64,000 bases of DNA from NCBI GenBank assembly GCA_964234715.1, contig OZ174278.1; one strand, 5' to 3'. Made by a program: the position numbers and the translations under genes. The notes beneath the pieces were generated by a model, which had not been told where the DNA came from, ran no database searches, and saw nothing but the letters and a program-made list of their open reading frames with translations. This stretch comes from Podarcis melisellensis (Eukaryota). This document shows positions 1-64,000 of this stretch, piece by piece (position 1 is the stretch's first letter; each line of letters begins with the position of its first letter).

Positions 1-854
1 CTGTGTTTCAGGTTCTCTGCTCCTCTGTATACAATTAAGCTTTGCATTTTCCTCATTCACTATAATGGATAATCTAACAACAACTATAACATTCCCCTCT
101 TTTTGCCAAAATAACTTACAGACACAGAAGCCCCTCTGGTTAGATTAAGCCTGCCAAACTGCAGACAAATACATCCAGAGGCTTGTGGAGGAGAATTAAA
201 AGGGATGAATTTTTCTCCATAATTCCTGTTGGGTTTGTCTCTTCCTTACCTTAAAATATTTAATTAAAATAAATAATTAAGAGGTGGTATATTTTTAGAA
301 ACATGGCAGCTTTGCACCAGTCTTTTTCTGATCGTTGTTTGTGTCCTCTGATAGTCTTTACAGATCTCTGATTGGCCTCATGGTGCAAGGTTGTCGAGAA
401 ACCTCTTTGCAGGGTTCTGAAGAGCTCTGGGCTTTTGTTAAAGCAGAGGAACATAGGATTTTAAAAACAAAACAAAACTCAATGAAGGTTTTTAGTTTTC
501 AAAAAAATTCCCAGTTGATGTGCTTTAACAAAAAATAATAATCCAGAGCCTCACTTCTTGCAAAGCCTGTGGGCCACCCTAGAGAAACACAGAGGTAGAG
601 AAACATTGTTGAATGGCCCAGGGGAGGAAAGAAAAAGAGTGGCAGTGTGACCCAGAGCTTTGTGGGAACCTGGTCTGACTCAGGGAATATAATGACATCA
701 TACCTTGACTGAGATGAAGAGGAGGCTGATTAACTAATTCAGCTTTTTATTTGACCAGTGCACACCTCAGTTAGACATTCTTGTTTGGAAAATCCACATT
801 TGTACTGTTTTGCCATCATTAACTTTACTGGAAATGTCTTTCTTTTTTCCTTAG

Positions 855-887
855 GTGTGTACTGAAAATGGACCATCATTGTCCTTG
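855..887 (+). CDS. ZDHHC20: ZDHHC20 palmitoyltransferase, internal exon encoding the catalytic DHHC motif (CVLKMDHHCPW); upstream exons lie outside the window
   Basis: ttag|...|gtatg boundaries, 33 nt, translates to C-V-L-K-M-D-H-H-C-P-(W). Confidence 0.95.
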
Positions 888-1630
888 GTATGCTTCCCCC
901 CCCCCTTGGGTTCTTAATTTTTGTCTGTGCAGAGAGAAATAAGTAAACCACCTCTTGTTAGCTGTGCTGCAGGATGAACCAAGAACAGGGATAACTAGGA
1001 GTGACTACCTCCTCTGGGGAAATTTTGATTCTACATTACTAGGAGTTGGTCTACTGGCAAAGTCTAAATGTATATTAGGTTTGATTGATTTTTATAACGG
1101 AATGAAAATGAAAATGAAATGAAAAACGAAATGAAAAATGAAAGCCTAAGGCTGCAGTCATATTCTGTTAAAATTAATGGGAAGTTTTATATTGGAAGAG
1201 GATTGTACCATAAAAGGCATTAATATTATTACGTAGTGACAGTTTCTACTGAATGGTTTTAATACTTCCCTTCAGAAGGATTAGAGTTTTAAAATAAAAT
1301 CAGGTTTAGAGCAAAAAAGGATCATTAGAATGAAAGAGACAATTTGTGAATAAATGGAAACAACTGGACAAAAATACAAATTGTATTCATGTTTGCATAG
1401 TTAATAAGCAACATTTCAGTCATTTTTAATTGATAAAGGGATGGTTTTTAAAAATCAATTTCAGCTTTGTGCATTGTAAAAGAGAGCAAACTTTTTTACT
1501 TTAGGCATTTAAGTTACTTCCAGAAAACAGTTTGCCTAATTCTGCTTGCAATGGCAAATCTAAAAGATAGACCCTTTTAATGCCTGCCATTCTTCCAGGT
1601 TTACATAGCAGTTTCTCTTTTCTTTTCTAG

Positions 1631-1751
1631 GGTGAATAACTGCGTGGGATTTTCAAACTACAAGTTTTTCCTCCTGTTTTTATTTTATTCCCTCCTGTAT
1701 TGTCTTTTTGTTGCCTCTACAGTGCTGCAATATTTCATAAAATTTTGGACA
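1631..1751 (+). CDS. ZDHHC20: ZDHHC20 exon ([40 protein letters not shown])
   Basis: Polypyrimidine ctag acceptor, gtaagt donor, 121 nt, in phase with previous exon; end of DHHC cysteine-rich domain plus TM helix. Confidence 0.95.
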
Positions 1752-3098
1752 GTAAGTGGGATTTTTTTATTTAAAAAATCATATCTTAGATATTTTATCT
1801 GTCTATTTAGCTGTCTGTCTCTTTGTGTTTAAACATCATGCATTTATTGTTGACATACCACATATAACCATCATCAGTTTGAAGCGCCTGAAGGAATAAA
1901 AACCTACCGATAGTTAATCTAAATTTATTTATTTAATAATGTGTGTTTTTTCAGATTCACTAGAGCTGGAAAACTCTGGGACAGTTTTCACTCTGCATGT
2001 TTTAAGAGACTACATTATGTTCATATGACATTTATTAACTCGAAAAATGTCAACATTGCCCTCATCTAATTCCAAAATAATGTTCTTCACTACTCTGATT
2101 GAGTAGCATTCTTTACTTTATATTAAATCACTACCTGAAAATACAATATTATGAAGGCTGTAGACCACTGAGGTTTGTGCCACAAGAAGCCCAAAATGCC
2201 TCATGTTGCCAATGGCTGTGGACTTGCACCGTTGTGCTTCTGAAGAACATGGAATATAAGAGAGCTGCTTATTTAATGAGATAACTTCTTACATTAAAGA
2301 AGTCAGTTTTGATTTCAGAAAACAGTTTGTGTGTGCATGTATCACAAGTAGAAAAGGAAAATCTTTGACCGGCTCAGAGTAAATTCTCTCTCTTAATATT
2401 CCATGAGATCTTCTCTTGTGAGGATAAAGACACCCTTCTGAGGGTTGGTTAAGCATAGAGAAATATGAGCCTTATAGAATGATAGAATTGTAGAGTTAAA
2501 GGGACCCTGAGAGTTGTTTAGTCCAATGCCCTGCCATGCATGAATCCTGCCCACAGCCTCAAACCACCAGCCTTCTGGTTAACAGCCAGACGCGTTGATC
2601 CACTGTGCCACAAAGGGCTTTATTTGGCCATGCAAAGGAGATTGTTAGCCATTTTGAGACTCCTTAGGGTAGTGATAAAGTGGGATATCAAGTCCAAACT
2701 CCTACTCCTCCTCTTCTTCTTCTTCTTCTTCCTTCTTTCCCATTACATCTGATTTGGAAAACTATGGTTACCAGCTTCAGAACAGGCCAGGATCTTACAT
2801 CAACTTTAAATGGTGGTTTAAGATCCTAACTTGTTTCTAATTTTAAAACCACCATTTCTAGGTTTGGAGATAATGGGGGGGACAATGGTTAACTGGAGGC
2901 TAATTGCAACCTCCTGAGAAGGAAAGGGTGGTGTGCATGCATGCAAGACTCACTCGTTATTTCTTTAAGCTGAGCTAAATACATCTGAACTGAGACAGAC
3001 TTGGCAAATGCCATCCAGTGAGCTTTGTGCCTGAAACATGGAAAGCTACTTTACATCAAATCAAACCACTGGTCCATCAAGCTCAGTATCGTCTACAC

Positions 3099-3228
3099 CA
3101 GTGATGGCCAAACTTGGCCGTCCAGCTGTTTAGGGACTACAATTCCCATCATCCATGACCACTGTTAGCAAGGGATGATGGGAGTTGTAGTCCCAAAACA
3201 GCTGGAGGGCCAAGTTTGGCCATCACTG
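3099..3228. mobile_element. hAT-type MITE inserted in an older SINE-like repeat
   Basis: TIR cagtgatggccaaacttggcc / ggccaagtttggccatcactg; 8-bp TSD gtctacac/atctacac; related copies near 48822-48950 and 55311-55410. Confidence 0.8.
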
Positions 3229-3439
3229 ATCTACACTGACTAGCGATGGCTCTCCAGGGTTTTAGATAGGAGTCTCTCCCAGCTCTGCCTGACGATGATA
3301 AGGACTGTACTTGGAACCTTCTACATTCACAGCAGATGTCCTGTGCGTCCTCACCCAGTGCTTTAAACGTGACGGGATGCATCCAAAATTCTGTGCTTGG
3401 CACCACATACACTTTCTGGGTTTACCAATTATCTATTAA

Positions 3440-3780
3440 AGAATCACAGAATTGTAGAGCTGGTCCAACCTCCTGCAATGCAGGAATCTCAGCTAAAGCA
3501 TCCATGAGAGATGGCCATCTAACCTCTGCTCAAAAACCTTCAAGAAAGGAGAGTCCACAACCTCTCATGGAGACAGCTCCTGATGTCAGAATGTTTTCCC
3601 TGATACTGTATTTAGTCTGAATCTCCTTTCTTGTAACTTGAAGCCATTGGTTTGAGTCCTGCCCTCAGAGCAGGAGAAAACCAGTATGTTCCCTCTTCCA
3701 TGCGACAGCCCTTGAGATATTTAAAGATGGCTATCATATCACCCCTCAGTCTGCTCTTTTCCAGGTTAAACATACCCACA
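3440..3780 (-). mobile_element. CR1 LINE 3' fragment
   Basis: Reverse complement of the CR1 3' end seen at 24510-24755. Confidence 0.7.
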
Positions 3781-4147
3781 ACTACTGTTTTCAGTAACTG
3801 TAGTGAAAGTTACCAAAAGATAGAAGAAGAAGAATTATATATAGCAATACATACAGTACAAATAAGGAGACAAGTGTCTCTGGGCAGCTATTAGTAATAG
3901 GCAGATAGAATCGTAATATTTTTTCATGTGATAATGTAATATCAGTCAGTGGCTCTGAGATACAGTACTGGAACTGGTTAATCTAAAGATGTGTTTTATC
4001 AATCAATTAATTAATTAATTAATAATATTTATACCCTGCCCATCTAGCTGGGTTTTCCCAGCCACTCTGGGTGGCTCCCAACAGAATATTAAAAACACAA
4101 TAAATAATCAAACATTAAAAGCTTCCCTAAACACATTCCATTCCTGG

Positions 4148-4148
<1 letters not shown>

Positions 4149-4181
<33 letters not shown>

Positions 4182-4189
4182 TGTGTGTG
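4149..4189. repeat. Compound (CT)n(GT)n microsatellite
   Basis: Directly visible. Confidence 0.95.
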
Positions 4190-5146
4190 ACTCCCGTTAT
4201 TTTTTCAAGAAACTACTAGATATTCTTGATTTCCTCCATTTTTCAGATATGTGAGTTTTAGCTCACTAACATTTTGAAAGGAAACATGCTGCTTTCCTTT
4301 TAAACATTTTTGAAGATACTTCTCCATCAGTTTTTATAAAGATACATTTTAAAGCAGTGGTTTCCAACTGGCATAACTTACCCAGGGAGTCAATGCCACA
4401 TGCCTGGCAACTATCTGGGGCATCCTGTTTTGGGGTGGCCATGCTGTGCCCCAAAACACACAAGATTGCAGCACCCAAAATTGTGTGATTACTTAACTGC
4501 AGTACTTAACTAATTGGGAACCACTGCTCTAAAGCATAGGGAGATCTGTGGCTTTTTAAAGATCCATTGAGAATGGTTTAAGCTATGATTTTAGAATTAA
4601 AGTGATATACGTAAGCAAAATGATAGGTATCTTGCCTGTACCCAAACCCACTTTCAGTTACATAAAAGAACTAAGCATCATACAATAAATTGAAGGGAGT
4701 CTCCAAATAACTCATTCTGTAATTCTGTAATAGTGGCAAGGACATTGTGCTTTCAAAATGCTCTGATTTGTAGCTGGGTAACAAATTTCCAAACCTCACA
4801 TCACTATGAACATTAGCTTCCAAGAGTCTTCTTGGATCTATATAAAACCAATTGGCTTCAAGGCTGAACTTCCAATGTGGAAAATTAGAGAGAGCAATGT
4901 GTTAATCTTAATTTTAATGGTGTGCCTTGAGTCCACACCATTAAAATAAATTACCTTTTACTTCAATCTCATTGTGCAAACACAAGCTCACCTTTACATG
5001 TTCATCCACTGAATGTAGACTAAGGCCTCTTGCCATTGAATGCTGCACGCATAAGCCATTAATTTTCTAACAACGTTTTTACTGTTTCTAAACACCAGCC
5101 TTGAAGGGATAAAGCTATTTAATAAATTGTCTTTATTTGCACAAAG

Positions 5147-5182
5147 CTTTGCCGCAGGAAATCTGCTGAGAATTGTCCAAAG
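5147..5182 (+). CDS. ZDHHC20: ZDHHC20 36-nt cassette microexon (LCRRKSAENCPK)
   Basis: aag|CTT...AAG|gtaaaa, phase 0/0 between FWT and NEL exons; resembles a 12-aa insert I recall from a mouse Zdhhc20 isoform. Confidence 0.8.
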
Positions 5183-6149
5183 GTAAAATGCAATTTAAGC
5201 TGAAGTCTGTTCTGGTGTGCTCATTCATTTTTAATAATGAAACAAGATTATCATACTATTTTGTAATACTGTCTGTATAATTATGTGTTTTTAATTAATT
5301 GAAGCTTATTGTGGAGAGCCGAAGAAGAAATTAGTACACTTAAATGCTAGTGGTAACTTAAATGGATGCTAATCTATGATGAGAGAATTTTACCTTTCTA
5401 TTTTAAAGGTCATCTTTTAGAAATAATTGGTTTTTCAAGCTATGTAACTGCTGCAATTAAACTATTTATTGTTTCATGAGATTCTTGCAATCTGAGCATA
5501 TGTGGAAAAACTTGAAACTGAATTAAAAATACACGAGACCTTTTCTCATGAAATGACACTTCTACTCAGTGTAAAAACATCATTAAAAAGAACTCCTGCA
5601 CATTCCCTATAACTTTCACCTTCTTACAGAGGCTTACATTGTATGTGGTGTGTGTTGGTTCACATGATCATGTGGCTACTTACAAATAACAGTGTTCAGT
5701 TAACTTCATACTGAACGTCTAATTAAGATCAGATGAGTGGGAGGAAGGCTCATCCTGCCCCCATTTCCGATTTTATAGTTGAATTTATAGTGTGTAGGCT
5801 TACTCTACATCTTCCCTCAGGCAGTTTAAGTTATGTAAAGAAAAATACACGTTGTAAACATCGTATAGGAAGTATAGCAGCACTTAGAAATCATACGGAC
5901 ATGTAACAAAGGATGTTGAATGTGCTTTTACAGTGCTACTCATGTACACTCTGTCACAAAATAATGGCAAGCCCTGTGACTTGCAGTTCTACATTGGTTT
6001 CATATAATTTAGGTTTCTAAAATGCTAAATATGCTAATAGTAATGTTCGGATATGGTGATACTGGCTTTAGCTCAGAGAGGCAACTTTATAGAAGACCAG
6101 CTGTTGAACAGAAATACTAATCCCGCCTCCCGTTTTCTTCTTCTTCCAG

Positions 6150-6282
6150 AATGAACTGCTGGACACACGTGCAAAATTCCATGTTCTCTTCCTTTTCTTT
6201 GTGGCTGCCATGTTCTTCATCAGTATACTGTCACTTTTCAGCTATCACTGCTGGCTGGTTGGCAAAAACAGGTCAACAATAG
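6150..6282 (+). CDS. ZDHHC20: ZDHHC20 exon (NELLDTRAKFHVLFLFFVAAMFFISILSLFSYHCWLVGKNRSTI-E)
   Basis: ttccag acceptor, gttagt donor, 133 nt; TM helix and TTxE-like STIE motif. Confidence 0.95.
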
Positions 6283-7071
6283 GTTAGTAAGCAATCTGCG
6301 GTATTGTTATCTATTCCAATTCCAAGAAACTCAACATTATTCTACTTTACCCTCACCGTTAATCCTGTGAGCTAGGTTAGTCTGAGCATGTGCTATTAGC
6401 TCAAGGTTGCTTAGTGTGTGTCTCATGGCTGTGCTTACTCATAAGCAAGTCCTGTTAAGAATCCCTGGAGTTTAGGATTGTACCCCTCAATCAACATATT
6501 GGTTTAAAGTGACTTACAACGTTCCCTGCTACTGGCCCTTTTAACTTCTTAAAATGCTTCTTTCCATCTTGGGTTGGCTGTTGTTAGATACAGGAGCTGG
6601 TTTAAACCATACCAAATGGAACCTCTTTACTGAAAATGTCTAATTAGTTGCTTCCTACATTTGTTCCAGCCGCTGCCTTTGCTGAATTTGGTCCATGTTT
6701 TTCTAGCTCATTTTTTAAGTGTGCAATTTTAATGACAACAACAACAAACTTTTATTTTGTAGGCATTTTGCATTTTTGCTACTTAATGGCTTTAAAGGGT
6801 AAGACAAATACATGGAGGGTAAGGCTGTCAGTGATTACTAGTCTTAATGGCCATATATTACCTCCAGGCTCAGAGGAATTATGCCTCTGAATAGCAGTTG
6901 CTAGGGAGCACAAGTAGGAGTGTGTTGTTGTGCTGAGGTCCTGGCTGGGCACTGTGAAAACAAGATGCTGGGTGGGCATTTGGCTTGATCCAGCAGGGCT
7001 CTTCATATATTCTTAAGCGATCTGTCCTCTTTCCCACGTTTGTTTACTTTTGTTTTCTGTGTGTGATACAG

Positions 7072-7198
7072 AAGCTTTCAGGGCACCTATGTTTCGAAAT
7101 GGACCTGACAAAAATGGCTTCTCTCTCGGATGCAGTAAAAACTTGAAAGAGGTTTTTGGAGATGAGAAGAAGTACTGGTTGCTACCAATTTTTACAAG
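7072..7198 (+). CDS. ZDHHC20: ZDHHC20 exon ([43 protein letters not shown])
   Basis: acag acceptor, gtattc donor, 127 nt; PaCCT motif. Confidence 0.95.
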
Positions 7199-7513
7199 GT
7201 ATTCCTATTTAAATTTTATTCTTCTACTTTTAAAAGTTATTAGAGTAAAATCTAGAGTTTGGTGATTTAGTGAAGCTAGCAGTCCTAAATACTGCTAAAA
7301 TTGTAACTTGTATATTTCCTGAACAATGAACATACCTATGTGCTAACTAAATGATATATTGTCTGCTAAGACCTAAACTGCGTTATTTTTTAAATTATTT
7401 TTGTGCATAATGTAGCCTGGGAGGTGGCATGTTCAATCCTCTATATTGTGAGGTCCTTGTTCTGTACTGGGTATTTTAGACAAATTATTTAAAATATTCC
7501 GTATTTATATATA

Positions 7514-7761
7514 CAGTGGTAACTTGGGATGCGAATGGGATCCGTTCTGGAGCCCCGTTCGCATCCTGAACGCAACGTAAGCTGCGACGGCGCATCTGCG
7601 CGTGCACGGGTCGCATTTTGCCGCTTCCACGTGTGACGTCATTTTGAGCGTATGCGCGAGCGGCAAAACCCAGAAGTAACGCACTCCATTACTTCTGGGT
7701 TGCCGCAGAGCGCAACTTGAACACGCTCAACTCGAAGCACATTCAACCCGAGGTATGACTG
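7514..7761. mobile_element. Tc1/mariner-Tigger-type MITE
   Basis: TA|cagtggtaacttggg ... cccgaggtatgactg|TA, degenerate TIRs with TA duplication. Confidence 0.7.
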
Positions 7762-9044
7762 TATAAACCTTTTTCTTCAGGACCATGCCACTGTACTACA
7801 TACCAGTTTTTCCTTTTAATTCCTCTGTATTCTAGACAGTTATTATTGTTTTCTCCATTGTAACGTCTGTTGTTGACAAACATTTTCAGAACTTTGCAGT
7901 AGACACCTCTTTTATTCTACATAACTGTTTGTAAGTCTTGTGCATGCCTGCCTGGGAGTAAACTTTATTTGTCAAGATTTTGTTGCGTTTTTAATATTTT
8001 GTTGGTAGCCGCCCAGTGGCTGGGGAATCCCAGTCAAATGGGCGGAGTATAAATAATAAATTATTATTAGTAGTATTAAAATATACCTCCCAAGTAATAT
8101 TCAGTAGGATTGGGCTTCATACATTTATGGTTCAAGTTAAATACAAATGGGACCATATCAAAGTATTTCTATGACTTTGCAAAATAAAGCAGAGTCAAAA
8201 TAGTTGGTCGTCATTAGTTCTTATCTGTGGATATTTGCAGATCATTTGTACAACTGTCCTTTTTTAAAAAGTGGCATCTTTTCCAAGTCCTACTGTTAGT
8301 ATTCCCAGCATGAGGACAACACTTTTTTAAAGGGTCTGTTTTAGTTGCCTTCCACATGCTAACAGCTGTGCTGTAACCTTGAACATGCAGAAATAACATA
8401 CTGTCAAGGAATATAGGTCACTCAGACCTTTGTAAGAACTTTGTATTTAAAAAGACTGCCTTGCTTTGTGAGGTCAGCAGCCAGGTACAGTTTCTACAGT
8501 AATAGCTAACGCCCCATGTTTTAGAAATTTAAGAGAAACCACAAGAAAATTGGATTTCAGTTCAAACTGAGACATTCAAGCACACTCCGGTGAACTCTTG
8601 AGGTTAAACAGACTGCATGTAATTTACTGATAATACACACTCTTTTAAATCTTAAATTTCCTACGGCAAGCTCACATAGGTGTTTTGTGTTGTTCCAGTG
8701 GAGCACAAGCCTTTTTTTGATTTTTGGAGACAAACTTTGTTGAACAAGTACATATATGCTTCCATGGTGTTTATACTAAATAAATAAACGTGCAAGTTAC
8801 CCGCAGCTCTGAAATAAGTCATTTCCTGCATTATTTGTAGTGGAGGTTGCAGTGCTTAAAAGTTACTTAACCATCTGCTATACCAACCAGAACATTCCAT
8901 TGTTTGAACAGGGTGATGTACTATCTACATTTACTGAGTCACTCAAATGTGCCACTTCATATAACTGTTTTAAACCCAGTATATCCATTAGTGTTAGTTT
9001 TTAATAGCACGCTAGTTAGATGTCATGTCTATTTTATTGTTCAG

Positions 9045-9134
9045 TTTAGGGGATGGCTGTAACTTTCCAACACGCTTGGTGATTATGGATCCAGAGCAGC
9101 TTACTGTCTCAAGCCAAAATGATCCTGCTAAAAG
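9045..9134 (+). CDS. ZDHHC20: ZDHHC20 exon ([31 protein letters not shown])
   Basis: ttcag acceptor, AAG|gtgtgt donor, 90 nt, phase 2/2; GDG motif. Confidence 0.92.
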
Positions 9135-9929
9135 GTGTGTGGTTTTTCTTTCACTAAAAGGTGTGTGGTTTTTCTTTCACAATTTACAAAGCAAGGAAAA
9201 ATGCATATTGAAGACCACAGCTGTGGCCAAATGTGAACCGTCCTCTTTGTAGTCTAATCTTTTCCCTGCCTCTGCTTTTGACCCATTGTTCACCAGGTCT
9301 TAGCCTCCTTTTTTACTCCCCCACTCTAAACGTCCTTTGATGCTGTTTGACTTTGAAGTGAGTTAGGCTGGAAAGTTTATTTCTTTTTAATGGGAAGTTC
9401 TTTATGTTTGACAATATTTATAGTGCAAGCTTAGTTATGGACACCTTGTCCATTTAAAATTGAGCTTTCTAAGCCTCATTTTTTCCTGCCTTCGTCCTGA
9501 CCTGCCATATGGAGCTTTCAGCCTTATATCTCTTACAAGCTCACTGTTCTCACCAATTAATTCCCTGTGCATCCTTTCTGTTGTATGCCAGGCATTCAGA
9601 GTAGCCCTTGAGAGAGATTGTGCCAGTTTAGATCATGTAACCACAAACTATTGTTTCTTGTTATAGGCTTGAACAATCCAACCCTCCCCTTTACACTTGA
9701 GGGGAGGACATTTAAAGCCTCTTTTTCTTACTTACTAGGAATGGGTGCCTTAAATTTCCTCCCATCATGCATGAAGGGGAGAGGACAGCAGGCAAGCCTG
9801 AAGCTCATGAAGTTATGTCTGAACTGAGCAATATTAATTCATATTGTGTTGGTCTCCAGAATAGTGTTTAAGAATTTCAAGTTCTTTGGTGCATGAACTC
9901 CAGCTTCTGATAGCAGTTCTTCTTTTCAG

Positions 9930-10045
9930 CTCGGGTCCCAGTCAACCATTTCCTGTTAGGCCACTAAGCGAGTCCCAAAATCGATTGCTGGCCAGTGAAA
10001 ACCAGTGGGTGGAAACCAATTCAGAAGATGAAAATGTTAAATCAG
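9930..10045 (+). CDS. ZDHHC20: ZDHHC20 exon (SGPSQPFPVRPLSESQNRLLASENQWVETNSEDENVKSG)
   Basis: tttcag acceptor, gtaccg donor, 116 nt; PLSESxNRLL matches the ZDHHC2/15/20 C-terminal tail. Confidence 0.92.
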
Positions 10046-10293
10046 GTACCGAATGTTAACTGATTAATTATAATCACTTGTTATAGAATAGAAATTCAAC
10101 ATTCTGATTAAATGAGAGAAAGAGAGAATGGAGAGTAACTGATTTTAAAGATGAACAAGTTTGTTTTTTGCAGATTAATACAAATAAAGAGGTCAGATAC
10201 TGGCTTAATGCCGCTCCTCCCCCAAAAAAATTTCATCATGTAACGTCTCTAAAGCATGTACCTTTATAATTACGTTTTCTTTATTTTTTAAAG

Positions 10294-10331
10294 GTGTAAA
10301 AAAGCATATTATAGTTTCATTGGAGAGCTGA
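10294..10331 (+). CDS. ZDHHC20: ZDHHC20 last coding exon (GVKKHIIVSLES*); exon continues as UTR to 10375
   Basis: aag acceptor, TGA at 10329-10331, similar to the mammalian GTNNHVTVAIEN tail; G|gtaaga donor at 10376. Confidence 0.8.
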
Positions 10332-10968
10332 TCTTGGCTTCAGTGTCCATCCCTCTCAGTGGAGAGGAAAAGATGGTAAGATAACTTCCGCTCAGAAATA
10401 GTGATTTATTGTGACCTTGCAAGGCTGTGAAATAAGATTCTTTTCGTTTTGAAAGCCTTCCTTTTTTTTAAAAAAAAAAAAAGGAAAATTGAGCATGGGT
10501 GATGCATCAGAAATATAAAGCCTGGTCTTAAAAGTGAAGGCAGAAACACAGCAATTAAGGACAGTGTTTCTTCAGTGTGGAGTAGCCGCGATCAGTTCCC
10601 TTGTGTCTGTGATTAGGGGATGAGTTTTCTATAGGCTAATTTGAGATACCGCAAATCTATTTCCAAAGCAGATTTAAAGCAGCAGGCAGATTTCACAGAG
10701 TAGAAGCCAATTCCTGTTTGGATAGAAATGTGTTTACAGTGCAGTTGCCAGCATCCCAAGACCCAAGCTGATAGAAGTTGTATGAGTGGAACGCAGGTGG
10801 CAGCACAGAGACCCCAGTTGGGCTTCAGTCATTTTGGAGAAAGCCCTTCATAAGCAGTAAGTCATGCAAGGAAGTGACATAGATCGAAATACGGAGTAGG
10901 TAGCCATGTCTTTTTTCTATCTCTGTCTTTATGCAGCATTACACTAATGCAATTTGTTTTCTGTATAG

Positions 10969-13900
10969 GTTTCTACACTACATTTGTGCTTGGATATTAC
11001 TTAATTTTGTATGGAAGACACTGATATATCAATGGAACAGTGCCAGCATGTTAGCAGGATATGAAAAAATGAAATCCTTGACGGTATCCAGTGGATGCTT
11101 ATGAGCACTGTTGCATAGCAGAAAGTTTGATGCCTTAAGATTCTTGATGTGCATTTTTGCAACATGGACGTAAGCCACTACAAGGGCCAAATCCTGAAAT
11201 ACCCTGGAAGGATATGAGAGTATGCAAGACTCTTAGAAGTGCAGAAACTATGCATTTTGGCTGCACCGCGGTGGAGGAAACTAAGTTGGTGTGAGAAATG
11301 CCATGCCGGTGTCATACGGGAGTTTCTTCCATAGCAAGTCTATGGAAGAAAGATGGGGCAGGGGAGAAAAGAGTGAAACAATCATAGAGTACGGCCATTG
11401 AAACTGCACAGTATGATTATGTGTCTCAAAGCACTATCTGGTGGACTTGCAGCATGATGCATTTTTGCTTTCTCCACTACCATTATCAGATAACCAGTGG
11501 TATTGGTAGGTGTTGCTAAACAGCCAACCCAAGACTCTGGCCTTTTAGTCCTCTCTGATATTGAAGTTCTCTTCCTACAGGCTTGCTTTGTTGCAATACA
11601 ACATCAGACAAGCAAGGGTTTTCCATTGCATTATTTTTTAAATTTTTCCAGAAATAAGGGCCCACTGGCAACATGGTACATTAGTTAGGGAGAATAAAGT
11701 TTCCCCGACTTTCTGTTTCTTTAAAGTGCCAATAGTTTAATTTCTACAATTTGTCTTATTAAGCCATATCAACAATATAATTTAGTAAATTTAGTAAAGT
11801 GAATTCCTCTCCTTCCTCCCCCCCCCAGATGTTTACCTGAATATTACTTTCAAATCTTTTTGACTGATAATCCCAGCATAAAGATCCCAATTGATTTATC
11901 CATCTTCTTTCAGCCCAGCTCCATAAATCATCCACTTCTTTTTTAAGAGAAAATAAACAAATATGTACTGTACTTTATGGGACTGGATTTCACAGGGATT
12001 TTTACTAGCAAAATTCCTTGAGTAAGATGTGGAAGAATGCACCCAAGGGAGAAAGAGGGTTTGTTCTCTAGTTACCCCTGCTTTGGCATCTCTCCCTCCC
12101 ACAGTCTCACTGACCCTGAATCCAAGGCCTATCCTTTTAAGACACAAACCTTTTTCTGAGCAAATAATTCTACAAACTACTGTGGGGGCTTAATCTTTAT
12201 TATCAGTTCACAAGGGGCAGCAAAGTACTCGATGCTTGACTCAGAAGAATCCTCATCTCCAGCCGCCCAGCTCTTTAAGCAGAATTCTGGCTTCCGATAC
12301 TCTTTAAGGAGGAGACCATTGTAGCCACGAAGTTCCGTCTTGGCTCACCGTATGGTGTTAGACTTCCCCGTCATTCTACCTTGATGTGTACCTTTTAATT
12401 CCCTATCATAAATTGTGTCCAAGCTGCTCATAGTTCGTTAGCTCCATAAAAATATTAAATTCTTCCCAAACCCCTTTTATATAAATTATCCCATGTATGA
12501 TACAAGTGGAAAAACCGGGATCCACTTTGCAAATCTTAGGAAACATGACAATAGTTGGATGGGGGGAATTATATTGAAAATAAATTTTGTAGTTTGTAAA
12601 ATAGTTTAGGATCTTCTTAGATCAGCTTAGTTTACAAAATGAAGGAAAAGCTAAAATGGTTTGTGCTGTCTTTGTGACCAACCCAAACTCAAGAGCTGGA
12701 TCCTACACACTTCCTGTGCAAAATGCAGAAATCAAGCTCAGGGCTTTCTGTGCAACTGCTAACCTCACTCTCCATACTCAAGGTAGTGGGATTTCACCCC
12801 AACTCCTGTCCTGAAATAGCAGTTGCCACCAGTGCTTCAGAGCACATGGGGGAAATAAGCTTTATGTGGCACAACAGCACCTTGCATATAGCTTCTCCAG
12901 GTCAGGTGGGGATGAATAGAGGCAGGTTTGTTTTTTTGTCTTCTTATGTCCCAGCCAGCCCACAGAATGGTCCCACAACTTCTTGCACTAGCTAGGCACT
13001 GTAGCAAATGGACAGCCCCTTCAGTGTTGACGCAAGTGGGCAGAGGTGCCATGCTCTGCCTTGCTTGTCCCATTCATCATACAGTACCTGTGCTTTGACT
13101 CTCAACAGCTTCAGGAAGGATAGAATGGAATCAAGTATATCTTGGGAGCCAGGCCATAAATTTATGGGTTGCGTTTACCAGTTAGGTCAACTATAGCAGC
13201 ACATTTCTTATAGTATGTCATATATGTAGAGTACGTAAAATGGGTAACAGGGTTCTCTTTGTAGTGTGTACATAGGAATTAAGGCCCATCTGCACTTAAC
13301 GTGAATCTTAGAAGTCCACACGTTGCTGTTAATGCATTCCCTTTTTTCACTGATGGGGTAATAATTGTCAATATTTAATACTTTATTGATTTGCAGTCCT
13401 TAAACCACTTTGAAAAGGTTCCAGAAGACTCTTCTTCATGGTATCCGTTGTTTAATGTGTAAACTATCTTGACCAGTATTGAGAAATAATACCAAAGAAC
13501 ATAGTTTGTAAACGGTTTAGTTTTAATTCCAATGCCTTATGAAAGCATTTTGCTAGTAAATGACCTAGCATCAGCAGGTCACATTTAAGGATCAATGTAA
13601 TTTTTAATGCTAGTAAATAGTTTGCATTCCCTAGCAGACACATTCCTGTTTCAAGAAGCTCCCCTGAGTTCTGATTCTAGCACAATCTGGCGTTGCTTGC
13701 TGGCCACTTTTATGAGTTCAATTTTATGTTACAGATTTGGGGTGAAGTTGTTTTTTAAAACAGCAGCACTTTTTCATTTATCAACCACTCTTTTTCTGGT
13801 AGAATAATGCCTTAACAATTGGTATCTACTACTAGAGTCAATCAAGTTCCAAACATCATCTTTATTTTTAATAAGATGCCAACCCTAATACACAATGTGA

Positions 13901-14760
13901 CGTTAGCTCCTGGTTACTTAGCAATACATCTCTTGGATCTGTGTTGGAAACTTTCATGCTTTAACTCAGTCTTAATATCCAATATGTATTCTCCAGATCT
14001 TAACTTGAATCTTGCAAATGGTAGAAAGTGTCTGTCCACATTTACAGAACATTAAGTGAAGTTAAGTTGTAGAAGATCATCCAACAGGGATATGACTGAC
14101 TCATAACTTGGGTCAAGTTAGGATGGCATCAGAACCTTTTTCTTGGTACCCAGAAATTGTAAACACCAACAGATGTACAAGTTAATTATGTTGCAGTTCC
14201 CAAGTAGTCCCAGAATTCTGGGATTCTACCAGGAAAATTTTATATAAAGTGGTTTAAGGAATGCAGATTTTTCCTTCATTCCTAAATGCATTTACCAGGA
14301 AGTCCTATGGGTTTCTGCAGAGATGACACATACATGGTTTAGAATTGCAGACCTTAATGCAAAACAGAGAACATCTCTCCACTGTGTCTTCATTTCTTCT
14401 GCCCTCGTGTGTAAATTACAAGGCCATAATAGTGACATCCTTAGTTTATGTCTAGGGCTGCCAAACCTGTGTGTTTACCAGTGGGTATGTCAAATACATT
14501 ATCCTGTATTTATGACAAAGGTGTATGCAAGGATTTTACTTAAATAAAGGTATATCCACTGTAACTAAGCAAGCTTGCAAATACTCAAATTTAAATTGGT
14601 ATGAGGTTATTTAGAGGATATATAATGTGAATAATGCATCTGTTTTTTATGTTGCAGATAGGAATATTCCTATGCACAAAGAAAGCATTGCCATTAATAC
14701 TTTAAAGTGACTTTTTAAACGGACTTTTATAAATAAATTAAATATAAAAGAATACAGATC
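10969..14760 (+). other. ZDHHC20: Probable ZDHHC20 terminal exon / long 3' UTR
   Basis: ctaat branch point, pyrimidine tract and tag acceptor ending 10968; AATAAA at 14542 and 14732 with T-rich downstream sequence; 3' end approximate. Confidence 0.55.
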
Positions 14761-15090
14761 ATTTTGCCTGAAATTTTCATGTTTTTATCTGCACCTTGTA
14801 ATATTTTCATGTGTATTTTTCACCAATAATTTTAAATCATGTTGAGTATTTTATATATCAAAGTGCAGACTTCCATTAATATCTTAAGCATAGCTCCTTT
14901 TAAGGGGAAAAAGCATAATCTTTAAACCCTTCTTTGCCAAAGTGATGATACATTAAAATGGATTATGACACACTGAATGCAAAAGAAACTAAATAAATAC
15001 GTTGAAAAAATGAGCTAACTTGTGAAATGCATTTCTAATTGGTGCAAGTGATGAAGATACAATTTCAATTCTCTTTTATGCGTGGGTATA

Positions 15091-15841
15091 CCGTATTTTT
15101 CGCACCATAGGACGCACTTTTCCCCCTCCAAAAATGAAGGGGAAATGTGTGTGCGTCCTATGGTGCGAATGCAGGGTTTCGCTGAAGCCTGGAGAGTGAG
15201 AGGGGTCGGTGCGCACCGACCCCTCACGCTCTCCAGGCTTCGCGGACCTCTTCGCAAGGAGCCGGAGCACTCCGGCTCCTTGCGGGGAGTTGCCAGCATG
15301 CCGAAGCCTGCGCGCGCTGAGCTCAGCGCGCCCAGGCTTCGCGGACCTCTCCGCAAGGAGCCGGAGCGCTCCGGCTCCTTGCGGGGAGTTGCCAGCATGC
15401 CGAAGCCTGCGCGCGCTGAGCTCAGCGCGCCCAGGCTTCGCGGACCTCTCCGCAAGGAGCCGGAGCGCTCCGGCTCCTTGCGGGGAGTTGCCAGCATGCC
15501 GAAGCCTGCGCGCGCAGAGCTCAGCGCGCCCAGGCTTCGCGGACCTCTCCGCAAGGAGCCGGAGCGCTCCGGCTCCTTGCGGGGAGTTGCCAGCATGCCG
15601 AAGCCTGCGCGCGCTGAGCTCAGCGCACCCAGGCTTCGCGGACCTCTCCGCAAGGAGCCGGAGCGCTCCCACGGCTTGCAGAGAGCTGCCTGTTTGCGGG
15701 CTGGGGTCGGGGGAAGCTCGAGCTTCCCCCGCCCCAGCCCCGCGCCTGGGGGGGGGGGAAATAATTTTTTCCCCTTTATTTCCCCCCCAAAAAATGGGTG
15801 CGCCCTATGGTCCGGTGCGCCCTATGGTGCGAAAAATACGG
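15091..15841. mobile_element. TA-flanked Tc2/pogo-like MITE containing a GC-rich palindromic minisatellite
   Basis: TIR ccgtatttttcgcaccatagg / cctatggtgcgaaaaatacgg, TA both sides; related termini at 25003-25249 and 54753-54980. Confidence 0.85.
15233..15669. repeat. 99-bp tandem repeat, ~4.4 copies
   Basis: ccaggcttcgcggacctct recurs at 15233, 15332, 15431, 15530, 15629; only a few substitutions between copies. Confidence 0.97.
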
Positions 15842-16199
15842 TAAATGCGTGGGGACATCACTTGGGAAGAGAAGCTTTAAAAGAGTTGGGGCTATCTCTC
15901 ATGTGTCAGTCCAATTAAATAAAGATAACAGTGGGCAGATGTTGCCAGACTTCACCTCCATTTTGGGTTCCCACACTTGGCTCCATTTTGCCTGGAAATG
16001 TTAGCTAGTAAAGGCTAACAAATTAGGACAGGATACATTTCACAGGTCCCATTGACACTATACTTGAAATGGAAGTGTCCCAGCCCAAAGCATGGATCAC
16101 TGTTGCCTACCTCTGTCCCTGACAGGTTGCTGCTAGAAAGCATGCTACCACTGAGGACACACAACATGACAAAGCTAAAATCAAGAAACACTCTCAAGA

Positions 16200-17650
16200 T
16201 ACACTTCCGGGGAAGGAGCCGTCGCAGGTTAGTCACCTCTCTCGGGAGCTCCCAGATGTAATTAAGTGGTGACTAACGGTGGAGGATTATGTGTCATTTT
16301 TGTCTCTGCTGAACAGAGACAACATTTGGATTAATTCCTGGATGTTCTTGATGGATTGCTTGCTGACGTGGGATCGAGAAATCCTATTGGACGGCTGAGT
16401 GACCAGGAGTGGGAAAAACGGTAACATTGCCCAGGCACTGCTAAAGATCTCTGGAGGTCAATCTCCTAGGAAAAGACGTAACCATACCTCCTTTCTTTAG
16501 TTATATCTGAAACTACTATAAATCACTAAAGAAATTAAAGAAACTACTCCTTTGTCAGTAAAAATGTCAATTTGAAATACAACCCTAAAGCTGGCTTAAG
16601 AAGAGAAGTCATTGAAAGACTGACGGCAAAATTGGTTTTCTTCAGGAAGTATCTAGTTTGTTTCGAGGAAAGCATACAGCTGTTCATAACACACACCTGC
16701 TTATAACAGAGAAGAGAATCTCTAAGAAGTGTCTATGTTCTTGTGCTGTTATATCTTTGATCCTCCATTTCACAAGTGATTGCATTGACAGTAATGAAAA
16801 TTAATGGTTACTGCTGCGCTTGCATTAGGAAGAATGGAATGCTAAGAATGTGGTTAGGACTGTACTTCTAGCAGCACCCAAGATTGCAAGTATGTTAAGA
16901 AATAATCTATTAACTGTGGCAGGTTTTCAAAAATTATTTGATCAACAGAGAACGCAATTAAAAATGGGAGATGCAGAAAATGATAATGAGCAAATCACTG
17001 AGTAAAGTGGAGGTGGGTGTGGAATTGCAGCTCCTGGGGAAAAATACTGGAGATGGTTTGCTATATCAGGAGGAAGGTTTTACACAGATTGCTGAAGAGT
17101 CACAGCTCCTGGAAAAAATTATCAAGGTTAATTTGTCAGCCCTCGAGGATGGTTTATTGCTGATGCTGGAAGGAGTGCAACAGATGTAATGCTGGAAGGC
17201 GATGGAATTCATGGAAGGAGGACTCTGTATTAACTTGGAATCATCTCAGAAGACAAAGTGATCATGCTTCCTGCCATACTTTTGGAAAAAAAGAATGGAA
17301 ATACAGGAAATTGAAAGAAAAAATGGCAAGGACTGAAGACCATGGCAATAGGAAATGGAACTGGAAGATACAGGAACTTTTTGGGAGTGCGAATGTCTAC
17401 TTAATTTCTGATCAATTGTGGACATTGTCATATAAACACAGTAAAGAAATTCATGATGAATAAAGAATAAGGACTGAACTGTCTTTTAAAATCTGGTGGT
17501 AAAGTTGTGAGGGTGGACCGGAAGAAGATTAAGGCCGACTCTTACTTTTAATAATAATTGGAGAACCTCTTTTGGACTTCTTGGATGGGAAGGGAAAGGA
17601 ATGAAACTGAGATGCCTGGATTTAACACTGGGAAAATAACACCTAGAAGG
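16200..17650 (+). mobile_element. Possible degenerate L1-derived retroelement
   Basis: Purine-rich + strand, broken reading frames with faint resemblance to L1 ends; family not confidently recognised. Confidence 0.3.
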
Positions 17651-17919
17651 AACGAATAACTGGACATTACTCTGGATTGAACATCAGATTATTACGAGAA
17701 ACTTTTGCAAGCACAACTTGAGGAGAGAAGATGATCCTTTCTAGGCAGAATAGCATTACTGTACCAAAGTTTGGAAGAAAAAGAACACCTGTAACTTGGA
17801 ACAAGCACTGAGACTGAGAGCTGAAGAGTAATACATTTATTTACAGGCCTTCTTACATAACTGGTGGTTGCCACTGTCAGCAATTGCAAGCAGTCCAGCT
17901 GAACGCCAACTTAAGTTTT

Positions 17920-18234
17920 TCAAGCTTCTGTCCATTTCTTGGTCACATTAAGGTGACCCAGATGTTCTGTAGCATACTTATGCTCTGGAAACTTAGCTTT
18001 TTCTGCAGCTATTGCTCTTTCCCGCCATAAACGTCTGCGTTCTGCATTGTGGCGATACTCCTGGTCTTTTGTCATGTATGGCCGGCTCAGCCAATATTCA
18101 TTTTCAGCTTCCCTTTCCAGCCTCTTGATGATACCCTGTTTCATTATCTCTGTAACGAACCTCGGCCGTCTGTGTTTACCAATCCACTGACTCCCAGGAA
18201 TGCGGTTTCGAAGCCGTGCTATGGTCAGAAACAT
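17920..18234 (-). CDS. MRPL57: Mitochondrial ribosomal protein mL63 (MRPL57/MRP63), 104 aa, single coding exon
   Basis: [27 protein letters not shown]...[19 protein letters not shown]...HLNVTKKW; ATG at 18234 sits 2 nt after an aag acceptor (exon starts 18236); syntenic position. Confidence 0.96.
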
Positions 18235-19969
18235 ACCTTTAACAGCAAAGGAGGTTAACATTGATTACTTGAATATTCTTCAATCAAATACAAGAGGTCA
18301 ATATTATTTACAGTTAGCAGCTAGAACCCATGGCTATGATGAATTAGAGAAGCTGACTTCTAGCTTGAGACATCAATGTGTACACCTATCTCATAGGATT
18401 TTTGGCAATCATCCTTGTGTCAGAGGCTGCGGGGGTCTTTCTCTTGATTTTTGATCATGTGTAAGTAGAGGACAGACTGGTGCATCTTTTGATTCCCACA
18501 AAGGCACTCTTCCCTTCCCTTGATTCTCTTCAGTTAATGGAAAATCCAAGTGAGGCAACACTTACTACTGATAAGCCAGTAAGGGTTGTACCATTTGAGG
18601 CTAGGTACATACCATACATTTAAAGCTTATTCCTTGCCTGCAAAAAAATAATAAAATAAAATCTTGACACTTGTAGCTCTATGAGGGGTAAACTACGGTC
18701 CTCAAGATTCTGTGAGGGGTGGACAGAATATACTGTACTTTTATTCCAACAACAACACTAGAATCTCTGTGGAGCAGAGACTTGAATTGATAATGCATAA
18801 ACAAACATATTGCTTGTGCTGTGTATTGCATACAAAACTTAATAAGAATGTACCACAGGACAAGTTACTGTAGTTATATATTCTTGTATTTACATGGAAA
18901 CCAATAAAAATTATTTGGACAGAAGATTCTGTGAGGGGTGTGTAGACTTTAAATGAATGGTGTGTATGCAGCCCCCGTCATCAGCTGGGGACTCATATTT
19001 GAATGTCCCACATCAAAAACTAAGTATCAGAGAAGAGCTCAATCAAAGCCTTCACACTGATATGCCAACCCCACCTACTGTGCTATGCCGAACCCACAGT
19101 AGTACACTGAGCAGGGATTACATTCTTGGGGTAGCACTTCATATGCAAAAAATCCGATACTTGAACCACCTTCATATGAGCAATCTTGACTGTGAAGCAA
19201 AACAAGAGCTTAATTTTAAGCTCTCCGTCTTGCTTCCTGGGCTCCAGGAGGCTCTTGCAGGCCATCCAAGTTCCCGGAGATTTTGTGAGAAAAAAATATC
19301 ATGAAATCTCCAGGAGATCTCAGATTCATGTGAAGAGACACAGGACTATAATATAATCCCCACCCCACCCCCCAAAAAGTATTAACAGATGAAAATAGTC
19401 ACTCAGCTGAAACCCGTCTCTCCCAGGACCAAAGATCACACTTTGTTACCGATTGCTCTCGTCAATTAAACTATTCTTAACCCCGTTTTCAGGGCACAAA
19501 GTGGCTTACATTACTCTAAATGCATGAAATGAAATAACAAAAACGCAGCAGCATCTAAATAGTTTTTTTCAAGTACTGTACAGCACAATTCAGCAAACCA
19601 GACAAAAAAAACCCCAGAAGAAATATTTATTTTAAAGACCACCAGCAGTGAGGGACTGCACCTTGGGGGTGTAGTTCTAAAGTGTAGGGCCACCACCGAT
19701 AAAGCCCTGTCATCTCACAGGGAGGCTAGGGAAGCCCTCTACCACCTGCATGTTGTAGAAAGTAAACTCTGAAATAAATTCACATAGCTGCAAACCTCTC
19801 ACGCTGCTGAAATTCCTAGTCTTGGGAATTTAGATGTGGTTGATTCAAACAACACTTTTGAGAAGCAAGGCAACCCTCACGCTCTCATTTCTTGCTGTAA
19901 GGAAAGTGTGGAGGCTGCCCTACATCGCTTCTCAAACGCGTTGTTTGAAACACCTCACACACACGACAT

Positions 19970-20145
19970 CATAGCTGTCAACTTTCAGATTTGAAAATAA
20001 GGGATCAACAACCTCAAATAAGGGCTCAGCCGCCTCACCTGTCCTGGGGACAGTCTACGGGATATCTAACAATCTGGGATAGCAGCGGGAAATGGCGCTG
20101 GAATAAGGGAATTTCCTGCCAAAAAAAGGAAGGTTGACAGTTATG
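19970..20145. mobile_element. hAT-type MITE
   Basis: TIR catagctgtcaac / gttgacagttatg; 8-bp TSD cacgacat/cactacat. Confidence 0.75.
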
Positions 20146-20629
20146 CACTACATGCTGGAAGAAGCATGTGAGCTGCTTTGGCTCCCCACCTCCACCCACT
20201 CATGGGGAATGAAATCCTGCTTTCTGTATTGACCCTGTTCCCTCGCCCATCGCCTGATGCCACCAGTGATATCAGCTGATCAGCAAGGTGTGCATGATGG
20301 GGGGGGGGGAATGGCCCCATGGACAAACCTGGACGTCCTTGAGGACCAGAGGATCCCCACTTCCCTGGAGGCTCACCTGGAGCGTGTGAAAGGACTGTGA
20401 ACCGAGTTCAGTTCCAGCAGCGGAAAACAACGCCTCTGCTTTAATGCTACACGTTTGCCTTTTGCGCCTGGGCTTCGGCTGGTAAATCTTAGGAGCTCTA
20501 GTAACAACAAGAAGAAAAAGCAGGAGATCTGACACGTCTGAAGTGCTCCCATCCCGGGATGGGATGGCAACTAGCCCCTGCCTCCTTCCACTCCAATTCT
20601 ATCAATGCCTACCAGCCACCTTGGGCAGC

Positions 20630-21260
20630 TTCTCGGTGTCCCGCCCGCTTCCCCTTGCCGCCGGTTTAGAGGGAAACCCTTTCCCCCGCGCCCACCTGCT
20701 TCCCCGTCCCTCCGCTCTGCCCGCCCGTCCCCGCAACCCCTTTCCCGCTGCTCCTCTTCAGCTCACCGGTCACAGGTCCGCCCGTCCCACCTCGGCAGGG
20801 AAAAGAAAATGGCGCCGCCCGAAAGGTTCCACCGCGCTTCAGCCTCAAAGCTCTCGCGAGAGTGAGGAGATGTCCTCCCACCCCCCCTTCCCAGGTTCAC
20901 TGAAGAGGCGTGGAAAGTAAGCAAGGGCGGGGCTGGCTCGCTCGCTTCCCAGCTGACCAATCGCTGAGCTGGCAGATTCAAACGTCAAGGCGGGAGAGGG
21001 GGGTGTGGCGTGAGAGAAAAGCGGTGGGGGTTGGAGACAGATAGAGATTTAAAGGAGCAATTCCACCCCACCCCGTTTGCTGGTCTTCAAAAAGGTCCCT
21101 TCTACTGGGCAGGAGTCTGCGCGCGTTTGTTTCTCGCCCCCCCCTTCACCGTTTTATTGCTCCTGCCCGTAGGGAGAGGGGCTGTAAATACGTGTTAGTG
21201 AGCGGTCGTGTGGAAGAAGGCAGAGAAGTTGCAGGCTCCCCAAGCGTGGCAACGGTAAGG
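20630..21260. promoter_or_regulatory. CpG-rich bidirectional promoter of MRPL57 (-) and SKA3 (+) with non-coding first exons
   Basis: YY1-type aaaatggcg (~20806), TCTCGCGAGA (20852-20861), CCAAT (20957), CHR-like ttcaaa (20977-20982), ggcggga (20989); minus-strand donor gtgagc at 20761-20766; plus-strand gtaag donors at 20917 and 21255. Confidence 0.8.
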
Positions 21261-21367
21261 CTACTTTTTGTCTTCTGCACCTTTTAGGTTTTTCTTTAAA
21301 ACGTGGGGAGGGCAAGTTTTGGAAAGCCTTAATAGTGGTTGAACAACATCATCAGTTCTTTTTAAGG

Positions 21368-21858
21368 TAGCATCTTAAAAAGCAGAGACATCACCTTGCT
21401 GACAAAGGTCCGTATAGTTAAAGCTATGGCTTTAACTGTAGTGATGTATGGAAGTGAGAGCTGGACCATAAAGAAGGCTGATCGCCAAAGAATTGATGCT
21501 TTTGAATTGTGGTGCTGGAGGAGGAGACTCTTGAGAGTCCCATGGACTGCAAGAAGATCAAACCTATCCATTCTTAAGGAAATCAGCCGTGAGTGCTCAC
21601 TGGAAGGACAGATCGTGAAGCTGAGGCGCCAATACTTTGGCCACCTCATGAGAAGAGAAGACTCCCTGGAAAAGACCCTGATGTTGGTAAAGGTTGAGGG
21701 CACAAGGAGAAGGGGATGACAGAGGACGAGATGGCTGGACAGTGTTCTAAAAGCTACCAGCATAGTTTGACCAAACTGCGGGAGGCAGTGGAAGACAGAA
21801 GTGCCTGGCGTGCTCTGGTCCATGGGGTCACGAAGAGTCGGTCACGACTAAACAACAA
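21368..21858 (+). mobile_element. BovB (RTE) LINE 3' fragment
   Basis: Encodes YGSESWTIKKADRQRIDAFELWCWRR...LEKTLML, then gtccatggggtcacgaagagtcg tail with (caa)n. Confidence 0.92.
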
Positions 21859-22322
21859 TTCTCCCAAGGTGGATGCAATGCAGCAATAAAATATACCATT
21901 AAGCATTCTAAGGTGTAAAGTGTGGTAATATAGATATAGAGTTTAGCAACATTAAAATAACAGCAGCATGTAAAACGTTTCTTTTTATATAACTGGAAAG
22001 TGTGTTCTTGGATAGTGAGGTTACTAGGGGAGAGTTATCTTCAAACTCCATTAGGAAACTTCCAAAGCATCTGGCTGGGCTGGACTGAAGAGGCCTTGGC
22101 TTGATCCACATTTTTAAGGATTTATAAAATGCTTAACATGAAATATCAAAACAAAATTGCAAAGCATATTAAAAGTCATTCGTGGTAGATTGTATTGGCT
22201 ATGGGCTAAAGTAATAATTAGCTGGAGGAAGGCCTGAGTAAAAAGCAGAGGTTTGAGTAGATGTCCAAAGCACAGGGCAATAGGTGCCTGTCTAATCAAG
22301 GAGGGGGCAGAATTTAATAATA

Positions 22323-22633
22323 CAGTGGTGCCCCGCAAGACGAATGCCTCGCAAGATGAAAAACCCGCTAGACGAAAGGGTTTTCCGTTTTTCGATGCGC
22401 TTCGCAAGACGAATTTCCCTATGGGCTTGCTTCGCAAGACGAAAACGTCTTGCGAGTCTTGCAATTTTTTTCGCTCCCCCCCCTTTTTCTAAGTCGCTAA
22501 TAGCCTTTTAGTCGCTAAGCCGCTAATAGCGCTAATCCGCCAAGCCGCTAATAGGGTTGCTTCGCAAGACGAAAAAACCGCTAGACGAAGAGACTCGCAG
22601 AACGGATTATTTTCGTCTTGCGAGGCACCACTG
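22323..22633. mobile_element. Tc1/mariner-Tigger-type MITE
   Basis: TA|cagtggtgccccgcaagacgaa ... ttcgtcttgcgaggcaccactg|TA; internal cgcaagacgaa subrepeats. Confidence 0.85.
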
Positions 22634-23716
22634 TATTTGTACAACCGTACTGAAGGCCTTGTCAGTAGCTGCACGCTGAGCACTTCATCTTTTGAATGTG
22701 GAGATATAGCGGTCAAGGTGACCTACAAAACAGCCTGGACCTGAGTTGTCTAGGACCTTATAAAAAGTTCAGTCTTGCAGTGCAGTGCCTACTCAGAAGA
22801 AAATTGGTTTCAGTGGATCTTACTCTCAGGAAACAGAGGTTCTCAAGGACCACCTCTGCTGGAGGGTAGCAGCATGAGAACAGGTCTTTTCTACTGTGGC
22901 TTCCTGCTAGGAAATACTCTCTCCCTCACCTTCATTAAATATCTTCAGGCACCAGGCAGAAACCTTTCTCCATAACCTGGCCTTTGGCTATTGTCTTTTA
23001 ATTGTGTTTGTATGTAAAATACATATGTTCTTGTTCTGCATTTTTATGTTGTGAACCGCCCTCTGAAGGGTGGTATACAGTACAAATATATTAACTAATA
23101 ATAAAATATTTGAATCTGTTTGTTTAAATAATCACTGCCATTTATTCTTTATAGAAGGGCTCAAAGTCCTGAGCAAAATTAAAATGCACAGTCCCTGGCC
23201 TGAGGCTCACAAATTAGAATGCAGATGTATAGCTTAGATTAGCTACAATATACTATCCCATGCTTTATTCTGTAATAACATCATTTGTATATGGCATAGT
23301 AAAAGAGGCCACAAAGCACACTGGCAAGCTGTAGCTACAGCTGGTTGCTTTTTGAGGAAGATATTCTTTGAATTATTAGGGTGATGGCTTCTCATAAAAT
23401 TGCAGTGTTCTTTGGTACTTTATTTCAAAGGGAATGGAATTTCACTTCAACTTGAATCCAAAAAATAAAATTATCAGTGATAATAACACACACAAACACA
23501 AAACTGTGGCATTTCCTATGCACTGAAAAGTCTCAGAAATGTCAGATCTTTGTGGGTGTTGGATCAATGGTAGCTAATGACAACACACAATATCCAGCAG
23601 TGTATGTGACACAAATTTATTCTGCTGCAGGTGTTCCTTGGATTAAACTGATTGTGAGGAAAGTCTCTTGCAAAACAACCAAATTTCCCAATGCTGAGCT
23701 GTTAAAACTTTATTTT

Positions 23717-23718
23717 TT

Positions 23719-23767
<49 letters not shown>

Positions 23768-23770
23768 TTT
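23717..23770. repeat. (TTTA)n microsatellite
   Basis: Directly visible, ~100 nt upstream of the SKA3 ATG-exon acceptor. Confidence 0.95.
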
Positions 23771-23885
23771 TACTCTTCTATGGCTTGTGTCCTGCCTATT
23801 TGTTGAAAAGTTGCTCTGTATTCTTTCTGCAAATTATGCCAATAGCAACAAAAACCTGCTGCTTTGTCTAGGGTTTTCCTTCACT

Positions 23886-23988
23886 ATGGACGTGAGCGGC
23901 ATGTTCTTCAACAAACTGCGAACCTTAGCGGTCACTGTGGAAAAAGAGGCCGAGCAGCTGAAGCAGATTTTTCAGAGTGATGACACAG
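23886..23988 (+). CDS. SKA3: SKA3 coding exon 1 (MDVSGMFFNKLRTLAVTVEKEAEQLKQIFQSDDT); exon starts 23872
   Basis: ctag acceptor ending 23871, ACTATGG Kozak context, gtaagg donor; FxxKLRxLAxxxExE matches the SKA3 N-terminus. Confidence 0.9.
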
Positions 23989-24298
23989 GTAAGGAAGACC
24001 CATGAAACTAAAATAAAAACTTATTTTATTATTTATTGTATTTTACATAGTATTCTATGGAATTCAAATTGTAATGCAATAAAATATAAGAAATAAAATT
24101 GTAATTAAAAATCATACAGCATCTAGCACAGTGCATTGCTACAATGAGGTGGAAAATGGTCCAGCAAGACCATTAGTGATTTTTTCAAATGGTCTGTAGG
24201 AAAAATAGTTTGGGAACTGCTGTCCTGCAGAATACCTTAAAGATACTGAATTGTGTTTTCTTTCTAAATCCATTTTCATTTAAAAACATGGCTTGAAG

Positions 24299-24363
24299 AA
24301 TTTGAAGAAGATTCACCAATGAGGTACTTACACGAACTGTTCTCTGAAGTCAGAACGCTAAAG
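24299..24363 (+). CDS. SKA3: SKA3 coding exon 2 (EFEEDSPMRYLHELFSEVRTLK)
   Basis: gaag acceptor (weak tract), gtactt donor, phase 1/0. Confidence 0.85.
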
Positions 24364-24509
24364 GTACTTTTGATCCATTCTCCACAACCCCTGCTTCACC
24401 TTTTAAAACTCTTGCTGTAATTTCACTGGTTATGTATTAGGTATGCCAAGTTCTAATTCACTGAAATTCTAAAGAAAGAGCTAGTCAGCATTGGTTCGAA
24501 TCCTACATG

Positions 24510-24755
24510 GTACGACTCAAACCAATGGCTTCAAGTTACAAGAAAGGAGATTTCCAGCTATACATCAGGAAGAAGTTTCTGACAGTAAAAGCTGTTTGAC
24601 AGTGGAAGGGACTGATCTCTCCTTCCTTGGAGGTTTTTAAGCAGAGGTTGGATGGCCATCTGTCATGGATGTTTTAGCTGAGATTCCTGCATCGCGGGGA
24701 GTTGGACTTGATGATCCTTGGAATTCCTTCCACCTCTACAACTCTCTGATTCTAT
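24510..24755 (+). mobile_element. CR1 LINE 3' end
   Basis: aatggcttcaagttacaagaaaggagattt...ggaggtttttaagcagaggttggatggccatctg...gattctatg terminus. Confidence 0.8.
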
Positions 24756-25002
24756 GCACTCTGAAATAAAGGACTAAATGTAAGCATGAAGATAAGTCCT
24801 GTTTGGTAGTGAATGTTCACATTTCTGCATTTATGAAGTAAGTCACATTAGTAGTGAGGGGTAACGTTTGTTTTCTTCGTGTGTGTCAGCTATGATTCTA
24901 AATATGCAGGAAAATTAAAATACTTCTGTTAAGCTTGCACCAAATTATCCATCAGTGATATACAATGTTGGCTCTAATCCCCCAAAAGCATGTGGAGGAA
25001 TA

Positions 25003-25249
25003 CTGTATTTTTCGCTCTACAAGACACACTTTTTCCCTCCTAAAAAGTATGGGGAAATGTGTGTGCGTCTTATGGAGCAAATGCAGGCTGCACAGCTATC
25101 CCAGAAGCCAGAACAGCACGAGGGATCGCTTCGCAGCGATTCCTCCTGCTGTTCTGGCTTCTGGGATTCAGAATATTTTTTTTCTTGTTTTCCTCCTAAA
25201 ACTAGGTGCGTCTTATGGTCTGGTGCGTCTTATAGAGTGAAAAATACAG
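25003..25249. mobile_element. Tc2/pogo-like MITE (related to 15091-15841)
   Basis: TA|ctgtatttttcgctcta ... tagagtgaaaaatacag|TA; one central hairpin. Confidence 0.85.
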
Positions 25250-25427
25250 TATATCATTCATATTTTGTAGAAGAATTTTTTCCCTTCGTTTAAAAAAAAG
25301 AACCCTTTGTTGCTGCCTTTCTGTTGGCAATAATAAAAAACTGATGTCATAATCCTGCCATACTGCTTGCTGACCTATACAAACTGTTCAGTATTGTCTA
25401 AAGATAAACTCTTTTTTTTAATTGAAG

Positions 25428-25593
25428 AGTGATGCTGATAATACTCTTTGTAAGAGTTCTTCAGAAAGAGATGCTACATATTATTTCTTGAAAGCCACTA
25501 AAGTTTTGATGAAACAAACTTCAACAGATCTTGGGAAAATAAGAGACTTCTTCCAGAAATATGGCTACAAACCTACTGTTGGCGAGGATGCAG
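25428..25593 (+). CDS. SKA3: SKA3 coding exon 3 (SDADNTLCK...FLKATKVLMKQTSTDLGKIRDFFQKYGYKP)
   Basis: gaag acceptor, gtaact donor, 166 nt; conserved FQKYGY. Confidence 0.92.
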
Positions 25594-26230
25594 GTAACTA
25601 TGAATATATTCCACATTTCCCTTATCACTGTATGTGTATTTTTAAAATTAAAGAACATATTGGGTGTTTTTACAGAATGCAATAGAAACTTTCAGCTTGG
25701 AAATTACTAATACTTTTGTTGCATACTCACTCACTCACTCCAGTCATCCTCCTTTTTTATTCTAGTGTAAAATGTGCTTGGAATCCTTTTAATTAAAAGC
25801 TCTGACTTATATAACTGCTATATGCCTATAAGTACAGAAGCTATCGAAGCTTTAATGTAATTCTTTAATATACTTCCGAGGTTTCTGCCCAAGTATCTCT
25901 TGCTGTGTTAAGATTTGCATAATAAACCTTCCATCCAGTTGCAGATACTGCCCACATTGAATTGCTTTCAGTGGTGTTTGCATTCAAGTGTGCATCCATA
26001 TTCTGGTGTAGCTAGTCAGGTTTACTTTTCTTTTTTTAAGCTGCATTCGAATGGTAGAGTTCCTTGTTTCCTAACTATGCTTAGGAGCTCTGGAATATAT
26101 TATGTACCTCCCTCACTGCTATTTCTTCCTATTACCCATGAAATTCCACTCCTCAGAAGAGGAGTGGAATTTCATGGGTAATAGGAAGGAATATAGCAGA
26201 AAAATGGTATAGTTTGCTATACCATTATTA

Positions 26231-26581
26231 AAGGTAAAGGTACCCCTGACCATTAGGTCCAGTTGTGGCCGACTCTGGGGTTGCGGTGCTCATCTCGCTT
26301 TATTGGCCGAGGGAGCCGGCATACAGCTTCCAGGTCATGTGGCCAGCATTACTAAGCCACCTCTGGTGAACCAGAGCAGCACATAGAAATGCCATTTACC
26401 TTCCCACCGGAGCGGTACCTATTTATCTACTTCCACTTTGACATGCTTTCGAACTGCTAGGTTGGCAGGAGCAGGGACCGAGCAACAGGAGCTCACCCCA
26501 TTGCGGGGATTCGAGCCGCCAACCTTCTAATTGGCAAGTCCTAGGCTCTGTGGTTTAACCCACAGCGCCACCCGTGTCCCC
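26231..26581 (-). mobile_element. Sauria SINE
   Basis: tRNA-like head gggacacgggtggcgctgtgggttaaacc and (ACCTTT)n tail on the minus strand. Confidence 0.92.
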
Positions 26582-26734
26582 TATACCATTATTAGTATAT
26601 ATCAATCCTCACAATGGTTTATAATTATTATTATTATTATTTATTATGTAGTAACCAGGCTTTATTATAATTACTTTTATAGTCAGTTTGAACTAGAATT
26701 TTAATTGAGTTTGCAAAGCTTGACTACAAGAGAA

Positions 26735-27360
26735 CAGGGTGGATAAAAATTGATGATTTTCTTTTAAAACAACAGATTTTTAAAAATTTTAATCAGATTT
26801 TTAAACTTAAATGCTTTTGGAGAAAAAATCATTCTAAAGATATTTTTCTATTTAAGTTATAATCCAAAGGCTATTCATCAGGAAAAAGGGATTTGTTTTA
26901 AGTTTTTCATGTGTGCTAAAACCCAGTCTAAGATTTATTTATTTTTAATTGTTTAACCACATCTGTTAACAAACATGGATACATATGCTATAATGTTATT
27001 GTTTCAGTTAAATAAATTGTTTAAATTGTTATTAAGGAAATGATTATTTTTCTCCTTCCAATAAAGTACAGCAGAAAAGTTGTCAAAATATAAACAGTTA
27101 ACTTATTAAACCTCACAATAATTTCATAATTATCTATGTATTTCTAATAGTATAACCAAATCAGTAATTTTTGATATAACTGTAAAAACTACTCTGAACA
27201 TTTATTATTCCAAAAATGAAACCTTCATCTGGTTGTAAATATTACGGTAATACCAGGAAGAATTAGTCTTCTTGTTAAAAAGAAAAAGAAAAAAGATTAT
27301 TTAAATCAGTCTTGCTGACTAGTGATTTAAATCGATTTGATTTAAAACAAATCCACCCTA
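26735..27360. mobile_element. Non-autonomous hAT transposon, AT-rich
   Basis: Termini cagggtggat / atccacccta; perfect 8-bp TSD caagagaa (26727-26734, 27361-27368). Confidence 0.8.
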
Positions 27361-27529
27361 CAAGAGAATCTGCTAAATATTACACCATAACCCTGTATTA
27401 ACATAAATTCAGATATTTCACTATACTGCGCTAATACTCCTGATCTCCTGCGATTAGAAGATCAGAAATGTAGAAATGGCTATGAGCAATTCAGTCTTTT
27501 TAAAAAGTTGGGGTTTATTATTATTATTA

Positions 27530-27748
27530 TTAATTTTTTTATTAAAGATTTTCTTGTTTTACAAAAGTGTTTGCAATGTCTCTCTTGTATTTTCCCCCCA
27601 TGTAACATTTTTACAAATCAGTTTCATTTGTTGAGACATTGGGAAGAAAAGGGGGAAAGAGGTGGAGGAGGGGAAAGATGGGTGGGGTTGGGGTTGGGCG
27701 ACGGTGTTACTATTTTACTTAGTATATGTAGGGTTTGGTGTCAGCGTT
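27530..27748 (-). mobile_element. LINE (L1-like) 3' tail; second copy at ~48990-49360
   Basis: tttattaaagat...catttgttgagacatt...gtgtcagcgtt shared by both loci; poly-A end on minus strand. Confidence 0.6.
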
Positions 27749-27795
27749 AAAAGTTGGTTATTTTTGAAACTAAGCAGATTCTCTTTTTAATAAAG

Positions 27796-28138
27796 CAAAA
27801 CAGGATGAAGCTGAAATTAACCCTGAGTCTACATCTGCTGAAGAAGAGCCCAAAATCCTTGATTTTCCTGAACAATCATCTGCACCTCATGCTCTGCTGC
27901 AAATTCCACAGCTTTCAGATTTTGGCCTTTCAAAATATGCTCTCCCAAGTACTTCAGGCATCTTGCATAATCAGCCCTCATATGCACAGAAGGAGGAACC
28001 GAGAGTGGATTATTCTGAGCGTTTATCACCCAAGGCAGACCAGTTTCGTATCTATGGGTATAAAATGGGTTTGAACGATGATACCACAAGTTTAGTGGCA
28101 GATCAAACCATCTTCCTACTCAATCCCAAAAACAGTAG
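27796..28138 (+). CDS. SKA3: SKA3 coding exon 4 (contains PQLSDFGLSKY)
   Basis: taaag acceptor, gtaagt donor, 343 nt open in phase 1/2; PQLSDFGL is a conserved SKA3 motif. Confidence 0.88.
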
Positions 28139-29037
28139 GTAAGTGACATCCTTTGAGAGTTACAAAAATACACGGGTTCTCATTTCTGTCTAATGACGCT
28201 TTCCATCCTTGAGGTGATCGACCAGCAGATTTTCAGATTTTGTGCACACAAATATTTAGTGGGAGGAGGGCGAGACTTGATGCTACCCTCTAATGGCACC
28301 ATCATTTTAGAGCAGTAGTCTTCAACCTTTTCTGACTCAGAATTGCACCTCCCCTCCCCTGTTTTAACCCAAGTATGCACTTGGGAGACTCATTTCTTTA
28401 AAACCATGTTTATACGGTGCTGGTACTGCTGTTGCAATCTATCTTGAATCAGGCTGAGCCCAAGTAGTGGGTTCTGACCCCCCAGCTGGAAGACCAATTA
28501 ACTATTTACTCTTTTTTGGAGATTTTTTAATTCTGCCTTTTGTACAAAACACTTTCAGCTAATGGTTTCCAGTTTAAAAAAAGAAAATGCACAAAATAAC
28601 TCCATCCCCTTCTGGACGCCATCAGTAATAACCTAGCGCTGGGGAGAAGAAAGCCCCCATCTCCCCATCCAACCTGTGATGGGACTGTGGAAGAGAGTTG
28701 AGCTATCAGAAAAGATGGCCGCAAGTGCGGGTGACGGATCTGTGTTGAAGTCATGAAAGAGAGAGAGTAGAGAAGGGCATCTCCTTGAGCCTCCTTAATA
28801 AACTGCAGTCTCCCAAATATTTCAGTGCATGTACTTTGTAAAGTTCCCTTCCAAGAGTCTTACAGTCTATAATTCAACACAAGAGGAATGGGATGGAAAT
28901 GGAGACCGGAGTAAACAGGGAAAATGTGTCTATTTTATTTTACTTGTGCTTAAGTTTGTTCCCTTCTGCCCAATTCACAATTACTGAAAAGAGAAGGGAG
29001 TTGAAATAATGTGACAATATTTTTGTCTTATCCTTAG

Positions 29038-29126
29038 GCAAGCTAATAATAAACCGAGTGAATCTGCAGTGGAATTGGAATCAAACAAGAACCTAGCTAC
29101 ACCTAAGCAAAAGAACAAATTTTGTG
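29038..29126 (+). CDS. SKA3: SKA3 coding exon 5 (QANNKPSESAVELESNKNLATPKQKNKFC)
   Basis: cttag acceptor, gtaagc donor, 89 nt, phase 2/1 bridges its neighbours. Confidence 0.85.
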
Positions 29127-30453
29127 GTAAGCCCTGTGTATTCAAATTAGGCTAGTGATTTCTTTTCCGTAAGGAACCATTCAAATACCCTAGGCTTGTA
29201 ACTAAAGAGATTCCAGAGTATAGGGTCTGAAGGCATGTGAGGCTGCTACCTAGCTGGAACTTGGAAGATCTCCAGGGAACATGTGTGCCGTGGGGGTCTG
29301 TGAGCTAGAAGAAATGTAATGAAAGTAAAGAGTTATCCAAAGGGAGCCTGTGGAGGCCTGGTTTCAGGGATATTCCAGGCTCCTCATCAGTTTTCTTTAA
29401 AAAGAATAGTTGTTCTTGAGTGAGCCTTTGCATATTTACTCACAAGTCAGTCTCATTTTAATAGAGCTTATTCCCTAGAAATTGTGTTTAGAATTGCAGC
29501 CTAATAAGTAAATCTGTTCTTCCAGTGCTTTGACCAATCGGTACAAAGAAAATAACTGGGAAGCGCATTTATTTAGAAATTGAATAAAAAAATTTTAAAT
29601 TGATATTTCATACAGTTGATTAACTTACAACATCTTGGGCTATCCAAATATAGGTTGAAGCTGTTCTGCACCCCCTGCCCTTAAAAACCTTTATATACTG
29701 CCTTTCTGTCTAGAAAAAGGTTCAAGGCAGCTCACAAGTTTCATAAAAAGTCTAAGAAAAACAAAGAACAGGCAGAATGAAAGCTGAAATAAAATCTAGT
29801 AAGCAGCTCCAATTTAAAGGCAGGAGCAAAACAAAACAATTGCCTATTCAACACACCTAAAGGCTGCTGGAATGAAAAATGTATTTGACTTCATTCGGGA
29901 AGGGGATAGGTTCTGGAGCCTAGAGGCAACCAACCACATGTGATACCACCATCAGTTGAACATCAGATGGTGGGACAAGCAGGAGGGTGGCCCTAGTTGA
30001 TATTGAAGGAGGCGGCAGCCGTTTGGATAATTTGTTCTCAAGGTGGGCACCATGTTGGCTGCCCCAGCCTAAGGTCATATCCAGTACATTGAATTTGGCC
30101 TGGAAATGGACCAAAAACCACTGAAGTGGGTATGAACTGAGAGAGTGATGACAATTTATCCTGATAAGGAGTTTCAGAATTTGGGAAAACTTGTTTCTGC
30201 CAATCTGATTTCATTATCTGAATGTAACTGTTCAGAGGCATACATCAAATTCTGCTATGCAGAAAGGCCAAAAGCTTGCATTCACCAGTGATGAAAGTTT
30301 CTACTGCATTCAGTTATAAATCTCTAGGTCCAGTGAGAACTCTTCATTCATGGAAGTGTGGTCCTCAGTTCTGCATTTTCATCCTTTTACGCCTGAATGA
30401 ATTTGTAGACTCACTATCCGTGTGAAATTGCCAATGACATACTGTGTTTTCAG

Positions 30454-30620
30454 ATGACGATTATATGGCTTCACCCGCTGCACCCGAGTTCTGCACACCT
30501 GGCTTGAAGATTCCCAGCAGAAAGGATGCCATATCCCCAGAGAGTAATAAATTGGATGCCTCTAATCATATGACAGAAACGTCTCTTCCAGATACAGAGT
30601 CTCTGATAACAAAACCTAAA
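30454..30620 (+). CDS. SKA3: SKA3 coding exon 6 (DDDYMASPAAPEFCTPGLKIPS...)
   Basis: tttcag acceptor, gtaagc donor; conserved FCTPGLKIPS. Confidence 0.9.
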
Positions 30621-30816
30621 GTAAGCACTGAGTTTTTATCTTGTAAATGAAATGGGTCTCTTAATGGGACTTCTGCATCGTGTTGTACTATTAGGAAAAG
30701 CTTTTAACAATGAAGATCTTCAAAGGATGTCTTAACTGCATGATTTTTAAAATAGAAAAAATAGTCCTTGTATTTCATTATCTGAACATTGCAATTCTTT
30801 GTCTTTTTCCTTACAG

Positions 30817-31029
30817 CAGACATGTGTCCCAAATAATACAGTTGTTGGATATGGCACTGTTCCACCTGTCCCTCATTCAGACAAGTATCTGGAGTGTCTT
30901 GAAGCACCTTCAGCAGCACTGGATAGGCTTGAAGAACTGCCTCCTCCAGAAATATCAGATTACAGTAGCCTGTTCAGTTCTCCGCCGCCGCCTCCTGAAA
31001 TAACCGTGATTCCAAGGCAGATTTCTCAG
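30817..31029 (+). CDS. SKA3: SKA3 coding exon 7 (…PEISDYSSLFSSPPPPPEITVIPRQISQ)
   Basis: cagcag tandem acceptor, gtgaag donor, 213 nt, phase 0/0; PPEIT.IP motif. Confidence 0.88.
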
Positions 31030-31175
31030 GTGAAGAAGTTAAACCTTCCTGCTGCTAATGCCGATTTTGACATTTTTGCCAGCAAATTGTTTTCCTTGTG
31101 CATGGAAAGTATAAAACTTGGAAAGGTCCACGCTTCTCTAACATCACCTACTTAATTATTATTATTTTTTGACAG

Positions 31176-31297
31176 ATCTTGTCAAAATACAATCCAAAGG
31201 TAGAAGCATACAGATCACTGGAAAAGGGGACTCGTGTTGGAATTGCTACACAGTTTGAAAAACAGCCTGTTCTTGATACTGGGAACAAAGAAAACAG
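31176..31297 (+). CDS. SKA3: SKA3 coding exon 8 (ILSKYNPK...GNKEN)
   Basis: gacag acceptor, gtgaga donor; LSKYN and C-terminal NKEN as in other vertebrate SKA3. Confidence 0.9.
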
Positions 31298-32200
31298 GTG
31301 AGATTTGAGCATGAGGTATTCCACACACACCCCTGGCTTTTCCAGACACTCGGTGGAAGTAGCATTGTACTATGTGCAGGCATGTGAGGCACTCGCTGCC
31401 CCTTGCGAAACCCTGGAGTTAGTAGGTAGATTTGTGGCATGGTGTCCAAAGAACAGGACCCCTACTCACCCTTGCCTCTTGCTGTACACATGGGTTTGCA
31501 CCCAGCCACAATTCCAACCCACCACATGGCATCAATGAAAGCTAGCTGTCTGGGAACTCTCCTGCAACCAGTTCTTGGAAACACTGTGTGGACACGGAGC
31601 TACTGCCAATATCTTGTTGAAGTTTTAAGATTCAGTATATATTAAGAATAGCTCTGGATCAGGCCAGTGGCCTGTCTAGCCCAGCATCCTGTTCCCACAG
31701 TGGTAAACCAGATGACTATGGGGAAGCCCAAAAGCAGGATTTGAAAATAACAGCACTCTTCTGACGAGATTCCTTGCTGCTGGCATTCAGAGGCAAACTG
31801 CGGCTGACACTGGAAGCAGAACATAGCCACTGAGAGCCTTATCAGTGTCTAATGGAAAGGAGGACAGACTGAAAAGTGGGATTGGGCTAATTGAAAATCC
31901 CATTACTCAAATCAGCTCTTGTTGCCTGGGCATGACCCAGGTTTATTGGAGGAAAAGGTGAACAGGAGTTCAAAGACTGGTAAAGAAGGAATGCAATGTA
32001 TTTGCACTTTCAGACTTAGCAGTTCATTAGAAGAGTGAATCTCTAGAATTTTTCAAAAAACCAACAAATCAAGATGGCTGTCCTTTAGTCAAGACCCCTA
32101 TGAAATGAATACAAATGGGCATGTTTCAATGGAAGTCACTTGAACATGGTGCCAATATTATAATTTAACTGCTTTGTTTGTTTTTCAATTACATTTGCAG

Positions 32201-32207
32201 AAAGTAA
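32201..32207 (+). CDS. SKA3: SKA3 last exon, coding part (R-K-stop); total CDS 1275 nt = 424 aa
   Basis: Branch-like ttaac, pyrimidine tract and tgcag acceptor ending 32200; A AAG TAA. Confidence 0.7.
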
Positions 32208-33941
32208 TCTGGATGAAGGCTATGGCTTGGCTTTTTAGAGGCTGCTATAATGAAGATTGTCCAGCAAATTCCATGGAAAAATATCAGAATATTTATTTCT
32301 AACCGTTTGGCAACCAGTTTAACTAAAACTATAGTCTCTTCTTTCATTTCCCCAGAGACCCCCAAATACATTATGAAAACCTGTATCTCCATGCTAATGG
32401 AAGTTAGGACTGCATTTATTAAATATTTGTTTAAATTCTGCTTGTGAGCTGATACGTAAGGATGGTAGAAGCGAGGGGGAAACAGTTAAGAGTGGCCTAC
32501 TCTGCTGCCCTGCTCTTAAACTAATTTGATCTTTGAATCCACCCTCCCCCTGCCCCTCAAATTGTCTACATATTTTTAGGACTGCGGGTGTTGCCATTGT
32601 GGTTTTTTAAATTTGATTTTTTTTTAATTAAAAAAAGTTAGATGGAACATCCAAGATTGTAAGTGTTCATACTTAACCATGGTCTGTTACCAATGTTTCA
32701 ACATAGTATTAAGAAGGCATCCACTTTGTGCTGTAGAGGGGACCCTGGAGCAGATTTGAGAGGCTGCAGAAGTCCCACTGTACAATACCCCATATTTTTG
32801 TTATGGGCACTCACGTTCCAACTAAAGCAATCCTGATCTATCATGATCGAGAATGTTTTCAATTTTATAGCAAGCAATTCATGAGAGAATCGCATCTTCA
32901 GTCTACAGCATGTGATGTAATGTCTAGACAAAAAGGGCAGGTGGGCAAGCAAGCAACTGTAAAACTTCCAGCTTTTGTTTTTGATAGCAACTGCTATCAT
33001 TGTCATGAAACACATTTTACAAAGCTATGTCACTGCTTTTATTTTTACAAGTTTTAAAAAATAAAATTATTTAACAAGGACTTAATTATATCAAGACAGT
33101 CATACAGCTGTGGAAACAATGGATAACCTTGCCTGTGGAAGATTTTTTTAGAACTTCCCATTTTTAAGGATGTAACTTCCAGTTAAAGCAACAATTGCAT
33201 TTTAAATTGGGAATACCTTAAGTGGTTCAAATCCTTTCATAGTCAAATACAGTCAAAACCAGAAGCAAAAATAGTAGCCCTCCTGGTCGCACTTACACAT
33301 CAGTGAATAAAATAAGGTGTAATATTACAGGTGTTAAGCTGCCATGATTTCCTTCTATTATGACCAATTTTCAACAAACCTTGACACTTCTGTCCATCTG
33401 ATAGTGTAAGTCCTACTACAGCTGTATTAGGGTGAATATTTTTGCACAATGAATTTGCAATTATTGAGCACAGATGTTGCGCTCACCGAATTGGCAATCC
33501 CATCATCTACACCCAATACTTTGTACCTGGGAAAATGCAGCTCTCCCAGATTGCATTGTCTGACAAAATAGGTACTTTATGGATGTTCAAAAAGATGTTT
33601 CTTAAAAGGCAATCTTACAGTGCGCTTATGAAATACCTCTCATTTAATCTTTCCACACTATAGGTTGGCCTTAGAATATATACAGTTTCAAATACCTCAA
33701 GACTGCTTGTGGTGTTTTAGCCAAACATTACACATTTTAAGAAACACTGCAGTGTCTGGTTTTCAGCTATTCAGAAAACGAAAACCTAGCAGAGAACAAC
33801 CTTCTAAAAATATACAGTAACATAATTTCAGTATTTCTACAACTTAACAGGTTTTCTAGTATTTTCACTTTGCATTAAAAAAAACAAGCCGTTTGTAATC
33901 TGTATGACCATGTAGTGTGGTCATTAGAAGAAAGCAAAATA

Positions 33942-34098
33942 TTAATAAGGTCTCATGCGACCTGATGGAGGTGGTGCTCGATTTGGGGGAGTAATTGCTA
34001 TGTCCAGGTAATCCCCTATCTGGAACTTCTGAGACTGCAGAGTCATGGAATCATCTGTGCCCTTTCTGCCTGACATTGTACTGCCAATCTCTTTCACC
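33942..34098 (-). CDS. SAP18: SAP18 exon 4 (VKEIGSTMSGRKGTDDSMTLQSQKFQIGDYLDIAITPPNRAPPPSGRMRPY*)
   Basis: Matches vertebrate SAP18 C-terminus; tttacag acceptor on minus strand. Confidence 0.97.
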
Positions 34099-34466
34099 CT
34101 GTAAAAAGAAATTAAGACCAAAATAAGAACATGAGCCATATCTTTGTTCCACCTAGTCAAGTACTGTGTCCTGTGATCAGCAGCAGTGGGTTTGGTAGCT
34201 TTAAATTAGAGACACTTAGAAAAGTGCAGATAGGTGACTGCCAACTTACATGGGGATAAAACCAAAACCACATATAGTCAACACACTGCGTGCAATTGGG
34301 GGGGGGGGGTTGAATTTCCAAAGGTTTTCTTTTCCTGGATGTCCACCCTGTTTTTACACACTCTTTTTAAAATTCTACGCACATAAAGTTGAATGTGCAC
34401 AAGTTAAATGTGTTTATGTTGTGTTACTTGTACTTATATGCCCTTTTGCAACAGCCTAGGTGATCA

Positions 34467-34823
34467 GACGCAGGTGGCGCTGTGGGTTAAAGCCTCAGCA
34501 CCTAGGACTTGCCGATCAAAAGGTCGGCAGTTCGAATCCCTGCGGCGGGGTGCGCTCCCGCTGCTCGGTCCCAGCGCCTGCCAACCTAGCAGTTCGAAAG
34601 CACCTCCGGGTGCAAGTAGATAAATAGGGACCGCTTACCAGCGGGAAGGTAAACGGCGTTTCCGTGTGCAGCTCTGGCTCGCCAGAGCAGCGATGTCACG
34701 CTGGCCACGTGACCCGGAAGTGTCTCCGGACAGCACTGGCCCCTGGCCTCTTAAGTGAGATGGGCGCACAACCCCAGAGTCTGTCAAGACTGGCCCGTAC
34801 GGGCAGGGGTACCTTTACCTTTA
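34467..34823 (+). mobile_element. Sauria SINE in SAP18 intron 3
   Basis: Head ggtggcgctgtgggttaaa, tail acctttaccttt, TSD taggtgatcaga (34457-34468, 34822-34833). Confidence 0.93.
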
Positions 34824-34986
34824 GGTGATCAGATTACAGCATATATGGACACTTACTAGTACATGTTTTAAGATTTTAGAAGCTAATGCACAATTTCCAG
34901 TGTATTATAATTACTATGAAGAATTTCATTAGAACTTTTCAGATTTTGCTACAATTTGCATCTACTGACTCCATTGACTATTTTAC

Positions 34987-35109
34987 CTGTAACCAGGCCT
35001 TTTAAGATCTGTGAAGACTATTGCAAAGTTAAAATGTGTGCCCTTTTTCCTTGCTTCCGGGTAGACTTCTTTCACTAAACTTGTCAGTTCTTTTAGAGTT
35101 GCATCCATC
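34987..35109 (-). CDS. SAP18: SAP18 exon 3 (MDATLKELTSLVKEVYPEARKKGTHFNFAIVFTDLKRPGYR)
   Basis: 123 nt, GT-AG, in phase. Confidence 0.97.
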
Positions 35110-35893
35110 CTGGAAGAAAAGCAGCATTTTAAGTCATATAGTATCCCTAGATTTTAATATTGTAATATTAAGTCAAAACGCTTAGGAGGTCAGTGAACTG
35201 CATCAAGAACTACATCTCATTTTAGAGATTTCACAAAGGATTAGTCTCAGTATTTCATACAGGACAAAGAACTATTAGACTGGCTACGCCATAACCTAAA
35301 ATCCAGAATGAGTGTCTTGTTGTTCAACTGCTCTTTGTCAATTTGCAGAACACTCATGCAGAAATCAACAGCATTAGGACTCTCTAATTTTGCATCTCAG
35401 TCACATTCCAATTTGGACCAGGGCATTTGCTGGGTGAGAAGTGCCGTGTGGGCTAAAAAAATAGGCTGCACTGCATTCACAAAGGTGCTGTAGATACAAG
35501 CCTCTTCTTCTCATTCAACAGATGGCCCATAAGAAATGGGAGGACAACCAAGAGACCTTAGTCATTGTTCCACAGGAAAAAAGCAGTACTGGGAAGTTTT
35601 TCTCTCAACTGGCTGGTATTTGTCAGTGACAAGGACTGCAGAAAACAGAGTAGGAGCTGGATGCATTCAACAAGTGCTCTACTCCAGACTGTCTAAAAGA
35701 AGAGGTGGCAGAGATTCTGGGCCTTCAATATCTGAAGCAGAAATATCAGCTTCACCAGTTCATGTTTGGCCTTTCATGTAGCAATGAAAAAAACAGCCTG
35801 TGTCCAGTGGAGGGGTGTGTGGCAACCCAACTTCAGTTACCACACCAAAATTGCTACAAGTGGAAACCTGCAGCTCAGACTGCTGCCACTCAC

Positions 35894-36003
35894 CAGGTAT
35901 AGATCTGCAGTTCACTGGAAGGTACGTTTCCACGGGCAAACTCATCCATTCGGTGATGGCGCCCATTGTTGGTGGTGAAGACCCTCAGAAGGAGAGGACA
36001 GGT
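35894..36003 (-). CDS. SAP18: SAP18 exon 2 (TCPLLLRVFTTNNGRHHRMDEFARGNVPSSELQIYTW)
   Basis: 110 nt, ttacag acceptor, gtgagt donor. Confidence 0.97.
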
Positions 36004-37272
36004 CTGTAAGGCAAAGAAGAAACCAGTCACTTGCTGCAAAGCAAGCAACGAATAACAAACCCAACTAACCTAGATCGCATACAAGAATTGTTTTGTTTTC
36101 AACCTACATTTTTATACAACACTTTTAAATTAATTCTTATAACCAAGTCCTTAATGTAAGACTAATGTAAAGACTATCCTTTAATCAATACTTGTAGCTA
36201 AATTTATCAAAGGGGAAAAATATTTCAAGACCTAAGATTAAATTTGATATTGTTAAGTACTCTTAAAAAATAATTTCTAACATTTAATTGCATTTTTTCT
36301 TTTAATTTTTGTAACAAAAAGCCAACACCTTATATACATTAAAATGGAACAGGGATCTGTTTAATCTATGATAAACAATTTCGAGGCATTTTTTTTTACA
36401 AATTTTATGAAATAAATAATAACAAACGTTGGCCCTTTCTGTAACATTTGTTATTATTTATTTCATAAACTTTATACACCATTTGACTAAGAAACATCAA
36501 GGCACTTAAGTGGAACCTTTTTTAAATCTAGAGGTACTTGGAATTTTCTTCATATGTAACGGACTTGTGCTTGGGCTACAAAAAACTGTAGGATATAATT
36601 ACAAAGTTTAGCAAAAACTGTGGCTAAATAAAGGTTGAGACTTTAGCTAATTAAATTAACTGCTCAAAAGATGCTCCAATCAATTCACCTGCATAATATG
36701 TGAGTCGTTATTTTATGTCAATTCTCTTATAGTGTAATAGGCAGTGCTGCTGTTTTATGTCTTGATATTTCTTATTTACATTGTCTTCTGCATGCATATA
36801 TCTTCTGTACTATCATTCCTTATGTACTTTTATTACATATCTACATATATTTTTTTTAAAAAGCTATTGCATCTTAGCCTTTTCCCATTAGACATTTTTA
36901 TATCCCATGGATATAAAAGCAAGCCAAAGTGGAAAAACTGAATTTTGCTTTTATAAGCGGGGGGGGGGGGAGAGACCGCTTGTGTAGACACACCCCTCCC
37001 CACTTTTTCCAACACCACTTAGACAACTTATCTAAACGAGCGTTTCTTCAGCCATAAAATAGGACACACACATACACACACGTAAACGGTATGGTTGAGA
37101 GAAAGGCATCTCTTAGTTCACCAATGCTAAATACTGAACGTCTGAGTAGGCCATCACGAAGTCTCCCAACAGGTAAACCAGCCCTCCCTGTGAAGCATAC
37201 ACGCTGCTGCAAACGCGGGCGTGTAACGTGTGAAAGCGCCCTCCCGCCTCTTCCCCCAGCTCCTCCCCACAC

Positions 37273-37344
37273 CTTCTCACGATCGATAGGCTTCTCGGGC
37301 TCCTTCTTAATCTCCTCCTGAGTAACGCGAGACTCCACCGCCAT
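37273..37344 (-). CDS. SAP18: SAP18 exon 1 coding part (MAVESRVTQEEIKKEPEKPIDREK); total 153 aa
   Basis: AAGATGG Kozak context, gtgtgg donor; the four exons sum to 462 nt. Confidence 0.97.
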
Positions 37345-37830
37345 CTTGCTGTCTGGTCGGACCGACCTCCGTGGAAGCGACCCAGCGAAGCGAAAGGGGA
37401 GAAGCGGCAGCCAAGGCTCCGGTTCCAACCCACAAGCCGCACCTTCCTCCCCGCCGCAAGTTCTCCCCCACCCCAAGAGCCCGGACGTCGCCTCTACCCG
37501 CCTCTTCAGGCTCCGCTGAAGCAAGATGGCGGCGCCCACGGGCGTCAAGCTTGCTTTTGGAACCGCGGCGGCGCAAGGTCTCGCGAGGTCTAAGAAACAA
37601 AACGTTGGGCTTCAGAGGCGAAGCTTCTTCGAAGTGGCCAATAAGGATTCGCTCCGCGATGGAGGCGCGGAGATCCTGGGCCGAGATTGGGGCGCGCGGG
37701 GCTGGGGGCGGGGCAAGAGTTGCGGTTGGGGGAACTGAAAAGAGAGGCTGGGGCCTGTTTGTGAGGTGTTCGGCCGCGGGAAATGCGGGCTTGGCGGGGA
37801 CGCGTGTCTGGAGGTGCAGGTTCACACGTT
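37345..37830 (-). promoter_or_regulatory. SAP18 CpG-island promoter / 5' UTR
   Basis: CpG-rich; YY1-type caagatggcggc (~37522), tctcgcgag (~37579), CCAAT boxes (~37639, ~37686), GC box (~37706). Confidence 0.8.
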
Positions 37831-38135
37831 CAACCCCCCTTTGTTATTCGGACGTGCATTATACACCGAAAACATTTAGTAATTGAAAGCTTTAATTTTA
37901 TATGCACTGTAAAGAGTACACACGCCCAATATATATCATCGTCATTATAATTATTCTTTGTTTCCCAGTCTTCACCCCAACGTCCCAGGGCAAGTTACAA
38001 CAGTTAAAACGTGGTATAAAAAACATTTTAAAAGACTTAAAATTACCGAAGTGAAGTGGGTACTAAAAACACGCATCTGGAGTGTCAAGTACATGATTTG
38101 TAAGCCGCAGTGGTTTATAGAGCGTCGGTCTTAGG

Positions 38136-38352
38136 ATAGTCAAAAAAAATTCCTTGCAGTAGCACCTTAAAGACCAACTAAGTTAGTTCTTGGTATGAGC
38201 TTTCGTGTGCATGCACACTTCTTCAGAAGAAGTGTGCATGCACACGAAAGCTCATACCAAGAACTAACTTAGTTGGTCTTTAAGGTGCTACTGGAAGGAA
38301 TTTTTTTTGTTTTGACTATGGCAGACCAACACGGCTACCTATCTGTAACTGG
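38136..38352. mobile_element. Penelope-like element pseudo-LTR fragment in inverted-repeat configuration
   Basis: 84-bp arms (38141-38224 / 38226-38309) around a 1-nt centre; ctgaagaagtg...cacgaaagctcat...ggtctttaaggtgctactg resembles reptile Penelope pLTRs. Confidence 0.75.
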
Positions 38353-39986
38353 ATCTTATGATAGTGTTAGCCTATGAGCATATAAAGTTCCATGCGTCAA
38401 AACACCAGCTTTGATCGCACTTCAGTGCCCTCACAGTATCTCCCTAACCCCTTGCATTTACAAGTAGTAATCATTTTTACTGCTGGTAAACCTGTTCCAA
38501 TAAAAAAAAAATCATATACATGTAGGAAGAAAGCAACTCTCAAGTACTGTATCACAATTCAGCAATCAAAACAATCTCTGGGACTTGTTTTCTTTTTGCA
38601 TAATATAATCTCAATGAAATATTTACTAAAATAAAAATACAGGAGAATATGCAGACTCTAAGTCTGCCTTGAATTTCCAGCATGGGGGAAACAAACTCTA
38701 TATTGAACAGCATGGGTGCGATGACTAGTTTTGAGTGACATACTTTTCAACAATAAAACTTATAAAAGACTTAATCTGGGTATGCACCTTTTGTTATTGG
38801 ATAGTGGGCCTGTGTCTTTAAATGGCTAACTGGCAGTCAGAAATTCAGCTGTACATCTTTTATGAGCAATTCAATTTGACATTGTTAGCTAAGTTTCACA
38901 GGAGCTGCAAGGTAACCTTGTGGCATTGTCTATGCAAATCATTTTACAGAGAATTTTCTTTTACTTGATAGTAGCAATTGTTGGTGATCTGGAGTACTTT
39001 TGTGGATAAGCTAGAGGGCACTCAAGTATATTTCCATGCTTAGCTGCATAAGGAAGTTGCAGACTCAGAAGGCACTGCATTAAACAACCTATTTTATTGC
39101 TGTTTCTTTCCTAATTGAAGAGAGAGAATGTGTTTAACGTGTTTACACCTGAAAAGTGTTCTTCATCTTCTTGGAAGGTAGTAGAAGTCTCCATATTGCT
39201 TTGGCAAAAGCTGTTGGGACTTCTATGGCTCTGCCTGCCATTTCCCCCAATCCTTTTCTCTGAAGCTCTGTGGCACCTTAAGACTAAATAGGTTTTTTTA
39301 TGTAGGGCAGTTCTCTTTCTTCTGTCATGTAACCCTCCCTGAGAAATGTAATCAAGAGACACCAGTTTGTTCTTTTGCAACGTTCTTGTAATATATATCT
39401 CATTAATGCTGAGGCCTTTAGTGACAATATTTCTTTCCTCTAATAATAGCTCTTCGGAAGTATTTTAGGAATCTGTTTGTCATGCAATTAAGGATGTGCT
39501 TTGTTCAGAATAAAAAAAGAGGGGGTTGATTGTTTATAGTAGTAAATGTGTGTTTTAAAAGGGGGGGTGGAGTAGGGACACAGGAAATCAATTCCTCATA
39601 CGGCATGAATCACTTACATTCTTGGCAACCAAGTTCAAGTTTACAAGAATGCTCAGTTTTATCAACTTCCTTCAAAATATTGTAAGCTGAGAGCACAAAA
39701 GTGGTTGGAGAGAAGAGAACAGGAGAAAAAAGATACATGCATGGATCTGTGTAGAAGGCTTAACAAATGGCAAGGAAGCAGTTAATGTAGTAAATAAATG
39801 TTCTTGCTCAAAATATGTTGCAAATTTACTATTGAACTAGTGGTCCGGTGAGAGAAGAGCAAAAAGGTATCCTCCTAAAGCTTTTTTGCATTGCAGAAAT
39901 GGGAGAAGAAGTGAGAGCCGAAAATCAAGTTCACATTTTGAATTTGTTGCCCATTATGATTCTGCTTAAAGGCATTATTTTGCCCA

Positions 39987-41012
39987 TTGTTGTTGTTGTT
40001 TAGTCGTTTAGTCGTGTCCAACTCTTCGTGACCCCATGGACCAGAGCACGCCAGGCACTCCTGTCTTCCACTGCCTCCCGCAGTTTAGTCAAACTCATGC
40101 TGCTAGCTTTGATACTTCGGTGATCAGCCGCCTTTATGGTCCAGCTCTCACTTCCATACATCACTACTGGGAAAACCATAGCTTTAACTATACAGACCTC
40201 TGTTGGCAAGGTGATGTCTCTACTTTTTAAGATGCTGTTTAGGTTTGTCATTGCTTTTCTCCCAAGAAGCAGGCGTTCTTTAATTTCGTGCTTGCTGTGA
40301 CCATCTGCAGTGATCATGGAGCCCAAGAAAGTAAAATCTCTCACTGCCTCCATTTCTTCCCCTTCTATTTGCCAGGAGGTGATGGGACCAGTGGCAATGA
40401 TCTTCATTTTTTTGATGTTGAGCTTCAAACCATATTTTGCGCTCCCCTCTTTCACCCTCATTAAAAGGTTATTTAATTCCTCCTCACTTTCTGCCATCAA
40501 GGTTGTGTCATCTGAGGTTGTTGATATTTCTTCTGGCAATCTTAATTCTGGCTAGGGATTCATCCAGCCCAGCCTTTCACATGATGAATTCTGCATATAA
40601 GTTAAATAAGCAGGGAGATAATATACAGCCTTGCCGTACTCCTTTCCCAATTTTGAACCAATCAATTTTTCCATATCCAGTTCTAACTGTAGCCTCTTGT
40701 CCCACATACAGATTTCTCAGGAGACAGATGAGGTGATCAGGCACTCCCATTTCTTTAAGTACTTGCCATAGTTTGCTGTGGTCGACACAGTCAAAGGCTT
40801 TTGCATAGTCAATGAAGCAAAGATGTCTTTCTGGAACTCTCTAGCTTTCTCCATAATCCAGCGCATGTTTGCAATTTGGTCTCTGGTTCCTCTGCCCCTT
40901 CGAAATCCAGCTTGCACTTCTGGGAGTTCTCGGTCCACATACTGCTTGAGCCTTCCTTGTAGAATTTTAGGCCTAACCTTGCTAGCGTATGAAATGAGTG
41001 CAATTGTGCGGT
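39987..41012 (-). mobile_element. BovB (RTE) LINE fragment, RT region to 3' tail, with frameshifts and internal deletions
   Basis: RTIALISYASKV...QAGFRRGRGTRDQIAN, DDTTLMAESEEEL...YGLKLNIKK; (caa)n tail at ~39987-40000. Confidence 0.95.
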
Positions 41013-41957
41013 CATTACTAAGAGGCAAAACTGGAGTCAATTCCAGCTGAGCCAATTCCAGACGAGAGTACCATATATATATATATATATATAATTTTTA
41101 AGTATACACTTAGCGTGTTTTATGTATATATCTAAAAGGGTAAATTATGAAGCACTGTTTGGGCTGGTCAAGACCAGCAGAGGACTGTAGCAGCCCCTGT
41201 CTTGGTGAACAATCAGTAATGCAACAAGAAACTGAGTAAACGAGCAAGAAATAAAACACAACGGAGCTAAAATACCTTCTTCCCATAAACACTGATGGGA
41301 TCTGAGAACTGCACATGACTAACTCAGAAAGAGCGTATTGTGTTGCGTTGTACAGCTCATTGAAAATACCATCTCAGTGTGCGGTGACAGGGGGGGGGAG
41401 CAAATTCCATACCACAGATGATTTTAAAAGGTTTTGAAAACAAAACTGCTAGTAAGGCTCTGGTGGTGGGAACATCCCATGCCTGGAGTTCTGCTAATGA
41501 GACATTCCTGTTGAAAGAAAAAGATATTGCACGGTGGTAGAAGATCTGCCTTGTGGGCAGAAGGTCCTAAATTTAATCTGCAGGTAAAGCTGGAAGAGAC
41601 TCAAACCCTGGAGAGCTGCTGCCAGTCATTGCAAGCAGTGCTGAGCTTGAGGGACAAATAGGCTGATTCAGTATAAGGCAGCTTCCTATGTTCCCGAGTT
41701 TTTTATTCCAGAAAGGAGGGATTGCATGTTCTGCTGGTTTCCCCCCAGCTCCTTTGCTCCTTGAAAATCTGCTCTGGAAGGTTTGGGGACCCTCCAGAGA
41801 AGCATGAGAGGCAGTGGGTGGGGAGAAGAGATTGGCCAAAAGAATCTGTTGCCTCTGCTGGATCCAAATTCCATCCTTGAATGGGAGCACACAGAAGACT
41901 AGTTGGGATCCGAGGCATATTTTTATAGATTTGGTGTCACTCCATGTACTGTTCCAA

Positions 41958-42298
41958 GGGACGCGGGTGGCTCTGTGAGTTAAACCACAGAGCCTAGGAC
42001 TTGCCGATCAGAAGGTCAGAGGTTCGAATCCCCGCGACGGGGTGAGCTCCCGTTGCTCGGTCCCTGCTCCTGCCAACCTAGCAGTTCGAAAGCACGTCAA
42101 AGTGCTAGTAGATAAATAGGCAGGAAGGTAAACGGCGTTTCCGTGCGCTGCTCTGGTTTGCCAGAAGCGGCTTAGTCACGCTGGCCACATAACCCAGAAG
42201 CTGTACACTGGCTTCTTCAGCCAATAAAGCAAGATGAGCGCCGCAACCCCAGAGTCGGTCATGACTGGACCTAATGGTCAGGGGTCCCTTTACCTTTA
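41958..42298 (+). mobile_element. Sauria SINE
   Basis: gggacgcgggtggc head, cctttaccttt tail, 13-bp TSD atgtactgttcca. Confidence 0.93.
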
Positions 42299-42369
42299 TG
42301 TACTGTTCCATTTCCCCTGCTTCGTAAAAGGATATCATAAAAGCTCTGCATCTCCTTTACATCTGCAGG

Positions 42370-42740
42370 TGTAGCAGTGGACATGCTGGACCATTGTCTT
42401 TTCTTGGTAATGGACTGGATGAGAGCCAACAAACTGAAGCTCAGACAGGAGAAGACTGAAGCACTCTTTGTGGGTGGTCATGGACTAGAATGGATGGGAG
42501 GTGACCTGGTCTTGATGAGGTTACACTCCCACAGGAAGGAGCAGGTATGTAGCTTGGGGGTACTTCTGAATTAATTGCTGTCCTTTGACAGTCAAATGGC
42601 CTCGGTGGCTGGAGTGCCTTACATAAGTGGCCCACTAACGCCCCTCTCTGGCCAGGGATAGCCTAACTTCTGTTGTCTATACTCTGGTAATCTCCAAGTT
42701 AGATAACTGAAATGTGTTGTATCTGGGCTGCCTTGTGGAA
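42370..42740 (+). mobile_element. Degenerate L2-clade LINE fragment
   Basis: Encodes VMDWMRANKLKL..KTEAL...QVCSLGVLL, typical post-RT sequence of L2/CR1-group LINEs. Confidence 0.65.
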
Positions 42741-43310
42741 TTCAGCAGCATTGGGTGTATTTAAATGAGGAATTATAAAATTCTAGAATAGAATAACACA
42801 GTAATTCTTTCCTGTATAACTAGGTTGGGAAGGGGTAAAGGAGAAGAGCTTTGCCAGAGCTCTTTGTCCACCATGGAGACCCCCACTATGCTTGTGTGAA
42901 ATTCTTTGGGCATAGATCTGCTGCTGGCATTAACTAGGGTTAAGCCCTGAAACTGGGCATTCCAGGGGTGAGACAGAATCAGTCCTAGATCTGTTTGATC
43001 CATGGAGGCTGGTTCATTAGGGCATATGGGGCAGTGCCCCACCAGTGTTAAGCTTTTTATTTCTTGCCATCTTGCTGCTGTCAGAGTGAGGTCTTCTGGT
43101 CATTCTGATTTAACTAGGTGACCTGCTTTATTTTAGACAGCCCAAATGGACTTGTAATCAGCCAGAAGGGCTGCTGTGTGAGGTTAAAGTATTTACTGTT
43201 ATTTTAATGCTTGTCTTGCTGCCAGCAAATGCCTTAAGTCACTGACAGCAATGTTTTCTTATGTATGTATACCCATAAACAAGACCCACTGTGTTCAGTG
43301 AGGCATAAAA

Positions 43311-43668
43311 AAAGGTAAAGGTACCCCTGCCCGTACGGGCCAGTCTTGACAGACTCTGGGGTTGTGCGCCCATCTCACTTAAGAGGCCAGGGGCCAGCGC
43401 TGTCTGGAGACACTTCCGGGTCACATGGCCAGTGTGACATCGCTGCTCTGGTGAACCAGAGCTGCACACGGAAACGCCGTTTACCTTCCCGCTGGTAAGC
43501 GGTCCCTATTTATCTACTTGCACCCGGAGGTGCTTTCGAACTGCTAGGTTGGCAGGCGCTGGGACCGAGCAGCGGGAGCGCACCCCGCCGCAGGGATTCG
43601 AACCGCCGACCTTTCGATCAGCAAGTCCTAGGCGCTGAGGCTTTAACCCACAGCGCCACCTGTGTCCC
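43311..43668 (-). mobile_element. Sauria SINE (same subfamily as 34467-34823)
   Basis: Near-identical reverse complement of the 34467 copy. Confidence 0.93.
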
Positions 43669-45711
43669 TAGCATACGCCCAGGTAAATGTGCCTAGCATT
43701 GCAGCCTGAATGAAGCAACTCTAATCTTAAGCTTCCTTATAAATCACTCAGAGCACAATTTATTGATACACACAAAAACATTTTAATATTTTTACCTGTT
43801 AATTTTAATTGTTCTCAATGGTTTTTACTAATAATTTTAAGAATTATTGTAAACCACTTTGAGGCTTTATTACAATCAACAGTATGTAAATTTTGATAAT
43901 TAATTAAAAGGAGAACTAAGGTGGCAGTTCTGGCTCTTGTCAGGAAGGCCCCCACAACTAACAAACCAAGCTAAACTCTGGCACCAGCCATAGCTTTGAG
44001 CTTAGAAATCTGTCTAATGCAGTAGTTTGCAAACTCCCCCCCCCCCCAGTCCTATTGAAAACTGCTGGAGGTCTTGGCGGACCACTTAGGGTATTTCTGC
44101 CCACTGCAGTGATTGTGATACCCTGTGCTATATGCCGTATGATTTTAAACTCTATTTTTTGACGCTTTTATTTTTCTTCTATACTGTATTTTGTAAAGAA
44201 ATAGAATTCAAATTGTAATACAGTATAAGAAATAAAAGAAGCCATACAGATACCATTAAAAAGGAGTACGACTATAGAATGATTTTTGTGTCGTCACCTG
44301 TTTTCAACCACAAATCCACAAGTGTGCCCTGGACCACCTGAATGAACATTGTGGACCACAATTTGGGAATCCCTGGTCTAATGCTTTCACGTACCTCTGC
44401 ATGGGACAATAAGGATGCAGTCATGAAATCCTTCCACTGAAAAATATATATCGTCTTTCCACAGCTGTGGTTTTATTTCATCACAAGAGGCGCACGTGGC
44501 ATAGAACATAGAAGAATTGTGGGAGTTCCTTGCCTTATGGTGACATTTCCGTGGGGAAAGGAAGAGCACAATAATAAGATTCACTGACTATGTGTGCATA
44601 TATTAATTCCTGTAAAATAGTCATTGAAAGTCATGCTTCCATTTTTCCTGAAACCCAGGAGAAAAATAATTATTCTGTTGTAAATATTTGGCTGGAGGGT
44701 TTTTGTAACAAACCTTAATGTTTTCATAGAAATCAGTGAGTGACTAATGCTTGGGAGCTGACTGAATTCATTCCAAGACCAAGAGTTATGAAACTGTGCT
44801 TTGAGCTAGCTTCCTTTCACATTACCACTCTGTCAAGTAGAGCCCTGACCTTTCAGGACCACCCTCTTCAGGAATGGAGGTCATTCTGCCTGCATCCTGT
44901 CTCACGAAGGCACACCCCTCCCCCTCCAAGTGCAAGAGAGTTTCTGCTGCAGACGGACGGTGACATTTTGCTTCCCTGTACAGTTTCTGCTATGGATTTT
45001 TGTTTGCCAGTGAAAGACAACAGTGGTGAAGCGAACATGAATAAAAACACGCACAGCAAAAGAAACACAGTACTGTAACAGCCTTTCACTTGGAAATGCA
45101 TCATGAGCTACTGAAATAGACGGCAGAGGAGCTGGAAGTGTACCATTAATAGACAAGCTGCATCTTCCTTACTTAGATACTGTGTGGTATGATACTAAAC
45201 TGAGCACTATTTCTGGGGTTCTCTTCATCTCTAGCAGTGTTTCTCTACTAACTTGTGATGCTTTTCTTAGAGCCAGTTCCCTGTGTTATCCTCTAGGCCA
45301 GTGCCACAAAACCACAAGCCATGGGGTTGAAATGTGACCTCTCAAAACCAAGTCACATCTCTCACTGGCACTATTTTTCAGCCTCCTTGAGTTTTTTTTG
45401 CCCACCTGGACTGTGTTATTGAACTCTGAATTATGCTTCTTGCCTGAATGGAGGCTAGACAGAGGCATCTGAGTGTTTGCAAAACCAACCTATTGTATAA
45501 AGATGAAATTTACATTAGGTGCACCACCCATTTTGTCTCTGGCCCCACCCATGTGCCCCCCTTGACCTCCACAGAAGGTTGTCCAGAAGGGAAGGTCACC
45601 CACTGTCTCCAAACAGTTCCCTACCCCTGCTAGGTACATCTGTCAGGTTCCATTTTTAACCCCATACCCCAGTTTAGGAGGCCTTCTGCCTAACTTGTAA
45701 ATGCTATAACC

Positions 45712-46068
45712 AAGGTAAAGGTAAAGGGACCCCTGACCATTAGGTCCAGTCGTGGCCAACTCTGGGGTTGCAGCGCTCATCTCGCTTTATTGGCCGAGGG
45801 AGCCGGCGTACAGCTTCCAGATCATGTGGCCAGCATGACTAAGCCGCTTCTGGCGAACCAGAGCAACGCACGGAAACGCCGTTTACCTTCCCGCCAGAGC
45901 GGTACCTATTTATCTACTTGCACTTTGACGTGCTTTCGAACTGCTAGGTTGGCAGGAGCAGGGACCTAGCAACAGGAGCTCACCCAATCGCGGGGATTCG
46001 AACCACCGACCTTCTGATCGGCAAGTCCTAGGCTCTGTGGTTTAACCCACAGTACCACCCGCAGTTCC
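45712..46068 (-). mobile_element. Sauria SINE
   Basis: Full-length; TSD tataaccaagg. Confidence 0.93.
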
Positions 46069-49000
46069 TTTTATAACCAAGGGCCCTTCTCCAATTTGGT
46101 TTAAACTACTCAGAATCACTATCTGCTCTGAAAATGACCCTTGCCAGCAGGAAACAATCAAAGCATCTCAATTTGCCATGCTACCTTTGGCACTTCCTTG
46201 AACACGCTTATCTATCCCCCTGCAATTCAATTCCTTCTCACTTACTTCTACAGTAGTAACAAGCACGTTTGAACATGTTGCAGGTGGCACATTTTGGCGG
46301 TACCGTTAAAAAACATGTATTGCCATATTTATTCTAATTATTAACTTCTTTTTACCTCTAGGAAAGGCAGCCACTTGGATTTTCCCCTTCAGGTACAATA
46401 ATATCTTGTGCCATCTCGTCTTGGAACAACCACACTCACCTGGGTCAATCAGTAACCATGAGTCAGACAGGTAAAACAAAGCTTTGTTTTCTGTATGCAG
46501 ATGTGCCTTGCTTGGAGTGCCTTTCTGTTACACAAGGGCAATACAGAAAAGGGAGATGTGAGGAAGTCAGGAAAGTAAGTTATAGGAAGTTAAGAGTTGA
46601 ACTTATATACTTTTGTTTGGTTTTTGTGTTTTTTATCGTTTATTGTTTGTTGTTGTGTTATTTTGTCTTGTTTGTTATTATAAATCTGTTGAAACCTTAA
46701 TAAAAATCCTTTAAAAAAAAGAAAAGAAAAATATCTACAAATCACCCGCCTGTTCACTTACCAACCTGTAATCCCTGTTATTGCCTGACTTATCTTTCCT
46801 GGAATAGATTGCAAACCTCCGTAGCAAGGACTCTGCTACTTCTGTACAGGATCTGGGACACAGTGCTAAAGCCAGTGATGTTTTCTAGAGGGCTGCACTT
46901 GCGTTGAATCTAAGCATGAATTCCCTTGCTCTGTTTACCTCACTTACCTTACATGGCTGCTACCAGGACAAACAGCATCGCTCCCATGTAGCTTACCCTT
47001 CTTGATGAAAAGCAGGTGAGCAAATGTTTGCGTAGTAAATAGCTTCATGTTGCATGACAAGATCACACCCATACTTTAACTTATTTTAACCTTCATTTTC
47101 AAACCTTATTTCTTCTCCTTTGGTAAAGAATGGGGAGGGAGGGGATTTTTCTTTCTTCAGTTCCCCCTTCCCTCCAAGCACTGGGCAACTGGGAACAGCA
47201 CAGAAATACTTGGCCTATAACTGAGAGACAGCCATGTGCTCTGACCTTCATTTTTACTAGGTGAGGGGTGTGAAAGCCCAGGCAGGGTGGGGTTTTTTTG
47301 TTTTCCTTAAAAATTGGAGGGCGACCTGCCTCCCCTCATTATCCTAGCTTATTCTGGACTTTCACATCTCTACCTACTCTCTATATTTTTTTATAGTCTA
47401 GCAACAGATTTTCTATAAAATCTTTATTGAGCTGCTTTTAAGGCAGGGATTCAAGACAGGGATGTTGTGGTGCTTCCTGTCCTTTCCCTTTCACACTCTA
47501 CAAGAAAAAGCCATTCAAGAGTTTTAATTAGAGAGCAAACACAGGCTGTCGCTTTCCACTGTGTGACGCACATAAAAACCTATTTGCTTGTTCCAGTCTC
47601 ACGCGTGCAGAACAGAACAGCTACATGAGAGCTGTTACTGCCTTTCTTAAGGCACTCAGGATATAAATGGTCACAACAGCATCAAGAAGCGTGTATGTTA
47701 AAATTGGGCCTTCCACCCAAATGAACAAGAGAGGGAGAAGCAAGCTGAATGCAGTGAAAAAAATAGTTTTTGAAGGTTTAAGACAGGGATGGGGAACCTC
47801 AGGCCTGGAGGGGGGATGTCTCCCCACAGACCTCTCTGCCTGGCCCCTGGCATTGTTCCCGGGCCATGCCCACTCGCTGGCTGTCCTTGCATCTCACCCA
47901 CCTTGAGTGTTTTTGCTTGGCTGGAATATCCTTGAACACTGATAATGACTCTTGCTTGAAGGGAGGATAGAGGGGTGTGTAGAAATTTGCCCACCAGTTA
48001 AAAGATAAAATTTGCTTTCATTTTTCCACACACTTTTTTGTATGGCTCCATCTGCTTTGTTTCCCCATCTCCTCAGGGTTGAGGAATGAGGCGCTCCACC
48101 AATTTTAAGGGATGAATTTATCAGAGGAGGTAAAAAAAATAGTTGTGCTCATTTAACGGGAGGTCTCATTCTAAGGATAGGAACTAAACAGTGAAAGAAA
48201 AACAGGGTTGCTGTTGGAAAAAGGCAGTTTTCCTCCTCCGTAAAGTGTGGTTCAATTTACTTGATGTTCTGATGTCATTACTAAGTGTGTTTCTACCTGC
48301 CCTGCATCACTGAGTGCCACTGGCAGAATGCTCAGTGTGATGAGGACGCAAATTGTATTCCACCTTGCAGTAATACAGGAGGGAATTTGACACGGGCCTT
48401 CTGTTTTTTTGCAAGGTATAGTTCTGCCCAAGGTTGCAGAAACACCACCCACCCCATCAAACATTCTAGGGTCCTCTAAATGCTACACAACTGGCAAGTA
48501 TGTCTCTGTAGATTTGGGAGGACCTCCCCTGTGTCCCTCTAAATATGTTGACAAAAAAAGAGAGCTAGAATGGGGAGAATCAGGAACTGTTTGACCCACC
48601 CCATGAAAAATCACAAGAGGAAGAGCTGCAGCTGCTGTAAACCAATCTATTTGTTTTAGCAAAGTAGAAGGGTATTCACTTTCCATGCAGAAATTCCCAG
48701 GTTCAATCCCTGGCATCTTAATTTAAAAGGTGTAATGAAAAGCCTCTGCCAGAGACCCTTTACACCCTCTGGCAATCAGAATGAACAGTGCTGTGCTGGA
48801 TGGATAAATTATCTGACTGGGCAGGAGTGGCCAACCTATGACCCTCTAAGTTGTTGGATTCCCATCAGCCCCAGCCAGCCTAACTGATGGTCAGGGATGA
48901 TGACTTGTAGTCCAAAAACATCTGGAGGGTCACACATTCTCCATCCCTGCTGTAGTAGAACAGCTTCCCCCTGGGTGTGTTTTTAAATGTATTTTTATTA

Positions 49001-49361
49001 AAGATGTTCTTGATTTACAAAGGTATGGGCAATGTCTCTCTCTTGTATTTTTTTTCCATGTAACATTTTTTTTTAATAAATCGGCTTCATTTGTTGAGAC
49101 ATTAGGAAGAATAGTGGGAAAGAGGTGGGTGGGAGGAAAGATAAGTGGGGGTGAGGACAGGTGGTGATGTTTCTATTTTACTTAATATATGTGGGGTTTT
49201 GTGTCAGCGTTGCTTGTGCAGGTTCACTGCTGTTCACTTGTGTTCCTTTGGTGGTGAGGTTGGGGTTGGCCTGGGGTGTGGTTGTTTGTTTGTGATTGGA
49301 TGTGGTGGTCTTTGTTTTCATGTGTGAGTGGGGTGGGTGGGTGTTTTGGATCAGGTTAGCC

Positions 49362-49660
49362 ATAATAATAATAATAATAATAATAAATTTTATTTATATC
49401 CCGCCCCCCCAGCCGAAGCCGGGCTCAGGGCGGCTAACAACAACCAAATAATCAAACAGTAAAATAATCACACATTCTAAAAATATTTCATTATAAAAAT
49501 TAATTAAAATCAAATTAATGGCAACCGATTAAGCAAAATTCTGTGCAGGTTGCCAGAGGAGGGAGTCAGGCTGCGCCCTGACCAAAGGCCTGGTGGAACA
49601 ACTCTGTCTTGCAGGCCCTGCGGAAAGATGTCAGGTCCCGCAGGGCCCTAGTCTCCTGTG
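49362..49660 (-). mobile_element. L2-like LINE 3' end with (AAT)n tail, nested in an L1-like tail
   Basis: (aat)n + tttatttatatcccgccc...gctcagggcggctaacaa; host repeat resumes near 49660. Confidence 0.6.
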
Positions 49661-50569
49661 ATTTGTATGCTGTTGGTGGATTTTTGCCATTGTCTTGTTG
49701 GGCTGTGTGTGTGATAAAGGGGAGCCATACAGGGGTGAAGGTGTCTTCTTCTATTTGTCCCCGTGTCAGTTTCAGTTTATTGGTTAATTTTTCTATTAAG
49801 GCTGTTTCCAGCTTCCCCCTGTTGATTGATACTTGTCATTTGGGCCACAGCTACTTTTGGTGGTTTTGTTTTTGTAAAACTTTTGCCCACGCTAGCGGGC
49901 AGAATAAATGGCAACTGGAAGACTCCAGGTCTGTGTTCTCCAACCTGGATTTTATGAGTCATAAGATCCCACTCAGCATCAAATTATAGCACACACAGCA
50001 GAGACTGAAAAAGAAAAGGGCTAAAAATGTAAAATAAAGCCAAGACTGCTGCAGAGCTTTTCAAAGCAAGTAAATATCCTTGAGAGAAGCTAAAAACTGA
50101 CTGGTGTGGGAAGGAAGTTCAGAATGGGTATACAAATCCTTGAGCTTCAGAAGACTATAAGCAGCAAACAATAGTATGATAATGACACCAAAAATCCATA
50201 CACATCGGAAGCACTTTAAAATGAAAGCATATGCTGCTAATTGTATAACACTAGAAACCACTTAATTAGTAGGTATTGTACAAGGGACCAGTCACACCTA
50301 CACATACCATGTGCAGTGAATACCTATACCGAAGTCCCACATTTACTCCCCGGTGCAGTGTGGATAAGATTACAGCTTACAGTCCTATACACACCTGGGA
50401 ATCCTATGAATGCTCACCTGAGAGTAGCACACAAAGCCACCATCAGCACGGACAATGATCAGGGATGGAGGGAACTGTAGTCCAGCAACATCAGGAGGAC
50501 TACAGGTTCTCCAGCTCTATCTAAGGGACCTCTCAAGGGAGAACTGAATGTGCAGGGGACATGTTGTTT

Positions 50570-51310
50570 TTTTTAAAAAAAATGATTATTATTGCAATTT
50601 AAAATTAACAGGTAAACATAATCTTTTCCTTTTACATTTACATACATAATCTACTTATTCTTCTATACATATTAATCTACTCTATATTATAATTGACTTT
50701 CCCCTACCTCTTAACAGCTTCATCTTCTCTCTTTATTTCATTTTCTTTTGTACTGTGTTCTCATATATAAAAAAGGTAAAGGACCATTAGGTCCAGCCGT
50801 GACCAACTCTGAGGTTGCGGCGCTCATCTCGCTTTATTGGCTGAGGGAGCCGGCGTACAGCTTCCGGGTCATGTGGCCAGCATGACTAAGCCGCTTCTGG
50901 TGAACCAGAGCAGCGCACGGAAACACCGTTTACCTTCCCGCCGGAGCGGTACCTATTTATCTACTTGCACTTTGACGTGCTTTCGAACTGCTAGGTTGGC
51001 ACCTTTTCTTTGTATATCTCCTCTGATTGTCTTTTATTTTGTGGAATTTATTCTAGGCACACCCGTTTGGATTTGGGAACCATGTTTACACACATAACTT
51101 TTAAAACAATCCTGTTCTTTTTTCACCTTTAAACTTGAGTGATTTCTTATTGCTTCTGTCATTTTGGCTAATTCCAAGTATTCGCACTATTGCTTTTGCC
51201 ACTCTTCCTTAGTTGGTATCACATCCCCTTTCCAATACTTGGCAATTAATACTCTAGCCGTAGTTGTTGCATAAAGCAACACTCTTTTACTTACTCTAGG
51301 AATGTTTATT
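50570..51310 (-). mobile_element. L1 ORF2 C-terminal fragment and 3' UTR, interrupted by a SINE
   Basis: Minus strand ~51285-51095 reads LYATTTARVLIAKYWKGDVIPTKEEWQKQ*CEYLELAKMT, typical of non-mammalian L1 ORF2 ends. Confidence 0.75.
50771..51000 (-). mobile_element. 5'-truncated Sauria SINE
   Basis: Matches the 3' two-thirds of the other copies. Confidence 0.9.
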
Positions 51311-52105
51311 GGGGGGACAGATTTATTTGTTCCAACAAAGTTTGATCTCCAAATGAAGCCTTCTTAGCTGAGGTGCTTATACTCCAGCACTGCCTCTTTC
51401 CTGGATAATGTTGAACTTCAATGTTGGCCTAGAACCTTACGGTTTCCTCTTCTTCATTACGTCCCTCTTGGCTCATTACCTGTGCTGAGATGGTGCCCCA
51501 GGCAAGGAGGCAGTTGGCTGCTTGGGACCCTATACTCAAGAGCAGAGGCCTCTCTAGATCCCTGTTTGGGTTACTTGGTAGACAAGTTCTGGCTAAGGGC
51601 CTTTGACTTGGGTCTAGCCTTTCTATGGCCTTCCTTGCTGCTCATTTTGAACGGGCCACAGTGGGGGGTCATCATCACAACCACTTTGTGCAACTGAGTG
51701 GAGATCACCATCCTAACTACTTCCTGCAGGCTCATAGAATTACAGCGCACACTCCATGGGGTCTCTGCTGGTAGAGGCCAAGTGGGCAGGATTGGCTCCC
51801 ATTGTAACACTTTGCTGTCTCCTACCCCCTGGAATAGATGTCAGCCTCCCTGCAATGCAGGGGGTCGGACTAGATTGACCTTTAGGGTACCTTCCTACTC
51901 TTTCAATTCTAAGATCTCAGCTATATGTGCTAAACTTAGAGACGGCACCCGGGTGGGGTGACTAATGCTGACCCGTGTCTCTGGTGGCGCTTTGGAGCGA
52001 AAAGTCTGCCTTTCCCACTTGCATCCTCCTGCTTACTTTGCCCCACAGAATCCAGTTACAGCCATCAGCTCCTATCTTCATATCACCACCCTGGGTCCAG
52101 AGCAG

Positions 52106-52798
52106 GAGTGGGGAACCTCAGGTCAAATGCAGTCCTCCAGGCCTCTCTTCCTGCCCCTCTGCACTCTCCCAGGCCACGTCAACTCTGCAAGCCACAACCC
52201 TCACTGGTCCTCCTGACCCACGCCTTGAGCGCTTTTGCTTTGCTGAAATGTGCCCTTGTGTTGCGCTAATGCCTTTTGCATGCCTGGATGGAGGGCGAAG
52301 ATCAGTGTGGGGCTGCAGAAACATCCCGCTTGCATGCCTGGATTGTACAAAGGTAAGGGCCACAACTGTTTTCTTTGTCCATGGAGTTTTCTTGGCAGGG
52401 ATACTGGAGTGGCTTGCCAGTTCCTGCTCCAGGTGGATCACGTGAAGCTGAGGCTCCAATACCTTGGCCACCTCATGAGAAGTGAAGACTCCCTGGAAAA
52501 GACCCTGATATTGGGAAAGATTGAGGGCACAAGAAGAAGGGGATGACAGAGGACGAGATGGTTGGACAGTGTTCTCGAAGCTACCAGCATGAGTTTGACC
52601 AAACTGCGGGAGGCAGTGGAAGACAGGAGTGCCTGGCATACTCTGGTCCATGGGGTCACGAAGAGTCGGACACGACTAAACAACTAAACAACCACAAAGG
52701 ACCACAAACACTGCTCCAGCCATTTTTGCCTCTGGCCAATGGCCCATGGAAGGTTGCCTTTGAGGGAATGCAGGTTGAAAATAGTTTCCCCCACCCTG
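52106..52798. mobile_element. hAT-like non-autonomous element carrying a BovB insertion
   Basis: caggagtggggaacct ... agtttcccccaccctg termini; related start at 47784. Confidence 0.55.
52366..52696 (+). mobile_element. BovB insertion: 3' end (52441-52696) preceded by an inverted 5'-region piece
   Basis: LRLQYLGHLMRSEDSLEKTLILGKIEG plus tail on +; minus strand of ~52375-52435 reads PGAGTGKPLQYPCQENSMD, like the BovB ORF N-terminal region. Confidence 0.8.
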
Positions 52799-53585
52799 GT
52801 CCGGAGCATGCCAGAACGCCGGGAGCACAGCGAGGTAACATTTTTGCAGCCTTCCTCACGGTACATTTCCGAAGCGGCCTTTGCTAGTAAACAAATGCCA
52901 ATCCTCGATCTATTCAGAGGTCATTCTGAAAATCTCACATTCTTTCCCCGAACAACAGGATTAGACAACAATGGTGAAATACCTGTGAGCTGATTTATAG
53001 TTAGCATTCCCAGAATTCTTGTTGTGCCTGGAGGAGTGCCTGTGCACCTTCTCATTGGTTTATAGTTAGCATTTTTTGTCTCTCTCTCACACAGCCCAGT
53101 CTCAGGCTTTTGTTTTGTGCAAAGGTTTTCATGATGGGTGAACCTCGGGGCTGAAGTCCAGGACTTTGCAGCCCAAGGGACCTCCCCCCACCCACAAAAT
53201 GACCACCTGGAGAGCGGCAGGTGTTGGAGGCAGCAGCAAACAAGCTTGATATCAGCACCTAGGCTGAAATAAACATGCCATTTTAACCCCTCTGGTCATG
53301 ATGGAGCTATGGTTCCAGTTAGTGTTCAAAACTGCACATATTCAGAGTGTGGTAGTATAGAGGTGCTGTCTTGTGCTGCTGGTGAATCTGATGAGGAGTG
53401 AAGCAGCAGTAACTCCGAGATGCATATGCAAGTAAAGGCATCACTGGTCTCTGGGGACAGCCTCCACAGGTGGGTATTTTGGCCTCTTTCATTATTTGCA
53501 TTGCAATCCTATCTATGCCTATCCAGAAGACACAATAAGTTCAATGGAGCTTATTCTCAGGTTAAGTGTGTATATACAGTAAAGG

Positions 53586-53660
53586 AAGACAGAAGTGCCT
53601 GGCGTGCTCTGGTCCATGGGGTCACGAAGAGTCGGACACGACTAAACGACTAAACAACAA
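53586..53660 (+). mobile_element. BovB extreme 3' tail
   Basis: aagacagaagtgcctggcgtgctctggtccatggggtcacgaagagtcggacacgactaaac; TSD atacagtaaagg. Confidence 0.9.
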
Positions 53661-53667
53661 ATACAGT

Positions 53668-54016
53668 AAAGGTAAAGGTACCCCTGACCATTGGATCCAG
53701 TTGTGACCGACTCTGGGGTTGCGGCGCTCGTCTCACTTTATTGGTCGAGGGAGCCGGCATACAGCTTCTGGGTCATGTGGCCAGCATGACTAAGCCGCTT
53801 CTGGCGAACCAGAGCAGCACACGGAAACACTGTTTACCTTCCCGCCGGAGGTACCTATTTATCTACTTGCACTTTGACGTGCTTTCGAACTGCTAGGTTG
53901 GCAGGAGCAGGGACTGAGCAACGGGAGCTCATCCCATCACGGGGATTCGAACCGCCGACCTTCTGATCAGCAAGACCTAGGCTCTGTGGTTTAACCCACA
54001 GCGCCACCCACGTCCC
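53668..54016 (-). mobile_element. Sauria SINE
   Basis: Full-length; TSD gtgtatatacagta (53568-53581, 54018-54031). Confidence 0.93.
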
Positions 54017-54752
54017 TGTGTATATACAGTACTGCAGCCTTAATGAATGCGCTTGTCCCATGGCACAGCCACAGCTAGGAATTACTCTTGCCCTATAACA
54101 TGTCTGCTGTTTTATTTTGGGGGAGGAGTGTCTGGAGTCTGGAAAACACTGGTGTAAATCAACGGGAGTACAAATTTAATCACTGTGTGGTGTTAAAAAT
54201 AAATTCTACACGATACTACACAGCCCCATGCATATCTACTCAGAAGTTAAGCTCCACTGTGTGCATCCTGACAGTGTTTACTCAAAAGCAAGCCTCACTG
54301 AGTTCTATTTAACTCTTACAAGAATCCTGTGCGGTAGGTTAGGCTAAGAGGAGGAACTCTTCATGGCAGATGGAGATCTGAACCCGAGTCTCCCTGGTCC
54401 TAGTCCAGGACGGTATAGCACACAAGCTTACATCAGAAATATATTTTGTTACCAGAGATATTTTCAGTTCATTTATGTACTACTATTTTTAGGTGCCCTT
54501 TGTAAGCCAAAGAAAACACCACTGAGCAATATTCATATTTAAGCAAGCACATTGCCATGCTTCGTGGGTTAATTACTGCAATAATTTGAAAAATGAAGAT
54601 GTGCAGCATTGCTTAAATTGCAGGTATTTGATCATTACAAAATTAACTGCTTCACCCCACCACATTCTTTCAGCCCTGGAATTTTCTGAGAACCTAATGG
54701 TTTTCTTGCTCTCTTCCAAGATGGGGTTTCCTTTCAATTCCTTAATAAATTA

Positions 54753-54980
54753 CCGTATTTTTTGCTCTATAAGACTCACTTTTTCCCTCCTAAAAAGTAA
54801 GGGGAAATGTGTGTGCGTCTTATGGAGCGAATGCAGTCTGCGCAGCTATCCCAGAAGCCAGAACAGCAAGAGGGATTGCTGCTTTCACTGCGCAGCGATC
54901 CCTCTTGATGTTCTGGCTTCTGAGATTCAGAATATTTTGCGTCTTGTGGTCTGGTGCATCTTATAGAGCGAAAAATACGG
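54753..54980. mobile_element. Tc2/pogo-like MITE (same subfamily as 25003-25249)
   Basis: TA|ccgtattttttgctctataag ... cttatagagcgaaaaatacgg|TA. Confidence 0.85.
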
Positions 54981-55483
54981 TATTTTCATTGACACCACTT
55001 GAAGTTTAAAATGAATCCTTATGTAACTGGCAGCACAGTTGAAATACCAAACATATTCTGTTTGTGGAGTCACTTTTTTATAGAACATGGCAGTTTGGAA
55101 TATTTAGGCAGTTTGGAATATCTATATTATAAGTATTAGGGCTGTAGGTTTGTCTCCAACAATGTCAAACCCAGAATAGGCCCACTGAAATCAACAGACT
55201 TAAGCTTTACTGTACTCTGGGTATGACTTTGTTGTATTTTACACACAGTGAGGGACTGTAATGCAATCCGGCAGTCTATGGGTAAGCTCCATGCTATGTA
55301 TGTCTTAGTTCAGTGATGGGGAACCTGTTTCCCTCCAGGTGTTGGATCCCAGCTCCCATCAGCTCCAGCCAGCAAAGCCAATGATCAAGGATGATGGGGG
55401 TTGGAGCCACTGCTAAAAAATGATACTGAGCTGTACTATGACCAGCTTCCCCCTTTCCTGGAATTGCAACCTTAATAATTATA

Positions 55484-55725
55484 CAGTGGTACCTCGGGTT
55501 ACATACGCTTCAGGTTACATACACTTCAGGTTACAGACTCTGCTAACCCAGAAAAAGTACCTCGGGTTAAGAACTTTGCTTCAGGATGAGAACAGAAATT
55601 GTGCGGCGGCGGTATGGTAGCAGTGGGAGGCCCCATTAACTAAAGTGGTGCTTCAGGTTAAGAACAGTTTCAGGTTAAGAACAGACCTCCAGAATGAATT
55701 AAGTACTTAACCCGAGGTACCACTG
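55484..55725. mobile_element. Tc1/mariner-Tigger-type MITE
   Basis: Perfect TIR cagtggtacctcgggtta / taacccgaggtaccactg, TA TSD. Confidence 0.88.
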
Positions 55726-56399
55726 TACTGGTAAGCAACATTAATGTTTCTGAATATTTTTGATGATACCAATGTAAATATATACTGTATTGTCAAAAGA
55801 ATTGGTCTTAAATATGAATAGTCATTGCAACTCAATGGAAAACAGTCCCAAATCTTACACTGGATGCTTGGTACTGCTCACTCTGGAATATAGCTATTAT
55901 GGAGAAAATAATTTGAGATTTCGGCAAGGACCAGAACCTACAGCCACTTTTTATACGATTTGGCATTCCTTTGGGGATATATACAGTGGAACCATCATTT
56001 TCAAGACAACTCTCCTCACAAGCCTGGCAAATCTGGAACAATAGTTGATGATCTGATAAGGTTGATTGCCTTTACTTGGACTTTGATAATTTAACTCATG
56101 TGCAACTACTGATTCTATGCGCCTATTCTACAGTGTTGTTTCTCATCTTTTAATTTTCATGTTGTTTTAACTATCCTCTCTGTTTCCGTTGGGCAAACGA
56201 GTCCTGCATTACAGCGGGATCGCGGTCCCTTCCAACTCTACAATTCTATAGCCATCATTATAAAATGGAGTTAATTATTATTTAAAAAAAACTTTGCAAA
56301 ATAGCAACAATTATTATTACCACTATTATCCCGGTAACCAACATGGCTTAATAACGACTCGCCACCCAAGCAGAACTGCAACAGGTCCCAAGCCGCTTC

Positions 56400-58830
56400 T
56401 TTAACGCGCTATTTATCAGCGCAGCCGGGATCGTGCGAACAAGAGCGCGGCAGCCGAGGCGCGGGACGTCCAGCGGGGCCCCGCCCATCCCGCGCTTGAC
56501 GAGCAGGGCCCCGCCCCGCCCCTTTTCTTCCCCCGCTGGAATGCTGAAGGGGAGGGAGGCGGAATGACGCCGGAGCCCGGGTCACGTGGCACGAGTGGAA
56601 TGCTAACAATGTAGCGAATGTCCCAACTGTGCCCGGCCGCCGCCGCATTCGGAGCCCGAAAGGGGGAAAGGGAAGAATGGAGACCGAGCGGAGCGCTGGG
56701 GGCGGCGGCAGCAGCAGCAATCGAGGCAGCGGCAGGAGGCAGCGGAGAGGAGTCACGGCGGCGGCCCCCTGATTCTCCCGCGGGCACCGAGAGAGGGAGG
56801 GGGCTGCGTGCGGGGAACCCCCTTCTCCGCTCGACCAAGACGGTAAGGGGGTTGTTGGAGGGGTGGGGCAAGGGGGCTTCCCCTGGTGGAGCAGGCTGAG
56901 CCCTTCCACCTGCCCCTCCCGCCCCGTTCGGCGTTACTTCGCAGTTTTCTGGCTCCTTCTCTTCTTTCTTTAAAGGGGATTTTTGCAGAAGTTGCGCAGG
57001 GATTCTAGAGGGGGCGGCTTTCCCGGGGGAATCCTGAAGTTGTTCTTTAAAAGAAAAAGGGATCCACGCGACGCGATTTATTATTCCGGGAAGGGAAAGA
57101 GGCCGGGAGGGAGCTGGGCAGTCGGCGGAGGAGAGCGGCTCTTCTTGGAAGGAGAGCGGGGGAGTTCCTCCGAGGGAGCGGCGGAGGGCAGCTGCTTTGG
57201 CCAAGAAGCGGAAAGTGGCCGCCTACTCGACGGCGTGTGCTAAGGACACGGGCCGTGCGCGGGGGGGGGGGGGAGGGCTTTGCAAGCCAGCAAAGTCAGG
57301 GCTGGGCGAAGAAGCCGTTGTGAGGAGGGAGCCCTGTGGGGAGCCTCGGGGGCTCGACGGAGGAAGGCATCTTCCCGTTTTCAAGGCTGCTCGGGACCAA
57401 ATCCCCGCGCTGGATGGTGGCTGCCGGCAGCCCCAGAGGCGACTGGGGTGGAGAAAGTGGTATCTGTGGCAACAGGATTTGCTGGCAAACCGAGGGAGGG
57501 TTGGGATTCTGGCCCGCCGCTTCCCTTTTGCTTTGCTAAGTGGAGCGCTAGTTGCTGACCAGGGGCCTCGTCGGCTAAAACTTAACGTTTTTAGAGGGTG
57601 CTGCGCAGCATGCAGAAGAGGAAGAGCGAGCGAGTTCTGGATTACTTGACGTGCCCTTGCATCTGGATTTAGGGGCTGAACTGGCCGTGGTGTCAACCGC
57701 TGGTGGAGCCAGTTGCCCCGTAAGCGTTTCCACACGGTCCCCTATGGGAGCGTTTACACGCCCAGGTAAGCCCATTCGCGTGTGTAGCGTTAGCTCGTCC
57801 AGGGAGAGGTGGCTCGGGCAGTTGAGCCGACGGCGGCGCGTTACACGCGAATGGGGCTTCTTCCGTGGTAAAGGGACAGTCGGGAGAGATGCGGAACAAG
57901 ATGGGCAATATTTTAACCCGTGGCAAGTCTTAAGGTCCAAGTCAGCCTTTACGCAGCCTTTACGCGTCCGCGCCTTAAAAAAAATAAAATCAAAGGTGGG
58001 ATTTTGTTGTGTCCTTTAGGTGTAGAACAGGGCAATTTCTAATTCGCCGTGCGAGCCCGGGTTTCATTATAATTATAATTTCGGATTAAGCCGTGCGGCG
58101 CGCAAGAGCGTGGTTATTTTATTATTTTTTTGAGGATGTGGCATGGAAGGGACAAGAGACGGAGCTTTCCTGCCCGCTCCTGTGCGCGATTCCTCGGAAG
58201 TTGCGCGGGGCTTGGCGCTCCAGAACCCGGCGGCGTGCTCGGGATTGCAGCCTCCCGGCTTCTGGAGCGGCCGAGCGACCTTCGCCTCTTCCTCTTGCCC
58301 AGCGCCACACCTCCCGTGGGCTGTGGAAGCGAGGAGGAAAGAGGGGGAGGATTGCGCTTCCACTTAAAGCCTTTCCAGAGAGGCCTTTGCACGGGCGCGG
58401 AGTGGGAGTCGCCGTGAGCCTGTGTGCGCCCGGCCGCTGTCGCGCTCGCCCTCTGCTACAGCGCGGCGCTCCCTTTGCTTTTGCTCGAGGCCTCTCGCGG
58501 CTCCCCGGCCGGAAGAAACCAGCAAACTTTCTTCCCAGCCCTTGGAAGTCGAACGGCGCTGCGCGGAGGGGAGTGGCGCCTTGGCCGCTTGCTCGAGTCC
58601 CAGTTCTGGGCCGGGGGAAACCTTGGAGCGGTTGCCTCCGTCGCCCATCCCTTATGCCCGGGCCTCGCCTTCCCGGCTTCTCCTCACCCGCTTTGGAGTA
58701 GATATTGGTGGCCGTGTGACAGCTGAGCCCAGCCGCAGGACCTTCCTTCCTTGCTTTCCCAACCCCGGCCCCTCAGTCTTGGAGAAGCGCCCTGCAACCT
58801 CTCCTCAGCATGGGCTTGAGGGGCGCGACT
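56400..58830 (+). promoter_or_regulatory. Large CpG island; probable LATS2 promoter and non-coding exon 1 (ending at 56842)
   Basis: Very high CpG density, tandem GC boxes (~56508-56522), E-box gtcacgtg (56581), three GGAATG sites, G|gtaagg donor at 56843. LATS2 identity is inferred from LATS2-SAP18-SKA3-MRPL57-ZDHHC20 synteny; no LATS2 coding sequence recognised in the window. Confidence 0.7.
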
Positions 58831-61121
58831 GGGGCTAAAGTTTGAAGCGGGAAAAGGTTGGGGCTCGCTTGCAGCGCCAAAGCAGATCTCCAATGTTTTC
58901 ATTGCTCCTGGGCCTTCACAGGAGAATCTTGTGCGTGGTTTGGGGAAAAGTGGATAGAGATGTTTTTCTTTGGGGCGGGTCCACCAGGTGAGGCAGTCCC
59001 TCAGGTGGCATGGTCTACGGCGGAAGCACATCACAATGTCCATCTATCCCCTCCTTTTGCTGATGGAGATCTTCCCTCACCCATTCCTGGGTGGGGAGGG
59101 GGCCCTTTGTCATTTTGGGGGTCTGCCAGGTGCCAAAATATCTTCTTTTTTTCTACCTCATAATATTAGAACTCCCCACCCCGGTCATCTAGTGAAGCTG
59201 AAGGGTGAGAGGGAAATTCAGGATAGCCCCAAAGGAAGCAGTTCCTCACCCAGCATATAACTGAGCTGTAGAAAATGCTATAACCAGATGTATGGATGGC
59301 CACCAATTCGGATGACTTTAGAAGGGGATGAGGCATATTCATGTTCTATAAGGCTCTCAGTGGCTACTAGTCATAGTGACTGTGGATGCTTCCTAATACC
59401 AATTGCTAGAGGTCACAAGCAAGAGTACTGTTGTGCTTATGTCCTGCTTGTGAGTTCCTATGGGCAACTGGTTGGATATTGGGAGAGCAAAATGCAGGGC
59501 TAGATACGCCTTTAGTCTGAGCCAGCGGTGCTCCTCTTACATTCTTAGAACATTTTCACAAATGACATTTGATTGCTGTAGTTTCTACCACAGATGTAAA
59601 TCCGATATTGCTGTGAGAAATTTGGCTTTAAAATTGACAGTCTTTTACTTTCCATTCCACATTAGTTAGCAGGAGAGAGGACCAGAGAAGAGGTTCCTTT
59701 GCAGATTTTTGAGAGCGAGACATCAGTGTGTGCTAGAAGTTGAAAGGGGACCTAGCTTCATCAGGTCAGGTGCCTAGCCATGGAGACATGGGTGGTAGGA
59801 AGCAGTTGATGGCTTGGGTCTATTTCTTTCTGGCAGATGCATTTTCAGACAATCATTTTATTTCCTTCTGTCTTTCACCACCACTTTTTCTCCCAAGTTA
59901 CAAGGATGCTAGTAGTTTCAGAGGACTCTTATCATTCTTATAGAGCACCCTGGGAGTTCTCACTTGAAACAGACAAGCAAAATGCTGCTGATAACATGTT
60001 CATCTCTTGTGAAGGCTCTCTAGGAAAGCTCAATGCATGATAACTGTCTTAGGCAGAATGCATAAAGAAAGCTAATTCTTCTGCAGTTTCAGTTGTTCTT
60101 TATGCAGATTTCTGCGTAACTTGAAAGTTACACAATTAGCAGTTTGTCCAGCAAAAAAAAAAAATTGGTTGTTTTGCAGAATTGTAGCAATTGTTATTAT
60201 GTGGGATATTAAGCAGTGCTGAATTGTTCTTTAAAAAAGTGAGATTCATTATGCTCTGTGAAGTTCCATAATAAAGGAACTTTTGACAGCTGCAATTTGT
60301 ATAGGCATTTCTATACTGCAGGTTTATTTGTGTTTGCAATGTTGTGTTGCATAGCTGGGGGTGCATATACGGCTGTTATTTCCAGGGTTTCCATGTTAAG
60401 AGCATATGCTGCATCTGTGGGCAGATTATCCTGGGCCAAATGGGATGTCTTTAGGGACATGTGGGAATGGCTCTCAGCCCATGATTCTGCATTTGTTTGT
60501 ACATATTGAGGTCACGCTGGGACAACGGGGCTCTTGCTTTTCTCTTTTTCATCTGAGCTCTCACGAGAATTGTGTAATCCTCTTCTTATTCCACATGTCT
60601 AGCATACTAGTGACTATAGCGTAGGAGCAATTGGTGTCATGGGTAACTCGTCTGGCAAAACATTGCCGTGTTGCACAATTGAACGGCATATTGATAGAGA
60701 TGGGGATTGAAGGTGTTGAAAAAGGCCAACTACGTGGAAATGAAGTCACCGGGGTATGTGCCTCACCTTTTTAAACCAGGGAAGTGGATCAGACAGGTAA
60801 CAAAGACCAGCAGTCTCTTCCTATTCTGCATAACCCGAACAATGGGATCTGTCTGTGCTGTGTCATCACCTGTACATTCACCACAGACAAGAAAATCTCC
60901 CTTTACACACAGCGTGTTTCAGTTTTGCGTTGGACCGGAAACTAGAATTCCCCATGCAGACAGTCCTTACTGAATACTTTATCCTTTCTGGGGATGGGCT
61001 GCAATTGCTCACCAACCCATGCTTCATTCCCAAGCATGGTAGACTGAATTCCTCAGCTATCACTTCCTATCTCCTCTATAGCACTATTTGGTTGGCTTTC
61101 TGTTTGCTGTACGCTGGTGGT

Positions 61122-61122
61122 G

Positions 61123-61151
<29 letters not shown>
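61122..61151. repeat. (TAA)n microsatellite
   Basis: Directly visible. Confidence 0.95.
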
Positions 61152-61153
<2 letters not shown>

Positions 61154-64000
61154 GTAGCATCAGGCAGTACTGTACAAAAAAAAGTGGTAGGACTTTTCTG
61201 TGGTTCACCAGAGGACCATCGCTGGTGCGTGTGTGTGATAGAACCATATAGACAGAATTCTTTGATAAATGCAATAACTCCACATCACAGAAATCTAGCG
61301 AGAACTTTACAGTATGTCCACTGAGTTGTAAGAAGCAGAAGAGTGCTAGTTTTTTTTGTGTGGCCATTGTAAAACATCCAGTGTTTAATTCCACACCCCA
61401 AGCGAGAAGGTCATGTGCCTGGATTTACCTCTTTGTTCCCCAATATTAATCTGCTGCAAATAAGTTATTAAAGCTTGGAGACACCCAAATGATATTGGAG
61501 CTCATTTGTGTGTCAAGGACAGTGCATGCAATTTGATGTGTAATTTGAGGGAGAGTCACTGCCCTGAAGAGCTTAACGTCTAGACTAATAAGATTGACAG
61601 ATAGCTCATCTATGCTCAAGTAAAAGTGCATAGAGCACCAGAATAATCTGTTCATATTCTCCGGTGCTTGAAATCCCTGCAGCTATTGGCAGAGGAAGGG
61701 GGACTTTCCCCTTTGTCTCATCTCACTGCTCGGGAATCTGGAATCGTAGTTGGACAAAATATGCCTCCTCTCCCATGCAGAGCCATATTTTACTCCCACT
61801 CTCAGAGGTCTTGGATGGAAGAAAAATTACTTAATCCTGTTTTGCACACTCCTTTTAGAAACTTGGGCTATGGTATTTCTGAGGTGCCTGAGAAATTTGG
61901 CTGCAGGAAAATCTGACTTTGGAAACTGCTATGGCCTGATTTACGCAAGCAGCAAGGTGGCATCTCTTTGGAAATGCACATGCGTTTGCCGTGCTTTTGC
62001 AACCCCACTTTCAGGCATTTTGCTATGGGATGGCAAAAGTCTATAGAATTGCATGGTGAGCCTCCTTACACAGAACATGGAGCAGCCTCCACTCAGTTGC
62101 CGTTCAAGAAACAACCATGCTGTCGCTTGTGTCAGTTCTGAGAAGTGTTCCAGTGTTTTGCCAACTCCGAACATCTCCACACATGCTTTTCAAAAAAGTG
62201 AGGGGCAGGTGAGCTGTATTCTGGACAAAGGCCTTGTTTTAAGGAATGTGACCCTTTCGTTGTTAGCCATAAAGTGCATGACTGCAGTTAGCAGTGTTTC
62301 ACTGATATTTGTTCGTTGCCTTTTCACACTGAAAATGTAGGAGATCATCATGCACGACAGATGCAGATGGAGTGTTGGTGTCTAGGTTTTGCTTTGTTCC
62401 CTCGTTCCTAGTTATGTGAGAACTCAAGTTTATGGTTCCGTTTTAATGCTGCAGTCTGAAGCATGAGTGTGGGAAACAGACTGTGGAGATATATACATTG
62501 AAGCTAGGATGCAAGGAATATGTATGCGTTGTAGAATGTGTTGTGCATTCTCTGCAACTTCAGGTTCTTCTCGCTGTCAAACGCAACCGTTCTGCTCTTT
62601 AAACAGAAGCTAAAGCAATGGCTGCAGTGGCAAATGAAAGTTTCATCCACACGCATGGTTCTTCTTTCTGTTTCTTCTTTAGATTATCTGCACAGTTTAC
62701 TGTTCCCTCACTTGCTCATCTCAACCTTTTGGGATCCTAGCCCAAGTACGAACCTTTGCAGGAGAATTTGCCTGTTCCTTGAAGGTTACTGCACCCCTAT
62801 CTGTAATGTTGTGGGGCAGGAAAAGATAACAGGAGTGTGATACGGCATTATTTCAGTAGCTGCATCAGTTCCTGGATGTTCCATGCAGGGATAGGAGAAG
62901 GAACAGTGTGGGGAAATGGTTGCTTGTACATAAGAGCATGAGCAAAGTTCTTATTAGAACAGCCTATATCATAACAAGGCCCCCAAAAGCCTGTGCTGAT
63001 GAGCCTTAAAAGAAATATTAAAAAACAAACAAATAGGAGGAACAATTTGAAAAATAAGAAATCAAATATTTGCGGGCCCCCAAGGAGATCAAAATCTCAT
63101 GTTAATAAAACCCACACTTAAATGTAAGCAGCGATACTTTTCTTGATTTGCTTTTTCAAAGGAAGAATGGATGAAATTGGCACCTTCTTGTAAATGTAAA
63201 AAACTGATGGGGAGACACTTTGCTCTTTGGTGGTGAGCTTCGCTTTTAGTTTGTAGTAAAGCCCCAGTGGAATCTGGTTTGGATTTTGAATCTGGGTTAA
63301 GTTTCTAGTTGCTGTGCTATTTTCATTCACCGCGGGTATTTGATTCATTTTATTTCCGTGCCACTTTCCATTCAGATGAATCCCAAAGCGACTTACAAGT
63401 AATAAACAACGGCAACCTAGTGAAACGTAACAGAACATCACAAATGCAGCAAATATGTCGTATGAAATAATTAACAAATCATCAGTAAAAACCTAATATT
63501 TCACTCTCTTCAGGTTAATTCAATCCCTTTTTTCAATCTTCTTTTCCCTTTCACCTTGATTCTTTTTCCATAACCTCTCCAAATATTTTGAGAAATATTT
63601 TTTCACGAAGTATAAATAAATAAATAAATTCATTGGAGCTAAAATACTAACAAAATGAAAATACTTTGCTCCCGGTTAAAACCCTGATGCAGAATACCAA
63701 GGCATGGGGGATAGACAATCGCCCTCTGTATAGGGGCACGTCCCTGCCTCTGTTGGCATCAACTCGAAGACTGTCTGTTTGCATGTGGCTCTGGAGATTG
63801 AAGAAACCCACGAACAGTTTTATCACGCCTACCCTGCTGATCATGCCGTTTTGGGCTCTCCTCCAGAGGAATGTGGACTGTTTGCACCAGCTGTGTGTGC
63901 TATAGCCAGTTTTGCCTCTGTGTTGATGGAAGGCTTGTCCTCGGCACATGTTTTCATGTACAGTATATACTTCTGTTCCTCCCCCTCTTCCCTGCTCCCC

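Follow-up and report, generated by a model that had tools for sequence, protein, structure and literature searches.

Gene context and structure of the element

The window (the whole 64-kb stretch of lizard DNA that was analysed) contains exons of a ZDHHC20 orthologue. The exon at 1632-1751 (plus strand) matches residues 155-194 of human DHHC20 at 37 of 40 positions, which in this single-exon comparison is better than its match to DHHC15, and a DHHCPW motif lies near 871 (plus strand). Poly(A) signals are predicted at 14543-14992, upstream of a non-coding MITE (miniature inverted-repeat transposable element) of 751 bp at 15091-15841, which has 27-nt terminal inverted repeats (TIRs) and carries a hairpin array. 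An earlier note on this DNA had placed the hairpins just past the ZDHHC20 poly(A) region; the gene identification held up, and the poly(A) region stands as a predicted one. Six small runs from organisms G and H (X15-X20), whose RNA nature is a guess, contain 0.29-0.40 of the sampled words of 14500-16500, about the share of one flank, which would fit a left flank transcribed as the ZDHHC20 3' UTR in relatives.

Several other features of the window were recorded in passing. A near-perfect palindrome of 203 bp at 38124-38326 (101-nt arms, 91% complementary, 1-nt gap) is AT-rich and unrelated to the MITE, and an inverted repeat at 26120-26193 (35-nt arms, 97% complementary, 4-nt loop) may be a further small element of the hairpin kind. 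The GC content of the window, otherwise about 40%, rises to 0.55-0.61 in kilobase blocks at 20001-21000, 37001-38000 and 56001-59000, which may represent other GC-rich repeats or the CpG islands of nearby genes.

The MITE is flanked by a TA target-site duplication, with its left copy at 15089-15090 and its right copy at 15842-15843. The left TIR (15091-15117, plus strand) begins CCGTATTTTTCGC and forms an inverted-repeat pair with the right TIR (15815-15841, minus strand). Taken together with the TA, the 29 nt at the left end are 97% complementary to 15815-15843, and an exact 21-mer occurs at both ends. The inner 19 nt of the left TIR pair at 100% with an inverted copy at 15151-15169, 33 nt away, giving a left subterminal hairpin at 15099-15169 (predicted fold of 15089-15169, z = -8.0). 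A 14-nt motif, GTGCGCCCTATGGT, occurs four times in the element against 0.01 copies expected by chance. Two copies lie near the left end, at 15104-15117 (minus strand) and 15151-15164 (plus strand), and two direct copies lie within 15798-15828 (plus strand), at 15798-15811 and 15815-15828, the outer one inside the right TIR. These copies are candidate transposase-binding sites. Further inward on the right side, the plus strand contains a run of 11 G (15748-15758), followed by an A/T/C-rich spacer common to a second family copy at 25 kb.

Between these ends, the element is built from a chain of hairpins. The first, a 58-nt hairpin at 15184-15241 (H0), has 29-nt arms that are 93% complementary. 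It is followed by a tandem array at 15233-15669 (plus strand), consisting of 4.4 copies of a 99-bp unit (TRF score 846, 98% matches, no indels). Each unit comprises a 40-bp palindrome, a 9-nt linker, a 34-bp palindrome and a 16-nt linker, such that 74 of its 99 nt are palindromic. The inverted-repeat search found four copies of the 40-bp palindrome, of which those at 15302-15341 and 15401-15440 contain one mismatched pair (C/C) and those at 15500-15539 and 15599-15638 contain two (fold z = -5.4). The 34-bp palindrome is perfect at 15351-15384, 15450-15483 and 15549-15582, flawed at 15252-15285 (two mismatched pairs) and degenerate at 15648-15681 (five mismatched pairs); if one mismatch is allowed it reaches 42 nt, and this 42-nt version folds with z = -6.7. 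The array is followed by a closing hairpin at 15696-15743, with 24-nt arms that are 83% complementary, four mismatched pairs and a fold z of -6.2. In all, 11 stems, one of them degenerate, take up 78% of 15184-15744. When folded as single-stranded DNA, the whole element scores z = -23 relative to dinucleotide shuffles, and single modules score z = -5.4 to -9.9.

The structural description in the earlier note is borne out by these results. It had described a MITE interior, a period of 99 bp in about 4.4 near-identical copies, a perfect 34-bp palindrome, a 40-bp palindrome with one mismatched pair, separate hairpins before and after the array, and about ten consecutive stems in about 560 bp. The array was recovered by TRF, the shorter palindrome is perfect in three copies, the longer one has its single mismatched pair in two, both outer hairpins were found, and the stem count comes to 11 if the degenerate one is included. 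The TIRs and an exact empty site with TA duplication, found in three sequencing runs (X4, X8 and X9, see below), agree with an element of the MITE type.

The element contains open reading frames of 198-278 aa, and no match above the Pfam cut-off was found for it. These reading frames were rejected as genes: they are derived from the repeat only, several frames are open, the sequence is GC-rich and the period is 3 x 33. A GC-rich repeat with a period divisible by three gives rise to long open frames, and these ones are therefore regarded as artefacts.

Empty site and insertion polymorphism

The locus was compared with Logan contigs from four runs, representing four organisms, aligned to 14500-16500. 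Run X4 carries the organism code of the best holder of the stretch, from a different sample and study, and runs X8 and X9 are from two further, related organisms; organism names are coded, so that "organism A" may not cover the assembled individual. In each of X4, X8 and X9, one contig of 8.4-8.8 kb joins 15088 to 15842 and skips 753 nt (15089-15841). At the joint, 2 nt fit either side, and the empty site reads ...GGGTA-TA-AATG.... Because the contigs skip 753 nt and carry TA at the joint, the filled site consists of the 751-bp element plus a duplicated TA. Over about 1,250 bases, the X4 flanks differ from the window by two substitutions and one 18-nt insertion, and the flanks of X8 and X9 differ by about 10 and about 15 substitutions, respectively. 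The insertion is thus polymorphic within the source species or private to one lineage, and is absent from close relatives. Contigs can lose an allele, so X4 could be heterozygous instead of empty on both chromosomes.

Two further observations concern the flanks. The 18 extra nucleotides in X4 (CACTTCCGGGGAAGGAGC) follow 16201, in the right flank, and look like a polymorphic tandem duplication. In run X5 (organism B), the flank contig ends at 15090 and 15907-16500 is without a contig, unlike in the other three runs, possibly due to a different insertion or deletion at the same site in this organism.

The flanking 9-mer ATGCGTGGG had suggested a target-site duplication of 8-9 bp, as in hAT-like elements. 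This candidate was rejected, since the contigs with the empty site carry both 9-mers. The direct copies of the 9-mer (15078-15086 and 15845-15853) bracket the TA target; this arrangement looks like a long duplication of the target site, and automatic callers of such duplications could be misled by it. Helitron and Helentron carriers have no TIRs and no target-site duplication, insert between A and T, and end with a 3' hairpin before CTRR; a carrier of this kind (DINE-1 type) was rejected for the present element, which has TIRs and a 2-nt TA duplication. A foldback element was likewise rejected, since all units of the array are direct and central and the TIRs are only 27 nt long.

Short TIRs together with the TA duplication place the element among Tc1/mariner-type (Stowaway-like) MITEs, a probable assignment to superfamily for which the TA duplication is the sole basis. 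TA flanks all three copies of the family found in the window. The reading that accounts for the locus as a whole is a very young, non-autonomous cut-and-paste insertion of a Tc1/mariner-type MITE, belonging to an extremely abundant lizard family, and we hold it with considerable confidence.

Other members of the family

The 64-kb window contains three copies of the family. Apart from the element, there are two older, shorter members, both TA-flanked and in plus orientation: one of 247 bp at 25003-25249, with a single central hairpin at 25104-25161, and one of 228 bp at 54753-54980, with a single central hairpin at 54854-54920. Both are CpG-decayed and without the array. They share with the element its TIR, its left subterminal hairpin and the two direct 14-nt motifs at the right end. 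The motif differs between the old copies and the element, and is altered in concert at four of four sites, as would be expected for the transposase-binding sites of a distinct subfamily.

The abundance of the family was gauged from summed contig depth relative to single-copy flanks in the four organisms, giving ratios of about 5x10^4 for the subterminal part and about 10^2-10^3 for the array, which are rough, as depth is not copy number. The family is very abundant and the subfamily with the array is much rarer, and both are present in all four organisms. Small size, TIRs, a TA duplication relative to the empty site and high copy number, which are the features of MITEs, are therefore all found together here. 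Loose contig ends at 15175 indicate that most members run on from this point into the canonical hairpin of the 54-kb copy. The closing-hairpin module is common among other family members, as seen from summed contig depth and from loose ends at 15698. At other loose ends and joints these modules follow one another in a different order, so that variation in the modular make-up of the interior is characteristic of the family.

Searches for the family elsewhere gave no relatives. Prokaryote, virus and metagenome collections, where lizard DNA is not expected, contained no match to the 34-bp palindrome or to a degenerate TIR pattern. Literature text searched for the TIR, palindrome and canonical-hairpin strings returned unrelated primer-like matches only, and nothing on the family of this element was found in the literature on lizard or Podarcis MITEs.

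Amplification and origin of the array

The units of the array are nearly uniform. Those at 15302-15400 and 15401-15499 are identical, and that at 15500-15598 differs by one base. The unit at 15599-15697 has 11 differences, 10 of them within its last 28 positions (15670-15697, plus strand), where only 18 of 28 bases agree with the unit consensus. We take this diverged tail for an old copy at the edge of the array. Because inner units differ by 0-1 base and the edge copy is diverged, an older single module is taken to have been amplified recently; the tandem amplification proposed earlier, to which two identical units and 98% matching positions attest, fits this view.

The number of units at the locus comes from the assembly only, since Logan contigs collapse arrays. 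Only contigs were aligned, none of which can span the 437-bp array of near-identical units or the whole stretch, and a mis-assembly of this repetitive, hairpin-rich DNA could in principle have created the array or its copy number. Against such an artefact, contigs that resemble the 99-bp unit at 90% or more are found far above single-copy depth in four runs of four organisms, and comparison with the empty site gives exact ends for the element; we consider it extremely improbable.

The module that was amplified can be traced in part to the family itself. H0 and the 40-bp palindrome share an 8-nt base, GAAGCCTG/CAGGCTTC, and the GAAGCCTG motif occurs within the window only in the 751-bp element. 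H0 and the 40-bp palindrome also have identical right bases, and the array begins within that of H0. In addition, the left flank and base of the 40-bp palindrome align to those of the canonical hairpin (p 0.003-0.02 relative to shuffles). For the 34-bp palindrome, the similarity to the canonical hairpin arm is weak (p 0.04-0.3, shuffles), and for the closing hairpin none of significance was found (p >0.3, shuffles). The proposal that all modules are paralogues of the canonical hairpin was accordingly dropped, the relationship being significant for H0 and marginal for the 40-bp palindrome with its left flank, and falling short of significance for both the closing hairpin and the 34-bp palindrome. 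The hairpin of the family itself thus seems to be the source of part of the 99-bp unit, and the rest may have been captured from outside.

This mixed picture bears on an alternative in which the array is captured cargo, i.e. an existing 99-bp repeat or foreign hairpin module taken up by the MITE shell, which may move between unrelated shells. The two modules without significant similarity to the canonical arm would be accounted for in this way, and a capture model has been cited for the satellite of miDNA4, another Tc1/mariner MITE, in the account given in PMC12628747. The exact 8-nt base shared by H0 and the 40-bp palindrome, which in the window is confined to the element, the alignment of the 40-bp palindrome's left flank and base to the canonical hairpin, and the start of the array within the right base of H0 all argue against it, and wholesale capture seems unlikely.

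A standard member of the family is about 230-250 bp long, with 27-nt TIRs, four 14-nt motifs near the ends and one central 58-nt hairpin. In the history that we propose, it would be mobilized by a transposase supplied in trans and presumably binding the 14-nt motifs. The source lineage of the present copy would have gained extra hairpin modules after the central hairpin. The 99-bp two-hairpin module would then have been tandemly amplified, most likely through replication slippage or unequal exchange, favoured by the palindromes. The symmetry of the hairpins in source copies may have been renewed from arm to arm during replication or gap repair, a step that is suggested by the pattern of substitutions in H0.

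Maintained symmetry of the first hairpin

By alignment to 25104-25161 and 54854-54920, H0 is the homologue of the single central hairpin of the family. H0 and the 25-kb hairpin are both 58 nt long and align without gaps, and the 54-kb hairpin has nine extra loop bases. H0 differs from the canonical hairpin at 16-17 positions. Out of its 27 stem pairs, six are changed on both sides and are still Watson-Crick pairs, and two changes are one-sided. The six double-sided changes are A-T to T-A (once), A-T to G-C (three times) and C-G to G-C (twice), and three of the six are transversion pairs. In a simulation that placed an equal number of base substitutions at random, the mean number of such pairs was 0.7, and six or more occurred in 1 of 200,000 trials (P about 5e-6). 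H0 and the 25-kb hairpin are predicted to fold identically, down to where their one internal mismatch lies.

Compensatory changes in the stems, which the earlier note had proposed as a check, are thus present between H0 and the canonical hairpin, with the double-sided class exceeding the one-sided class by six to two. The same note had suggested that palindrome cores are replaced while symmetry is kept. The double-sided changes bear out the maintained symmetry; replacement does not hold, as each base of H0 has its homologue in the canonical hairpin.

The two resident copies show another pattern. Between the 25-kb and 54-kb hairpins, there is no double-sided change that keeps pairing; by our count there are three one-sided changes, and one pair differs on both sides and is unpaired in one copy. 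The comparison of 6:2 with 0:4 and 0:5 gives one-sided Fisher p values of 0.03 and 0.016, and that with the strict count of 0:3 would be weaker, all of these being tiny numbers from three hairpin copies in one window. The signal is small but clear, and suggests that symmetry is kept in the transposing lineage and is not restored in resident copies, which would decay one arm at a time.

Two processes would leave such a trace. In the first, symmetry is renewed by copying of one arm from the other, through intrastrand template switching or fold-back synthesis. In the second, source copies are selected for an interior that can fold and so hold the two ends near each other for transposition. Template switching, which had been put forward earlier as the cause, is plausible, and selection on source copies yields the same pattern. 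Selection on any single pair must be weak, because H0 was mobilized with two mismatched pairs. As half of the double-sided changes are transversion pairs and per-pair selection is weak, we lean towards occasional arm-to-arm copying. We infer, short of proof, that this is the somewhat better explanation, and regard selection for foldability as a tentative second, with a lower probability though a substantial one.

A more far-reaching version of the copying hypothesis treats the hairpin modules as self-evolving cargo, a "mobile cruciform minisatellite" that parasitizes MITEs, is kept symmetric by dedicated arm-to-arm copying tied to transposition or gap repair, is needed for efficient mobilization and hops between shells. 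We consider this speculative and quite improbable; if true, its signature would be double-sided changes in the source lineage and one-sided decay in residents. Irrespective of this version, the symmetry signal bears on the choice between selection for foldability and mechanical correction of palindromes.

CpG content and possible host roles

The element and its array are rich in CpG, with observed/expected ratios of 0.92 and 0.97, compared with 0.23 and 0.38 in the 5-kb flanks. At 755 bp, a GC content of 0.67 and a ratio of 0.92, the insertion falls within the sequence criteria for a CpG island (>500 bp, GC >0.55, ratio >0.65). It had been argued from the almost undecayed CpGs that the DNA is young or unmethylated. 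The lack of decay is clear from the ratio, and youth is supported; an unmethylated state is not needed, because the absence of the insertion from a sample with the same organism code allows youth alone to explain the undecayed CpGs.

A portable CpG island, a dsRNA source and a fragile site had been put forward earlier as possible roles. These properties could also be taken to indicate that the host has put the insertion to use, making it a source of hairpin or small RNA or, in its place downstream of ZDHHC20, a regulatory element or a CpG island that is portable and unmethylated. The island-like composition and the position on the sense side, downstream of the ZDHHC20 orthologue, would suit such a role, and transcripts of the element are predicted to fold into long hairpins. 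The insertion is, however, absent in X4 and in two related organisms, and is therefore neither conserved nor old enough for domestication. None of the runs that contain the stretch is recorded as RNA. No Rfam family reached its gathering score in a search of the element and the whole window, hammerhead included; the best sub-threshold match scored 81.7 bits against the 168 needed, with both strands of the stretch matching. A known RNA family was rejected for the element, as the sub-threshold matches are to generic microRNA-precursor models, several of them on both strands, and they lend the RNA variant of this hypothesis no support. A host role is thus very unlikely: the insertion is not fixed, and no host function is indicated.

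For genome annotation, it matters that insertions of this kind are predicted to place CpG-island-like, cruciform-prone and length-unstable DNA beside genes, in this case downstream of ZDHHC20. They are also likely to break short-read assemblies.

Comparison with known tandem-repeat MITEs

The earlier note had singled out the array as the best candidate for an undescribed system. This claim fails, because MITEs containing tandem repeats, including a vertebrate one of the Tc1/mariner type, have already been published, as shown by miDNA4 and Xstir in Xenopus, DTC84 in a clam and DINE-1 in Drosophila. The defining feature of this group, a central array of direct repeats between TIR-bearing flanks, is found in the present element (15233-15669). 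As summarized in PMC3879986 and PMC12628747, MITEs with a central array of a few repeats include DTC84 and pearl in bivalves, DINE-1, SGM, mini-me and PERI in Drosophila, and Xstir and miDNA4 in Xenopus, and the models outlined there for their formation invoke stem-loops and microhomology.

Among these, miDNA4 is similar to the element in being a vertebrate Tc1/mariner-type MITE, with an interior repeat that is present as a monomer or as a variable array, and has been proposed as a seed of satellite DNA (Scalvenzi and Pollet, cited in PMC12628747). The likeness is drawn here by description only. In that account (PMC12628747), the miDNA4 repeat was captured and has AT-rich flanks of microhomology; by contrast, the unit of the present element consists of two long GC-rich palindromes, part of which apparently comes from the MITE's own central hairpin.

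DTC84 and pearl resemble the element in that modules with inverted repeats enclose a central array, which has a few core repeats at most and a palindrome in each unit (PMC3879986). The palindrome was suggested to be a hotspot at which the array changes in length, and the flanks were described as a "cassette" for internal repeats (PMC3879986). In DTC84 the palindrome of each unit measures 12 nt, there is an adjoining microsatellite, the duplication is a putative AA, and the element may be related to Helitrons (PMC3879986), whereas the present element has a unit in which 74 of 99 nt are palindromic, a TA duplication and 27-nt TIRs.

Stem-loops have also been invoked for the duplication or tandem arrangement of internal MITE sequence in Xstir of Xenopus and Angel of zebrafish (Hikosaka and Kawahara 2004 and Izsvak et al. 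1999, as cited in PMC12628747). As summarized there, these models concern repetition of the MITE or of its whole interior, whereas in the present element a two-hairpin sub-module was amplified within one intact shell. Foldback elements such as FB and Tetris (PMC4079207) are likewise hairpin-rich DNA transposons that carry repeats and can seed satellites. Their tandem repeats form long inverted termini; in the present element, short TIRs flank an array that is direct and central.

Viewed against these systems, the locus offers a clean and dated example of an array of near-perfect palindromes spread by a MITE in an amniote, a group where such elements have been little described. Since the MITE both carries and spreads the palindrome array, it provides a view of satellite seeding by transposons in progress. 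The element is set apart from the systems above by a unit that is three-quarters palindrome, by its richness in GC and CpG, and by the signal of paired substitutions in its stem.
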